Assembly: GCA_965215565.1 (NCBI GenBank)
Contig: CBDCDZ010000004.1
Location: 3,392,001 to 3,456,000, forward strand
Direction: 5' to 3'
Length of the DNA stretch: 64,000 nucleotides
Source of the DNA: Trueperaceae bacterium
Lineage (GTDB): Bacteria; Deinococcota; Deinococci; Deinococcales; Trueperaceae
A model generated the notes under the pieces. That model was not told where the DNA came from, ran no database searches, and saw only the letters and a program-made list of their open reading frames with translations. Below are positions 1 to 64,000 of the stretch, in pieces (the stretch's first letter is position 1; every line of letters begins with the position of its first letter). Made by a program: the position numbers and the translations under genes.

Positions 1-393
1 GGTGAGCGTGTGCAAGGTGCTGATGACGAGCGTCTCTAAATTTCCTTCCAGTGAAGCGGGCACGCTCAAAACAGGGGGCAAACCGCTAAGGGAGGCGCTC
101 AACGCTTCGGGAAAACTTGCGATAAAGGGGTCCTGACCACTGCCGCGTTGTGAAGTCGCATCAGGGTTAAGCTCGGGCGCGAGAATCACATCAACCCCTT
201 CAAACGCCAAGGCTTCGGCGGCAGCGAGCTTAAAAGTGAAACCGGAAACGATGTCTAAACGCTCGTCCTTTAGTGCGCGTTCGACCTCTTCGGGTGCAGC
301 GTGAGCAACCTCTAAGCCGACGCCCGTAACGAGTTTTTCCCAGAGGGAACCGTAGCGAGACCAAAGCAGTTGAGTGATGAAACCGACGCGCAT
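1..393 (-). CDS. Hypothetical protein, runs off the window edge (5' part only)
   Basis: Not in the ORF track. ATG at 393 opens a frame MRVGFITQLLWSRYGSLWEKLVTGVGLEVAHAAPEEVERAL... with no stop before position 1. Confidence 0.65.
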   Translation of the reverse strand, partial: MRVGFITQLLWSRYGSLWEKLVTGVGLEVAHAAPEEVERALKDERLDIVSGFTFKLAAAEALAFEGVDVILAPELNPDATSQRGSGQDPFIASFPEALSASLSGLPPVLSVPASLEGNLETLVISTLHTLT

Positions 394-419
394 AGCGAAG
401 AGGAGTCTATCACAGGAAA

Positions 420-555
420 TAGCAGGTAGCATCTGGTCAGAAGTAGCAGGTAGCATCTGGTCACGAACGCGCTAACGCAATAAAACCACGACTCAACTCG
501 CACTATAAATAGAGGCTATCTACGACTCTGAACCTCAGTTGTTCTACAATCGCTC
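420..555 (+). repeat. Degenerate copy of the TAGCAGG...CTGCTA MITE-like repeat with a 24-bp-period duplication of its left end
   Basis: TAGCAGGTAGCATCTGGTCA occurs at 420 and 444. The right end CTCAGTTGTTCTACAATCGCTC resembles the right ends of the other copies. Confidence 0.6.
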
Positions 556-641
556 AAAACTGTTATAACAGGCATGAAAAAGCTCGAGACCTTACGCCTC
601 GAGCCTACTCAGTGATTCTAAATGGGTGTTTCTTCAGTTCT

Positions 642-1637
642 TTACTGACTGACCTCAACGCTGCCGCTCATCGCAGGGTAGACGGTGCTCGAGTACGTCG
701 CCAGTTGTTCGGCAAGCTCGGGTGTGAGCGTAAACATCACGCTGCTGCCCTCATCTGCGAAGTTGACCTCCGAGTTATCCTCCAAGGTCCCTTGAGGCTG
801 CCCCTGCGCGAGCAGAAAGCTGCCGCTCTCGTCACGAAAGTCGATGGGACCGTCGGATGTCTCGAAGACGTAGCGCTGACCCGTCGTCAAGTTGAGCGTA
901 GGGTTTTGCGTGTCCACTTCAGCGACGTTGTTGCCACCGTCAACCGAGGTCACGATCCAAGCGGTGTTACTTTCGTTCGAGAGGTTAATGGTGACGTCAC
1001 CCTCTTGGCTAGCTGCGCCGCCCATCGCACCACCTGTTGCGCCCCCGGTTGCCGCGCCTCCGGTTGTGCCACCCGTCGCGCCCCCTGTCGCGCTCCCGCC
1101 CGTCTCCGAATCTTGTCCGGTCACGGCGTCAACGGCTGCCGCTGCCGCACCCCCTACTGCGCCCGCCGCTGCCGCCGCTGCACCGGAAACAGCGTCACCT
1201 ATACCGCCGCCTGCCTCATCGCCACCTGTCGTGCCACCCGTCGCCGCGCCACCTGTTGCGCCGCCTGTCGCTGCGCCCCCAGTCGCCGCACCTCCGGTTG
1301 CGCCACCCGTTTCATCTCCAGTTAGCGCTCCAGCCGCCGCGCCCGCTGCACCTGCTGCTGCGCCAGCCGCACCAGCCGCCGCGCCGCTAACACCACCCGT
1401 GCTGCCACCCGTTGCCGCGCCGCCCGTTGCTGCGCCCCCGGTTGCGCCGCCCGTCGCCGCCCCTACCTCTTCCGTAACGTCCGCGACCTCTGTGTCTGTT
1501 GTATCCGCCGCGCTCTCCGCACTTTCGGTCCCCGAGCCACCCTCTTCTGAGCCGCCCCCGCCGCCACACGCCACCACGCCGAAGCTGAGCAGAAGTGCCA
1601 ATACCAAGAGACGAAATTTTGAAGCTGCGTTATCCAT
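642..1637 (-). CDS. Lipoprotein with a long Gly/Ala/Thr (GGATGG) low-complexity region and a C-terminal globular beta domain
   Basis: Lipobox VVAC-G after a hydrophobic signal peptide; RBS-like GGGGA upstream; repeated GGAATGG units. Confidence 0.8.
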   Translation of the reverse strand: MDNAASKFRLLVLALLLSFGVVACGGGGGSEEGGSGTESAESAADTTDTEVADVTEEVGAATGGATGGAATGGAATGGSTGGVSGAAAGAAGAAAGAAGAAAGALTGDETGGATGGAATGGAATGGATGGAATGGTTGGDEAGGGIGDAVSGAAAAAAGAVGGAAAAAVDAVTGQDSETGGSATGGATGGTTGGAATGGATGGAMGGAASQEGDVTINLSNESNTAWIVTSVDGGNNVAEVDTQNPTLNLTTGQRYVFETSDGPIDFRDESGSFLLAQGQPQGTLEDNSEVNFADEGSSVMFTLTPELAEQLATYSSTVYPAMSGSVEVSQ

Positions 1638-2259
1638 ATGAATTCCCCTTTCAAAGCTCTAAATCTAACTAGGTCTGTTGCAAACAGTGAGATGCGTTTC
1701 TGAGATGCCCCCGCCTGCGTGTGCACTCTAAGGCACCTCGCTCAATGCGAAAAATACCACAGACCGCAAACAAAGCCCAGTATAGCGTTTCGTTCTGTAA
1801 GAGGTATTGGGTTGAGGCTCGAGCTAAGTGCTTGCAGGTGGATTCGGTTGAATTGCCCTGCAATTTGCAAAAGAGAGAATTAGTGGACGGTTTCACAGCG
1901 GTCAACAGAGAATTGCAATAGCCAACCAGTATCAACTTCTCAATAAGCTGTACTTGTTTCTTTCTATAGCGTAGTAGCATCACGCAGCCACAACTCCTCT
2001 TTTGAAGACGCTAAGTCTTTGCTGACTATGATGGTAATTCTCGTAAGGCTTACGTCTGCAATACATCAAGTGGCTTTGCTGCGCCAATAGGCAACGGCGG
2101 GTAAATTTTTGAAGAACCATTCGAGGAACACGTGATTCTTCAATCATATGTTCCGTCTCTGTTACACACAAATGGCGGTCGACCAATCGAGCATTAGTTT
2201 CACTTGAACACGCATTTTGAATTACAGTACAAGAGTCCAACTACTATAGGTAAAACGTC

Positions 2260-2856
2260 ATGATAGGACGAACAGTAAGAAATGTTGAACGCTTCGTTCA
2301 ACGCCGTTTGAGTGGTTCCTCTTCCATAAAGGAACTGCTTTCACCTGTGGAGCCGCAGGTGGACCGTCTCACCCTCTTATGGGCTGAGGAGTACCTGGAG
2401 CACCGCTACGTCGGTTCCCAGGCCTCCCTCATCAGTCTGTCATACAGATTGGCGGTCGCAATGGTCGTATCCACGGTTTTCATAGCAGTATGCGTTGCCG
2501 TGACATACGTACTAAAGAAAACCGGTATCGTCGATACTGTCACGTTATCGGCCCTTGTGCCGATCATCGTGACATTTGTCGGCGGTCCAACGATCTGGGT
2601 GTTGCTGTCAATCAACAATCGAGTTGATGCAGCGAACAAAACCTTGGATCGTGAGGAAAAGGTATTTAAGGAGCGCCTCAACGACGCTATTACTTACAGT
2701 ACACGTGTTGAGGAACTTCATAAATATTTCTTCCGCAAGTACCCCGCTTTCCGCACATTACCGTGCGCTGATAAGCTGGACTTGCTGCGCCTCTTTTACC
2801 GAGAGGAGATCGCCTTTGCGATCTACCTCGGTATAAAGCAGCGTCTAAAAAAATGA
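2260..2856 (+). CDS. Hypothetical two-TM membrane protein in a low-GC island
   Basis: 198-aa ORF with two hydrophobic helices followed by a charged helical region. Confidence 0.6.
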   Translation: MIGRTVRNVERFVQRRLSGSSSIKELLSPVEPQVDRLTLLWAEEYLEHRYVGSQASLISLSYRLAVAMVVSTVFIAVCVAVTYVLKKTGIVDTVTLSALVPIIVTFVGGPTIWVLLSINNRVDAANKTLDREEKVFKERLNDAITYSTRVEELHKYFFRKYPAFRTLPCADKLDLLRLFYREEIAFAIYLGIKQRLKK

Positions 2857-2961
2857 TACGCCCACCGGCAGTATCAAAGGAACGTGAGCTTACCGCTTGC
2901 GTTCTTTCCTTTGGTAAGTATCTAGGCTTAACTTGTCGTTCGTAGCTGGAACTCCGCTACA

Positions 2962-3183
2962 ATGAGCTTGGCCGTGTACATCATTATGGAGAACATCACC
3001 ATGCGCCGACAACTTAGATATCTGCTTGGAATGACCCTATTGCTTGGGGCAATCGTAGCCTTCATTGCTGGATTAGCCAGCGTTTTGGGCACAAGTCCCG
3101 TTACTGAGAAGAGCCTGATTTTATTCGCCGGAGGTTCTGTCTCTGGGTTCATCGGCGCGATTTTAGCGCTTAGGTCTAGCTAG
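2962..3183 (+). CDS. Small hypothetical membrane protein (start uncertain)
   Basis: Two hydrophobic segments; GGAG before the ATG at 3001. Confidence 0.4.
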   Translation: MSLAVYIIMENITMRRQLRYLLGMTLLLGAIVAFIAGLASVLGTSPVTEKSLILFAGGSVSGFIGAILALRSS

Positions 3184-3460
3184 CCCTCTGAGCAGTTGAA
3201 GACTATTTTTTCCGAATAGTCCTCAAACACCCATAAATTTACGTTTATGGGTGTTCTTTTGGCTTGTGTCTCGACAGTCAGTGCAACTGCATGGAGTAGC
3301 GTTTCGAAAAGATTTACTCATGTCTGCAAAGACTCGAGCCACCGCTCGAGTTCTTTTTTACCTTCTGTTATTTGATGCTGATGACCTGCTACAGGCGTGC
3401 TACCTTGTAAAGCGTAGGCGCATTCTGCCTACACTGTTGTTTACAAGAGAATAGAAAGGT

Positions 3461-3748
3461 ATGGAAGAAAACAAACTTGCTCCCGGTGAGGAGTTTTATC
3501 AACTTTGTGCGGAGGCGAAAGCTTACCTCGAGCTTCCCAGGGACGCATCGGTGATTTGGCAAGCAGAGGAGCTAAAGGAAATGCTTCTCGAGCTGGCTAA
3601 ACGCGAAGAATTCGAGCGTCCTGCCGCAGAATACGCGGCGGCTGAGGGAGATAAAACATCCGTGCTGGAGCGAAAGGTTGCCTCAGTCGCTCGGACAAAC
3701 CGAGAAGAGGCGATCAAGGTGATAGCCTCCATCTTTGGATACGGCTAA
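3461..3748 (+). CDS. Hypothetical acidic helical protein
   Basis: AGAAAGGT RBS before the ATG; 95 aa; flanked by CTCGAG-based hairpins. Confidence 0.6.
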   Translation: MEENKLAPGEEFYQLCAEAKAYLELPRDASVIWQAEELKEMLLELAKREEFERPAAEYAAAEGDKTSVLERKVASVARTNREEAIKVIASIFGYG

Positions 3749-3900
3749 CCTCTTATTAGGCTCGAGCCACCCGCTCGAGTCTTTTCTTTATTAGGGTGGA
3801 CTCGAGCTTCACCCCTCCAAACGAGTGAAAAACCCTCTAAAAGACCTCTTTCGTCGCTGCATCTGTGTTTTTTACCGCCGTGCGCGTTAGACTAAGTACA

Positions 3901-6315
3901 ATGAGTGATTTAGACCGGGAGCAACTTTTCTCCTTTTTCAAAGACCATCCTGAAAAACCCTGGCACGTCCAGGATATTCAGAAACGACTTAAACTGAGTG
4001 ACCGCAGCGACTTGCGCCGCGAGTTGACGACGCTCGTGGACGAGGGCAAACTCGTCAAGACGCGGCGGCGCACCTACGGGCTGCCCCAAGAGATGAACCT
4101 CATGTTGGGGCGCTTGCAGGTCACGGCGGGCGGCTACGGCTTCGTGATTTCTGACGCTGAGGGCGAGAAGGACCTCTTTATTCCGGCGGACAGCCTGAAC
4201 GGCGCGTGGGACGGCGACAGGGTGATGGCGCGTCCCAATTCGCAAGGTGATAGTAATGGACGCGATAACGGGCGCGTGTCAGGTGAAATCGTGCGCATCT
4301 TGGCGCGTAAGCACGACCTCGTGGTGGGCAGCTTGGAGTATTCGCGCGGCTACGCGATTTTGCGTCCCGACTCGCCCCGGCTGCGCGAGCGCATCCTCTT
4401 GATGCCCGACTCGGTAGGGAAGTTAGAGGCGGGCACGCGCATCGTCGCCAAGATTGTCTGGCCCGAAGATTCCGGCGAACGCGACCCCTTCGGTGAGGTT
4501 GAAGAGGCGCTGGGCGAAGGGGACGACCCCGAAGTCGAGACCCGCGCTGTTATCGTCAAGTACGACCTCAAAGACGAGTTCGATCCTAAAACCATCGCCG
4601 AGGCGGACGCCGTGCCCGAGACCGTCTCCGGTGAGATGATCGCCGGGCGCACCGACATGCGCGGTATCAATACCTTTACAATTGACGGCGAGGACGCTAA
4701 AGACTTCGACGACGCGATTTCGTTGGAGCGCATCGGCGGACGTAACGGACACTTGCGCGTCGGTATCCACATTGCGGACGTGTCGTACTACGTTGCGGAA
4801 GGCACCAGCTTAGACCGCGAGGCGTTCGAGCGGGCGACGAGCGTGTATCTGCCCGGTAAGGTCTTGCCGATGCTACCCGAAGCGCTTTCGAACGGGATTT
4901 GTTCGCTCGTGGAGGGTGAGGCGCGTTTGGCGCTCTCAGTTTTGGTGGATATCTCCAGAGAGGGCGACATCAAAGGGATGAAGGTCAAAGAGACCGTGAT
5001 TTCATCCGACGCGCGGCTCACGTATGACCAAGTGCAGGCCTTTGCCGACGACGAGCGGCTGCCGCACGGTAAGCGCAAGTTAGAGCGCGACATCAAGCAA
5101 CTCATTAAGCTCACGCAAACTTTGCGGGAGAAGCGGCTCGCGAACGGCGCGCTCGACTTCCAGTTCACCGAAGCGAAAGTGGACGTGGACGACGAGGGCG
5201 AACTGCACGTCACGCCTGTGCGCCCGAACCAGGCGCGGCAGCTCATCGAAGAGCTGATGCTCTTAGCGAACCGCCTCGTGGCGCAAGAGCTGTCCTCCAA
5301 AGACATTCCCGCGTTGTACCGCGTCCACGAAGACCCCAGCGACGCCAAGATTCAAGCGCTCCAGGGCAGCTTGGGCAAGTTGGGCTACGAGATCGACATG
5401 GAACACGCCGGACCACAAGATTTGCAAAACATCATCCGCCAAGCCGCAGGCAAGCCCGAGGCGCAACTCGTCAACACGCTCCTGCTGCGCTCCTTAAAGC
5501 AAGCCCGCTACAGCGCGGATAACTTGGGGCACTTCGGCTTAGCGTTCGAGCACTACCTGCATTTCACCTCGCCGATCCGCCGCTACCCCGACCTAGTTGT
5601 GCACCGCGTCCTGCGCGCCATGCTCCAGCACCGCCTCTCACCGACCTTGAAAGAGCGCATGAAGAGTGACTTTCCCGCTCTAGGTGAGCACACCAGCGAG
5701 CGTGAGCGCGTCGCCGAAGACGCCGAGCGCGACCTCACACGCTATTACCACGCGAAGTGGGCGAAAGAGCACCGGGGCGAGACTTTTAACGGGACGATTA
5801 CGGGCGTGACCAACTTCGGGTTGTTCGTCGGGATGCCCAACGGGGTCGAGGGGCTCTTGCACGTCTCGCAGTTGGACGATGACTACTACATGTATATCGA
5901 GGACGCAATGATGCTCACCGGTAAGTCCACGAAGAAGAAGTTCCGGCTCGGCAACCGCATCGACGTGAAGATTTTGAGCGCCAACCCGACGATTCGCCAG
6001 ATCGACTTAGGACCGGACTACGCCGAGCTGCCCGACGAGGAAGAGGAGCAGACGAAGCGTCCGCAGCGTCCGCCCAAAACCCTCAAGACGCCCCTCTCGG
6101 CGTCACCCATCGAGTCGAAAGAGGCAGAGCGGAGTGCCGGGGCGATTCGCCAAGACAAGCGAGCGGACGCTGTACCTGAGATGGAGCAGGAGACGAGCAC
6201 GCCCGAGCCGACGGAACAGGTTGCGCCCGAAGCGTCTGTGCAGGACCAAGTCTCACTCGCCATCCCTAAACGCAAACGCCGCATCCTCGTCTTCGGAGAC
6301 CCCACGAGGCGCTAA
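3901..6315 (+). CDS. rnr: Ribonuclease R
   Basis: N-terminal HTH and cold-shock domains, RNB motifs TIDGEDAKDFDDA and HFTSPIRRYPDL, C-terminal S1 domain. TAGACT -10 box 7 nt before ATG 3901. Confidence 0.97.
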   Translation: MSDLDREQLFSFFKDHPEKPWHVQDIQKRLKLSDRSDLRRELTTLVDEGKLVKTRRRTYGLPQEMNLMLGRLQVTAGGYGFVISDAEGEKDLFIPADSLNGAWDGDRVMARPNSQGDSNGRDNGRVSGEIVRILARKHDLVVGSLEYSRGYAILRPDSPRLRERILLMPDSVGKLEAGTRIVAKIVWPEDSGERDPFGEVEEALGEGDDPEVETRAVIVKYDLKDEFDPKTIAEADAVPETVSGEMIAGRTDMRGINTFTIDGEDAKDFDDAISLERIGGRNGHLRVGIHIADVSYYVAEGTSLDREAFERATSVYLPGKVLPMLPEALSNGICSLVEGEARLALSVLVDISREGDIKGMKVKETVISSDARLTYDQVQAFADDERLPHGKRKLERDIKQLIKLTQTLREKRLANGALDFQFTEAKVDVDDEGELHVTPVRPNQARQLIEELMLLANRLVAQELSSKDIPALYRVHEDPSDAKIQALQGSLGKLGYEIDMEHAGPQDLQNIIRQAAGKPEAQLVNTLLLRSLKQARYSADNLGHFGLAFEHYLHFTSPIRRYPDLVVHRVLRAMLQHRLSPTLKERMKSDFPALGEHTSERERVAEDAERDLTRYYHAKWAKEHRGETFNGTITGVTNFGLFVGMPNGVEGLLHVSQLDDDYYMYIEDAMMLTGKSTKKKFRLGNRIDVKILSANPTIRQIDLGPDYAELPDEEEEQTKRPQRPPKTLKTPLSASPIESKEAERSAGAIRQDKRADAVPEMEQETSTPEPTEQVAPEASVQDQVSLAIPKRKRRILVFGDPTRR

Positions 6316-6318
6316 GGG

Positions 6319-6510
6319 ATGCGTCAACAAGTCCGTTGCGCCCACTGCGGCGAAGTCTTCCCGGTTGAAGAGGTCAGAGATGTGGACGTACGGTGCCCTC
6401 ACTGCGCTCACATCGGTAAACCCGCAGGTGTAATGCGCACGCCTGACTTCCCAAGTTTGGATACCTTTACGCGGAGCGTGAAAAGGTCATTGGAGTTAGA
6501 AGAGGAATAA
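6319..6510 (+). CDS. Small zinc-ribbon protein
   Basis: CAHC and CPHC motifs; starts 3 nt after the rnr stop. Confidence 0.65.
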   Translation: MRQQVRCAHCGEVFPVEEVRDVDVRCPHCAHIGKPAGVMRTPDFPSLDTFTRSVKRSLELEEE

Positions 6511-6845
6511 TCCACATTTTTAGAGGAGGGTTTGGGGTAGCGCCTGAGTCCTCTTCTTCGTTGAGAGACGGGTGTGAACGGCTCGAGGTGTGAAAAATCC
6601 CCTAAGAAACGCGCTTCTCGAGTCTTAACGTTTTGCCTTTATCCTTTAGCCACGTCTCACCCAAACTTCACAAACTCCCTAGAAAATCTACAGCGAAACC
6701 TCACCCCCCACGCACGTCAGTCTGATACACTTGGAGCAACACCACCCGCAGCTCCCAACGATGAGGAGCGCGATTCTGCTGACGCTCGCGGCGAGCCGCT
6801 AGGCTGCGCTGCTCACGCATTTTATTGTCTTTTAGGGGAGCCCTC

Positions 6846-8234
6846 ATGCCGGATGATTTTACCTACCCTCTCACCCGCGTTTGCCTGCGTTCGGGACAGC
6901 TCACCCTCCCCCAAAACATGCTCCACCTCTTTCCCGACGAGGGCACCGTTCACGCCGTGGACACGAGCACCGGTGGCGAGTTCGAGTTGACCATGCGTAC
7001 GGCTCGGCACGTGGCGGGGCTCTCTGGCTTTTTCGAGACGCACAACTTGGACGTGAACGACAGAGTCACGCTCAAGCGTTTGGAGGATGGGCGCGTCTCT
7101 TTAACCCCCCTAGCTCGCCCTAAAAAGACCGACTACGCCCGCCCCGAAGTGGTGCGAGCCTTCTTAGATAAGGTCATCGAACTCGCTCCTCTCTCCGAAG
7201 CGGAGATTCGTGACGTCGCGCCCGACTTGCCCGCCGAGTTTGAGCTTAGGGAACTTTTGGAGTCCGACGAACGTCTCGCCCTCAACCAAGAGGGACGCTG
7301 GGGACTCTCGGACGAGGAACAGGGGAGGGAGCCGGGCGCAGACCTGGGCGTAGAAACGGCGCGTCCGGCGAACCGCCCTACGGTCACCTCTTACGCGCAA
7401 GATAGGGGATTGGAGAACCTCTCGCTCAACTCGGCTGCGCAAGGCCTAGGCGACGCCACCCTCTTCACCCGCGCTCGCCACGCCCTGCAAGCTTTCGGCT
7501 TCCGCGTCGAAGCCACGCCCCACGCGCAGCTTTTGGCGCACGCCGAACTAGGCAGACATCGTTACAGCACCCTCATCCACCTCCACAGCGAAGGCAGCAA
7601 ACCCGATTGGAACAAGCTCTTAACGCGCCGCCGCGAAGCGGGCGCAACCTACCTGGCGATTTTCGGGTCACACCGCGAGTTGCAGCGCCTGCAAAAGCAC
7701 GCCGCCCAAGCAAAGGCGACGCTCTGGTCATGGCAGGGGTTGACCAAGGCGCAAGACCTCTTGCAAAGCGTACCGATGAGCCCTTTTGACTTGGAGCCGC
7801 ATTTCGCTCGTGACGGACTTTTCGAAGCAGGGCTCACCCGCTTCGAGCGCACTGTGCAGAAACGCATCACCGAGCGCGGTCACTTCTCGCTCGTCTTGTC
7901 CCAGTTGGCGACGATGAGAGCGCCCACGGTCTTTCTTCTCGACGACGTATTGACCGGCGCGCATTTTCCTAGAGACCAAGCGCTGAGCGTTTTAGAGGGG
8001 CTCGCACAAGCCCCCTTTCACATGGTCAGCAAGGTTGGCAGCGGCGAGTTCTGCCTGCGCGTGAACGTGCCCGAGACCTTGACGCACCTCTCCGACTACG
8101 CCCTGTCGCTCCGCGAACGCTTGCCCGCCAAGCGCACCGAGCGGCTGCGAGGCACAGGGGAAGAGACTGGGGAAAGAGAGGCTGAGACCGCAGGGAAAAA
8201 AGAGGTTGCGGAGGATAGAAGTTCATCGGTTTGA
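6846..8234 (+). CDS. Hypothetical protein (possible nucleic-acid-binding or endonuclease-like fold)
   Basis: Long ORF with host-like codon usage; GGGGAG RBS before ATG 6846. Confidence 0.7.
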   Translation: MPDDFTYPLTRVCLRSGQLTLPQNMLHLFPDEGTVHAVDTSTGGEFELTMRTARHVAGLSGFFETHNLDVNDRVTLKRLEDGRVSLTPLARPKKTDYARPEVVRAFLDKVIELAPLSEAEIRDVAPDLPAEFELRELLESDERLALNQEGRWGLSDEEQGREPGADLGVETARPANRPTVTSYAQDRGLENLSLNSAAQGLGDATLFTRARHALQAFGFRVEATPHAQLLAHAELGRHRYSTLIHLHSEGSKPDWNKLLTRRREAGATYLAIFGSHRELQRLQKHAAQAKATLWSWQGLTKAQDLLQSVPMSPFDLEPHFARDGLFEAGLTRFERTVQKRITERGHFSLVLSQLATMRAPTVFLLDDVLTGAHFPRDQALSVLEGLAQAPFHMVSKVGSGEFCLRVNVPETLTHLSDYALSLRERLPAKRTERLRGTGEETGEREAETAGKKEVAEDRSSSV

Positions 8235-8280
8235 GGAGCGAACCTCGCAGTTTCAACCTCACCTACTGCATTCGTACTCA

Positions 8281-8408
8281 TAGCAGGTTACTTCGTATAG
8301 CTTCGCTCAATCATCTGATCTGAGACACCTCGTACGGAGCGACGTCTAGTACGCACGTTCGGCAATGATACCTGCGCTCATCCGTCTCAGTATGTTCTGG
8401 AACTGCTG
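8281..8408 (+). repeat. MITE-like repeat copy with a ~21-bp insert in the left arm
   Basis: TAGCAGGT [TACTTCGTATAGCTTCGCTCA] ATCATCTG...ATGATACCTGCGCTCATCCGTCTCAGTATGTTCTGGAACTGCTG. Confidence 0.8.
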
Positions 8409-8418
8409 AGGAAGAGGT

Positions 8419-9507
8419 TCAACGGTACTCGGGGCGCAAAGTGAAGGTTTTCAGGCTATCAACCTCTAGCTTTCCTCCGTGAAACTCGAGCCCCTCCTCC
8501 ACCACGTCCTCGCGCAGTTTCAAGGGAAAACTCAACTCGCTCGGGTAGTCCACGCCCGCCTGACTCGCAAACAGCGCAGCCTGCCGCGTACCTAATCCGC
8601 TGCTCGCCTGCGAGCCTACCATCACCCCTTTACCTGCCTCTCTCGCGAGCGCCAGCATCTCAGCGGACTCCGTGAAGCCCGTCCGGGCGGGCTTGATGTT
8701 CAAGATATCGAACGTGCCTAACGCCACCTCTCTGCGCAAATCGCGCAAGCTGAAGCACGAATCGTCCGCGATGATAGGGAGAATTTGCGCGGCGCGGAGG
8801 CTCGCTCGCGCCTTTACAAGCTCGGCGGGCAGCGGCTCCTCGATGTAAGCGACGCCCAACTCGGCTAACCGCTCCAAATCCTGCGCCGCCGTGTCCGGCG
8901 ACAAGCCCTCGTTCGCGTCGGCGTAGAGGATGACCTCTTCCCCTGAGAATTCATCTCGCAACGCCCGGACAAGGTGCTCGTCGGACCTCTTGTCGCGCCC
9001 GACTTTGACCTTGAAGACGCGCACGCCCTGCTCAAAAACCCACCGCGCCTCCGCCAATGCTGTGTCGATGTCGGCGATACCTAAGATGAAACTCGAGCGG
9101 ATAGACCCCTTAGGACCGCGCCACGCCTCGAAGAGCGTCTGACCTCTCCCCTTCGCTCTCGCGTCGTGAAGGGCGATGTCGAGCGCGCCCCGCGCCGTGT
9201 GGTTGTTCGCTGCTGAACGCAGCGCGTTCCAGATGCCCGCTTCGTCGTCTAGGGAGAGGCCGGTGAGACGGGGCTCCAGCCACGCCACGATGCTCTGCAC
9301 GCTCGCCACCGTCTCGCCGTAGATCGTTGGGCGGACGGGCGCTTCGGCGACGCCAACCACCTCTTGCGCCTCATCTCCCACACGAACCCTGACGAGAACG
9401 TGCTCTAAAGCGCGCAACTCGCTCCCCTTGCCCCAGCTCAGCGTCCCCTTCATCGGGAGGCTAAAAGGATGCGCGCTGACACCCATAATGACCGCCACTA
9501 CAGCCAC
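8419..9507 (-). CDS. Enolase-superfamily enzyme (muconate cycloisomerase / dipeptide epimerase subgroup)
   Basis: FKVKVG, DANEG, EEP, ADDS and NIKP motifs. Confidence 0.88.
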   Translation of the reverse strand: MAVVAVIMGVSAHPFSLPMKGTLSWGKGSELRALEHVLVRVRVGDEAQEVVGVAEAPVRPTIYGETVASVQSIVAWLEPRLTGLSLDDEAGIWNALRSAANNHTARGALDIALHDARAKGRGQTLFEAWRGPKGSIRSSFILGIADIDTALAEARWVFEQGVRVFKVKVGRDKRSDEHLVRALRDEFSGEEVILYADANEGLSPDTAAQDLERLAELGVAYIEEPLPAELVKARASLRAAQILPIIADDSCFSLRDLRREVALGTFDILNIKPARTGFTESAEMLALAREAGKGVMVGSQASSGLGTRQAALFASQAGVDYPSELSFPLKLREDVVEEGLEFHGGKLEVDSLKTFTLRPEYR

Positions 9508-10223
9508 CGTTCGATTCGCGTAGCCACCTCGTCCACGGGCACTTCGCTCGTGTCGATGTAGAGGAGCCTCGAGTCGTCCAAAGCAGCGCGCAGGTACGCT
9601 AGCGCCGCGCCCGCGTCGTAGTTTTGCTGCTCCGCCACGATGATCTGTACGGCGTTTAGTAACGTCTGGTCATCCACGCCCGCCGCCTCCAAGCGCCCGA
9701 CTTCGTGGAGGTCAAACACGTCCTCTACGCCGCGAACCGCGAGGAGCTTTTCGGCGAAAGAGGTGCCGAGCCTCGAGGCTGGAACCCGGTTTGAAAGCCT
9801 GTCAAAAGCGTCTACCCGCCCGATCAGCCGCTTCAAACGAACTATATTTGGCGCGTCGAGAAAGATGAAACGTGAACGTACGAAGGTTTCCACCGCATAC
9901 TCAACCTCTTCCGCACCGCGCGCGTTGTCGAAGAGAAGAGGTCCTCGCGAGGAGGCTTCCTCCAAATACGTCTGCAAGGCGTGAACCATCCCGCCAGGGT
10001 ACTTCTGCCGGTAGCGTTTGGTGAACTCGAAGCGTTCTAGCCTGTCCTTCACCGGACGCTCGGGTTGAAGCGCCTGGCGCTGCATCTCGGGGATGATAAT
10101 TGTGTCCGCGAGTTCGCGGCGGTTGGGCAAGAGCGTGAGGTCCGAACGCCGCAGCGCCCCTAGCGTCGTGCTCTTCCCTACGCCCGTGAGCCCGACGATG
10201 AAGGTGATGTCGGCAGCGCTCAC
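9498..10223 (-). CDS. P-loop nucleotide kinase-like protein
   Basis: Walker A GLTGVGKST at the N-terminus; overlaps its neighbours in an operon. Confidence 0.75.
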   Translation of the reverse strand: MSAADITFIVGLTGVGKSTTLGALRRSDLTLLPNRRELADTIIIPEMQRQALQPERPVKDRLERFEFTKRYRQKYPGGMVHALQTYLEEASSRGPLLFDNARGAEEVEYAVETFVRSRFIFLDAPNIVRLKRLIGRVDAFDRLSNRVPASRLGTSFAEKLLAVRGVEDVFDLHEVGRLEAAGVDDQTLLNAVQIIVAEQQNYDAGAALAYLRAALDDSRLLYIDTSEVPVDEVATRIERWL

Positions 10224-11404
10224 GCCGTTTGGAGTTCGCTCAAGCGCCGCCCCGCCTCAGCGATCGCCTCGTCCGACTTACAGAAGGCGAAGCGCACGAG
10301 ATGTCTCGCCAAAGGCTTGTGCTCGGGCGCATAGAACGCGCTCGGCGGAATCGCGCCGACGCCCGCGTCTTTGGGCAGATTTTCACAGAGCGCCACGTCG
10401 TTTTCGTAAGGCAGCGCGGCGCTGTCCGCCATCACGAAATAGCCCCCCTCGGGGACGAGCGGTTTGAAGGGCGTCTTTTGGAGCGCGCTGACGAGCGAGT
10501 CGCGCTTCTTGCGGTAGAGGGACTCGAGCCCCGCATAATACCCTTCGTCCGCCCGCCGCAAAATTTCCGCCGAGGCGATCTGCAGGGGCGTCGCGACGGT
10601 AAAGGGTATCCACTGGTGCGCGGTGCGCAGCGCGCGGACCAGCGGCTCCGGCCCTGTCGCCCAGCCCACTTTCCAGCCCGTGACCGAAAAGGTCTTGCCG
10701 ATGGACGAGACCGTGAGTGTGCGCTCCCAGCCACCCGGTCTGCTCGCGATAGAGACGTGCGGCGCGAAGGTGATGTGCTCGTAGACCTCATCGCTGAGAA
10801 TCACGGCGTTATATGCGTGCGCAAGCTTGATAATCGCGCCGAGTTCGTCTTCGCTGAAGACCTTACCTGTCGGGTTGTGCGGCGTGTTGAGCACAATCAC
10901 CCTTGTCTTGGGGGAGAAGGCGCGCGTCAGCTCGCCCAAGTCGAGGAGCCATTTTCCATCCTCTTGTGGCTCGAGCGGCACGTATCTCGGCACGCCGCCC
11001 GCCATCAGCACGTCGGCGGGGTAGGCGTCGTAGAAGGGCTCGATGAGGATGACCTCATCGCCGGGGTCGACGAGCGCTTGCATGGCGGCGTAGAGCGCTT
11101 CAGTCGCGCCTACGGTGATCTGGACGTTCTCAACGGGAATGACCTCTCGCTCTAATCGCGCTGTCATCCTCTCGGCGACGACTTCGGAAAGAACGGGCAT
11201 TCCAGGTAGCGGGGGGTACTGCTGGTACGCGCCCGCGCTCTCCCTGAGCGCCTCTAGCGCAAAGTCCGGCGGGTCAAAGTCGGGGAAGCCCTGCCCCAAG
11301 TTGACCGCGCCGTGCTCCTGGGCGAGCCGCGTATAGTGAGCGAAGACGGTCTCGCCGAACGTCGCGATGCGTCGGCTGCCTACGGTGTGAAGCGTCTGGG
11401 TCAT
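10220..11404 (-). CDS. PLP-dependent aminotransferase class I/II (YbdL/kynurenine aminotransferase-like)
   Basis: NLGQGFPDF, NTPHNPTG, SDEVY and SIGKTFSVTGWKVGW motifs. Confidence 0.93.
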   Translation of the reverse strand: MTQTLHTVGSRRIATFGETVFAHYTRLAQEHGAVNLGQGFPDFDPPDFALEALRESAGAYQQYPPLPGMPVLSEVVAERMTARLEREVIPVENVQITVGATEALYAAMQALVDPGDEVILIEPFYDAYPADVLMAGGVPRYVPLEPQEDGKWLLDLGELTRAFSPKTRVIVLNTPHNPTGKVFSEDELGAIIKLAHAYNAVILSDEVYEHITFAPHVSIASRPGGWERTLTVSSIGKTFSVTGWKVGWATGPEPLVRALRTAHQWIPFTVATPLQIASAEILRRADEGYYAGLESLYRKKRDSLVSALQKTPFKPLVPEGGYFVMADSAALPYENDVALCENLPKDAGVGAIPPSAFYAPEHKPLARHLVRFAFCKSDEAIAEAGRRLSELQTA

Positions 11405-11555
11405 CGCGTCCGATTGTACGCTCTAAAGAATCAGATATAGCGCAAGCCGTCTTGCATTTCGTCTGCGGTCGTGTGATTTAGGATAACAAGAAGTCGCCGG
11501 ACGATTTCTCTGGGAGGACGCCTTACTGCGAGAATGATACCGGAGTGAGATTGTC

Positions 11556-13067
11556 CTAAACCTCGTAGAGGGCGCGGAACTTGGTATTGAGGTAGTTCAC
11601 ATAAGGCTTCGCGTTAAGCTCCTCGCCCGTCGCCCGCTTTAAGAGGTCGCCGGGCTCGTACTTCGCGCCGTGTTGGTGGATGTTCTCGCGCAACCAAGTG
11701 AGGAGCGTCCCGAACTCGCCGCGCCGAATCTCCTCTTCCAAGTCGGGGTGCTCACGCTTCGCCGCTTCAAAGAGCTGCACGCTCATGATGTTGCCGAGCG
11801 TGTAGGTGGGGAAGTAGCCAATCGCGCCGAAAGACCAGTGGATGTCCTGCAGGCAGCCCTGCGCGTCGTCGGGCGGGGTGAGTCCCAAATAGTCTTCATA
11901 CTTGGCGTTCCAGGTGTCCGGCAGGTCTTGAACTGAGAGTGAGCCCTCCAAAAGCGCTAACTCCAACTCGAAGCGCACCATCACGTGCAGGTTGTAGGTC
12001 ACCTCGTCCGCCTCGACGCGGATGAGGCTGGGCTCGAGCTTATTGATCGCCGCGTAGAAGTCGTCCAAGGAAACCTCGCTGAGTTGCGCCGGGAAGACCT
12101 CTTGGAGGCGCGGGTACTTGTACTCCCAAAAGCCGTAGCTTCGCCCGACGAGGTTCTCCCACAGGCGCGACTGCGACTCGTGGACACCTAAACTCACGGC
12201 GTTGCCGAGGGGTGAGCGGTAGTAGGCGTCGGCGATACCCTGCTCGTACATCGCGTGCCCCGCCTCGTGCACCGTGCCGAAGAGCGCGGGGTTCAAGAAG
12301 CTCTCGCTGTAGCGCGTGGTGATGCGCACGTCGTACTTGCTGATGCCTGTCGCAAAGGGGTGGACGGTGCGGTCTAAGCGTCCGCGCTCAAAGTCGTAGC
12401 CGAACTCTCTAACCACCTCCACACCGAACTGCTCTTGCAAGACTTCGTCAAAGGACTGACGCACCGGGGCGTCGCTGATGTCGCGCCCCTTTTCGACGAC
12501 GTCTTTAACGAGCGGCACCGTCGCGTCGCGGAGTTCGGCGAAGACCGCTTTCACCTTGGCGGTATTCGAACCCCGTTCATAGAGGTCGTGGAGCGCGTCG
12601 TAGGGGTGCGCGTCATATCCCAAGAAGTCCGCTTGCCGCCGCGTGAAGTCCAAGATTTGCTCCAGGTGCGGCGCGAAGCGCGCGAAGTCGGCGTCCGCCC
12701 TGGCTTTGACCCAGGCTTGCTTGCCTGCCGAACGCGCCTTGGTAAAGTCTTCGACGAAGTCACTGGGGAGTTTCTTTGCCCGTTCCACGTCGCGCTTAGC
12801 AACCTCGATGAGCGCCGCGTCATCGCTCCCTCCGGGAAAACTCCCCTGCAGTACACTCAGCATCTCGCCGATTTTCGGGTCTGTGACGCGCGCGTGGCTC
12901 AGCTTGCCGAGCGTCGCCATCTGCTGGGCGCGCGCAGCCGCCCCTCCGTCCGGCATGTAGGTGTTCTGGTCCCAGGAGAGTAAACTCTGCGCCTGCGCCA
13001 AATCCTCTAAAACGGCAAACTCCGTCTTGAGCGTCTCTAGCGTGTCGGACGTATCTGCTTCAGTCAT
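11556..13067 (-). CDS. Carboxypeptidase, family M32 (Taq-type)
   Basis: HPF, HEAGH, HESQSRLWEN, IRVEADE, QDIHW and GYFPTY motifs; AGGAG RBS before ATG 13067. Confidence 0.95.
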   Translation of the reverse strand: MTEADTSDTLETLKTEFAVLEDLAQAQSLLSWDQNTYMPDGGAAARAQQMATLGKLSHARVTDPKIGEMLSVLQGSFPGGSDDAALIEVAKRDVERAKKLPSDFVEDFTKARSAGKQAWVKARADADFARFAPHLEQILDFTRRQADFLGYDAHPYDALHDLYERGSNTAKVKAVFAELRDATVPLVKDVVEKGRDISDAPVRQSFDEVLQEQFGVEVVREFGYDFERGRLDRTVHPFATGISKYDVRITTRYSESFLNPALFGTVHEAGHAMYEQGIADAYYRSPLGNAVSLGVHESQSRLWENLVGRSYGFWEYKYPRLQEVFPAQLSEVSLDDFYAAINKLEPSLIRVEADEVTYNLHVMVRFELELALLEGSLSVQDLPDTWNAKYEDYLGLTPPDDAQGCLQDIHWSFGAIGYFPTYTLGNIMSVQLFEAAKREHPDLEEEIRRGEFGTLLTWLRENIHQHGAKYEPGDLLKRATGEELNAKPYVNYLNTKFRALYEV

Positions 13068-13166
13068 TATGTTGCTCCTTCCGCATTCTGGCTGGGGCTC
13101 TGTAGGCATCACCCTAGCTTAACGCTACGAGGCGGGGGCGAGGCAAGAACCAGAGAACGGAACTAA

Positions 13167-13373
13167 TAGCAGTTCCAAGACATACTGAGACGGATGAGCG
13201 CAGGTCTCTGTCCGCAAGGACTAGCGTTACGGGCAGGCCGCCCTGCCGTTGCGGGATTTCATCATCGAATGTGCGTGCTAGTTAGGCACTTTTCGCAAAG
13301 CGAAACGTCGTTTCATCTAGTGAGCGTGTTGCTCCGCATAACTTCGTTCACTCAAATCAGATGATACCTGCTA
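13167..13373 (-). mobile_element. MITE-like repeat, long copy (207 bp), flanked by TAA/TAA
   Basis: TAA|TAGCAGTTCCAAGACATACTGAGACGGATGAGCGCAGG...CAGATGATACCTGCTA|TAA; terminal inverted repeats TAGCAG/CTGCTA. Confidence 0.85.
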
Positions 13374-13425
13374 TAAGTTCAAAACCGCAACGCGCTCCAA
13401 TTGAGGTCCGTGATATGGTACACCC

Positions 13426-15228
13426 ATGAATCTCGATATGAGCGACGCCGCGCGCGACCTCTTGCGGCGCGAACGGCTGCTGCTCGCCGATCTCAGCACG
13501 CTGCTCGGGCGCTTGGACGCCTCCTCGCAAGAACTGGACGAAATTAGGACCGCGCTACGCGACTTAGAGGGCCTCTTTCTGCTGGTGGTATGCGGCGAAT
13601 ACAACGCGGGTAAGTCAACGTTTCTCAACGCACTCTTGGGCGCGCACGTCATGCCCGAAGGGGTTACGCCCACGACGGACCGCATCACCATCGTCTCACA
13701 CGGCGACGAGGAGCGCGTCACCGAGGAGCGCTCCTTCGTAGTGCGGCGCGAGTACCCCGCCGACATCTTGCGCGACCTCGCGCTCGTGGACACGCCCGGC
13801 ACGAACGCCGTCATCCGCCAACACCAAGAGCTGACCGAGGGCTTTATTCCCCGCGCTGACCTAGTCCTGTTCGTTACCTCCGCCGACAGACCCTTCACGG
13901 AGAGTGAGCGGCGCTTTTTAGAACTCATCCGCTCGTGGGGCAAAAAAGTTGTCGTCGTGGTCAATAAGATCGACATCTTAGAGCCCGACGAGCAGCGCAA
14001 GGTCTTGGCGTTCGTGAACGAGCACGCGCAAGAGACGCTCGACGTAAATCCAAAGGTCTTCGGTGTGGCGGCTAGGGACGCCTTTAGAGCGCGGCGGAGT
14101 GGCGACGACGCGGCGCTGCAAAAAACGGGGCTGAGAGAACTCGAGCGCTACATCGAAACCGCTCTAGCCGCCGAAGAACGCCTCAAGCTCAAGCTCGGCA
14201 CGCCCCTAGGCATCGCGAAGCGAGTCTCCGACACCTACCAGGATATCATCAGCGAGCGCCTCACGCTTTTGAGCGACGACCGCCGCACGCTGGACGCGGC
14301 GGACAGGCAACTCAAAGAGTTCGAGCGCGACATGCACCGCGAGTTCGAGAGCTACTTAGCCCGCGTCAAGACGGTGCTCCTAGAGGTCGAGCGGCGCGGC
14401 GAGGTTTTTTTCGACGACATGGTGCGCGTTCAAAAGGTGGGCAGCCTGCTCAACTCCGAGCGCATCCGCGAGATGTTCGAGGCGCAGGTCATTAGAGGCG
14501 CAGACCGCGACATCGACAAAGCGGTGAGCGAGATGGTGGACTGGTTCATCCAGCGCAACCTGCAGCTCTGGGAGGACGTGATGGCGTTCGTGAAAGAGCG
14601 GCGCAAGGCGAGTCGCGAAGGGGTGATGGGCGAGATAGGCGGCAAATTCCAGTACGACCGCGATACGCTCATACGCTCCCTGAGTAGCAGCGCCGAGACA
14701 GTCTTAGAAACCTACGACGAGAACGCCGAGGCGCGCCGCCTAGCCAACTCGCTCCAGGGCGCGGTGATGCAAACCGGGCTCATCCAGGTGGGCGGCATCG
14801 GTTTGGGGGCGGCGGCGGTGGCCTTTCTGTCCGGGGCGGCGCTAGATGTGACGGGCGTGGTGGCGGGGCTCGCCGTGACGGGTCTGGGGCTGCTCGTCTT
14901 GCCGCGCCGCCGCCGCGTCGCCAAGCGCAACCTGCACGAGCGGATGCAGGAGTTACGAGACGGCTTAGAGGACAACCTGGGCGCGCAGTTCGAGGACGAG
15001 CTGCGCCGCGCTACCGAAAAGGTCAACGCGGCGATTCGCCCCTACACCCGCTTCGTGCGTAGCGAGTTAGGGCGCTTGGAAGAGCTGCGAGACGAGCTAG
15101 CGAGAACGCAGGACGAGGTGGAGCGCTTGGCGTATGAGGTGGACGTGCTGGGCGGCGAAGCGAGCGGCGAGGCTGGCGGAAGCGGACCGAATGACGAGTC
15201 GGTTCGGCCTTACAGACAGCGCTCCTAA
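13426..15228 (+). CDS. Bacterial dynamin-like GTPase
   Basis: G1 GEYNAGKST, G2 TPTT, G3 DTPG, G4 NKID; coiled coils and a C-terminal hydrophobic hairpin. Confidence 0.9.
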   Translation: MNLDMSDAARDLLRRERLLLADLSTLLGRLDASSQELDEIRTALRDLEGLFLLVVCGEYNAGKSTFLNALLGAHVMPEGVTPTTDRITIVSHGDEERVTEERSFVVRREYPADILRDLALVDTPGTNAVIRQHQELTEGFIPRADLVLFVTSADRPFTESERRFLELIRSWGKKVVVVVNKIDILEPDEQRKVLAFVNEHAQETLDVNPKVFGVAARDAFRARRSGDDAALQKTGLRELERYIETALAAEERLKLKLGTPLGIAKRVSDTYQDIISERLTLLSDDRRTLDAADRQLKEFERDMHREFESYLARVKTVLLEVERRGEVFFDDMVRVQKVGSLLNSERIREMFEAQVIRGADRDIDKAVSEMVDWFIQRNLQLWEDVMAFVKERRKASREGVMGEIGGKFQYDRDTLIRSLSSSAETVLETYDENAEARRLANSLQGAVMQTGLIQVGGIGLGAAAVAFLSGAALDVTGVVAGLAVTGLGLLVLPRRRRVAKRNLHERMQELRDGLEDNLGAQFEDELRRATEKVNAAIRPYTRFVRSELGRLEELRDELARTQDEVERLAYEVDVLGGEASGEAGGSGPNDESVRPYRQRS

Positions 15229-15283
15229 ATTACCTTGAATATCGAACGTGTCCGGTTCGCTTCCGCAAGAGCCCATCACCCCG

Positions 15284-16699
15284 CTAGTCGCGTTCTCTCA
15301 CCCTGATGTCAACGGTGGCTGCCGCTTCGCTCGCGCCGTCGCTAACACGCAACTCGAGCCGGTACGTTCCCTCTTCGTGAAAGGTCACTTTGGTATCTTC
15401 GGCTCGAGGGTTTTCGATCTTGACCTCTTCGTAGTCCCCGGCAACGACGCGCCACCTGTACACGGTCTTGCCCGCGGCGAAACCGCTCACCGTAGCCTCT
15501 AGGTCAACCGACACCTTCTTTCCTCTTATCATCAGCGTTTCGACGTCATCAATACGCACGCTGACTTTTTCAGTAGGCGGCGGTGGGCTGCTGAGAGCTT
15601 CGACAGTAAAGTCCTCGGCTTTCACGTCGCGCCCGCCTCTGCCGTCCGTCACTATGAGCGTGACACGGTACGTGCCAGCTTTCGCGTAGGTGCGTGCGTA
15701 GTCGCGGCTTTCGGCGTGGCTGCCGTCGCCGAAGTCCCAGGTGTAGTCGAGCGTGTCACCGTCGGGGTCAGCCGAGGATTTCGCACTGTATTTGACCTCG
15801 AGCGTGCCGCTCACCTGCGAAGCGCTGAAGTCCGCCACCGGCGCATTGTTCTCAGCCGGGTCTGGCGTGGGCTCTGGTGTAGGCTCTGGTGCGGGTTCCG
15901 GTGTAGGCTCCGGGTTGCTCGCGTTCTCGTCGATCACCACATAGCCGCGCTTCGCCTCGTCGGACTGGTTGCCCGCGCCGTCAGTGACTTTGGTGCGGAA
16001 GACGTAGGCGAATTCGCTGCTCGTGAGTTCGCCGATGTTGACCGCTTCCGCATCTACGAAGATCGGATAGACGCACGTGACGCTCGTCGGGCGGCTCGAG
16101 AGGTCGCAACCCAGCGGCTCCCCCTTTGTAAAGTACTGCTGGCTCGGATCGAGCGTACCCGCTACGCCGTCAGGTCTGCTATTGACCAGGTTAAGCTCGG
16201 TAGCGGCGACGCCACTGGGATCGCTGTACTCAACCCGCGCGTAGAAGGTGCCGCCCGGCGGAACCCGAATGACGCGCGCGTCGTCTGCGCCGGAGATTCC
16301 ACCCGGCCTGTCGTTCACGAACGGTCCGCTGGACACCTTGCTCACCCCGAAGTCGCCGCTCGGCGCAGCCGTATCGTCTCCCGCGCCGCCCGTAACCGTG
16401 ACTTTGACCTCTTCTACGTCGCGCCCTTGCGCGCTGATTGCAGTGATTTTGTAGGTGGTCGTCTGCGCCGGGCTCACGCTCACGCTCGTGCTCGTGACGC
16501 TGCCCACGCCCGGCTCAACCGTATAAGAGGTCGCGCCGAGCGCGCGCCATGAAAGCGTGCTGCTCTCGCCAAAGCCAATCGTCTTGGGCGAAGCGCCGAG
16601 TTCTACGATGACCGGCGCGTTGCCCGAGGTGCTCACATCTAGTTCGCTGCAGGCGCTGAGAAAAAGTAAGGAGAAGATAAGGAGAGTTAAACGAAACAT
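15284..16699 (-). CDS. Modular surface lipoprotein (Ig-like, Cys-containing module, PKD domains)
   Basis: Lipobox LSAC; PKD motif YTWDFGDG; EPTP linker. Confidence 0.85.
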   Translation of the reverse strand: MFRLTLLIFSLLFLSACSELDVSTSGNAPVIVELGASPKTIGFGESSTLSWRALGATSYTVEPGVGSVTSTSVSVSPAQTTTYKITAISAQGRDVEEVKVTVTGGAGDDTAAPSGDFGVSKVSSGPFVNDRPGGISGADDARVIRVPPGGTFYARVEYSDPSGVAATELNLVNSRPDGVAGTLDPSQQYFTKGEPLGCDLSSRPTSVTCVYPIFVDAEAVNIGELTSSEFAYVFRTKVTDGAGNQSDEAKRGYVVIDENASNPEPTPEPAPEPTPEPTPDPAENNAPVADFSASQVSGTLEVKYSAKSSADPDGDTLDYTWDFGDGSHAESRDYARTYAKAGTYRVTLIVTDGRGGRDVKAEDFTVEALSSPPPPTEKVSVRIDDVETLMIRGKKVSVDLEATVSGFAAGKTVYRWRVVAGDYEEVKIENPRAEDTKVTFHEEGTYRLELRVSDGASEAAATVDIRVRERD

Positions 16700-16807
16700 A
16701 ACACCCTCTCGAGGTAAGAGATTTCAACCCGCTAGAAAGACTGGATAAGTCGTGCGGGCGATGACCCGAGTATGCGTTTTGGGGCGTTACGGCGGCGTTA
16801 CGCCCTT

Positions 16808-16844
16808 AAAAAAAGAAGAGGGTGAGCACTCGCTCACCCTCTTC
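16808..16844 (-). terminator. Rho-independent terminator of the 16867-18579 gene
   Basis: GAAGAGGGTGAGC-ACTC-GCTCACCCTCTTC with an A-run on the + strand (U-tract on -). Confidence 0.75.
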
Positions 16845-16866
16845 CGCGTCTCGGCTGCGCCAATCT

Positions 16867-18579
16867 TTACTCTACATTGACCGTGATGGTACCCGGATCA
16901 GACACCTCTTCCCCGTCTATAGTTGCAGAGAGCGTGTAATTAAAACTGTCTTGTCCCGAGTACCCTTCGTCAGCTTGATAGAAAATCTCTCCATCATCAT
17001 CAGACACGGTGCCGCCAGCAGATGTGGCCGTATCCGTTAAGGTGATTTCAGGCTCGACGCCTTCAGGATAAGTTGACTCTTCTAAAATGTACGCCGGGTC
17101 TATGACGGTGACAGGTCCGAATATCTCGACGTAGTCTCCTTCTTCGGTGGCGTCTATGTCCGCCGCCTCGAGCGTTTCGACAATCACCGCGTCGCTTGCC
17201 GCAGCAGTAACCGTCACCGAATCCGTGTCACTACCGCCATTGCCATCTGAAACGGTTAGCCCGACAATATAGTCACCTACAACGTCTGGTGTAAATGTCG
17301 GCGTTGCTGTAGTAGCGTCGCTCAGCGCCGCGTTACTACCGTCAGGCTGACTCGTAAAACTCCACGCATAGCTTAGCGTGTCACCCGTGTCAGGATCGCT
17401 CGACGCCGCGCCGCTAAGCGTGACTTCAGTCCCTACAACAGCGTCCGTTTGGTCCGCACCCGCGTTAGCGACAGGCGGGTTGTTCGTAGACGCTGAATTG
17501 ACTGTAACCGTAGCTGTCTCAGTATCGTTACCACCAGCGTTCGTTGCTGTAAGCGTGTAGGTTGTCGTCTGGGTTGGGGAAACTGAAACCGTATTATCGT
17601 CATCAGTGGTAACGTCGCCAACGCCGTTATCAATCGCGACTGACGTTGCTGCGTCGCCACTCAAAGACCATGAAAGTGTCGTACTACTACCTTCGGTGAT
17701 TGTCGTTTCAGCCGCAGCAAAGCTGTCAACAACAGGCGCAGTCGTTGTGTCACCGCCACCGTTACCATCCGCTTCGACGTTGACGTAGCCCCGGCTGCCT
17801 GCTCCCTTATCGTCCGACTGTTTGCCCGCTCCGTCCGTTACTCTAGCCCGGAAGATGTACGCGAACTCTGCGCTGGTGCGCTCCGTAATCGGCTGCACGT
17901 CGTTGCCAACGCTAATCTCGTATACGCAGGTGACGTCGACAGGGCTGCTAGAGAGGTCACAGTTCGCTCCGGTCGGACCGCTCACGATCTCGAAACCTTC
18001 TTGTGAGGGGTTAAGAGGTCCAGCGATGCCCGCCGGGTTGCTATTGACGAGCCTTACCTCAATAGCAGTGATTCCACTCGGGTCTTCGTAATCTACTTGG
18101 GCGTAAAACGTACCGCCTTGTCCTACGTCGATAATTCTGTTGTCATCGGCGTCGTTGATGAAGGGATCGTCGTTCTGAAAAGGTCCGTTAGCGTTGAGGC
18201 TCACGCCGAAGGTGCCTGTAGGGACAGCGGTGTCAGTGGGGTCGGTGGGGTCTGTAGGATCGCCCGTCACCGTGACCGTCGTCGTTTCGGTATCGCTACC
18301 CGAACCGTTTCTCGCAGTCAGCTCGTACGTCGTCGTCACTGTAGGTCTAACAACTGTGCTCTTGCCTGTCACTGTGCCAACACCGTTGTCAATACTTAGC
18401 GAGGTCGCGTCGTTGACGGTCCAACTCAGGGTGACGTCACCGCCGGGGCTCACTTCTTCAGGCGAAGCGGAGAAGCTGACGATGCTGGGCTCGTCGGGCG
18501 TGGTGCCGGTCTGCTCACACGAGACTATTAAGAGTAGAAGAAAGAGAAAGGGGATGAAGAGGTGGTGCCGTTGTTGCAT
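16867..18579 (-). CDS. Modular surface lipoprotein (Ig-like repeats, PKD, C-terminal cadherin/Ig-like domain)
   Basis: Lipobox IVSC; NNPPVANAG PKD start; C-terminal Y-x-ADEGYSGQDSFNY. Confidence 0.85.
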   Translation of the reverse strand: MQQRHHLFIPFLFLLLLIVSCEQTGTTPDEPSIVSFSASPEEVSPGGDVTLSWTVNDATSLSIDNGVGTVTGKSTVVRPTVTTTYELTARNGSGSDTETTTVTVTGDPTDPTDPTDTAVPTGTFGVSLNANGPFQNDDPFINDADDNRIIDVGQGGTFYAQVDYEDPSGITAIEVRLVNSNPAGIAGPLNPSQEGFEIVSGPTGANCDLSSSPVDVTCVYEISVGNDVQPITERTSAEFAYIFRARVTDGAGKQSDDKGAGSRGYVNVEADGNGGGDTTTAPVVDSFAAAETTITEGSSTTLSWSLSGDAATSVAIDNGVGDVTTDDDNTVSVSPTQTTTYTLTATNAGGNDTETATVTVNSASTNNPPVANAGADQTDAVVGTEVTLSGAASSDPDTGDTLSYAWSFTSQPDGSNAALSDATTATPTFTPDVVGDYIVGLTVSDGNGGSDTDSVTVTAAASDAVIVETLEAADIDATEEGDYVEIFGPVTVIDPAYILEESTYPEGVEPEITLTDTATSAGGTVSDDDGEIFYQADEGYSGQDSFNYTLSATIDGEEVSDPGTITVNVE

Positions 18580-18820
18580 AAGCCCTCCTAAGGCGTAGTC
18601 GTTGACGCATTCGCGCCGTTAAAGTCAACCCACCGCTAAGAGGGTTGGGGATTGCGGACAAGGCAAATATATCGAAGAAACACAGACAAGGTGCGACAAT
18701 GTGAAATTTTCAACGTGCTTTTTGTAGCTCTTTCGGTTGTTTGGTAAAGATGCCACACGTGTAGCTGCGCCGCAACGTGCAGAGATAAGAGTCTTTATAG
18801 ACTCGAGCCCACCTCGACAC

Positions 18821-18852
18821 AGAGAAAGGCAGCCCCGGAGCTGCCTTTCTCT
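18821..18852. terminator. Hairpin terminator
   Basis: AGAGAAAGGCAGC-CCCGGA-GCTGCCTTTCTCT. Confidence 0.75.
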
Positions 18853-18875
18853 TACTTAATTTTTTAAGCTAAATC

Positions 18876-20813
18876 TCAATCAATACCCGCGTCTGAGCCT
18901 CCGGTTGGGCTTGAGCCATTGCCAACCATAATTGTCTTAGTAGCAGGAGACTCGCTGGGTTCACTGTCCTCGTCAGTTACGGTAAGCGACACTTCGTAGT
19001 CACCTGAAGCATCTACAACGAAAGTTGGGCTTACTGTATCTGTAGCGCTTAGCGTCGCCGTACTACCGTTGGGAGGCGTGAGGCTCCAAGCGTACGACAA
19101 ACTGTTGTTATCACCGTCAGGATCGTCTGAGCCAGCTCCGTTTAGCGTAACCGTGTTACCGACGCTAGGCTCTTCTGGACTTACGCTAAAGTCAGCAGTA
19201 GGTGGGATGCTTGAAGGTGCAACGGTAACGGACTTTGTTTCAGAGTCCGTAGCTCCATCATCATCTTCTACTATCAAGACAACCGTATATTCTCCAGCTT
19301 CCTGATAAGTCCGTGTGAATACTCTGGCATTACCGCTTGTGCCATCTCCGAAGTCCCAATTGTACGAGACTATTTCGCCGTCGGGATCGTCGGAGGTTGA
19401 AGCATTGTATTGAACCTCGAGCGTACCTTCTTGTTGCTGAGATGTAAAGGCGGCAACAGGGTCTTGATTGGCGGGCGGGTTCGGGTTGCTAGGATTTACC
19501 GTGACTTCGACTGTATCTGTATTACTGCCGCCGCCGTTCGTCGCAGTAAGCCTGAAGCTTCGCGTCGAAACCGCCGTCACCTCGGTGCTGTCTTCACCTG
19601 TAACGTCTCTGTTCTGATTGGTTTCTAGGTCTGTTACGGTGAGCGTCGTCAAGCGTCGCCGTCCGCTCAAGCCGGGTTGCTCGGTGGATTTGTGTTGTCA
19701 GAACTTACCGTGACCGCTACCGTATCAGAACCCGTGCTACTACTGTCATTCGTATCTGTCACAACCTCGTATAGTTATCTGCTGGTAGGTATCCTCCGTT
19801 GTGAAGGACGTTATCTGGTTTCCGCTCGTCACGCTCCACTGCTGTCGTTTTCATCATCGTCTACAGACGCCTCGAGGTTCGTGCTCGCGCTGCCGTCCTC
19901 GAGTCAGATCGTCAACCTCTTCGACTTCGGGGTCTTCGTTCGCGGGCGGATTCGTCGGTGGGTTCGGCGGATTGCCCCCACCGTCCCCGTCCACAATGAC
20001 GTAGCCTCGGATGAACTCCTCGGACTGGTTGCCCGCGCCGTCCGTCACGAGCGTGCGGAAGACGTAGGCGAATTCGCCGCCCGAGTTGGGAAGCTCGGTG
20101 ATGTTCACGGCGTCGTCCGAGACCGTGATGGGGTAGACGCACGTCACCTCTACTTGAGTGCTCGAGAGGGTGCACCCACCTACCGGCTCACCTAGCGTGA
20201 AGAACTGCTGCGTCGGATCGAGTTCTCCCGCGATGTCGGGGGGGTTGCTGCTGACGAGGTTGATGGCGATGTCCGTGACGCCGCTCGGATCGCTGTACGC
20301 GACTCTCGCGTAGAACGTGCCGCCGGGCGCAACCGCGACGATGCGCTCGTCGTTCGGACTGGTGATGTCGTTCGGTTTGTCATTCTGGAAGGGTCCGGTC
20401 TGCGAGTCGCTTACGCCGAAATCACCGGTAGGAGCGGCGGTGTCTCCGCCGGGCGGGGGCGCAGGGGGCGTGTCGCCGCTCACGGTCACTCTCGTTTGAG
20501 CTTGGTCGTCGCCTTCGGCGTTCGTCGCGGTCAGCGTATATGTCGTCGTCTGCACAGGGTTCACTGTGAACCGAGCGTCCTCGTCCGAGGTCACGTCACC
20601 GACGCCGTTGTCGATTGTGATAGACGTAGCGCCGTTGACGTTCCACAAGAGCGTGGCGCTACCGCCGGGGTCGATTGTAGTAGGCGAGGCGCTGAAGTCG
20701 ACGATGGTCGGACCTCCGTCGTCAACGACGTTCTCACCTCCTCCGATCTCATCACACGACACCGCGAAGATAAGAACGAGCAAGAAGAAAAAGCGGTAAG
20801 GTTTCTGCATCAT
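18876..20813 (-). pseudogene. Third modular PKD lipoprotein, broken by indels at ~19600-19910 (real decay or assembly error)
   Basis: N-terminal half (19854-20822 ORF, lipobox AVSC) and C-terminal PKD half (18876-19670 ORF) lie in different frames, with recognisable domain remnants between them. Confidence 0.75.
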
Positions 20814-21111
20814 GTCCTCCACTTCTAAAGTTTACGCTCCTAACACGCCCAAATCCACGCGCCAGAAGCGCTATGAGAGAGTAACTCTACGGCTAGATAT
20901 CACCAGCTAAACGCACTATAGGCGTAGTAGTAGGTAGTGCCAAGGCAACTACAAGATAACAAATAGCCGTGAGAAAACCTAAGATTGATGAAGGTTTGGC
21001 AAAGATTGGTACGTTTAACAAAAGCCTGTTTCAAGGCTCTGCACTGCGTGGACCGGCTTGCCTGTTACAACAAGCGCCTCCGATTCGTCACGAGGTGCAA
21101 GATAGGGACAT

Positions 21112-21150
21112 AAGAAGAGGTTGAGGGTGACGAGCCCTCAACCTCTTCTT
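21112..21150. terminator. Hairpin terminator built from two AAGAGGT motifs
   Basis: AAGAAGAGGTTGAGGG-TGACGAG-CCCTCAACCTCTTCTT. Confidence 0.75.
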
Positions 21151-21167
21151 GACCTCTTGCGCCCAAA

Positions 21168-21599
21168 CTACTCCTGCACGTCCACTGTAATCGTCGCCGC
21201 GCGGCTCAGCACAGCGCCCGTCTCCTGGTTCGTGACAGACAGGGCGTAGGTAAAGGTGTCTTCGCCCAAGTAGCCCTCGTCGGCGACGTACAAAATCTCC
21301 CCGTCATCCTCCACCGCGTCGCCGTGGGCGGGCGCGCCGGAATCCTGCAGGGTGAACTCGGGCGCGGTGTAGCCCGCTTCGGGATAGGTGGCCTCTTCCA
21401 AAATATACGTCAGCTCGATGACGACGTAAGGTCCTGCTATCACGACGTAAGGTCCCTCTTCGGTGGCGTCTATATCCGCCGCTTCAAAGGTGATTTCGGG
21501 CGCTTCGACGATGGCGGGCGCGTCCGGGGCAACGCCCGAATCTACGCTCCCACAAGCTACCAGCCAAAGAAGTGAACTCATCAGTACCTTGTCCATCAT
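21168..21599 (-). CDS. Small lipoprotein with a single Ig/cadherin-like domain, paralogous to the C-terminus of 16867-18579
   Basis: Lipobox LVAC; shares EAADIDATEEG, YILEE-TYPE and DDGEI-Y-ADEGY-G with the larger protein. Confidence 0.8.
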   Translation of the reverse strand: MMDKVLMSSLLWLVACGSVDSGVAPDAPAIVEAPEITFEAADIDATEEGPYVVIAGPYVVIELTYILEEATYPEAGYTAPEFTLQDSGAPAHGDAVEDDGEILYVADEGYLGEDTFTYALSVTNQETGAVLSRAATITVDVQE

Positions 21600-21609
21600 T
21601 TCCTCCTAA

Positions 21610-21741
21610 TAGCAGGTATCATCTGGTCAGAGTGTACGAAGTTTTGCGAAGCAACACTCGCACTTTGTAAAACAATGTCTAGCACGCACTTCAAGGGATG
21701 ATATCTGCGCTCAACTGTCTCAATATGTTGTGGAACTGCTA
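21610..21741 (+). mobile_element. MITE-like repeat copy (132 bp), flanked by TAA/TAA
   Basis: TAA|TAGCAGGTATCATCTGGTC...GATGATATCTGCGC...GGAACTGCTA|TAA; sits immediately upstream of the RBS of 21168-21599. Confidence 0.85.
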
Positions 21742-21856
21742 TAAAACCTGCGTAAGGACATCCCGTAAAAGCACCCCGTAGAAGCTTAACGCGCAAAAAG
21801 GCGCATCGACACGGATTAGTAGACGCCGCCTCCAAATAAGTGATGATTCGCTGCCA

Positions 21857-21872
21857 TGTGCACAATCTCACA
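21857..21872. promoter_or_regulatory. Candidate CRP-family binding site
   Basis: TGTGC-N6-TCACA (9/10 match to TGTGA-N6-TCACA); a weaker TGTGA-N6-TCATG lies at 21890. Confidence 0.4.
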
Positions 21873-22028
21873 CCTCGAGTCTACAAGGTTGTGAAAGATT
21901 TCATGGTGCAACCAGCACACCGCGCTAGCGCCGTGACTAGACCTGCGACTAAACCGTATGGACGCCAAATTGACGAGAGGGTGAGGCGCTAATTTTGGAG
22001 GGCTCGAGCTTCACCGCTTATCCAGCTT

Positions 22029-22994
22029 TTGTTATATCGTTGCTTGGGAGCGCGTTACACTACTCCGAACGCAAAGGAGGATACCGTCATCGCCATACTA
22101 CTCGGGTTTTTAGCCCTCCTCTTTGTCCTGCTGCTGTGGGGACTCGCCGAACCCTATTTCATCGACGTGCAGGAGAAAGAGGGCTTGATTCCGCGCCTGC
22201 CCGCCGCGTGGCAAGGGGCGCGCGTCGCGCTCATCGCGGATTTTCAGGTGGGGATGTGGCTCCACAACACGCCCACCATCCGCCGCGCCGTCCGCAAAAT
22301 TATCGAGGAGCGCCCGGCTTGCGTGCTCATCGCGGGCGACTTTATTTACGACAAGCGCACCGCGATTCCCGAAGCCGTCCAACTGACCAAACCGCTCATC
22401 GACGCGGGTCTCCCCACTTACGCCGTATTCGGCAACCACGACTACGCTCAACCTACTAAAGATGACCCGCCGGACAAGCAACTCGCCGCGGACTTGCGCA
22501 GCGCGTTAGAGGACATCGGGGTCAAGGTCATGCACAACGAGGCGACGACGCTGTCCCTGCCCAGTGCGCTAGAAGGTGACCCGCTCCACCTCGTCGGCGT
22601 CGGGGCGCATACGCCCGGCGAGGACAATGTGGCGCTGGCGCTCGCAAAACTGAGTCAGGATGCGCCGCGTCTCGTTCTGATGCACCACCCTAGCTCGTTC
22701 GCCGCTTTTCCCGCCCAAAGTGCGCCCCTCGCCGTCGCTGGGCACACGCATGGGGGGCAGATCAGCTTGCCTAAAGCACCCGGCTGGTCCTTATTAACCC
22801 GAATCCGCGACGGCGAGGTGTATGACGACGATTGGATCACTTCACATGCGAATGCGGGCAATAGCCTCTACGTCAACCGGGGCATCGGCTTTAGTCTGGT
22901 GCCGCTACGCATCTTCTGTATGCCCGAACTCACCTTCATCACGCTGAAACGCCCCAAGGACGATGCTCAGGGTAGCGAGCAGCATTCGCTATGA
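22029..22994 (+). CDS. Metallophosphoesterase (YkuE-like); true start probably ~22080
   Basis: ADFQ, AGDF, GNHD and GHTHGGQ motifs; N-terminal TM helix. Confidence 0.9.
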   Translation: MLYRCLGARYTTPNAKEDTVIAILLGFLALLFVLLLWGLAEPYFIDVQEKEGLIPRLPAAWQGARVALIADFQVGMWLHNTPTIRRAVRKIIEERPACVLIAGDFIYDKRTAIPEAVQLTKPLIDAGLPTYAVFGNHDYAQPTKDDPPDKQLAADLRSALEDIGVKVMHNEATTLSLPSALEGDPLHLVGVGAHTPGEDNVALALAKLSQDAPRLVLMHHPSSFAAFPAQSAPLAVAGHTHGGQISLPKAPGWSLLTRIRDGEVYDDDWITSHANAGNSLYVNRGIGFSLVPLRIFCMPELTFITLKRPKDDAQGSEQHSL

Positions 22995-23104
22995 TGGGTG
23001 GACGTTTCGTTAAACGGTAGGGTGATTTATGAGGCGCAGATAGGGTACATTTTGTAGGGTGAAATTCTCGAGGCGGCGGGGGCAGCGCCACCCCAAGGAG
23101 CGCG

Positions 23105-24010
23105 ATGTTTAACTTTGACTTCAATCAAGCTTTGCAGCAGCTCACCGACAAACTCACGGGTTGGGTGCAGAGTGCCATCGTCGCCCTGCCCAACGTCGTC
23201 ATCGCGGTACTCGCCTTTTTGCTCTTTTACTTTGGGGCGAGGGCGGCTAGAAACCTCATCCAGCGCGGGTTAGACAGCGTTTCACGCAACCGTCAAGTCA
23301 ACGGACTCATAGCCACCACAAGTTACGTCGCGCTCCTTATCGTCGGCATCATGACCGCGCTGAGCATCCTCAACCTCTCGGGCGTCGTGACCTCGCTTTT
23401 GGCAGGCGTCGGCATCATCGGCTTAGCGCTCGGTTTCGCCTTTCAAGATTTGGCCGCGAACTTCATGTCAGGCATCTTGATTGCCATTAGGCAACCTTTC
23501 GAACTCGACGACGTCGTCGAAACGAACGACTACGTCGGCACCATCGAGAGCGTCTCGCTCCGCTCCACTTCGGTGCGCACCTTTCAGGGGCAGATTGTCC
23601 TCATACCGAACAAAGACATCTTCGGCAACCCCATCGTCAATTACTCGGCGACGCGAAAACGCCGCGTCGACCTCTCCTGCGGCGTCGCGTACGGCGACGA
23701 TTTGGAAAAGGCGCGGGACTTAGCTATTCGAGCGGTTGAGTCGATAGAGTATCTCGATACGAGCAAAGAGGTGCAGCTCTTCTACACCGAGTTCGGCGAC
23801 TCGTCCATCAACTTTAACGTCCGCTTCTGGATAGACTTCAAAAAGCAGGTGGACTACCTAAGAGCGCAGAGCGACGCTATTATGAAGATTAAGAAGAGCT
23901 ACGACGACAACGGCATCACCATCCCCTTTCCGATTCGCACGCTGGACTTTGGCGTGGTGGGCGGGGAGAAGCTGGCGGAGGCACTGCCACCTAAGTTGCG
24001 AGGGGAATAG
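23105..24010 (+). CDS. mscS: Small-conductance mechanosensitive channel
   Basis: GLALGFAFQD--ANF-SG, IPN, N-S and ITIPFP motifs. Confidence 0.9.
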   Translation: MFNFDFNQALQQLTDKLTGWVQSAIVALPNVVIAVLAFLLFYFGARAARNLIQRGLDSVSRNRQVNGLIATTSYVALLIVGIMTALSILNLSGVVTSLLAGVGIIGLALGFAFQDLAANFMSGILIAIRQPFELDDVVETNDYVGTIESVSLRSTSVRTFQGQIVLIPNKDIFGNPIVNYSATRKRRVDLSCGVAYGDDLEKARDLAIRAVESIEYLDTSKEVQLFYTEFGDSSINFNVRFWIDFKKQVDYLRAQSDAIMKIKKSYDDNGITIPFPIRTLDFGVVGGEKLAEALPPKLRGE

Positions 24011-24091
24011 CGTCTCAGCTAGTCAGGAAAAACCTGAAGTGCTGACACGCTGACTAGCTGAAGTGCTTCTCTCCTGTTACACTGCTACTTC

Positions 24092-24952
24092 ATGAGCGTC
24101 ACGCAAAAAGCCCCCCGCATCGCTTACCAAGGTATCTCCGGCGCGTTCAGCGAGGAGGCGTCCTTGCAGTTCGCCCCTGACGGGGAAACCGTCGGCTTTC
24201 ACACCTTTAGAGAGGCATTTCAAGCGACTGTTACCGAAAGCTGCGACTTCGCCTGTTTGCCCGTCGAAAACTCGCTAGCGGGCTCCATCAACCAGACGTA
24301 TGACCTCTTAACCGACTCGGTTTTGCACGTCGTCGGTGAGCAAATCGTCCGCGTCCATCACAACCTCTTAGCGAAACCCGGCACGAAGCTAGAAGAGGTC
24401 AAGCGCGTCTACAGCCACCCACAAGCTTTGGCGCAGTGCCAGGCGTTTCTGGCGAAGCACCACATGGAGGCGGTGACGGATTTCGACACGGCGGGCGCAG
24501 CCAAACTTCTAGCGGACGGGAATAATTCAGGTGGAGGCGAGGGCAAAGCGGCGATCGCCTCCAAACGCGCCGCCGAAATCTACGGCTTAGAGATTTTGCG
24601 CGAGCACATCGAAGACGTGGACTTTAACTACACGCGCTTTTTTATCCTCGGTCCAGACGAAAAACCCAAAGGCGAGGGTAAACATAAGTCGAGTTTGGTC
24701 ATCGCCACGCGGCACCGTCCCGGCGACCTGGTGGCGTGCTTAGAGCAGTTTCCCGAGTATGGCATCAACATGACCAAGCTCGAGTCCCGCCCCCGCCGCG
24801 ACAAGCCCTGGAGCTACCTCTTTTATATCGACATCGAAGGGCATTTAGACGACACGAATGTACAAAACGCAATGACCGGGCTGATGAGAAAAGCGGCGTT
24901 CGTCAAGTTCTTGGGCTCGTATCCGGCTGCGCCCTCCATCGTGGAGCCGTGA
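24092..24952 (+). CDS. pheA: Prephenate dehydratase
   Basis: PVENS, SHPQALAQC, NYTRF and ACT-domain NMTKLESRP motifs. Confidence 0.95.
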   Translation: MSVTQKAPRIAYQGISGAFSEEASLQFAPDGETVGFHTFREAFQATVTESCDFACLPVENSLAGSINQTYDLLTDSVLHVVGEQIVRVHHNLLAKPGTKLEEVKRVYSHPQALAQCQAFLAKHHMEAVTDFDTAGAAKLLADGNNSGGGEGKAAIASKRAAEIYGLEILREHIEDVDFNYTRFFILGPDEKPKGEGKHKSSLVIATRHRPGDLVACLEQFPEYGINMTKLESRPRRDKPWSYLFYIDIEGHLDDTNVQNAMTGLMRKAAFVKFLGSYPAAPSIVEP

Positions 24953-25027
24953 GCGGAACGTGGCTGGCTCGAGAGGTACAAGCAAGAGGTTGAAACCCCT
25001 TGTTCATCGGTTCTAGTCCTCGGTCCG

Positions 25028-25753
25028 ATGCTCGCCACCTTTATTCTCACTACAGTTATCGCCTTCGTCGTCAAAGGTCTAACGGGCTTTGGTCCTGCGC
25101 TGGTGATGGTTCCCGTTTTTAGCTATTTTTTGCCCTTCACCGAAGTCGTGCCCATTAGCGGTGCACTCCTCTTCTTTTCAAACCTTCCCCTCGCCTTTTC
25201 GGGAAGAGGTCAACTGCCTAAGCGGAGCTTCATTCCCGCGGCGCTTGGCTTCGGGATTGGCGTGGCGTTGGGCGGCAACTTACTCGTTATCTTGCCCGAA
25301 GCGGTTTTGCAACAGATTCTTGGGGTGACGCTCATTGGGTTTTGCGGCTATCAGCTCTGGGGTGGGCGGCAGGTGGACGAAAGACCTCTTTTAGATAGAG
25401 GGGAGCAGGTGAGGCTTCTGGTGGTCTCGAGCCTCAGCGGTCTCATCGTCGGGGCAGTTGGTGCGGGCGCGTTGCCGCTTATCATCTACCTCGGTTTGCG
25501 CTATCCTAAAGCGAACTTTAGACTGCTACTCACTTACGTCTTCTTGGTTGGCTCCGCCTCACAGGTTGCGGTTTACAGCCTGCGCGGGCTCTACACATCC
25601 GATGTTCTCCTTTTAAGCGCCGGTCTTATCGTCCCGATGTTCTTAGGGCTCTGGCTCGGCTCACTCTTTTTCGGGCGCGTGCCGCAGCGCACCTTTAACC
25701 GCGTGGTGGGTGTGTTGCTCCTCTTGCCAGCGGTGCAACTGCTGACGAGCTAG
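25028..25753 (+). CDS. TauE/SafE (DUF81) family membrane transporter
   Basis: KGLTGFG motif; about 8 TM helices. Confidence 0.8.
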   Translation: MLATFILTTVIAFVVKGLTGFGPALVMVPVFSYFLPFTEVVPISGALLFFSNLPLAFSGRGQLPKRSFIPAALGFGIGVALGGNLLVILPEAVLQQILGVTLIGFCGYQLWGGRQVDERPLLDRGEQVRLLVVSSLSGLIVGAVGAGALPLIIYLGLRYPKANFRLLLTYVFLVGSASQVAVYSLRGLYTSDVLLLSAGLIVPMFLGLWLGSLFFGRVPQRTFNRVVGVLLLLPAVQLLTS

Positions 25754-25805
25754 AAATGAGGTCGCAAAACTAAAGAGGTCAAGCCGTTGCGTATAGACTG
25801 AGCAC

Positions 25806-26042
25806 ATGGATTCGGATATCAACGCAGACACGCAAGTCAAAGAAACGATTACCTTAAACGACACTCTGAAGCTCTCCGGTTTGGCAGAGACAGGTGGGCA
25901 CGCCAAAGTGATGATTCAGGCAGGTGAGGTGCTTGTGAATGGAGAGGTGGAGACGCGGCGTAAGCGCAAGTTGAAAGAGGGGGATGTGGTGAGCGTGGGG
26001 GAGGAGGAGTTTGTGTTGGAGTTGGACGCGGAGGAAGAATAA
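25806..26042 (+). CDS. S4-domain RNA-binding protein (YaaA/YbcJ-like)
   Basis: LKLSGLAETGGHAK...VNGEVETRRKRKL. Confidence 0.9.
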   Translation: MDSDINADTQVKETITLNDTLKLSGLAETGGHAKVMIQAGEVLVNGEVETRRKRKLKEGDVVSVGEEEFVLELDAEEE

Positions 26043-26110
26043 GTTGCTTGTCACATCCAAATGAATGTAAAGTTGTAATATAGTACATATACTTAATTTT
26101 TGAGGTATTC

Positions 26111-26914
26111 GTGATGTCGTTAGAGACAGCTTCTTTACAAAAATCATTCTCTGTACGGATGTCAGGAGAGAATATATCTCCTGAAGCTGTTCCTGTGAAC
26201 GACCTCGTAGAACTGCTTAAACATTTTCAGAAGCTGGTTAAAGCATATTCTCAAGAGAAGTCCCTAAGCCCGAAAGAAGAATCATCTGTTACCGCACAAA
26301 TTAGCTTGGCGGAAATTAAACGGGGTAGCGCTATTTATACTATAGCGACTGATACTTACGCTATAAACGCTATTACGGCTACTTCGGAAGCAATTCAATC
26401 AGGATATTATTCAGACCTTCCCACCGATGTCCTTGAGGAATTAAGGGGCATCTCGGAATTTGGACGCAAGAAGCATCTATCAGTTGAACTTATTCACAAT
26501 GAATTTTCTACTGAAACAACAGTCAGGCTAGATGCTGATTTGTTACCACAACTCCCGCTTATCTCTGGAACAACGACGCTTTTTGGAATCTGCCTTCGTG
26601 TAGGTGGTATGAAGCCAACTGCGGCGATTAAGCCATTATCGGGAGGGCGCACCATCTATGCCCAAGCTAGCGAAGAGATAGCTAGGCGGCTCGCTGCCCG
26701 TTTATACGAAGAGGTCGTTCTCGAGGGTAGTGCTGTATGGCGCTCAGATACTTGGGAAATTAAAGAGTTTTCTATATCAAGGCTCGTCCCTTACCAACGC
26801 CAAAATCTTGAACAATCATTCAAAGAGTTAGCAGACGCCTCGAGGGGAAGATGGAACGATATTGACGCTGCTGACTATGTAGATGGTCTTAGGGATGAGG
26901 CCATAGAGGAATGA
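26111..26914 (+). CDS. Large putative antitoxin/sensor partner of the downstream PIN toxin
   Basis: Low GC; ATGA overlap with the PIN gene; C-terminal GRWNDIDAADYVDGLRDE resembles VapB-type toxin-binding tails. Confidence 0.65.
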   Translation: MMSLETASLQKSFSVRMSGENISPEAVPVNDLVELLKHFQKLVKAYSQEKSLSPKEESSVTAQISLAEIKRGSAIYTIATDTYAINAITATSEAIQSGYYSDLPTDVLEELRGISEFGRKKHLSVELIHNEFSTETTVRLDADLLPQLPLISGTTTLFGICLRVGGMKPTAAIKPLSGGRTIYAQASEEIARRLAARLYEEVVLEGSAVWRSDTWEIKEFSISRLVPYQRQNLEQSFKELADASRGRWNDIDAADYVDGLRDEAIEE

Positions 26915-27390
26915 TCTGCCTCGACACACAAGTTCTTATTTGGGGAGTGCAAGGACAAGCCACACCAAACGCTCAAGAAATGATAGCAAGAACAGCAAAA
27001 TACATAGCCCATCTGGAAGCACAGAATACTAGGGTCATTATACCCGCTCCGGTAGTAACTGAATATTTGCAAGGCTTTGAAGTAGAAGAGCAGCCGAGGC
27101 AGCTTATCGCTCTTCAGAGAAATTTTGTCATACCAGCATTTGATATTGCAGCGGCAACACTTACTGCGAAGTTGATGCGAGAGCGGCAGAAAGAGGTTGG
27201 TCGGCGAAGCAACGAAACTAGACAGAGCTTAAAAGTGGACTTTATGATCGCAGCAATAGCAATTCAGCAAGGTGCGACCACCATAGTCACACACAACACG
27301 AGTGATTTTAAGGGCATCTGCGGCAACCGAATTAGCGTGATTGATGTTCCTGATATAGCGTTGCAAGGTGGATTGGATTTTCAGACTTGA
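26911..27390 (+). CDS. PIN-domain (VapC-like) ribonuclease toxin
   Basis: ICLDTQVL, V-TEY, VDFMIAAIA and VTHN-SDF acidic PIN motifs. Confidence 0.85.
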   Translation: MICLDTQVLIWGVQGQATPNAQEMIARTAKYIAHLEAQNTRVIIPAPVVTEYLQGFEVEEQPRQLIALQRNFVIPAFDIAAATLTAKLMRERQKEVGRRSNETRQSLKVDFMIAAIAIQQGATTIVTHNTSDFKGICGNRISVIDVPDIALQGGLDFQT

Positions 27391-27429
27391 GCAACACAAG
27401 GTCTATCTGCCCAATCTAGCTCGAGCCCC

Positions 27430-27978
27430 TCAAAGCACCGGAAATACAGCAACCTCCACCTCTGGAAACGCCCTCGGCGCAACCTTCTCACCGCGCCGCA
27501 CAATTAAGCTGTAGCGGTATCTATTGCCATCAGGCTCCCAATACACCTCTGCAAGTCCGTTTGCTACATCAACAATCCAAAGTTCTGGCACGCCCGCTTC
27601 GGCATAAGCAGGCAGCTTCTTTTCCTTATCGAAGGCTAAGCTCGACAGGCTTACTTCAACGGCGAGCAGCGTATCTTCGGCTGTGGGGTGCGCGTCCATG
27701 TAGAAGTTATCTTTTGGATGTAAAAGAGCGAGGTCAGGCTCGAGCAAGCAGTATTCGTTCAAAATCAGCGGATGACGGACGCTGATGATGGCGCTTTCTT
27801 CGTAGGCTTCTTGTAGCACCTTATTGAGCCACATTACATGTCCAGATTGTCGGCTACTCGGCAGCGACGTTACGCAAATCTCGCCGTCTAAGAGTTCAAC
27901 CCGCTTCTCTGGTAGACTCGTCTTAGCACCATCTATTGCAAAGAGGTCATCTACCGTAAATTTGTACTTAGTGACCAC
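27430..27978 (-). CDS. Uma2 family putative endonuclease
   Basis: [20 protein letters not shown] and [14 protein letters not shown] motifs. Confidence 0.9.
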
Positions 27979-28056
27979 AGCACTACTTTAGCATTCAGCG
28001 CCGCAACAATTTCTGTATCTTTATGCGTGTTATCCTCTTCCCTCGAGAGGTACACC

Positions 28057-31000
28057 ATGCCCAAACGCACCGACCTTAAAAAAATCCTGATTCTAGGCTC
28101 CGGCCCCATCGTGATTGGTCAAGCCGCCGAATTCGACTACTCCGGCACGCAAGCCTGCAAAGCGCTCCGCGCCGAGGGCTTTGAGGTGGTACTCATCAAC
28201 TCGAACCCGGCGACCATTATGACCGACCCGGAGGTGGCGGATAAAACCTATATCGAGCCCCTAACGCCCGAGTTTGCCGAAAAAGTCATCATCGCGGAGC
28301 AGCCGGACGCGCTCTTGCCGACGTTGGGCGGACAGACGGCGCTCAACCTCGCGAAAGCTTTGTATGAAGCCGGAACGCTTGAGAAACACGGCGTCGAACT
28401 CATCGGCGCGAACTACGACGCGATTCAAAAGGGTGAAGACAGGCAGCTCTTTCAGCAAGCGATGAATAAAATAGGCATCAGCACGCCTGCTGGGAAGATG
28501 GTGGGGACGCTCGAGGAAGCCTTAGCGTTCACTCAAGAAATCGGCTACCCTGCGATTATCCGTCCGTCTTTTACGCTGGGCGGTACGGGCGGCGGTATCG
28601 CCTACGACGAAGCGGAGTTTCGCCAAATCGTGCGCCAGGGCTTGCACGACTCACCCGTACACACCGTTCAGGTCGAGCAGTCCGTCTTGGGTTGGAAAGA
28701 GTACGAGCTAGAGGTCATGCGCGACCACAACGACACGGTGGTCATCATCTGCTCGATTGAAAACGTGGACCCGATGGGCGTGCATACGGGCGACTCCATC
28801 ACGGTTGCGCCCGCGCAGACCCTGTCGGATAAGGAATATCAGAAGCTCCGCGACTTCTCCATCGACATCATCCGCGAAATCGGCGTGGAGACGGGCGGCT
28901 CGAACATCCAGTTCGCGGTGAACCCTGCGAACGGTGACATCATCGTGATTGAAATGAACCCGAGGGTGTCGCGCTCATCGGCGTTAGCGAGCAAAGCGAC
29001 GGGCTACCCGATTGCGAAGATTGCTGCTTTGCTCGCGGTAGGCTATCACTTGGATGAGTTGCCCAACGACATCACTCGCGTGACGAAAGCTGCTTTTGAG
29101 CCCTCCATTGACTACGTCGTGACGAAGATTCCGCGCTTCGCCTTCGAGAAGTTCCCAGAAACGAAAGACGTGCTCGGCACGCAGATGCGCAGCGTCGGTG
29201 AGGTCATGGCGATTGGGCGTACGTTCAAAGAATCGCTCTTCAAAGCCTTGCGCTCCTTAGAACTCGACGTGCGCGGCGCGACGAAAGATCTCAACTTGGC
29301 GCAGCTAGAAAGCCGCTTGTACCCCAACCCGCGCCGCTTGCCTGCTTTGTTAGAACTTCTGCGGCGCGGCAAGAGCACGCGCTATTTGGGGGAGAAAACG
29401 TCCGTTGACCCCTGGTTTTTGGGGCAGCTTAAAGAGATTGTGGACGTGGAGAAAGAAATGACGCGCTTGGGTGGGCCGAGTCGGTGGAGCGAAGGGGTAT
29501 GGCTCGAGGTCAAACGCATCGGCTTCAGCGACGCGGACTTGGCGCAACTCACGAACACCTCGGCGGGAGAGATTCGCCGTATCCGCGTAGAGAGAGGTCG
29601 GACGCCCGTCTATAAAACGGTGGACACTTGCGCCGCTGAGTTCGAGGCGTACACGCCCTATCACTACAGCACGTATGAGCGAGAGGATGAGGTCACGGAC
29701 TCGGACAAACAAAAAGTCGTCATCTTAGGCTCCGGTCCAAACCGCATCGGGCAAGGCGTCGAGTTCGACTACGCGACGGTGCACGCGGTCTGGGCGCTCA
29801 AAGAGGCGGGCTATGAGACCATCATGGTCAACTCGAACCCCGAGACCGTCTCGACGGACTATGACACGGCGGATAGGCTCTACTTCGAGCCCTTGACCTT
29901 TGAGGATACGCTCAACATCATCCAACGGGAAGAGGCTGTGGGCGTGATCGTCCAACTCGGCGGGCAGACACCTTTGAAACTGGCGCAACCTCTTGCGGAT
30001 GCGGGCGTGCCGATTTGGGGCACACCTGCTGAGGCCATCTTCGCCGCTGAGGACCGCGATGCGTTCTATACGCTATGTCAGAAGTTAGAGATTCCACAAC
30101 CAAGGGGCGGCGTGGCGAAAAAGCCTAAAGAAGCGCGCGCTCTCGCCCAGGACATCGGCTACCCCGTGATGGTGCGCCCCTCGTTTGTGTTAGGCGGACG
30201 GGCGATGCGGCGCGTCTATAACGCGGCGGAGTTAAGTGAATACTTAGAAGAGGTCTACGCGGAGTTGCCGGACAATCCCTCGATTCTGGTGGATGAATTT
30301 TTGGAGGGAGCCAAAGAGGTCGACGTAGACGCCCTAGCGGACGGCGAACACGCTGTCGTCGCGGGCATCATGGAACACATCGAGGGCGCGGGCGTCCATT
30401 CGGGCGACAGCGCGTGCATCACACCGCCCGTTACGTTGAGCCAAGAGGTTATAGAGACGCTTCACGAGTACAGCGTCAAACTCGCCAAAAAGATTGGCGT
30501 GAAAGGGCTCATCAATATCCAGTACGTGATTCAAAACGACAAGGTCTACGTCATCGAGGCGAATCCAAGAGCGAGCCGTACGGTTCCTTACCTCTCCAAA
30601 GCGGTTGGTCATCCGCTCGCTAAGTACGCAGCGCTGATTGCGGCAGGTCAGACGCTCGCAGACCTAAGCTTCACCGAAACGCCTAAGCCAGAGGTCTATA
30701 GCGTTAAAGAGGTCGTCTTGCCCTTCCTCAAATTTACGAACGTGCCGCCCGTATTAGGACCGGAGATGCGCTCGACGGGTGAGAGTATGGGCATTGACGC
30801 GGACCCCTATTTGGCTTTTTACAAAGCGCTTTTAGGTGCGAACGTGCGCCCACCATCTCGAGGAGAGGTGCGGCTCATCGGGGATGACGTGGCAAGTTTG
30901 GAAACGAATTTGACCTCTTTAGGGTTTAGTGTGAGCAGCGGAATCGACACTGAGCTGAGCGAAGAACCGAGCTATGACCTCTTGATCGATACAGTGCACA

Positions 31001-31155
31001 CGCCCGAGTTGCGCCGCGCTCTGGAGAACGGCGTTCCTTACATCACGACGAAAGAGGCGGCGCAGTGGCTCGTCAAGGCGATTGAGAGGACTCGAAACGC
31101 AGGTTTAGATGTCAACGCCTTGCAGAACCTTGGAGTTCAGGGGGTGTCTGGCTAG
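28057..31155 (+). CDS. carB: Carbamoyl-phosphate synthase large subunit
   Basis: [30 protein letters not shown]; two ATP-grasp halves. Confidence 0.98.
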
Positions 31156-31183
31156 GGGCAGCGCTCTCGTTCGTTGAGGTGGT

Positions 31184-31861
31184 TTAGATGACCTGCATCA
31201 CGTAGTGGTCCGTCGCCGCCTCTAACCCTTTCGGATTCGCCACGTAGATGCCGCGCGTTCCCGAGAGCGCCCCTTCACTTCTAAGTTCGCCCAGGATGCG
31301 CGTGATGGTAACGCGGGACGAGCCCGTCAGCGACGCCAAATCCTCGTGGGTCAGTGCGAGCGGCAGCTTGACGCCAGCCTGGTCGTCGGCGTGCTGACCG
31401 AAGCGCTCGGCTAAGCGTAAGAAAGCGCGCGTGACGCGAGCGCCCACCGGCAGCTCGGCGTCGTCAATCGCTTCGCGGCTGCGGCGCAGTTGCCGCGCCA
31501 TGCTGCTCACGATGTAGTCGCGCAGCTTGCGGTCGTTCATCGCTTGCTGGGGGTCTAAAGGGGTCAAGCAGGCGTCGTGGACCGCCTCGACGGTCTCGGC
31601 GTGACGCCCCGACTCGATCGTGGCAACGCCCAACACGTCGCCGGGACCGTAGAGGTCAGCGATGCGGTCGCGCCCGAGCGAGGTGGGCACGATCGCTTTA
31701 AGCACGCCCTGGTTGACGATGTAGAGCGAGCTGGCGTCGCGCCCTGACTCGTAGAGCACACTGCCGGGCTCCAAGGTGCGCGTCGGGTGGGCGAGCGTGC
31801 TCGGAACGACGGTGGGGGTGGTGCAGTCTCCCTGGATGAGGTGTTCGGTTACGCTTAACAT
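31184..31861 (-). CDS. Crp/Fnr family transcriptional regulator
   Basis: cNMP-binding beta-roll plus HTH LTHEDLASLTGSSRVTITRIL. Confidence 0.92.
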   Translation of the reverse strand: MLSVTEHLIQGDCTTPTVVPSTLAHPTRTLEPGSVLYESGRDASSLYIVNQGVLKAIVPTSLGRDRIADLYGPGDVLGVATIESGRHAETVEAVHDACLTPLDPQQAMNDRKLRDYIVSSMARQLRRSREAIDDAELPVGARVTRAFLRLAERFGQHADDQAGVKLPLALTHEDLASLTGSSRVTITRILGELRSEGALSGTRGIYVANPKGLEAATDHYVMQVI

Positions 31862-32061
31862 GGGGTCTCCTTTGCGGTTAAGCTCAACCGGCTATTCTGG
31901 GCGACCCGTTCTGGCGCACGGCGACTCGAGTACCCTAACTGCCTACCATAGCGACTCGAGTCCAAAAGAGGAGCTTAACCCTACAGACTAAATGGTCTGT
32001 TATTTTCACACATTTGTCGGTATGGAATCTTACACTCTTTGTGAAGTCCTTAACGAGACCC

Positions 32062-33021
32062 TTACCGGGGTGTCGCGCCGAGCCGCTCCAGCGCTCTGGT
32101 AGCGGGTTCGAACGTCGGATCGGCGGCGAGCGCGGCGTCGTAGTTGGCGGCGGCTTCTCTGAGTTCGCCGAGCGCCTCATACGCCTCTCCTAAGCCGTAA
32201 AACGCTTCGACGTAGGCGGGCGAAGGGAGCGCGTTATCCGCGCCACCATCCGCTAAGCTCGCGTTATCTAGCACGTTGAGGGCATCGTTCCACATCTTAA
32301 TCGATTCTTCATAGTCGCCGCTGAGGGCTAGGAGCTTGGCGCGGTGCAGGTGTGACCAGGGCTCGAGCGTCCCTTCGGGGGTCGCGGCGGCGGCTTCGTA
32401 AGCCCTTAACGCACGTTCGAAGTTGCCCGCTTGCCAAGCGACGCGCCCCAAGTCCATCGCGACGCTGTAGGAGGGGGCTTGCTCTAGGGTGGCCTCGAGC
32501 AGCGTTTGCGCCCTTATGAGGTCGCCACGGGCGGCGGCGATGAGGGCTTCGAGCTGGGTATATGCGGGTTTCGCGGCACTTAGCGAGAGAACGCGCTCCA
32601 ACTGCGTCTCAGCCGTGGCGAGGTCGCCCGTCAGGTAGAGCGCTCTCGCATAGAGGTAGTGTGCCTCGGCGCTCTCCGGTAGCGCCTGGACGAGTTCTGG
32701 ACCCTCGACTTGTGCGGCGAGTGCGTAGAGCCCCTCTTGGAGCAGCGTGCGCATCTCGTCCAAAGAGGTAGTAGGTGCTTGCGCGAAGGTTAAGGGTACT
32801 GCGCAGAGGAGGAGCCCAAGCGCAAGGTGACGCCGAAGCGCTCTGAGAACGGCGCAGAGCGGTCTCTTCAGACACTCTAGGCGCGTTCCCAGAGACCGCA
32901 TCGCGTCAGCGTAGGTGAGGTTGCGCGCTGCCTCACGTGCGCTCTCACTGACCGTTGAATGAAGAGACGCCTTGACTGGCTCCCTTCTCAGCCCGGTGTA
33001 AGGACGTTTAGCCCGGCTCAT
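32062..33021 (-). CDS. Exported tetratricopeptide-repeat protein (start uncertain)
   Basis: Signal-like segment followed by TPR helices (AHYLYARALY, AFYGLGEAYEALG). Confidence 0.8.
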   Translation of the reverse strand: MSRAKRPYTGLRREPVKASLHSTVSESAREAARNLTYADAMRSLGTRLECLKRPLCAVLRALRRHLALGLLLCAVPLTFAQAPTTSLDEMRTLLQEGLYALAAQVEGPELVQALPESAEAHYLYARALYLTGDLATAETQLERVLSLSAAKPAYTQLEALIAAARGDLIRAQTLLEATLEQAPSYSVAMDLGRVAWQAGNFERALRAYEAAAATPEGTLEPWSHLHRAKLLALSGDYEESIKMWNDALNVLDNASLADGGADNALPSPAYVEAFYGLGEAYEALGELREAAANYDAALAADPTFEPATRALERLGATPR

Positions 33022-33074
33022 AATCACCTATTCTAGCGTTCTCATATGAGCGCACCGCAAAAGCTGAGCCGCAC

Positions 33075-33980
33075 TTACGCGGTTTCCTTTTCGGACCTGT
33101 TCTCGGGCTCGTTCTCAGACCTGTTCTCAGTCTCCTTCTCGGCGTAGTCGGGGTTCGCCCGCACGTCGGGCTTGCGCGGGTACGTCGCCGCGTCCACGGC
33201 GCGTTCCGCGAAGCGTTCGTCGCCTTCACGCTCCTTCCAAACCCTCGGTTTGGCGGGGACGCCCAAGCCCACCACGTGCGGCTCGAAGTCTCGGGTGGCG
33301 AGCGCGAACGCGCCCATCATGCTGTCGTCGCTGAGCACGGTGCCCGCCAGTACCGTCGCGTGATAGGCGACGCGCACCCCCTTACCGATGACGGTCTCTT
33401 TCAAGGTGACGTCGGGTACGTCTAGGATGCTATGCGTGTGGCTGTAGACGTTGACGTAGTCGGAGAGGCTCGCGTTGTCAAAGAGCTTCACGCCGCCGAT
33501 ATCGTCGATGAACACGTGCCGGTGGATCGTCACGTCGTCGCCCGCTTCGATGTTGTAGCCCACCGACACCTCGACGTTCTGAAAAATTTTGAGGTTTTTG
33601 CCGGCGCGCGCAAAGATACGCTCGGCGAGCATCCGCCGCAAGCGCACGCCGCTCTCCACCGATTGACCGAGCGGGGTCTGGTCTAAGCTTTTCCAGAGCC
33701 ACAGGAGCGGTTTGACCTGAGCGAACTTCGCCTGGTCCGTCGCGACGTAGTGCTCCGCCTCGAAGGTGACGTTGCGCGGGTCTAAAGCGAGCGCGGCGAT
33801 GGGCGAAGCGGCTTCGACGTCGGCGTAGCTTTTGGCGTACATGACGTGCGCGAGAACGTCGCGCACCACCTCGTTGCGGTCTAAACCGGCGTCGTCGAGC
33901 CTCTCGGCGAGACTGCCGATGAAGTGGGTGAGCGCTTTCTCCGCGTGGCTGGGGAGTGAGCGGGGAATGAGCCAAGGCAC
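33075..33980 (-). CDS. Hexapeptide-repeat (left-handed beta-helix) acyltransferase
   Basis: Hexapeptide repeats; GVPAK motif near the C-terminus. Confidence 0.85.
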   Translation of the reverse strand: MPWLIPRSLPSHAEKALTHFIGSLAERLDDAGLDRNEVVRDVLAHVMYAKSYADVEAASPIAALALDPRNVTFEAEHYVATDQAKFAQVKPLLWLWKSLDQTPLGQSVESGVRLRRMLAERIFARAGKNLKIFQNVEVSVGYNIEAGDDVTIHRHVFIDDIGGVKLFDNASLSDYVNVYSHTHSILDVPDVTLKETVIGKGVRVAYHATVLAGTVLSDDSMMGAFALATRDFEPHVVGLGVPAKPRVWKEREGDERFAERAVDAATYPRKPDVRANPDYAEKETENRSENEPENRSEKETA

Positions 33981-34064
33981 ACGTTCACCTTAGCGTCATG
34001 AAGCTATAGGTGCGGGTAGCTTGGCTGACGCAGAGGAATAGGGCGCGGGTAGAACAGCTCGAGC

Positions 34065-34685
34065 TTACAAGCGTACCCCTGTAACGCCCGCGTCGGCGTC
34101 GCTGAGCACCGTGACTTGCCGCCCCAAGACCTCGGCGGCGCGTTCGCCCAAATCAGGGGCGGGCTCGAGTCCAGCCGCGCTCACGAGCACCGGACGCGCT
34201 TGCAGCGCCACGCTGTGATTCCTTTCCAAACGCGCCATGAGCGACTCGAAAGACCAGTCCGCTACCCAGATATTTTTGAGCGCGATGAGCGCGGGGCGTC
34301 CGCGCGTCGCGGTGACGCCCGCGTCTTCGCTCACCTGACCGGGACGGCGCACGCGCACGCGGCTCGGCAGAGGCGCGAGACCTTCGTAGAAGAGGTCGAT
34401 AGCACCGTCGAGCAGGAAGTGCGCCTTGAGGAGCCCCTGCGCTTCGGGGGCCAACTCCTCGATGTCGTCCTCATCGGGATTGCTGAGGTCGAGCCCGCGA
34501 AAGAGGGCGTTAAGTTGCGCGGGCAGGTTGTTGGTGCGGTAAAAGGTCTCTTCGACCTCAGCCGGGACGACGCGCAGCGGTGCGAGGGTGAGACCGGCGT
34601 CGCTCAACCTCTGCAGGGCGGAGAGTTCGGGCTCGAGCTGCGGCGTTTCGCCCAGCGTGACGAGTGTGCGAGAGGAGGTCACCAT
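34065..34685 (-). CDS. Hypothetical protein
   Basis: 206-aa ORF with host codon usage; leaderless-type TATGAT box upstream. Confidence 0.65.
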   Translation of the reverse strand: MVTSSRTLVTLGETPQLEPELSALQRLSDAGLTLAPLRVVPAEVEETFYRTNNLPAQLNALFRGLDLSNPDEDDIEELAPEAQGLLKAHFLLDGAIDLFYEGLAPLPSRVRVRRPGQVSEDAGVTATRGRPALIALKNIWVADWSFESLMARLERNHSVALQARPVLVSAAGLEPAPDLGERAAEVLGRQVTVLSDADAGVTGVRL

Positions 34686-34751
34686 AGGGAGGCATCATAC
34701 CAGTAAAGCCGCGCTTCACCTCGAGCCTCATCTCGGTGATACACTAAAGAG

Positions 34752-36035
34752 GTGTTGACGAAGCGCCGTACCGGAAAAGGCCGTAGACTCGCCAAAGGGC
34801 TCCGCCTCCTCCTCATCGTCGTGCTGCTGCTCGCGCTAGCGGGGCTCATCGCGGCGCTAGGGAGTCGCTACTTGGAGGTAGCCGAGGTGCGCGTCCCCGA
34901 GGTGGTCGGGGCTGACTTCAGCGCTGCGCAGCGGGCGCTGCGCCAGGTTGGTTTGAACGCTGCACCTTATAACGAGAACGTGCCGGGCGCAGCCGTCGAC
35001 AGCGTGACCGCGCAGAGCCCCGAAGCGGGCGTCACCGTGCGCCGCGGGCGCAGCGTCAGCGTAGGTGTGCACACGCCGCCGGGCGACACGCGCGTCCCGA
35101 GTCTGGTGGGTCTCTTACAGAGTGGCCTCACCACGCAGCTTTCTGACCGGGGCTTGCAACTCGGCGAGGTGAGTTACCAGTACAGCGACAGACCCGAGGG
35201 TCAGATCATCGCCCAGTCACCGGACGCGGGCGGCTTGCTCGGCGCGGGCAGCGGCGTCGACGTCGTCGTGAGCCGCGGGCAAGAGGAGCGCGAGGCGGAG
35301 TTGCCCAACCTCGTAGGTTTACCTTTAGAGGAGGCGAAGCGGCGCTTAGAAGGTCTCGGCTTTCGCCGCGTCGAAGAGGTCGCGACGCGCTTAGGGCGCG
35401 CGGGGGTCAACGCGCAGAGCCCGCGTCCCGGCGAGCGCGCGCAGGTGAGTGCGCCCGTCACCCTCTACTACACCTTTAGTGGCGGACAAGTGGTGCGTGT
35501 TCCTAACGTGAAGGGGTTGCCTGTGGAGCAAGCTGAAAGAGCGCTCCGCGCCGCCGGTCTCAACGTCGTGTGGGTCAACGAGGACCCTTATGACCCCGCC
35601 CAACCTCCCGGCGTCTCAGAAGTCAACCCGAGCCGTTACACGCTGCGCGGCACGCCCGTCGCGCTCCGCGTGAACGGCTCCGCGGGCTCGTTCCGGCCAC
35701 GCCCGCCGCAGACGAACGCGGGTCAAGAGGGCGCGCGGCAGAGACCGAGGCAGGGTACACAGGCAGAGGGCGGCAACGGAGGTGAGCAGCCCAACGCTCA
35801 GCGTGGCGATGGGCGCAGTATCCCCGTGAACTTCGACCCCAGCATCTACGGCTCGTTTCTGCGCGGCAAACCTTATGAATTTCGCTTAGACGTAACCGAC
35901 GCCGCCGGCGAACGCACCGTCATCAGCCGCTCGATGCCCGCCGACGAACCCATCAATGACTCTGTAGAGGTCTACGGCGAAGCCGAACTGCGCATGTTTA
36001 TCGACGGGCAAATCGTGTTGGCGTTCAACCCTTAA
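34752..36035 (+). CDS. PASTA-domain membrane protein
   Basis: N-terminal TM helix, four VP-(V/L)-G...QSP--G repeats. Confidence 0.9.
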   Translation: MLTKRRTGKGRRLAKGLRLLLIVVLLLALAGLIAALGSRYLEVAEVRVPEVVGADFSAAQRALRQVGLNAAPYNENVPGAAVDSVTAQSPEAGVTVRRGRSVSVGVHTPPGDTRVPSLVGLLQSGLTTQLSDRGLQLGEVSYQYSDRPEGQIIAQSPDAGGLLGAGSGVDVVVSRGQEEREAELPNLVGLPLEEAKRRLEGLGFRRVEEVATRLGRAGVNAQSPRPGERAQVSAPVTLYYTFSGGQVVRVPNVKGLPVEQAERALRAAGLNVVWVNEDPYDPAQPPGVSEVNPSRYTLRGTPVALRVNGSAGSFRPRPPQTNAGQEGARQRPRQGTQAEGGNGGEQPNAQRGDGRSIPVNFDPSIYGSFLRGKPYEFRLDVTDAAGERTVISRSMPADEPINDSVEVYGEAELRMFIDGQIVLAFNP

Positions 36036-36056
36036 AACCGTTCTACTTTCAATTAA

Positions 36057-36089
36057 GTCAGCGCCGCCTCAGCTCGAGGCGGCGCTGAC
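36057..36089. terminator. Hairpin terminator
   Basis: GTCAGCGCCGCCTC-AGCTC-GAGGCGGCGCTGAC. Confidence 0.7.
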
Positions 36090-36174
36090 CTCTTGAGGGT
36101 TGACTATCTCGGAGCTGGTACTGCTCAACCTCTTCAACACACAGTGAACCTTCTTAGGTGACAGAGCACATGGC

Positions 36175-36203
36175 GTAGGGGTGGGTTTCAAACCCACCCC
36201 TAC
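36175..36203. repeat. GTAG-type REP-like palindrome
   Basis: GTAGGGGTGGGTTT-C-AAACCCACCCCTAC. Confidence 0.55.
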
Positions 36204-36400
36204 TGAATTGCCTCTTTCTGTGGCGCTCACGTTCACTAAAAGTCCTCACGACTCAGCGCCGTACCAAGAAATTCACATTTGTAGTGCATCACCCAATTGG
36301 GGGTAGTGGGCTCTGCGCCGCTCCGTCATCATGCGGAGAGGCAGACGCCAATCTCATGCGAGGTGATTTTTGACATGGACCCAACCCTAAGGACTTTTCC

Positions 36401-36853
36401 GTGACGCGGCAAGGCTTCTCTATCTTAGAGCTGCTCGTTGTGATGGCTGTTGCTGGCATCATTATGGGCATCGCGGCGCTGAACCTCAAGCCGCTGCAAG
36501 GCGACCTGCAAAACAGCACGAGCAACCTAGCAGGTCACATGAAGAAGGTGCGCGCCAGAGCGATGGCGAGCACGTCGGCGTATCACATCGTCTACGTGTC
36601 GCCGAGCGAACTCCGCGCCGAGGTCAGCGTGCGGTGCTCGGACAACTCCAACACCTGGCAAGACGCGCCGGGCTTCGGCTTCGTCCTCGAAGAGCCCATC
36701 ACACTAGTCAACAACCTTAACGAAGGTGACGAAATGGTTTGCTTCTCGAGCCGCGGTCTAGGGAATGCGAGCCCAACCTTTACGCTCCGCGACGACAAGG
36801 GCAAGACGCGCCGAATTGAGCTGTTTAGAGGTGGGGCGGTGGAGGTTCGATGA
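36401..36853 (+). CDS. Minor type IV pilin (FimT/GspH-like)
   Basis: Class III signal QG|FSILELLVVMAV. Confidence 0.88.
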   Translation: MTRQGFSILELLVVMAVAGIIMGIAALNLKPLQGDLQNSTSNLAGHMKKVRARAMASTSAYHIVYVSPSELRAEVSVRCSDNSNTWQDAPGFGFVLEEPITLVNNLNEGDEMVCFSSRGLGNASPTFTLRDDKGKTRRIELFRGGAVEVR

Positions 36854-37263
36854 ACACGTCCATGAACACCTCTATGAACGCCCGTGGCTTCAGTCTTATC
36901 GAGGCGCTTATCGCCCTGTCCATCCTCTCAGTAGTGCTCGCCAGTGTCGTTCCGCTCTTCATCACCTTTTCCCGGAGCAATCTGGATAGCCAGCGCCGCA
37001 CGGAAGCGATTGCGGTGGCGCAGATGGTGGTGGACGAACTGCGCCAACAGTCCTTCGAGCAGTGGCCCGAATCTATGGCCTGACCCGGACGGTGTGAAAT
37101 CCCGCTCGAGCGGTCACGAAGATACCCTTTACGACGCAAGAATTTCATACTGCACAGCGGACCTGCCCCTGTGCGGCTCCGGTGCCAGACATACCCGAGT
37201 GGAGGTGGTGAAAGATGGCAGAGACGTACTATCAAGTCGAAACGGTCTACACGCAGTTCGATG
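36850..37263 (+). pseudogene. Minor pilin (PilV-like), frameshifted after ~37080
   Basis: RG|FSLIEALIAL; the continuation (YCTADLPLC...VETVYTQF) lies in other frames. Confidence 0.7.
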
Positions 37264-38221
37264 TCCCGCAGGACTAGCGGTGTCACCCTCATCGAGCTGC
37301 TCATCTCGGTGGCGGTAGGGCTCATCATTATTACGTCGGCGTTTGGGCTCACTATGTCGAACCGCCAACTCCTAGCCGTTGACCAAGAGCGCACCGAAGT
37401 CAACCAAAACTTGCGCAGCGCCCTCGATATCATCGGCGCGGACGTGCGCGTGACGGGCGAGCGCTTGGGCTCGACGGGCGTACCTGCGATGGCGGTGCGC
37501 AACGGCAACGAGCTAGTCTTGCGCCGTTCGGTGCACGACGACGTGATGCCCGCGTGCAGCGATTCTACCGATTATCCCACGATTTATGATCATCAGCTTT
37601 TCCTGCGAAAGGCAACGAAACCCGAACTTCCCAGAATGCTCGACGGACATCGCCCGTGACAGTAAAAGAGGGTTTATCAGACGGAGTCGTGTACGAGATG
37701 GCAGCGACGGCATACCCGACGACGCTCCATTACTGGCATGGACTAAAAACGAGAATGGTGGAACACTTCCAGCTTACATCTACAGCCAAGGGACGGTGAC
37801 AAGGCGAAGTTCCTTTAGCGTTAATAGATGATGGCGAAGCTAAGGTCAAAGGTCTAAAGCAAAGGTAAAGGTGGAGCTATTTCGAAGGTATAGCCATCGC
37901 GACGGTTCTTGGGTAAAAAGATTACAACATGCTCGAGCAGAACAGTATCTACCTCTTAGAGGAGCGGCGCTACCGCCTCAACGACGACGGCGTGCTCGAG
38001 CTTGTCCTCAACGATGACGGCAACAACGTGCAGCGCGTGGTCAACGGCTTGGGCGAGTTCAACATCACTGCAATCCTCAATGATGACAGCGGCACTCTGA
38101 CTTCGGCGAAGTTGCGGGCGAAAACTGGAAAGACCTAAAAGCCATCGAAATCGAACTCAAGAGTGAAGAGGGGCGCACGCTCAGCTCGCAATTCTTCCCA
38201 CGTAACGCGCTCTCGCGTTAA
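37261..38221 (+). pseudogene. Minor pilin (PilW-like), multiple frameshifts
   Basis: SG|VTLIELLISV; fragments at 37586-37831 and 37929-38138; ends FFPRNALSR*. Confidence 0.7.
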
Positions 38222-38245
38222 GGCAAGTTAAGGAGACAAGGTAAG

Positions 38246-40163
38246 ATGAAACAAACCAACCGACAACACGGCTTCGCGCTTATCACGGTGCTCATCATGC
38301 TCGTGGTCTTTATGGCGCTCGTCACCGCCTACTTCACGCTGACGGGTATCGAGCTGTCGACGACGGCCTCGAGCGCGGCTAGCACTAGCGGCTTCTACGC
38401 CTCAGAAGGTGGGCTAAACGTACGCGGTGAGGCAATTCGCCAGACCTTCTTGGACTACAACCAGCCGGAAGGTTTAGCCGTAGACGAAGACACCGCCTGC
38501 CAAGACTCGAGCGACTTCGAAGCGCCTGAAAGCGACGACTACGCCTGCCGCCAAACCACCATCGGCGGACGCAACGTCATCACCTACGTCACCGAGGACG
38601 AGGACAACAACGATGGTAGAATCATCCGTATCCCCAACAGTGAGACCTTCGGCGGTCTCAACGCCATCCAGAACCGCTACGACGTTCACTCCGAGGCGCG
38701 CAACCCGCGTGACAACACCCTAGAAGCGCGCACCATGATGACCTTTCGCAGCCGCTTGGTGCCCGTCTTTCAGTTCGCCGCGTTCTACAACAAAGACTTA
38801 GAAATCGCGCCGGGCGCTGACATGACCCTAAACGGGCGCGTCCACGTCAATGGTGACCTCTACACAAACGCGAACAACACGCTGCACCATCACAGGTAAA
38901 GTGACGACTGCCGAGCGCGAAAATGGCGAGGGAGGCAACTTCTACCGTGGGCGTAAAGACAGAAATAGTTGTGGTGGCACGGTGCGCGTCGGGGACGCAA
39001 ATTCGAACACAAACCCTGACCCAGCGGTTGAGTGCAAGGATGGTGATCGTGAGGGTAGAGTTTCTCAAGACACGCTCGACGCTTGGAACGAACAGATTAA
39101 AACAGGACTCGAGAACTTGAGTGTTCCCAAAGTTGACGCCTTTAATCCTGGTGGGGAGTACTGGGACCAAGCTGACTTGCGCATCGCTTATGACGTAGAA
39201 AACGAATAGAATCATCGTGCCACAAAGAAATATCGTCGCCAACCAAATTCAAGCTGGACGGGACGGCATCAAACGCACTTCAAGCCTGTCAAAACGCTAA
39301 CTCCGACTCGCCAACCCTGGAATGGGGGAGCTGCCCCGCCTATCTCCAATGCGGTCGCTGTTTCGAATAGTCTTCCGTGATAGGCGTGAAGGTAACAATG
39401 GTAGAAAAATCATGCTCGAGATCGACGTTCAGGCCCTCTCTGCGCTGCATGAGCGACAACCCGCTTATGTGGAGCAACAACCCCAACAGTGACATCGACG
39501 AAACGTCGCAGGGTGGTCTGGTTATCTACGCTACTGTGTTCGATAATAGTGCTAACCCTCGTGGCAACCCTATCAATAACTACGGCGTCCGCGTGCGTAA
39601 CGGTGACCAGCTTCGCTCCAGCGATCCGAGCCACCCTCAAATCCAAGGCTTGACGTTCGCTACCGACCAAGCGATGTATGTTCAAGGCGACTACAACCGC
39701 GATGACCGTCCCGGTGACCTGGAGACCTGCGAGCTTCTTGGCGGACTCGCTCAATATCCTCTCGAGTGCTTGGACTAACGATACAAACAGCAACGGAGGA
39801 CTCGGCAACCGCGTTGCTAAGGATACAGAGATCAACGCAGCCTTCCTCGCTGGTACTGACTCCACTGGCAACGAAGAAGGTACAGGCGGACAAGGCGGCG
39901 ACTACAACGGCGGTTTAGAGAACTATCCTCGCCTCCATGAAAGGTGGTCAGGTAGAACGCTGACCTACAAAGGCTCTTTCGTGAGCTTCGATAAGCCACA
40001 ACACGTGAACGGCAAATGGGGACTCGGCGACGTCTATAAGGCCGCCCAAACGCAACTGGAGCTACGACACGCGCTTCAACAACGCCGAGCACTCCTGCCC
40101 CCGATGGCACCCCGCTTCGTCTACTTGCAGCAAGAGCGCTTCGTACGCGACTTCGAGAGATAA
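38246..40163 (+). pseudogene. PilX/ComZ-like large pilin-associated protein, multiple frameshifts
   Basis: HG|FALITVLIML; G-VH-NG motif; C-terminal GGLENYPRLHE and PP--PRF motifs spread over at least 4 ORF fragments. Confidence 0.75.
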
Positions 40164-40512
40164 ATCCAAATTCAAAAAACGTAGCGGCGCGGTAGGGTCC
40201 AACCCTGCCGCGCTTCCTCGTTCCTACTGAGTTGGAGCTTCTTATGGGTGCTCGCTGCTCTATAGTTTACGCTCTGCTCGCCACTCGCTCTAAGTGCACT
40301 TCGAAAATTTGTGCGAGCGCTGAGGTAAAGAGGTGGTTTATTCATGCACTCCTACACATCACCCCTTATCACGCTCAATCTCGCCAACAGAAGAGGTTGC
40401 AACCTCTTTTTTACGTCGTGGCGTCCGAAATGCAAGAGGATTGGAGCGTATGCCAGCCATTGCAACTTCTGGAGCAACCCACTCACGCTCATATAAGAGG
40501 TTGACGCTCAGT

Positions 40513-41298
40513 TCAGGGTAATAGCGCGTTGCGCGGGTAGGCGCGTACGCTCAAGAGGGGCAGCTCGAGCCTCCGCCCACGCTGCACGCGCCCCATCCGC
40601 AAGTTCAGCTCAACGGAGCCGTCCGCCTTGAAGACGAAGAGGGGCGGCTGCCCCTCCTCTGTGGGTTGCGCGTAGTCCACCAAAATCTGCGCAGTGCTAC
40701 CGCCCAACCCCCTGAGAACAACGCTCGGGTCGGGGGGAGACCTGAGCCTGTTGCCTGCGCGGTTGACCCCGTCGTAGACGTGTTGGCGGTACTCCATGAG
40801 GAGCCAGGCGTCATCGTTGGCGGGGTCTGGCTGCGGGGCGTACTTGGGGTTCGCCTCGTCCATGAAGACGCCGCGCTCGAGGGGGTAGTAGGCGTAGAAC
40901 ATGTAGCACATGTCTCTGTGATCCCTATTGCACGTCGTTACGTCTGCGTCCGAGGAGCCTTTGGGCGGCGCGAGCAGCGCGATAACGGGGTCCGCGCCTA
41001 CCGTCCAACTTTGCGCGCCGCGCACCGTGTTGCGAGTTCGCATCGTGTTCGTCATGGCGAAGCGCGTGCCCGGCGGGTAGATGTGCGAGGCTCCTTTGAG
41101 CCTCGAGACGATGAGCTGTTGCGCGATCTGACCCTCACTGAGGAGTTCGTTGCGGGCGTCTATCGTCGCGGAGGCGCGGAGCGAGCTGCCGAAGAGCTGC
41201 GTAAACGCGAGCAGGATGACGCCCATGATCGCTATTGCGATAAGAACCTCGAGCAGCGTGAGCCCGCGCCGACTTAGGTTGTGGGAGCGCGGGCTCAC
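40513..41298 (-). CDS. Minor pilin (PilW-like)
   Basis: RG|LTLLEVLIAIAI; ends YPRN. Confidence 0.88.
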   Translation of the reverse strand: MSPRSHNLSRRGLTLLEVLIAIAIMGVILLAFTQLFGSSLRASATIDARNELLSEGQIAQQLIVSRLKGASHIYPPGTRFAMTNTMRTRNTVRGAQSWTVGADPVIALLAPPKGSSDADVTTCNRDHRDMCYMFYAYYPLERGVFMDEANPKYAPQPDPANDDAWLLMEYRQHVYDGVNRAGNRLRSPPDPSVVLRGLGGSTAQILVDYAQPTEEGQPPLFVFKADGSVELNLRMGRVQRGRRLELPLLSVRAYPRNALLP

Positions 41299-41831
41299 GG
41301 CCTCGGGACGTCCACGGTGAGCGAGGTGGCGCGACTCGGGTCCGCGTTGCTCGGGTCAGCCGCCATCACGCTGACGGTGACGCGTTTCAGCGGCGGCGGG
41401 TTGAGCGCCCTCGCGCTATATGCGCTGCCGCCGCAGGTGAGGGGGAGCGCCTCGAGCGTCTTCGCATCAGCGTCGAGCGCCCAGACGCTCACCTTGACCT
41501 CGAAGCCTTCGCTAGGGTCCGGGAGGTTCTCTACGCAGTTACGCGCGTAGCGGCTGCGGCTCGCCCGGTGCGCCGCCGCGCTGCGCACCTCTTGTGGGGT
41601 TGGGTTCTGCGGGTCTCTGGCGGATGGATACGCGCGCCACTGCGCCTGAACGTGTTCGATAACCTCTTGCGCTTGCGCCGTAGCGCCCAGCGTCCGGGTG
41701 CTCTCTGCGGTCATCCGAAAGAGTCCGGTCAGCGGGGCGAGAATCGCGGTGGCGAGTACGCCCAGGAGCACCATCGCGACGAGCAATTCGACTAGGGTCA
41801 GCCCCTGTTCAAGGGTCCCCTTAGAGGTCAC
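41295..41831 (-). CDS. Minor pilin (PilV-like)
   Basis: QG|LTLVELLVAMVL. Confidence 0.88.
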   Translation of the reverse strand: MTSKGTLEQGLTLVELLVAMVLLGVLATAILAPLTGLFRMTAESTRTLGATAQAQEVIEHVQAQWRAYPSARDPQNPTPQEVRSAAAHRASRSRYARNCVENLPDPSEGFEVKVSVWALDADAKTLEALPLTCGGSAYSARALNPPPLKRVTVSVMAADPSNADPSRATSLTVDVPRP

Positions 41832-42303
41832 TGACGATCACCTTGCCCGTCACACCGATCACCTTGACGTAGCGCACCTCGTCCGTTCGCGTAGAGGAGA
41901 TGACGAAGCGCCTGTTGAGCGCGCCGCTGACCTCGCCGTAGGGCGCGGTGTAGGAGACCGCGCCGCTGCCGCGTTCAACCTCTACTTGAGCGTCGTGCGG
42001 AAGTTGCCGCGTCGTGGCGACGCCGTTCAAGGTGAGGACGTAGCTCGAGGCGTCCTCACCCAGCGCCACGCTCGCGCTCTGACTGTAGCGCTGCGCCGCG
42101 CTCCTCGCCCGGCGCAGATCAGCGGCGAACTGCACGGTGGCTTCTTGCAGTTGCGCCCTCCGCTGCGCCTCTAGGTAGGGACCTGAACCGAGTGAGGCGA
42201 GGATTCCAATGATGGCGAGCACGATGAGTAGCTCGGTGAGCGTAACGCCCCCTATCCCTATCGTCTTTGCTCCTGTCGTATTTGTCATCATCTTCATCGC
42301 CAT
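41821..42303 (-). CDS. Minor pilin (FimT/GspH-like); start uncertain
   Basis: GG|VTLTELLIVLAI; C-terminal VIGVTGKV. Confidence 0.85.
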   Translation of the reverse strand: MAMKMMTNTTGAKTIGIGGVTLTELLIVLAIIGILASLGSGPYLEAQRRAQLQEATVQFAADLRRARSAAQRYSQSASVALGEDASSYVLTLNGVATTRQLPHDAQVEVERGSGAVSYTAPYGEVSGALNRRFVISSTRTDEVRYVKVIGVTGKVIVSDL

Positions 42304-42317
42304 CGTTTTCGTCGTTG

Positions 42318-44183
42318 TCACGGGCGCTCGACTTCCCACAACCCTCGTTGACGGCTAAAGGCGTCAACGCGGCTCGTCCAGGTGGTCTGCGCTGGAAAGA
42401 AGGGCGGCGCGAAGCCCTCCGCGAAGCGCGGGTCATAGCGGTAGTGGCGTGCGTAGCCGCCCGAGCCTAGCGTGCCCACCGTCTGCGACTGATCTTCAAT
42501 GAGGCTACCCAAGAGGTTGACGCGCGCCTTTTCACCGGCGACGTAGCCCCTAAACCTGTTGGGGTTGCGCGTTCCGAAGCCCGCACCACGCCGAGACGCC
42601 ATGACCGCCGCGTGCACGCCTAAGTCCTGGTTGCGCGGTCCGTCCAGCAAAACGTCGCCGCCGCTTGTGTAGATGCCGAGCACGTTCAGCGCGTCTTCTT
42701 CTCCAAAAGGGCTGTCCGTGTAGGTGAGGCTTTCCTTAATCGTGATATCGCCCGCAGCCACTAAGGTGATCTGACTTTTGGCGGCAATGTCGGGGGCGTT
42801 CGTACCGTCGCCGCCTAGATGGTCGATATCGCCGTCCACGTAAACCACGCCGCTAAAGTCGCCCGATAGAGTGCGGGTGCGCCCGTCCGCTTCGACGCGC
42901 CACGTGTCGCCCTCTCGTGTGAAGACCGTCGTCTCGCCGCGACCTTCAACCTCTTCTTGGGTCACTGCGATCACCTGCTGACCCCTCCGAGTCGAGAACG
43001 TCAGGGCTTTGGCGTCGCCCTTGACGTAGAGCCCGCCCTGCCAACGCGCCGCTCGGTTCGCGTTTTGACCGTCGCCTGCGCTGTAATACACGCCGTCTTT
43101 TAGCTCGGGGACGTTCCAAGCTGCGCGCACCTCGCGTTCGCGGCCGCTTTCGGTGGTAACGCCACCGAAAGCGGCGCGTAGTTGAGTATTGCTGCTCGTG
43201 GGCAGCGCAACCTCGTCCGCGCCGAAGCGTCCCGGTGCGCCCTGAAACACGTCGGGGTAGTCCGCTTCTCGGACGCCTGCGTGCGCCGCGCCATGCGCGG
43301 CGGTCGTGAACGTATCTAAAAAGGTAGGCACCTGCTCGCCTGAGCGTGCGAATCCCGGTCTGCCATTTGTATGAACGGGACCGCCGAAGCGTTCGCCGCC
43401 CGCGAAGTAGAGCTGAGCGCCGCCTACCGCTCGTGTGTCGTTGCGAAAGACGCTGTAGGCGCTGAAGCTCGAGCGCTCAATCGTAACGTCGAAGCGTCCC
43501 GGCGTCTCGAGCCTCACCGTGCGCGTCGCGCTGACCTCGCCGCCCGCGCGCACCTCGCCCGTCGACGTCACCGGGCTGACTCCAAAGGTGAAGCGGTAGC
43601 GCCCCGGTCCCATGAGGCGCACCTCTTCGGGGATAAGCCCGAACGCGGTGCGGTACCACGTTTCGGTACCACGCCTTTCGTCCGAGGCGACGCGGGTCTC
43701 TACGGGGTTACGTTCGCCGCCGAACGCCTCGCGCCAATACTGATTCGGCGTCGTACCTTCGGGGTAGGCGTCTCGAGGTGTATAGGCGGTGAAGAGGGAG
43801 AAGCGTTCCTCGCCCCCTGCGCCTACCGGCGCAGCTTCGCAGAGCACCACGCCCCGCCTGCGCTGCTCGGGCGTCCAGGTGTCCGGCAACTCACGCACGC
43901 TTTGGGCGCAGAAGTTCGCGGCGTGCGCTGTGACGGTGGCGTCGGTTGTATGGGCGCGAAGGCGCAACGTCTGCAGCACCCCTTCGATCTCGCCGAACTT
44001 GCTCCGGGCGCGGCTCAGCCCGGACTCGGCGGCGTACTGCGCTTGCAGCGTGACGCGCCCCTCGGCCGTGGCGCGGCGGCTCGAGAGCGCCAACGTCGAG
44101 GTGACGGCGAGCAGCGCCACGATAAGGACCATCGCCGACAAGAGAACGACGACGAACGCAATACCTTGTTGCTGCCTATGCAT
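42318..44183 (-). CDS. PilX-like (DUF4900-type) pilin-associated protein
   Basis: QG|IAFVVVL; AQYAAESGL; GPVHTNG; YDPRF---APPFFP. Confidence 0.85.
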   Translation of the reverse strand: MHRQQQGIAFVVVLLSAMVLIVALLAVTSTLALSSRRATAEGRVTLQAQYAAESGLSRARSKFGEIEGVLQTLRLRAHTTDATVTAHAANFCAQSVRELPDTWTPEQRRRGVVLCEAAPVGAGGEERFSLFTAYTPRDAYPEGTTPNQYWREAFGGERNPVETRVASDERRGTETWYRTAFGLIPEEVRLMGPGRYRFTFGVSPVTSTGEVRAGGEVSATRTVRLETPGRFDVTIERSSFSAYSVFRNDTRAVGGAQLYFAGGERFGGPVHTNGRPGFARSGEQVPTFLDTFTTAAHGAAHAGVREADYPDVFQGAPGRFGADEVALPTSSNTQLRAAFGGVTTESGREREVRAAWNVPELKDGVYYSAGDGQNANRAARWQGGLYVKGDAKALTFSTRRGQQVIAVTQEEVEGRGETTVFTREGDTWRVEADGRTRTLSGDFSGVVYVDGDIDHLGGDGTNAPDIAAKSQITLVAAGDITIKESLTYTDSPFGEEDALNVLGIYTSGGDVLLDGPRNQDLGVHAAVMASRRGAGFGTRNPNRFRGYVAGEKARVNLLGSLIEDQSQTVGTLGSGGYARHYRYDPRFAEGFAPPFFPAQTTWTSRVDAFSRQRGLWEVERP

Positions 44184-44436
44184 GAGTGGACCTCTTCAGG
44201 ATGGATTGTCGCGCTCGAGTTTCGCCCTTCCAACTCAACGCTAACGAAACATCGTGACTTTGGCTAGGAAACTTTTATCTTTGGTAGATGGACCTGCCGG
44301 AGTTCGGGCTGATTAGCCAGGTGCGTTTCCAGGACGAAAGTGTTGAGAAGAGCAGAGGTTGGCCTCGAGCTTCCTTAACGGACCTCTAAAGACGCGCTTG
44401 CCCAAAAATCCCGGTTGTGCGGTACACTTAACGCCT

Positions 44437-44964
44437 ATGGCGGACCCTCATCACCGCGCCCTTCTCTGCGCCGCGCTCCTCGCCGCCGGACGCCCGCTCG
44501 CTCACAAAGACCTCGGTGAGCTTCTAGGCGGCGCTGACGTGGCGGAGACGGTTCGCGATCTGCAGAGGACGCTCGAGGCGCAGAGCCTCGGCCTAGTCGC
44601 CGAAGAGGTGGCGGGCGGTGTCCGGCTCGTGGTTGCGCCGGCGCTCACGAACGAACTCGCCGCACTCCTCTCGCCGCCGCCCCTGCCCCAACTCTCCAAA
44701 GCCGCCGTCGAAACGCTCGCGCTCGTCGCCTATCAGCAGCCGGTCACGCGCGGCGAGCTAGAGGCGGCGCGGGGCGCGTCGTGCGCGTCGACGCTCGACA
44801 CGCTGCAAGAGCGCGAACTCATCAAAGTCGTCGGACGCAAAGAGGTCATCGGCAGACCGCTGCTCTACGGCACCACCGAGCGGTTTTTAGTGGAGTTCGG
44901 GCTGCGCTCGCTCGCCGACTTGCCCCCGCTCAGCGAGCAACCTACCGCGTTCTTGCGCGGCTAA
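44437..44964 (+). CDS. scpB: SMC-Scp complex subunit ScpB
   Basis: LSKAAVETLALVAYQQPVTRGE...GRPLLYGTTERFL; TACACT box before ATG 44437. Confidence 0.95.
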   Translation: MADPHHRALLCAALLAAGRPLAHKDLGELLGGADVAETVRDLQRTLEAQSLGLVAEEVAGGVRLVVAPALTNELAALLSPPPLPQLSKAAVETLALVAYQQPVTRGELEAARGASCASTLDTLQERELIKVVGRKEVIGRPLLYGTTERFLVEFGLRSLADLPPLSEQPTAFLRG

Positions 44965-45045
44965 GGTTGCCGCTCCGCCGCGCCGTTCCTAGCCCTGCGA
45001 TGAGTCAGGAGAGGTGCCCATATGTCCGTTCATTCCAAAACGGTA

Positions 45046-45921
45046 TTATCTGAGCGTCTCGAGCCACGCCGCTAAAGCCCGCCCGATCTCGTTCGGTCTA
45101 TCCTCGGGCAAAAAGTGCAACCCCGCCCCGACATCCACCGCCGTGAGGTTGGGGAGCGCCTTGCACCACGCCACCTCGTCCTCACTGATAATCGCCCCCG
45201 GCTGTGCGTAGAGGAGGAGCTTGGGGACGGCTGAGGTCTCTAGATATCTGTGATAGCCGTCCACAATCTCAGCTACGTCCGCAGGCTCACCCTCAATTGG
45301 AATCTCCCTGACCGCTTGCAGGATGGGTTTGCGGTCTCGCTCCTCTAAAAAGGGCGCGCGGTAAGCGTCCATCTCCTCTTCAGATAACTCGCGCAGGGTG
45401 CCACCGGGTAGGACGGTCTCGAGAAAGAAGTTCTCCTCTAAAATCATCCGCTCGCCGACGCCTTCCGTGCGCAACCTCTTAAACATCTCCTGTGAGTCTT
45501 CGTCAAAGTCAGCCCAAGTATTCGTGTGAAGGTGCCCCTCTATTAGCGCCACCGCTCTGACGTTACCCGGATAGCGCGTGAGGTAGTGGAGCCCGACCGC
45601 AACGCCCCAGTCGTGCATGACGAACGTGAGGTTATCGAGACCTAACGTTTTGATAAAAGCGTCCACGTAGTCGATGTGCTCAACCAGACGATACGAACTA
45701 TCCGGCTTGCCCGACGCGCCCATGCCGATGAGGTCAGGGGCGAGGCAGCGCCCCTTATCCGCCACGTGCGGGATGACGTTGCGCCACAAGTAGGATGAGG
45801 TCGGGTTGCCGTGCAGGAAGAGGATAGGGCTGCCCTGCCCAGCCTCCAAGTAGTGCATGGACGATTCTTTGACCACGACGGTTTTTGAGGTCAAACGCTC
45901 GGGAATAGAAGCGCCAAACAC
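45046..45921 (-). CDS. Haloalkane dehalogenase (alpha/beta hydrolase)
   Basis: LHGNPTSSYLWRN, PDLIGMG, HDWG and GLHFLPED motifs. Confidence 0.92.
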   Translation of the reverse strand: MFGASIPERLTSKTVVVKESSMHYLEAGQGSPILFLHGNPTSSYLWRNVIPHVADKGRCLAPDLIGMGASGKPDSSYRLVEHIDYVDAFIKTLGLDNLTFVMHDWGVAVGLHYLTRYPGNVRAVALIEGHLHTNTWADFDEDSQEMFKRLRTEGVGERMILEENFFLETVLPGGTLRELSEEEMDAYRAPFLEERDRKPILQAVREIPIEGEPADVAEIVDGYHRYLETSAVPKLLLYAQPGAIISEDEVAWCKALPNLTAVDVGAGLHFLPEDRPNEIGRALAAWLETLR

Positions 45922-45924
45922 CGC

Positions 45925-46542
45925 TTACCTGCGCGCCTTATTCGCGTGCGGAAAAGGAATCTCAGGACGCGCCAAGCCGAGAAACCCCGCCAACTCGCCC
46001 CAGCCGTCACCCTCTTCCCAGCAGACTTCTAAGAGGTCGTTAGGGCGCGCTCTGAAGTAGTTTCTGACCTCTTCCAAATGCTTTTCGTAAAAGCGGATGT
46101 GTTCGTCCCTATGCTCATGTGGCGTGGCGTAGCCGTAGATGACCTTTCGAAACCGAGTCGGACCCGTCAGTTCGGCGTGCTTGCGCAGGCTTTCAAACCA
46201 GGTTTCGGGGTCTTTGCGCCTCGTCAGGATGAACTTCGTACCTGGAAAAGTTCGGTCGAACTCCCTGTAGAGGAGGGGCCAGGGCCAGTCTTCGAAGCTG
46301 TCGAAGTGGCTGGCTTGTTCTAGCACGCGCATGTAGTCTCGCTCGCGCCACGCTCTGAATGCCTCCACGCTGTAAGAGGTGTGTTTCATGCCCCAGTGCT
46401 GCAAGCACACGCCCAAGGTGGACGTGCCCGTTTTGTTGAGACCGACGCCGACTATCTTGCCTCTATCTTCCATCTCTGGACCGCTCCCCTTCATTCGATT
46501 TCGCGCCGCTTGCGCTGCGAGGTGACCTGCGATGATAAACAT
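45925..46542 (-). CDS. Sulfotransferase family protein
   Basis: PAPS-binding GVGLNKTGTSTL; KFILTRR...W-ES; GW--L--FLG...FPHAN. Confidence 0.85.
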   Translation of the reverse strand: MFIIAGHLAAQAARNRMKGSGPEMEDRGKIVGVGLNKTGTSTLGVCLQHWGMKHTSYSVEAFRAWRERDYMRVLEQASHFDSFEDWPWPLLYREFDRTFPGTKFILTRRKDPETWFESLRKHAELTGPTRFRKVIYGYATPHEHRDEHIRFYEKHLEEVRNYFRARPNDLLEVCWEEGDGWGELAGFLGLARPEIPFPHANKARR

Positions 46543-46705
46543 ACATTACCTCCGTTTTTCGCGCCCATCCTTGCTTTCGCTACGCTTTGACCTCTTTTAC
46601 GTTTTAGCTTTACTTCATGTATTGGCTTCTGCTTCTTTCACCCTCTCGCCTCACTTGACCCTTTTCTTATACGAATCTTCTACTTCCTACGACCTTTCTA
46701 ACTTC

Positions 46706-47481
46706 GGTAGTGGCTCAACACGAACTGCTAAGCTAAGGGATGGTTACTCAGACAGTACAGTGTTATCACTGCGGCAGCGAGAACGTAAAGAAGAACGGCA
46801 AAGCCCCTAATGGCAAACAGCGCTACCACTGTAAGGAATGCAACCGAGCGAGTTTAGAGAACCCAAATTACGGCTACAGTAAAGAGAGAAAGGAAGAGAT
46901 TCTTAAAGCTTATCAAGAGCGCTCTAGTATGCGCGGTGTCGCTAGAACGTTTGGGATATCACGTAACACACTGGACGCCTGGCTCAAAAAAAGCCAAGAT
47001 AACGCCTCCCCTTAGCGATACACTCATAGCTCCTAAAGTACCTGGAGCTGTAGAGCTTGAACTCGACGAAATGTGGTCGTTTGTAAGCTGCAAAGCTAAA
47101 AAGCTCTGGATATGGCTGGCTCTTTGCAAACAGACCAGGCAAGTCGTTGCTTGCGTCATAGGAGGACGCGGTAGCGCTACGTGCAAGAAGCTTTGGGGCA
47201 ACGTACCTAACGCCTACAAAAAAGGTCTCGTCTTCAGTGACTTTTGGGAAGCTTATCAAGCTGTTATCCCCGACGAGCAACATCAGGCTGTCGGCAAAGA
47301 AACTGGACTTACGGCTCACGTTGAACGTTTCAACAACACAATTCGTCAGCGCCTCGCCCGCTTTGTCAGAAAGACCTTGTCCTTCTCTAAAGCCCAGCAC
47401 ATGCACCTTATCTGCCTGCATATGTTCCTCGTTAGCTACAACCTGGAGGTTAAGGTTGGCAGTCTGAGGTGAGCCACTACC
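46706..47481 (+). mobile_element. IS1-family insertion sequence, apparently intact, 8-bp target duplication
   Basis: Inverted repeats GGTAGTGGCTCA / TGAGCCACTACC; direct repeat CTAACTTC at 46698 and 47482. Confidence 0.95.
46740..47472 (+). CDS. IS1 transposase InsA-InsB, joined by a -1 frameshift
   Basis: InsA zinc finger (CYHC...CKEC) and HTH; InsB ELDEMWSFV, SDFW, HVERFN; slippery A-AAA-AAG at ~46986-46993. Confidence 0.92.
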
Positions 47482-47554
47482 CTAACTTCATTGCTCCAAC
47501 CTTATCGGCACTTTTTCTCGTGGGGTTTCTCGAGTGCGTCCTTCAGAAAATTAT

Positions 47555-47581
47555 CTGAATCGATTTTCTAAATCGTTTCAG
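47555..47581. promoter_or_regulatory. Two tandem LacI-type operator-like sites over the regulator promoter
   Basis: CTGAATCGATTTTC and CTAAATCGTTTCAG, each with a central CG and A/T-rich flanks, just before a TATAAG box. Confidence 0.5.
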
Positions 47582-47600
47582 TAGTATAAGATGAAGCTCT

Positions 47601-48719
47601 ATGCATGTCAAATCTTCTCGCCGCGTCACGCTGAAAGCTATCGCCGAAGACTTGGGCGTCGCGCTTTCCACTGTCTCGAACGCCTACAACCGCCCCAACC
47701 AGCTTTCGCCGGAGTTGCGCATAAAAATTTTAGAGCGTGCCAAAGAACTCGGTTACGCTGGACCTGATCCGGTGGCGGCGAGCCTGCGCCGAGGCAAGAC
47801 GGGCGCGGTGGGACTCGTCTTTCCCAACTCGCTCTCGTATACCTTCACCGACCCCATTGCGGTCTCATTCGTGCGGGGCGTCGCGGGTGAGGTGGAGCGG
47901 GCGGGCTACGGTCTGCTGCTCGTCGGCGGGTTTTCTGCGGAGGACGGGGTTGATGAAACCGGGGGAGAGGTTAGCGGGTCACGGCGCGAGACCTTCTTGG
48001 CGGCGGAGGCAAACGTAGACGGGTTCGTGCTCTACAACCTCTCGAGCCGTGACCCTCTTTTAGACACTGCGCTGGGACGCAATCTACCCACTATTCTTGT
48101 AGATAACCCAGATATCGCGGGCGTTCCCTCGGTGATTGTTGAGGACGAGTTAGGAGCGTATAGAGCGGCGGAGCACCTGCTCAGTCTGGGTCACAAAAGG
48201 TTGGGGGTGATTTCGCTCGAGCTAGACCTGAGTGCGAAGGGTGCGCTGATCGGCCCAGCGCGGCAACGAGAGGCTGCCTACCGCCCAACCCAGACCCGCT
48301 TGCGAGGTTACGCCGCCGCTGTGAGCGCCGCCGGGCTCGCCTGGGACGAGGTGCTCGTTTACGAAACGGAGGACAACTCTGTAAAACAGGGGCGAAAAGC
48401 TGCGGCGGCGCTCCTCAGCCAACCTTGGGCCCCAACCGCCTTTCTTGTAATGAGCGACCAGCTCGCCTTGGGCGCGCTCGCACTCGCCACCGAACGGGGC
48501 GTCCGCGTGCCCGTTGACCTCTCCATCGTCGGCTACGACGACAGCGTCCTCGCGGCGCAAGCGACGCCGCCACTGACGACGGTGCGACAACCTTATGTCG
48601 AGAAGGGGCGCATCGCCGGGGAGATGCTTTTGGCGCGGCTGCGAGGTGAAACGCCCACCTCGAGAAGTCTAAAAACAGAGCTGGTGGTAAGAGGCTCGAG
48701 TGGGCGGGTGCAGCGCTAG
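47601..48719 (+). CDS. LacI family transcriptional regulator
   Basis: TLKAIAEDLGVALSTVSNAYN; DLSIVGYDD; LTTVRQP. Confidence 0.95.
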   Translation: MHVKSSRRVTLKAIAEDLGVALSTVSNAYNRPNQLSPELRIKILERAKELGYAGPDPVAASLRRGKTGAVGLVFPNSLSYTFTDPIAVSFVRGVAGEVERAGYGLLLVGGFSAEDGVDETGGEVSGSRRETFLAAEANVDGFVLYNLSSRDPLLDTALGRNLPTILVDNPDIAGVPSVIVEDELGAYRAAEHLLSLGHKRLGVISLELDLSAKGALIGPARQREAAYRPTQTRLRGYAAAVSAAGLAWDEVLVYETEDNSVKQGRKAAAALLSQPWAPTAFLVMSDQLALGALALATERGVRVPVDLSIVGYDDSVLAAQATPPLTTVRQPYVEKGRIAGEMLLARLRGETPTSRSLKTELVVRGSSGRVQR

Positions 48720-48833
48720 GGGCGGCGAGAGCGGGCTGCGCATAGATTCGGTGAGGTGATGAGGCGAACTGTAGCGCTTTTTCTCCTCATCTGCCTCTCG
48801 CATTCCCCTTCACTTCAAGGTAAAGTATCCCTC

Positions 48834-49472
48834 ATGCCTTTCTATCGTTTTGGAGGGGGCTGGCTCGAGCTAATTGTCGGTCCCATGTTTTCAGGCAAGT
48901 CCGAAGAGTTAATCCGCCGCGTGACCCGCGCGTTTATCGCCAAACAAAAGGTCCAGGTCTTCAAGCCCGCCTTGGATACGCGCTATGACGCGGTGTCGGT
49001 GGCGTCGCACAACGGGCGCACTTTAGAGGCAGTAGCCGTGCGCGACGCTGGGGAGATGCGCGAGAGGCTGGAGCCGCAGACGCAAGTCGTCGCCATCGAC
49101 GAGGGACAATTTTTAGGGGATGAACTCGTCTCTTTAGCCCTAGACCTCGCGGATGAGGGCAAGCGCGTCATGATTGCGGGGCTCGATCTAGACTTTCGCG
49201 GCGAACCCTTCGGCGTGATGCCGCAGCTTTTGGCGCGAGCGGAGTCGGTGACGAAACTCACCGCCATCTGCAAGTGCACCCACGCCGCGACGCGCACTCA
49301 GCGGCTCATCGGCGGTCATCCGGCGCACTACGGCGACCCCGTCATTTTAGTCGGCGCGGCGGAGAGCTACGAGCCGCGCTGCCGCGCCTGTCACCGTGTG
49401 CCGCGCACGGAGCGGGCGACGCCGCTCTTCAAAATCGGGGCGCAGCGCGAGAAAGATGGGCTCGAGCGTTAG
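48834..49472 (+). CDS. tdk: Thymidine kinase
   Basis: [28 protein letters not shown] and YEPRCRAC motifs. Confidence 0.96.
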
Positions 49473-49679
49473 ATTCTTCGGGACACTCGCTACATATTTT
49501 CTGGTATAGTTGTACTGCTGAAAGGTCTTGCGCGTAGGCGGAAGCGGTGTTGCGTCTCTCGCGGCTGCCGCGTACACGAAGCGTAGTACATAAAGTGTGG
49601 TACACCGCTCAGGTCCACCTGAAACGAGAAAGGGGTAGATTGTGTTCTCTGACACCAGCCTCGAGCTATACTTAGCCCC

Positions 49680-51041
49680 GTGGCGGAACCTCAGTTGATA
49701 CCCTTTCACGAAGCCTTGGAGCGTGCACTGAACGTAATGTGCCACCTTTTTGGCGTGCCCATCGTGCTCGTCGGGAGTGAGGAGGCAGCATACGCGCGTG
49801 GCTTAGACGCGCCTCAGCAAGCGACGCTTTGGGCGTTCGTGCGTGAGGTCGGTGCTCCCGAAGGGACCGCCGGAGACGTGCGCGTGATCCTCGACGCCGA
49901 AAGGGACCCGCGCACCGCCCAGCACGCCGCTGTCCGGCGGCTAGGGCTCCGCTTCTACGCGGGTACGTCTTTGGGCGGGCAGCATTTCTGCGTCGCCCAC
50001 CGCGAGCCGCGCGAGCATTTTGGCGAGGCGGAGCGCGCCGTGCTCTTAGACGCCGCCACGCTAAACCTCGAGCGCCACGCCCTCCACCTCACTGCTGCCG
50101 CGCTCAGGGGCAGCCGCGAGTTCAACCGGAAGATGCTCGAGAGCATTCAGGACTGCATCAAAGTTTTGGACCTAGACGGCGCGCTACTCTATATGAGCCC
50201 GAACGGGCAAAAGGCGCTAGAGCTTGACGACGTGGACGACTTTTTGGGAAAGCCTTGGCTCGAGTTGTGGCACGGCGCGGACACCGAGGACGCGCGGCGG
50301 GCACTGCAGAGCGCTAGGGAAAACGGAACGGGACGCTTCCAAGAATCTTTGGCGACGGCGAAAGGCGAGCCCAGATTCTGGGACGTCCGGGTCACACCCA
50401 TGCTAGACGCCCAAGGCGAGCCCGAAAAGCTCCTGCTCGTCTCCAGGGATATCACCCAGCAGAAGCGGCGCGAAGACGAGTTGGAGAGCGTGCGTGAACA
50501 GCTCCAGCTCGCGAATATGAAGCTCGAGCACGACACCTTACACGATATGCTCACGGGACTGCCGAACCGCAAGCTCTTCGCCGAGCACGTCTGGACCGCG
50601 ATCAGCCGCTTAGAGCGTCATCCGGGGCAGCGTTACGCAGTGCTCTTTCTCGACTTCGACGACTTCAAACGGGTCAACGACACGTTTGGGCACGGCGTCG
50701 GCGACGAGTTATTAGTAGCTATCGCTGAACGACTCAAGCACGTGGTTCGTCCCTCGGATATCGTCGCGCGACTTGCCGGGGACGAATTCACGGTGCTCCT
50801 TAGCGACGTGCAGAGTGAACGTGACGCGGCGCAAGCGGCGGAGCGCATCGCCCAAGCGTTCGCCGAGCCGCTAGAACTGAGCGACGAAACCCTGCGCGTG
50901 ACCGTGAGCATCGGCATCGTCGTGAGCGAGCCGCGCTACCGCCAACCCGAAGCGATTCTGCGCGACGCAGATGCAGCGATGTACCGCGCAAAAGCGGCGG
51001 GTAAGGCGCGCTACGCCGTATTCAGACCTGCGCCGAACTGA
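49680..51041 (+). CDS. GAF-PAS diguanylate cyclase (AGDEF variant)
   Basis: HD-LTGLPNR, DFDDFK-VND--GH--GD, ARLAGDEF and ADAAMYRAK motifs. Confidence 0.92.
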   Translation: MAEPQLIPFHEALERALNVMCHLFGVPIVLVGSEEAAYARGLDAPQQATLWAFVREVGAPEGTAGDVRVILDAERDPRTAQHAAVRRLGLRFYAGTSLGGQHFCVAHREPREHFGEAERAVLLDAATLNLERHALHLTAAALRGSREFNRKMLESIQDCIKVLDLDGALLYMSPNGQKALELDDVDDFLGKPWLELWHGADTEDARRALQSARENGTGRFQESLATAKGEPRFWDVRVTPMLDAQGEPEKLLLVSRDITQQKRREDELESVREQLQLANMKLEHDTLHDMLTGLPNRKLFAEHVWTAISRLERHPGQRYAVLFLDFDDFKRVNDTFGHGVGDELLVAIAERLKHVVRPSDIVARLAGDEFTVLLSDVQSERDAAQAAERIAQAFAEPLELSDETLRVTVSIGIVVSEPRYRQPEAILRDADAAMYRAKAAGKARYAVFRPAPN

Positions 51042-51076
51042 GGCGAACGGTAGAGGCGGACAACACGTAAAGAAGT

Positions 51077-52432
51077 TCAGCGTCTTTGCGGCTCGAGCCT
51101 GCCCACCTGGGCGCGTTCGTCGCGGGCTTCGAGCCCCACCACGACGGGCTGCACCTTGAGCCAGAGCCACGCCACCTGTACGCCGCTCCCGACGACGAAC
51201 GCCGCCACGCCGACGTAGAGCCCCGCCACGCCCTCCCACAGCACGCCGCCCACGAGAATAACCGCGCTTACGGCTAAAGACAGCGCGACGGACTGCACGA
51301 CGCTACCCGTCCGCTTGCCGTGCACGATAAGCCCCTGATACCAGTTTTGCAGCACGCTGAGGCTGGGCCACAGGAGCGCGAACCAGAGGCCCGACTGCGC
51401 GAGCCGCGCGAGCCCAGGCTCCAACCCCGCAACGTTCTCGAACCAGAACGTGCTAAGAGGTGTCGCCGCGATGAGGAGGAGCGCTCCGAAAATGCCTACG
51501 GTGAGCAGCCAGGTGAAACGGCGCAAGCTCACCAGTGACTGTGGCTCGTCCGCGAGCGCCACGACGACTTCGTTATACGCCATGCCCAAACTCCGAAACA
51601 CGAAGATAAAGCCGCTCAGGATAGGCCAAGCCGCGAGCGACTCCAGTGCCCGCGGCATCCGCCCGAGCGCCGCGCTGCCGAGCGGTTGCGTGAGTAAAAG
51701 GAGAGAAGAGGTGGCGGCGAGCGGAATATAAAAGCTGTAAAACGCGGACCAGGTGAGGTCTTCCGCAGTGGGCGCTTCCCTAAGCTCCCGCAGCGCCGGG
51801 CGCACCCGCCAGCCGATGTAAACCATCTCGGTGAGGACGCCCGCCGCGATGCCCGCCGCGCCTATGACGATGCCGGGCACCCCTCCTACCCAAAGCGCCA
51901 CACCTACCCCTACGCCCATCGCCACGATATTCGCGCAGAGGCGGATGAGCGTGCCCGTGCTGACTGCCCTCGACTGCCCGAAACGGATCAGCACCCCTTG
52001 ATGAAAGCGGCGGTGCGCGATGCTCCAGGTCCAGGGCAAGATGACCATAAGCCCTAAACGCGCGGGCGCTATGACCTCTTGCGGCGGGCTGAGCGCCGCC
52101 ACGATGACGAGGTCATAAAGCGGCGTGAAAACGAGCAGTACGTGGAGCAGCGTGAGCAGACCCCCCGAGACCATCATGAAGCGGTAGATTTTCTGGTACG
52201 ACGCCCAATCTTTACTGAGCGCCGTCGAAGTCGCGAGCAGCATGATGATAGGCGCTTCGATGATGAGCGCGATAGGGAAGACGACGCCCCCTAGCGCAGC
52301 TAAGTTGACCGTCGGCTCAGCCAGGCGCGCGATGACCGCGCCCACGAGCGGCTGCTCTAAGCCCATGAAGAGCCAGCTTATAGCGAGGGGCCACCAAGTT
52401 CTAAAGACGTGAGTAAGGGATAGGGCGTGCAT
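51077..52432 (-). CDS. MATE/MOP-superfamily multi-pass transporter
   Basis: About 12 TM helices; W-PLA repeated in both halves. Confidence 0.75.
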   Translation of the reverse strand: MHALSLTHVFRTWWPLAISWLFMGLEQPLVGAVIARLAEPTVNLAALGGVVFPIALIIEAPIIMLLATSTALSKDWASYQKIYRFMMVSGGLLTLLHVLLVFTPLYDLVIVAALSPPQEVIAPARLGLMVILPWTWSIAHRRFHQGVLIRFGQSRAVSTGTLIRLCANIVAMGVGVGVALWVGGVPGIVIGAAGIAAGVLTEMVYIGWRVRPALRELREAPTAEDLTWSAFYSFYIPLAATSSLLLLTQPLGSAALGRMPRALESLAAWPILSGFIFVFRSLGMAYNEVVVALADEPQSLVSLRRFTWLLTVGIFGALLLIAATPLSTFWFENVAGLEPGLARLAQSGLWFALLWPSLSVLQNWYQGLIVHGKRTGSVVQSVALSLAVSAVILVGGVLWEGVAGLYVGVAAFVVGSGVQVAWLWLKVQPVVVGLEARDERAQVGRLEPQRR

Positions 52433-52555
52433 GACGGCGTTTATGGTACCCGCTCGAGTGCGTGGAGATTGCGGTGCTGGGGGTGTTTAAGTTCGAAGCA
52501 ATGCGTTGAAAGCATTTGAAAAAGTTGAAAGGTTCCTAAATACAAAGTTCATGGT

Positions 52556-53851
52556 CTACTCCGCTTCCAGCAGATTCATTACATAGTCTCGCGAAATTTT
52601 GTCTAACAGTCCCATTGCTCTTACGCGCTCTATTAGTTCGTCTTCTGTACCGCTGATAAGTGCTTCAATAAAGTAGTCAAACCCCGGCATCATCTTACGT
52701 CTTCCATTAAGAATGCTGGCTACTCGGTGAAATTTTGGATTGCCTCCGCGCTCTAAGATAGGGCAAGCCGCAATCAAAAATACTACTTCATGCCAAAGGT
52801 TCCTGATGTCAAAGAAAAAGTCGCTCAGAGTAAGCAAACTGTAAAGAACACTTTCTCGGTCCTGATACTTTACTGCAAGCTCAAGTGAAGAGAAGAAGAA
52901 TTTAAGAGCATGTTTGTAGTTTCGTTTCCGCCAATAAACATGACCAATATTCCTAGTTACTATAGTAACACCTATATAGTCGTCTATCTTCTCAAAGATG
53001 GCTGAAGCTTCAGAGTAACAGCGCAGTGCTTCTTCGGTATTTCCCAAAGCTAGGTAAGCATTTCCAAGATAATCAAGCTGCGCCGCCGCCTCTTCTGCTT
53101 TGCCAATTCTTCGAGCTACTGCCAAGGCTGCACAATGACGCCTTCGTGCCTTATTAGGTTCATTCATTTTAAGGGCTACTCCTCCCATCTCTCTAAGAGC
53201 CCGTAGCTTCAATGAAATTTCACCTGTTTTGCGAGCAATACCAAAACTTTTCGTGAAGTGTTCTAGCGCTTTTTCATGATTGCCCAGTTCCCGTTCTATC
53301 TCTCCAATGTCATGGAGCAACGCGCTTTGCGTATCTCGATTCCCCAATTCCTCAGCGATAACTAGAGCTTCTTCGCGAAGCTGCTTTGAAGCCCTATCCC
53401 CAAAAATATTAGCGACAATGCCAGCAAAACTACCGAGTGCTTGTAGCTCATCTTCGCGATAACCGAAGGCTCTAGCAATGAATAGAGATATAGCAGCAAG
53501 CTCATACGCTTTATACCGTTTGTCCATTTCATATCTACCTAGCTGATATAAAGCAATAGCTTGATTGCCTATAGCTTTGCCTTCTCCACGTTTGTCGCCA
53601 AATTTTCGAGCAATTTCAGCCGATCGTTCATGACACTCAAGAGCTTTCGCGTATTCCTTAGTATGTAAATAGCTATTTCCAAGATTAAGTAGAATGACAC
53701 GTTCCAAATCGCAATAGTCATGCTTATTGACTAACCTTAAAGCTTCCTCGTGATATTCTACAGCTCTTTCAGAAAAATTGAGTTTTTGACCAATATTTCC
53801 TATCTTATCTAGAGTTACAACTTCGATACGATGCTCTGGTTCTCGTATCAA
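52556..53851 (-). CDS. TPR-repeat protein, in frame with the upstream NB-ARC ORF (probable C-terminal sensor of one split gene)
   Basis: Multiple TPRs (LGNSY, IGEIE--LG, LGNAY--LG); only a weak TTG start 9 nt after the upstream TAG. Confidence 0.8.
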   Translation of the reverse strand: MIREPEHRIEVVTLDKIGNIGQKLNFSERAVEYHEEALRLVNKHDYCDLERVILLNLGNSYLHTKEYAKALECHERSAEIARKFGDKRGEGKAIGNQAIALYQLGRYEMDKRYKAYELAAISLFIARAFGYREDELQALGSFAGIVANIFGDRASKQLREEALVIAEELGNRDTQSALLHDIGEIERELGNHEKALEHFTKSFGIARKTGEISLKLRALREMGGVALKMNEPNKARRRHCAALAVARRIGKAEEAAAQLDYLGNAYLALGNTEEALRCYSEASAIFEKIDDYIGVTIVTRNIGHVYWRKRNYKHALKFFFSSLELAVKYQDRESVLYSLLTLSDFFFDIRNLWHEVVFLIAACPILERGGNPKFHRVASILNGRRKMMPGFDYFIEALISGTEDELIERVRAMGLLDKISRDYVMNLLEAE

Positions 53852-53860
53852 ATCGAAAAC

Positions 53861-55579
53861 CTAAAAAGCTAAGTCGAGCGCCGACCAATATTGAGACGTT
53901 CTCATCAGATAAATGTGGACTGCATCTAAAACTGCAATAAAGTCTTTTTGTTTGGGCTGTAGTCCTGGAAGCAAATATACAGCCTGTTCCCAGTAGACCT
54001 TATAAAGTTGTAGGTCAATTCTTCGCGTTTCAGGTTCATGCCCTTCGAGAAGTTCGTGAACGAGTTGCCATGTTTTAGCCTTTAACCCCTCCTCACTACC
54101 CTCTTCTTCAAACTTCTCTTTGGCGTATTCCCAAAGCAGTGCGTGTAAAGAGTACTTCTCCTTAGAGGTGTCGAGGAGTGAGCGCCGCCCCAACTCAGTT
54201 AGCGCACGCTTAACAGGAAACTCTTCTAAACCGCCCATGTAAACGATAGATGCTAAGTTAGAGCCCGAAGGCATCAAAGTACCCATGACCTGAAAAATAC
54301 GTTTCTGCTCCGGTTTTAGATGCTCATAAGAAAGCTCGAAGGACAGGCGCACGCTGCTTTCTGAACTTAATGAACTATCCTCATAGCGTTCGAGATACTC
54401 GAGGCGCTTTTGCCGCAGTTCAACCAGGGCTTTTTCAGGGCTTCCGTCAAAATAGCTGTTGATCTGCACGGCCAATAAGTTAATAGCGAGAGGTAGATAG
54501 CCGAGTAGCGAACAAATCTCATCCACTGCTTCAGTCTCGGAATCTTCAGGGAGTCTCGAGTCGTTGTAGAACTGCTTCCTGGCTGCATCTGGCGAAAGTT
54601 TACCTACTTGGATACTATGCACTAATTCGTGACTCACCGCTGCCCTGCTTGTAAGGAGTAACTGTGCAGGACGGACAGCTTCAATAAAGCCGCGAATGAG
54701 TTCGGGGGCTTCGAGATTGTCAATAACGAGCAGCCGCTCATCTGAGCGAAAAAGCTCTTTGGCTAGCTCGAGAACATCGCCCTCAACGCGACCTTCTATA
54801 AACTTGCTCGCCGCTTTTTCGGCAAGCAACTGGATTTGCTGCCCGACGGATTCGCCTCCATGTATTCCCGATAGGTCTCTCGCGTTTACTATAGTTGCGC
54901 CAAGTATCATTTCTTCAGAAGCTGTAACGTGTTGAGCAAGCGTGCTTTTACCTACACCGGGAAGACCGAAGAGTTGGACACGTTGCCGCTCCTGCAGGGC
55001 TTTTCTAATCTTAGCTTCAAGTTCGTCACGCCCCACGACTTCAGCTATAGGAGCATCAACTTTCGGTACGCGAATTTTGCGCCCTAAATCTCTTCCAGTA
55101 AAGAATCGCGTCGCGATAGCTTTCAGCGTATCGTCTGCAGAGGGATTGTCTAACTCTAAAAGTATCTCCCTACCATAGTGCCAGTGAATTGAGATTCCGG
55201 CACTGTTAGCTATGCCTTCAATCTTGTCTCGGGCTGAGGTTTGTTGTACAGCATCCTTATTGATGTAGAAGTCGATGCGTGCAAGCTCGGTATAAGCATC
55301 CTGCTCCTTCTTCTTGACTGCTTTTTCTACTGAATCCTTGCACTGTGACCAATCAATGCCATTATCAAAATGCTTTGCTTGGTAAGAAGCGAAAACCTTT
55401 TCACCCTCTACTTCGACTTCAATAGGTTCAATCTCGACGCCCGGTTGATTTTTGTGCTCCTTGATCTTCCATGCTGAAATGTTGTGGCGATGCAAGAATA
55501 GATAATGAGATAGATTTTGAAACTCAGCCGTTTCCTTACCTGCGTTGATGTAGTCAAAGCCTCTCCATGTGATGGACAC
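53861..55579 (-). CDS. PD-(D/E)xK/Mrr-like nuclease fused to an NB-ARC STAND ATPase (Avs/NLR-like defence protein, N-terminal part)
   Basis: N-terminal NQPGVE...YQAKHF; Walker A GLPGVGKST, Walker B LLVIDN, LLTSR, GYLPLA, SFELSY and YSLHAL motifs; low GC. Confidence 0.82.
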   Translation of the reverse strand: MSITWRGFDYINAGKETAEFQNLSHYLFLHRHNISAWKIKEHKNQPGVEIEPIEVEVEGEKVFASYQAKHFDNGIDWSQCKDSVEKAVKKKEQDAYTELARIDFYINKDAVQQTSARDKIEGIANSAGISIHWHYGREILLELDNPSADDTLKAIATRFFTGRDLGRKIRVPKVDAPIAEVVGRDELEAKIRKALQERQRVQLFGLPGVGKSTLAQHVTASEEMILGATIVNARDLSGIHGGESVGQQIQLLAEKAASKFIEGRVEGDVLELAKELFRSDERLLVIDNLEAPELIRGFIEAVRPAQLLLTSRAAVSHELVHSIQVGKLSPDAARKQFYNDSRLPEDSETEAVDEICSLLGYLPLAINLLAVQINSYFDGSPEKALVELRQKRLEYLERYEDSSLSSESSVRLSFELSYEHLKPEQKRIFQVMGTLMPSGSNLASIVYMGGLEEFPVKRALTELGRRSLLDTSKEKYSLHALLWEYAKEKFEEEGSEEGLKAKTWQLVHELLEGHEPETRRIDLQLYKVYWEQAVYLLPGLQPKQKDFIAVLDAVHIYLMRTSQYWSALDLAF

Positions 55580-55659
55580 AGCTCATTCTACCGACAGTTA
55601 CAGAATTTTGAGAAATTTGAAATAAAGAGCTTTGGTGGGCTCACTCGAGAACTAAAACA

Positions 55660-56001
55660 CTACATCTCGAGCTGAAACCGTACAGCATCTAAAATAGCTC
55701 GTTTTAGCTTAGCGTCGGTTAGCTCGCCGAACTCTCTACCCAACCTCGTTTTATCAAGCGTGCGAAGCTGGTAACAGAGTGCCACAGAGTCAACTTTGAG
55801 ACCGGCAGTTTCAGCCCTCAGCAGCACTTCATTCGGGTACATCCGCCTACCTTTGTAAGAGGTTAAGGGAATGATGTTGACGACACGCAGAACCTGGTTG
55901 CTCTGCTCGCGGCTAACGACTAACACGGGGCGAACACCGGCTTGCTCAGAACCTTGAGTGGGGTCAAGTGAGGCGAGGAAGACGTGCCACTGGTAAATCA
56001 C
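55660..56001 (-). CDS. PemK/MazF family toxin
   Basis: LDPTQGSEQAGVRPVLVVS; PLTS; QLRTLDK-RL. Confidence 0.93.
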   Translation of the reverse strand: MIYQWHVFLASLDPTQGSEQAGVRPVLVVSREQSNQVLRVVNIIPLTSYKGRRMYPNEVLLRAETAGLKVDSVALCYQLRTLDKTRLGREFGELTDAKLKRAILDAVRFQLEM

Positions 56002-56234
56002 TCAGTTGGCTCCCACCATTCCGCGTCAACGTGCTCAAAATCCTTCATCGTCTGGTTTAAGTCAGCTAGGAAAGCCTCATCGTTCGCCGCTTCTTGCAAG
56101 AGGGCTAGCTTATCCTCTTCGCTCTGCTCGGGCTCGAGAATACTCCGAACACGGGCGTAATCTTCTAAAGACAGGATAACTGCGACGGGCTTGCCTGCTT
56201 CGTCCGTGATGAACTGTCGCTTTTGTGTCGTCAT
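55998..56234 (-). CDS. Cognate antitoxin of the PemK/MazF toxin
   Basis: QFITDEAGKPVAVIL N-terminus, acidic C-terminus, 4-nt overlap with the toxin. Confidence 0.8.
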   Translation of the reverse strand: MTTQKRQFITDEAGKPVAVILSLEDYARVRSILEPEQSEEDKLALLQEAANDEAFLADLNQTMKDFEHVDAEWWEPTE

Positions 56235-56316
56235 AAGGTTAGTCTAGCAGGTCTAGTAGGGCATGATATTCGAGAGGTCTCGAGCCTCCTCCACAAAGCA
56301 AATGCTAAACTATTTC

Positions 56317-56669
56317 ATGCGTACGCTCAAGGCTGTCATAGATGAACATGGTCATATCGAACTGCTCGAGCCTATTATAGCGATTATCAGAAATACTGAT
56401 CCAAAATGGCGCAGGCATCATCACTGAAAGTGCGTGCTAGACTATGTTTTACCTTCTTAGATTGGCTCAAACCAGATGATGCCTGCTATACTTTAGACGC
56501 AAAAAAGCAGGTTCTGGTGACGATACTCGAGGAAGATGCCCACCCTCAAGCGTCGCCACCCACTAGGAGTAACAGATTTCTTTCAGGATTCTTGATCGTC
56601 TTAGCAATCGGATTTTCGCTCCTGATGGTCAATATAGCGCTTGTGTTCCGAGCCTTTACACCAGGCTAA
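56317..56669 (+). pseudogene. Small antitoxin-like/membrane protein gene interrupted by a MITE
   Basis: Removing 56378-56490 restores MRTLKAVIDEHGHIELLEPITLDAKKQVLVTILEED...TM helix. Confidence 0.75.
56378..56488 (-). mobile_element. MITE-like repeat copy (111 bp) with TA target duplication
   Basis: CCTAT-TA|TAGCGATT...CCAGATGATGCCTGCTA|TA-CTTTAG. Confidence 0.85.
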
Positions 56670-56676
56670 AGACGAC

Positions 56677-58611
56677 TCAGCGCACCTCTGCCCCGCTCGA
56701 GACTTCTCTATCCAACGCCAAAACGCTCAAAGTGTCTGCGTCTTCCGCTGCCAAGATCATCCCCTGCGACAGAACACCGCGCAGTTTGACAGGTTTGAGG
56801 TTGGCGACGATCACGACTTTTTTCCCCACCAACTCGTCCGGCTTATAAAACTGCTTGATGCCCGAGACGATGGTGCGCTCCTCGGGTCCGAGCTTGACGG
56901 ACAAGACCAAGAGCTTATCCGCTTTCGGGTGCGGCTCCACCTTCGTGACTTCGGCGACGCGAAACTCGAGCTTGCCGAAGTCCTCGATCGTCACCTCGGG
57001 TTTGTGCTCCAAGGTCTCCTCTTTGTCCTCTAACGATTCTTGCAGCGCCGCCATGTCGATGCGCGGAAAGAGCGGTTGTCCAGGCTTGGTCTGCGTACCC
57101 TCTGGCGTGAGGTTCCACCTCCCAGCGTCTTGCAGCGTCACCTCACCCGTGAGCCCGAGCTGTTCGCGGAGTTCTTTCGACTTCTGGGGGATGATGGGCT
57201 CGAGTAAGATGGACGCGCACCGCAAGGATTCCGCGCAGTTGTACAAAACCGTATCCAAACGCGCCGCGTGCGCTTCGTTTCGCGCCAAAACCCAGGGCTG
57301 CGTGTCGGCGATATATTTGTTTGCCTTGCGTACCGCCTCCAAGACTTTTTCAATGGCCCGCTCGAACTGGAGCGCGTCGAAGAGGTCACTCACCGTTTGG
57401 GGCAAGTCGGCAAAGGCGTCGCGAAGTTCAACGTCGATCGGTTCCAGGTCACTCGGCTTGCCAATTACGCCGTCTCGGTACTTCCCGAGCATCCCCAGCG
57501 TGCGGTTCAAGAGGTTGCCGAGGTCGTTGGCTAAGTCCGAGTTGATGCGCTCTGCGAGTCCCACCTCACTGAAGGTCGCATCTAACCCGAAGCTCATGTC
57601 GCGCAAGAGGTAGTACCTAAAAGCGTCGTTGCCGTACGTGTCCTTGAGGTCCAAGGGACGCACCACGTTCCCCTTAGACTTGCTCATCTTGCCGCCGTCC
57701 ACGAGCCAGTAGCCGTGCACGTTGAGGTGTTGGTACACGGGTAACTCCGCCGCTTTGAGCATGGTGGGCCAGAAGACGCCGTGCGGTTTCAGGATGTCTT
57801 TGGCGATGAAGTGTTGGGCGTGCGGCCAGTACCGCTCTGTCAGGTCTTGGCTCTCCAAGGCCGAAAAGTAGTTGATGAGCGCGTCGAACCAGACGTACGT
57901 GACGTGGTTCTCGTCCCAGGGTAAGGGGATGCCCCACGGCACGCGGGCGCGGGGGCGGCTGATCGAGAGGTCGCCGATGGGCTCGCGTAAAATCCCTAAG
58001 ACCTCATTGCGGTAGCGCTCCGGGCGGATGAAGTCGGGGTTGTCTTCGATGGTTTCGCGGAGCCAGGGGCGATACTTCTCCATGCGGAAGAAGTAGTTCT
58101 CTTCGCTGCGGTACTCGAGCTTGATATCGTGCTGCGGGCACCTGCCGTTTGTAAGTTCTTTCTCCGTGTAGTAGCGCTCGCAGCCCGTGCAGTAAAGTCC
58201 GCCGTATTCGCCGAAGATGATGTCGCCCTTGTCGTACACGCGCTGCAAAATTTCACGGACGACTTTTTGGTGGCGCTCCTCGGTGGTGCGGATGAATTCG
58301 TCGTAGTGGATGTCCAAGCTATCCCAAACCGCGCGGAATTGACCTGCGATCTGGTCCGTGTACGCCTGCGGCGAGAGGTTGGCGGTCTCAGCGGCTTTCT
58401 GAATCTTCTCGCCGTGCTCGTCGGTGCCCGTCAGGAAGTAGGTGTCGTCCCCTTTGAGGCGATGAAAGCGCGTCACCACGTCCACGAGTGTGGTGGTGTA
58501 GGCGTGCCCGATGTGGGGTTCCGCGTTGACGTAGAAGATGGGGGTGGTAGCGTAGTAGGTGGTTTTCGTAGGCGTATCAGTGGCGCCTTTCTTCTCTTCT
58601 GCGGTGTCCAT
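56677..58611 (-). CDS. metG: Methionine--tRNA ligase with C-terminal tRNA-binding domain
   Basis: HIGH, GTDEHG, YVWFDAL and KMSKS motifs; GGAGG RBS before ATG 58611. Confidence 0.97.
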   Translation of the reverse strand: MDTAEEKKGATDTPTKTTYYATTPIFYVNAEPHIGHAYTTTLVDVVTRFHRLKGDDTYFLTGTDEHGEKIQKAAETANLSPQAYTDQIAGQFRAVWDSLDIHYDEFIRTTEERHQKVVREILQRVYDKGDIIFGEYGGLYCTGCERYYTEKELTNGRCPQHDIKLEYRSEENYFFRMEKYRPWLRETIEDNPDFIRPERYRNEVLGILREPIGDLSISRPRARVPWGIPLPWDENHVTYVWFDALINYFSALESQDLTERYWPHAQHFIAKDILKPHGVFWPTMLKAAELPVYQHLNVHGYWLVDGGKMSKSKGNVVRPLDLKDTYGNDAFRYYLLRDMSFGLDATFSEVGLAERINSDLANDLGNLLNRTLGMLGKYRDGVIGKPSDLEPIDVELRDAFADLPQTVSDLFDALQFERAIEKVLEAVRKANKYIADTQPWVLARNEAHAARLDTVLYNCAESLRCASILLEPIIPQKSKELREQLGLTGEVTLQDAGRWNLTPEGTQTKPGQPLFPRIDMAALQESLEDKEETLEHKPEVTIEDFGKLEFRVAEVTKVEPHPKADKLLVLSVKLGPEERTIVSGIKQFYKPDELVGKKVVIVANLKPVKLRGVLSQGMILAAEDADTLSVLALDREVSSGAEVR

Positions 58612-58648
58612 GTTGACCTCCATATGTGGAACATAAAATTTAGAACAT

Positions 58649-58677
58649 AAAAAAAGGACGCTCTTCGCAAAGCGCCC
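58649..58677 (-). terminator. Intrinsic terminator (attenuator) in the metG leader
   Basis: - strand GGGCGCT-TTGCGAAG-AGCGTCC-TTTTTTT, upstream of the metG start. Confidence 0.8.
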
Positions 58678-58697
58678 TGTGACGGTTAAGTGTGGAC

Positions 58698-58739
58698 TTA
58701 TCCGTGACCAGGGTGAAGTTGCATCATTCGCCAGTTCAT
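58698..58739 (-). CDS. Putative metG leader peptide MNWRMMQLHPGHG
   Basis: ATG 7 nt after an extended -10 (TGCTATACT); tandem Met codons 5-6; the 3' part overlaps the antiterminator arm. Confidence 0.7.
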   Translation of the reverse strand: MNWRMMQLHPGHG

Positions 58740-58985
58740 AGAGGTGAGTATAGCAGAAAAAGAGGTCGGGCGCGTTTTCTCGTAGTCGGCTGAGTTTTAG
58801 TGAGACTGAGGGATGAAGCGGCGGCTTCAAACTTTCCGACTTGGGGTCTAAGTTCTACTTGACGCGCGGTCTTGTCCTCGAGTCGGAGGATGTCTCAGCA
58901 ATATAGTTTTCTCACACGGTTTGTGAAGCGAGCCGTCGTGTAGGGTAGCCTCGAGAAAGGAACTACACAATTAGGGGGGATAGCT

Positions 58986-60590
58986 ATGGACCAACCGCAG
59001 TTTGATTTAGCTACGATTGATATCGTTATCATCGTGCTCTACTTCGTGGGCGTCATCGCGCACGGCGTCTACATGAGCCGCAAGGGAAACGAGGACGCCG
59101 AGGGGTACTTTTTAGCGGGGCGCGGGTTGCCCTGGTACCTCATCGGCTTCTCGCTCTTCGCCTCGAACATGTCGGGCTCGTCGTTCGTCGGGCTAATGGG
59201 CGGGGCGTACGACAACGGGCTCGTCATCTTCAACTACGAGTGGACCGCCGCGTTGGTCCTCATCTTCTTCGCCTTCTTTATGCTGCCCTACTTTTTGCGG
59301 GCGAACCTCTTTACGATTCCCGAATACTTGGAGACCCGCTTCGACAAGCGCTCGCGCTACGCCTACTCCGCCTTTACGGTTTTGGCGATCATGTTTATCG
59401 ATACGGCGGGGGCGCTCTACGCGGGCGGGTTGGTTATCACCACCGTCTTCTCAAACTTCGCGCTGTGGCAGGCAGTGGCAGTTTTAGCCTTCGTCGCGGG
59501 CATCTATACGATTTTGGGCGGGCTTTCCGCCGTCGTCGTGACCGACACGGTACAAGCGATTTTGCTCATCGTGGGTGCGACGGCGATCTTTATCATCGGC
59601 TTAAACCAGGTGGGTGGTTGGGGTGAAATGACGAGCCAGCTCGCGCCCGGTCAGCTCAGCCTTATCAGACCTGTAGGTGACGACTTTCTGCCTTGGCCTG
59701 GTATCTTGGGCGTGATCTTGCTCGGCTTTTACTACTGGACCTTAAATCAGTTTATCGTGCAGCGCACTTTGGGGGCAAGCAACTTAGATGAGGGACGCAA
59801 AGGGGCGCTCTTCGCCGGGCTCTTAAAACTCCCCAACCTCTTCATCATGATATTACCGGGCGTCATGGCGCTCCTCTTATACCCTGAGCTGTCCAACCCT
59901 GACTTGGTTTTCCCGACGCTCGCGTTTGACCTCTTGCCTATCGGTCTGCGCGGGCTCGTGATGTCGGCGCTCATCGCCGCGATTATGTCGAGCTTGGACT
60001 CCGCGCTGAACGCTGCCTCGTCGCTTATCACCTTGGACTTCATCAAAGAACTCCGCCCTGACACCTCGCAGAGTACGCTCGTGCGGCTCGGGCGCATCAT
60101 CACGGGCGTCGTCATGGTCATCGGCGCAATCTACGCACCCGCGATTGCCAGCTTCGAGACGCTCTTTGAGTACTTTCAGTCGGTGCTCTCTTACATCATA
60201 CCGGCCATCGTCGCTGTCTACATCATCGGGCTTTTTTGGAAGCGCATCAACGCGAACGGCGCGTTCTGGACGATCCTTTCGGGTCTCGTCGTCGGCATTC
60301 CCCTCTTTATCATGAAAGAGGTCACGAATGTCTGGACAAATATCGGTCTGCCGAACATCCACTTTACCTACATGGCGGTCCTGATGTTCATCTTCGCTTT
60401 CGTCCTGATGACGGTCATCAGCTACGCCACCGAAGCACCCGACCCCGAAAAGATTCGCGAGTACACCTTTACGCGGGAGAACTACCGGGAGGACATCAAG
60501 GGTCAGGGCGTGCCCTGGTACCGCGACTTTCGCTACCAGTCCGCGGCGCTCTTCGTGCTGATGGCGGCGACGGTGGTGTACTTCTGGTAG
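58986..60590 (+). CDS. Sodium:solute symporter (SSS/SLC5 family, sugar-type)
   Basis: YFLAGR, SLFASN, TIPEYL--RF, GGL-AVV-TD and AAIMSSLDS motifs. Confidence 0.93.
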   Translation: MDQPQFDLATIDIVIIVLYFVGVIAHGVYMSRKGNEDAEGYFLAGRGLPWYLIGFSLFASNMSGSSFVGLMGGAYDNGLVIFNYEWTAALVLIFFAFFMLPYFLRANLFTIPEYLETRFDKRSRYAYSAFTVLAIMFIDTAGALYAGGLVITTVFSNFALWQAVAVLAFVAGIYTILGGLSAVVVTDTVQAILLIVGATAIFIIGLNQVGGWGEMTSQLAPGQLSLIRPVGDDFLPWPGILGVILLGFYYWTLNQFIVQRTLGASNLDEGRKGALFAGLLKLPNLFIMILPGVMALLLYPELSNPDLVFPTLAFDLLPIGLRGLVMSALIAAIMSSLDSALNAASSLITLDFIKELRPDTSQSTLVRLGRIITGVVMVIGAIYAPAIASFETLFEYFQSVLSYIIPAIVAVYIIGLFWKRINANGAFWTILSGLVVGIPLFIMKEVTNVWTNIGLPNIHFTYMAVLMFIFAFVLMTVISYATEAPDPEKIREYTFTRENYREDIKGQGVPWYRDFRYQSAALFVLMAATVVYFW

Positions 60591-60614
60591 CAGGCGACGG
60601 TGGTGTACTTCTGG

Positions 60615-61449
60615 TAGCAGGTATCATCTGGTTTGAGACACGCTCACCGTAGGAAACGATGTCTAACACGCACATTATGAGATGATACCCTTCGGGCAGG
60701 ACCATAAGGTTGTGGACATTAGTCCGAAAGTCAGTACCGCAGCAAAAGAGGACGCAAGAAGAGTGATGAGGTAGACGCTGAAAACGTAGCTCGGGCTGCT
60801 TTGGCTGAGCTGACTAAGGCAAAACATCTCGCTAGCTAAACCTTACAGCGCACAAGCTGAGCTTAGCGAGCCTTCTAGAGGTGGCTCGCCAAGTCGAAGC
60901 CATTGCAGTGCTTAAAGAACAACTCAAGACGCTCGAGCAGGCGATATCGTTCTTGCCTGAACTCGGCTTTCACGCCGCCACGCTACTTGCTGAAGCAGGT
61001 GACATCCGCGCTTTCGTTCACAACACGCCTTTGCCATGTATTCAGGTTGTGCGCCTGTCGAGCGCTCTTCTGGTGGTCAGAAGAGAAGGCAACTCAACAT
61101 CGGCGGCAACCGTCGGCTCAACCGCACCTTTCACATGATTGCCCAAGTCAGACTGCGCCACAGCGAACCGACAAGAGCCTATCTCGACAAGAAACAGCAG
61201 CAAGGCAAGACCCGCCGGGCTGCTCTAAGAAGGTCAGCAGCACCCACAGAGGTGGAAGGGGGCTTGACAACTCTATACTAAGTTCATCTGGTTTGAGACA
61301 CGCTCACCGTAGGAAACGATGTCTAACACGCACATTATGAGATGATACCCTTGCCGGTTATGAAATTTTTGCGGATGCAAAAGGCAAAACTTCGTCCCTG
61401 CGGGCTTTCAGAAAGCGGCATTTTGTCTCAGTATGTCTTGGAACTGCTT
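60615..61449 (+). mobile_element. Composite MITE-like repeat containing an IS110 remnant between 69-bp direct repeats
   Basis: Left end TAGCAGGTATCATCTGG at 60615; identical 69-mers at 60624-60692 and 61284-61352; right end GTCTCAGTATGTCTTGGAACTGCT at ~61425-61448. Confidence 0.8.
60693..61283 (+). pseudogene. Decayed IS110-family transposase
   Basis: Fragments in different frames: KKSDEVDAENVARA, AATLLAEAGDIRAF, YSGCAPVERSSG...GGNRRLNRTFHMIA...GKTRRAALR; TTGACA near the right end. Confidence 0.85.
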
Positions 61450-61744
61450 TGGTGAGGACGCGGTAGGCTCGAGGTGAATAGGTAGCTCGAGCCTATCCCT
61501 CTCGTTGCTGATGAGGGTATACCGAGCGCACAAGCGCGATAAGACGCCTGAGCTGTTTTGCAGAGCGCGAAGCAGGGTACCTCTAAGGGTTCGTGCCGAC
61601 TCTTCTAATGTCTTTCGCAGTTTTAGGTGGGTGCATTGATGACTGGATGCCATCCGCTGCCTTCATGAAGATGAGCGTCTGTGGGCTACGTTCATATTTA
61701 TTAAAATGTGATTTGTTACGCTTTTGCAAAAGGAGGCGAGTTTT

Positions 61745-62020
61745 GTGAAAAAACTGATAACACTATTAAGCGCATTTTTACTCGTATTTTCTTTAGCCGC
61801 TTGCGGCCCCGGCGACGGCGGCGCGAGTAACGACAACGACAGCTCGGCAACCGTAGAGTCTGGCAGCGAAGAGGAAGCTGCCAACGAAGTTGCGGGCGAA
61901 GCCGAAGAGGTGCAAAACGAAGCTGAGAACCTAGAAGAGCAAGCCTCGGGTGAAGCCTCGAGCGGCAGTACGGGCGGCGCAACCGGTGGCAGTACGGGCG
62001 GTAGCACGGGCGGCGACTAG
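61745..62020 (+). CDS. Small acidic disordered lipoprotein with a C-terminal (S/A)TGG repeat
   Basis: AGGAGG RBS, GTG start, lipobox LAAC-G. Confidence 0.8.
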   Translation: MKKLITLLSAFLLVFSLAACGPGDGGASNDNDSSATVESGSEEEAANEVAGEAEEVQNEAENLEEQASGEASSGSTGGATGGSTGGSTGGD

Positions 62021-62180
62021 GAAGCTGGCAGCTCATCGGATTCCGTGAGACGACTCTCATGATGAAAGGCTGTTTCAGCGTCTGTAACTTGAGCAGCGCC
62101 GCTCCCACGCTAACGTTGCTCATTTAATCCTTTATGAGTTTTCATGTGAGAGCGTTAAAGTACCCCATAAGGAGGCAACA

Positions 62181-62339
62181 ATGAAAGATATCATGAAAGT
62201 TTTCCGTTCCCCTAGAATCGTTTTGCTCAGCGTGTTCGCCGTTTTCACCCTCTCGCTCGCCGCGTGCGGCCCTTCGGGCGGTGGCGAAGGCGGTAGCGAA
62301 AGTGGCACGGCTGAGGGCTCGAGCACCGGAGGCGGTTAA
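62181..62339 (+). CDS. 52-aa lipopeptide (below the ORF-track cutoff)
   Basis: AAGGAGG RBS; MKDIMKVFRSPRIVLLSVFAVFTLSLAAC-GPSGGGEGGSESGTAEGSSTGGG*; followed by a terminator. Confidence 0.75.
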   Translation: MKDIMKVFRSPRIVLLSVFAVFTLSLAACGPSGGGEGGSESGTAEGSSTGGG

Positions 62340-62361
62340 GCCTTCCTAACGCAATCAGCAG

Positions 62362-62389
62362 AAAGGCGAGCTTCGTGCTCGCCTTTTTT
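62362..62389 (+). terminator. Rho-independent terminator
   Basis: AAAGGCGAGC-TTCGT-GCTCGCCTTT followed by Ts. Confidence 0.8.
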
Positions 62390-62461
62390 CATGATTCTAC
62401 TTTTTTGTTCGCACGAGTTCTTGTGCGGATTTTAGAGGCGTCCCGTTCTGTGCCTACATAG

Positions 62462-63991
<1,530 letters not shown>

Positions 63992-64000
63992 CGTATGATA

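Follow-up and report, generated by a model that had tools for sequence, protein, structure and literature searches.

What governs the expression of metG, the methionyl-tRNA synthetase gene, in a member of the Trueperaceae is the question raised by the short region that precedes this gene in the window, the whole stretch of 64,000 nucleotides that was analysed. The gene itself (56677..58611, on the minus strand, as are all features of this locus) encodes a protein of 644 amino acids with a C-terminal tRNA-binding domain, identified by NCBIfam PRK12267 at 862.5 bits against a cut-off of 598 and also scoring above the NCBIfam cut-offs for TIGR00398 and TIGR00399, and its ATG at 58611 stands behind the Shine-Dalgarno sequence GGAGG (58617..58621). 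The original prediction had placed a methionine-sensing leader peptide upstream of metG, and each part that it claimed for this leader matches base for base when the minus strand is read across 58200-59400. An extended -10 element of the form TGn-TATACT, TGCTATACT (58747..58755), is followed after a spacer of 7 nt by the ATG of a leader ORF (58698..58739) that comprises 13 codons plus TAA and encodes MNWRMMQLHPGHG. Codons 5 and 6 are tandem Met codons (58722..58727), which their sequence and conservation mark as the predicted sensing codons, and directly 5' of the first of them lies CGA (58728..58730), a conserved but rare Arg codon. The arrangement is that of the leaderless leaders of Deinococcota, with TGCTATACT and its 7 nt directly before the start codon, and the predicted transcription start is the A of the leader ATG (58739) or a base beside it. 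Contigs from two runs of one sample match the leader without insertions or deletions, and are not counted as support since they are possibly the window's own source.

Downstream of the Met codons two structures share a short strand. A predicted antiterminator hairpin (58675..58713), identified by folding and alignment, has the outer helix CCCTG/CAGGG and encloses an inner hairpin (58682..58705, by folding) that holds the leader stop codon. The second structure is an intrinsic terminator (58649..58677), recovered also by a terminator scan, with a 9-bp G+C-rich stem (58677-58656), a GCGA loop and seven T (58655-58649), located 38 nt before the metG start codon. The shared element is GGG at 58675..58677, which folding assigns both to the 3' strand of the antiterminator and to the bottom of the 5' arm of the terminator. 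The long hairpin folds at -17.5 kcal/mol (z -3.98) and the terminator at -15.2 kcal/mol (z -3.72), and for neither did any of 200 shuffles do as well. The elements of an attenuator are present in that the upstream ORF carries cognate codons, an intrinsic terminator lies between this ORF and the gene, and an alternative helix, mutually exclusive with the terminator, has its 5' strand inside the ORF and overlaps the terminator by only 3 bp, namely the three G-C pairs of the GGG, to which the A at 58678 is added. When the whole leader is folded without constraint, its structure of minimum energy has the terminator and the inner hairpin and not the full antiterminator, and this, together with so short an overlap, means that any switch must be kinetic or nearly balanced.

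Several other features of the region were recorded. The metG frame remains open for 73 codons upstream of the true start, across the whole leader (58611-58830), and the resulting 717-aa ORF from a TTG at 58830 covers both metG and the leader, such that automatic annotation could hide the latter. A weak hairpin with CAU in its 4-nt loop overlaps the metG Shine-Dalgarno sequence (58619-58630) and is absent from L003, of the same genus, and a promoter-like site at 58927-58900 in the window differs in the sister genome. Beyond the end of metG lies a MazF/PemK-like ORF (55660-56001; NCBIfam matches below the cut-off), followed at 52556-55579 by two ORFs that appear by eye to be NTPase-like and TPR-repeat-like.

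The reading that we favour, and consider quite probable on the conservation, covariation and modelling set out below, is that the metG leader is a ribosome-mediated transcription attenuator that senses Met-tRNA and allows read-through when the charged tRNA is scarce. RNA synthesis would begin at the AUG, and a 70S ribosome would load there leaderlessly. With plentiful Met-tRNA this ribosome would pass CGA-AUG-AUG and within a further one to two codons cover the CCCUG strand, so that GGG would be free, the terminator stem would close and transcription would end at the U-tract. With scarce Met-tRNA the ribosome would wait at one of the two Met codons, 5 or 6, which lie 14 and 11 nt ahead of CCCUG, the antiterminator would keep the GGG, the base of the terminator would stay open and metG would be transcribed. 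A leader that is not translated would be expected to read through as well, since no protector helix is predicted, and a shortage of initiator fMet-tRNA would push in the same direction as a shortage of elongator Met-tRNA.

Conservation of the leader was assessed across the Deinococcota. Methionyl-tRNA synthetase was sought in 41 relatives, in 364 genomes of the phylum and in 125 of family f2, and upstream DNA was taken from 174 distinct genomes, picked by coordinates rather than by leader content except at one f2 locus. With one locus whose gene start is missing (L025), five duplicate loci and one locus without an anchor (L119) left out, 173 loci were retained, distributed over families f1 (73), f2 (70), f3 (14), f4 (12) and f5 (4). 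Family f1 is the Trueperaceae, and L184, L206, L223 and L237 are Trueperaceae records with the same leader; f2 is read as Deinococcus-like and f4 as Thermus/Meiothermus-like, names that we infer. A caller blind to Met, which required a TAnnnT box, a spacer of 5-11 nt, an ATG or GTG start and a stop within 4-35 codons, picked out such an ORF, short and anchored to a promoter, upstream of metG at 134 of the 173 loci. Internal Met codons are present in 130 of these 134 ORFs, against 466 of 2519 ORFs obtained with the same caller from the whole of the window's own genome as a control (13 of the 2519 having Met-Met), although related genomes are not independent samples and these counts therefore show conservation and not significance. 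By family, internal Met occurs in 62/62 called ORFs of f1, 52/56 of f2, 1/1 of f3, 11/11 of f4 and 4/4 of f5; every one of the 130 Met leaders has the box 5-10 nt ahead of its start codon, as the caller's design dictates. Genera with a leader number 30 of the 34 sampled in f1, 7 of 8 in f2, 1 of 4 in f3, 2 of 2 in f4 and 1 of 1 in f5, and the leader is present in all five families. The caller found no match at 11 of the 73 f1 loci and at 13 of the 14 f3 loci.

What is conserved is a reading frame with Met codons inside it. Within the ORF bodies ATG triplets occur 240 times in frame and 3 and 20 times in the two other frames, and the distance from the start codon to CGA-ATG is a multiple of three in 93 of the 95 loci that have CGA-ATG, the exceptions being L164, whose called ORF has no Met, and L002, from the sister species. 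Leader length spans 7 to more than 25 codons, a single internal Met is found in 26 of the 62 f1 leaders, and the stop codons of the 134 calls are TAA (22), TAG (44) and TGA (68). The comparison of metG upstream regions that had been proposed as a check of the original prediction was thus favourable to it, with Met codons conserved across Deinococcota and, as described below, both hairpins covarying.

Some individual loci deserve mention on their own account. In L002 (genome G001), the closest relative and a member of the same genus, a 1-nt insertion, downstream of the start and ahead of CGA-ATG-ATG, shifts the Met codons out of the leader frame and joins the leader start in frame to metG; this extra base may be an assembly error or a real loss of the switch. 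The f3 loci (L028-L030 and L131-L140) account for the 13 of 14 that have no leader, and in genus g30 a -10 box stands 8 nt ahead of metG's own start codon and the gene is leaderless. The shortest form belongs to f4 (for example L027 and L048), with 7 codons and one Met, and there the competing hairpin opens with the stop codon's G and overlaps no more than the bottom 1-3 terminator pairs. A loose pattern scan of contigs returned at least 120 stretches, mostly chance matches and not informative on other phyla; among the matches listed (120), eight adjoin a methionyl-tRNA synthetase gene, seven with a leader and one (L292) without. No second full copy of the leader was found in the own genome among the 150 of 2192 candidates scored with covariance model R1, where the next match was partial at 26.8 bits.

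The two hairpins were examined in alignment A1, which holds 50 of the 62 f1 leaders, the other 12 having been set aside as long or atypical. The antiterminator is paired in 84.5% of cells, with two-sided change at 10 of 13 pairs, and the terminator in 94.4%, with two-sided change at 6 of 9; the covariation scores of both were reached by none of 500 shuffles, and slid partners in A1 pair at only 33-69%. Several sequences pair one base out of register, as read by eye, and were scored as unpaired. The covariation lies mostly in the inner hairpin and the upper terminator; the outer antiterminator helix varies little, being mostly invariant C-G with two-sided change at 3 of 5 pairs. In L015 the middle G of the shared GGG is an A and both of its partners are T, a three-way change. 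Six or more T occur in the 9 nt after the terminator stem in 55 of 60 f1 leaders. RNAalifold on A1 returns two structures, the inner hairpin and the terminator, with none predicted further upstream, and a protector hairpin (1:2, A:B) was sought in A1 columns 1-39, where no consensus helix was found.

Conserved structure of this kind might also belong to an element that works through RNA alone, T-box-like, a SAM riboswitch or a site of protein binding, with the ORF incidental. The internal loop in the window contains UGGU, which presumably resembles the T-box antiterminator bulge matching tRNA-Met, and T-box-like elements do occur elsewhere in the own genome. The latter, however, sit at other genes, UGGU is not conserved in A1, no Rfam family matches in the window at its gathering score (three chance-level local matches were seen, none of them a SAM aptamer), and both the reading frame and the stop codon are conserved; we consider this explanation highly improbable. 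A T-box at the metG leader was rejected as a candidate, there being no conserved UGGN bulge in A1 and no Rfam match at the locus. The two T-box-like matches in the own genome, both below the gathering score, lie on contig C4 of G000 at 1514425-1514740 (plus strand) and 783219-783541 (minus strand) and score 82.2 and 71.1 bits; the class I synthetase genes in their vicinity appear by eye to be ileS- and valS-like.

How the position of a ribosome would bear on the two structures was modelled by blocking the RNA as far as 8 nt beyond the first nucleotide of whichever codon occupies the A site, with one footprint length, and comparing the ensemble in which the bottom three terminator pairs are closed with that in which their 3' strand is held open; this is an equilibrium proxy for a kinetic process. 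From the 134 calls, 118 leaders were analysed after removal of 8 with no Met or no recognisable hairpin, 3 without an anchor and 5 with a wrong one, and the terminator was re-anchored in 11 leaders before the walk. For the window the terminator-minus-antiterminator difference is +1.3 kcal/mol without a ribosome and +1.7 kcal/mol when Met5 or Met6 occupies the A site, and it falls to -1.1 at Gln7, -6.4 at Leu8 and -4.4 at the stop codon. In silico, then, the spacing is such that a stall frees the antiterminator and passage blocks it. Relative to the first Met, a ribosome at the stop codon shifts the balance towards the terminator by at least 2 kcal/mol in 55/60 leaders of f1, 30/42 of f2, 1/1 of f3, 10/11 of f4 and 4/4 of f5. 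Conservation, covariation and this modelled walk all agree with the part of the original prediction in which stalling at Met-Met frees the antiterminator; its further proposal, that termination needs translation to the stop codon, does not hold in the model, in which the switch comes one or two codons after Met6, at Gln7 or Leu8.

Among the 88 leaders that have at least 6 T after the stem and a profile that is not flat, the modelled switch falls 1-3 codons after a Met in 79, compared with a mean of 30 and a maximum of 46 of 88 when the same number of Met codons was placed at random in 5000 trials. The distance from start to switch ranges over 2-21 codons and that from switch to stop over 1-13 codons, and with both varying so widely the switch tracks the Met codon. 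The fit is not uniform. Met codons stand at or after the switch in 12 of the 88 leaders, no more than 11 of 42 f2 leaders switch 1-3 codons beyond the final Met of their first cluster, and genus g24 fits poorly, with a good U-tract in only 8 of its 31 analysed leaders. By a cruder pairing measure, a ribosome placed at the stop codon still leaves the GGG paired upstream at 0.5 or more in 39 of 62 f1 leaders, a number that a longer footprint lowers to 25 of 62. In the truncated transcript without a ribosome the antiterminator forms in 62 of 62 f1 leaders; the full-length leader without a ribosome prefers the antiterminated form in no more than 34 of 60, a narrow margin on account of which default read-through remains a prediction.

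These results bear on two further explanations. If only initiation were sensed, by way of fMet-tRNA on the leaderless AUG, the internal AUGs would be spare starts or a motif acting at the RNA level, and the behaviour of the truncated transcript, antiterminated throughout f1, indicates that failed initiation alone would suffice. Against this, the internal AUGs keep frame with the 5' start, those in the window have no Shine-Dalgarno sequence of their own, and it is the distance from Met to the switch that is held fixed and not that from the start, so that we regard sensing by initiation alone as improbable. The second explanation is that a constitutive terminator merely damps metG, the ORF and the long hairpin fixing the level of read-through without regulation. 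The presence of the terminator in the minimum-energy fold of the whole leader would suit such an element, as would its loss or breakage in some relatives, possibly including the sister species, but a fixed damper needs no in-frame Met, still less one at a constant distance from the switch, and this explanation seems very unlikely. Attenuation by a ribosome waiting for Met-tRNA remains the reading that we prefer.

The codon before Met is conserved as a codon and not simply as an amino acid. Of the 107 Arg codons that precede Met, 98 are CGA, compared with 31 of the 216 other Arg codons of the leaders, and CGA makes up 5.8% of the Arg codons in long ORFs of the own genome, in which no tRNA-Arg(UCG) was found. 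According to the part of PMC4046918 available to us, CGA is slowly read and gives strong de-attenuation in a Salmonella his leader assay. The CGA would likely slow the ribosome at the sensing site. A reading of the CGA-ATG word itself as a pause site was considered and was supported by none of the tests. The choice of codon also lends something to the idea of a leader that senses in general how fast translation runs, or how it is coupled to transcription, in which slow CGA or the supply of Arg-tRNA would set the delay and Met would not be the main signal: the conservation at codon level, the missing tRNA-Arg(UCG) and the Salmonella result would all be expected, and in the model CGA in the A site is still a read-through state. 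Met, however, persists where CGA has been lost, Arg-Met being absent from 30 of 130 Met leaders, including 9 of 11 in f4, and the leaders of other synthetase genes in the genome hold their own amino acid, so that a pure speed sensor is unlikely, and Met-tRNA is retained here as the main signal.

Those other leaders were inspected in the own genome. An own-amino-acid leaderless ORF precedes 5 of 10 other non-T-box synthetase genes, none of these ORFs having an internal Met: cysS (two Cys), thrS (three Thr), pheS, leuS (four Leu) and a second proS. No cognate leader ORF was found before tyrS, trpS, lysS, asnS or the window's proS; the names cysS, thrS, tyrS and, for the window, proS come from profile matches, those of the remaining synthetases from motif and eye. 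Similar short ORFs precede leuC-like and ilvB-like genes, and in the leaders of cysS and thrS, too, a CGA immediately precedes a cognate codon. On contig C4 of G000 these leaders stand upstream of 4379186 (minus), 3349629 (minus), 1889362 (plus) and 3629518 (minus) and at 4246676 (plus), 515860 (plus) and 1016743 (plus), the seven being those of cysS, thrS, pheS, leuS, the second proS and the leuC-like and ilvB-like genes. The occurrence of cognate leaderless ORFs at several synthetase genes places metG within a genome-wide set of leaderless leader peptides.

In family f2 the region between leader and gene has taken a different course, many Deinococcus-like leaders having lost the U-tract and carrying a second promoter. 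Some f2 loci have a second -10 box between leader and metG, corresponding to the mapped and stronger start at -53 in D. deserti, where the start sites reported for metG in the available part of PMC4007540 are -182 (966 reads, the leader) and -53 (3317 reads). After this box, and just before the Shine-Dalgarno sequence, lies a hairpin whose stem of 5 bp closes the 7-nt loop Y-Y-C-A-U-Y-A, examples of which are found at L148:515-579 (plus), L149:322-386 (minus) and L142:511-575 (plus). This arrangement occurs at 23 of 70 f2 loci versus 0 of 103 others, also where the leader ORF is absent, and CUCAUAA is the anticodon loop of all three CAU tRNAs in the own genome. When 21 such loci are aligned with three that have another loop, the stems are paired in 90.4% of cells with two-sided change at 7 of 11 pairs. 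From these sequence features the f2 hairpin may be a candidate MetRS operator that mimics the anticodon, for which the E. coli thrS operator, an anticodon-mimic operator, offers the comparison.

Taken together, the metG leader is well conserved and, on alignment and modelling, is likely a transcription attenuator that senses Met-tRNA. Methionine is an awkward amino acid for leader-peptide attenuation, because one and the same shortage stalls the ribosome and hampers its loading; if the leader is truly on by default, poor initiation and stalling would act in the same direction for Met. A broader view, which we offer tentatively and would not press, is that of a phylum-wide, three-strand, default-on attenuator for an amino acid that both starts and extends peptides, which would report both tRNA products of MetRS, with CGA sharpening the response, and which would decay in many Deinococcus-like genomes, to be joined there by a second promoter with a mimic of the tRNA-Met anticodon loop as a possible operator for self-repression by MetRS. 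The family is a compact test case, at about 55-90 nt from start codon to U-tract, and illustrates how Deinococcota regulate synthetases by leaderless ORFs instead of T-boxes. Its value is moderate, as the kind is a textbook one and the metG case was predicted in 2014; what is added here is that no protector hairpin is predicted, that a rare CGA codon precedes Met, and that many Deinococcus-like leaders lose the U-tract and carry a second promoter together with a hairpin that resembles the tRNA-Met anticodon loop.

Among known systems, E. coli trpL and pheM-pheST are the classical leader-peptide attenuators, pheM also controlling a synthetase. With Salmonella hisL, as far as described in the part of PMC4046918 available, the metG leader shares cognate codons in a short ORF and an antiterminator that overlaps an intrinsic terminator, with read-through as the predicted outcome of a stall; it differs from hisL, trpL and pheM in being leaderless, in sensing Met, which also starts the ORF, and in having three strands and not four. 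The protector helix was sought and not found, and the leader is for this reason not filed under the four-segment trp/his subtype; untranslated, the Salmonella his leader stays off (same source), whereas the metG leader is predicted to stay on. The T-box (Rfam RF00230) likewise controls synthetases by a choice between terminator and antiterminator according to tRNA charging, features of it that the metG leader does not share being a match to that family and a conserved UGGN bulge. Mycobacterial polycysteine sORF attenuators (bioRxiv 10.1101/834739, in the part available) are also leaderless with cognate codons, of which two are enough there; they act on access to the ribosome-binding site and are locked off when untranslated, whereas the metG leader has an intrinsic terminator.

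The open-access literature, to which the search was mostly confined as against subscription papers, yielded no experimentally tested Met-codon attenuator and only a table entry for Deinococcus deserti; the available part of PMC4833913 does not mention methionine. The entry comes from de Groot et al. (2014; PMC4007540), who, in the part of the paper available, report 60% of D. deserti mRNAs as leaderless and list 14 putative leaderless attenuation leader peptides. Table S9 of that paper gives Deide_09379, MMFRFLSKMRMLRCS, as a putative methionine--tRNA ligase leader peptide with its transcription start on the A of the ATG, and neither methionyl nor metG is mentioned in the available portion of the main text. 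The statement in the original prediction that no Met-codon leader-peptide attenuator was known for metG is contradicted by this entry, and a leader of this kind had already been predicted for the same gene and phylum in 2014. Locus L148 encodes the same 15-residue peptide as Deide_09379 in the same position before metG. Like Deide_09379, the leader in the window is a leaderless short ORF behind a -10 box, upstream of metG and containing Arg-Met, and the D. deserti set also has Cys, Thr, Phe, Leu, leuC and ilvB leaders, as the own genome appears to have. D. deserti has, unlike the window as described, a second and stronger promoter downstream of the leader, and, whereas Deide_09379 is known from the part of that source available as a row in a table of mapped transcription starts, the leader in the window has a clear U-tract terminator and a covarying antiterminator.
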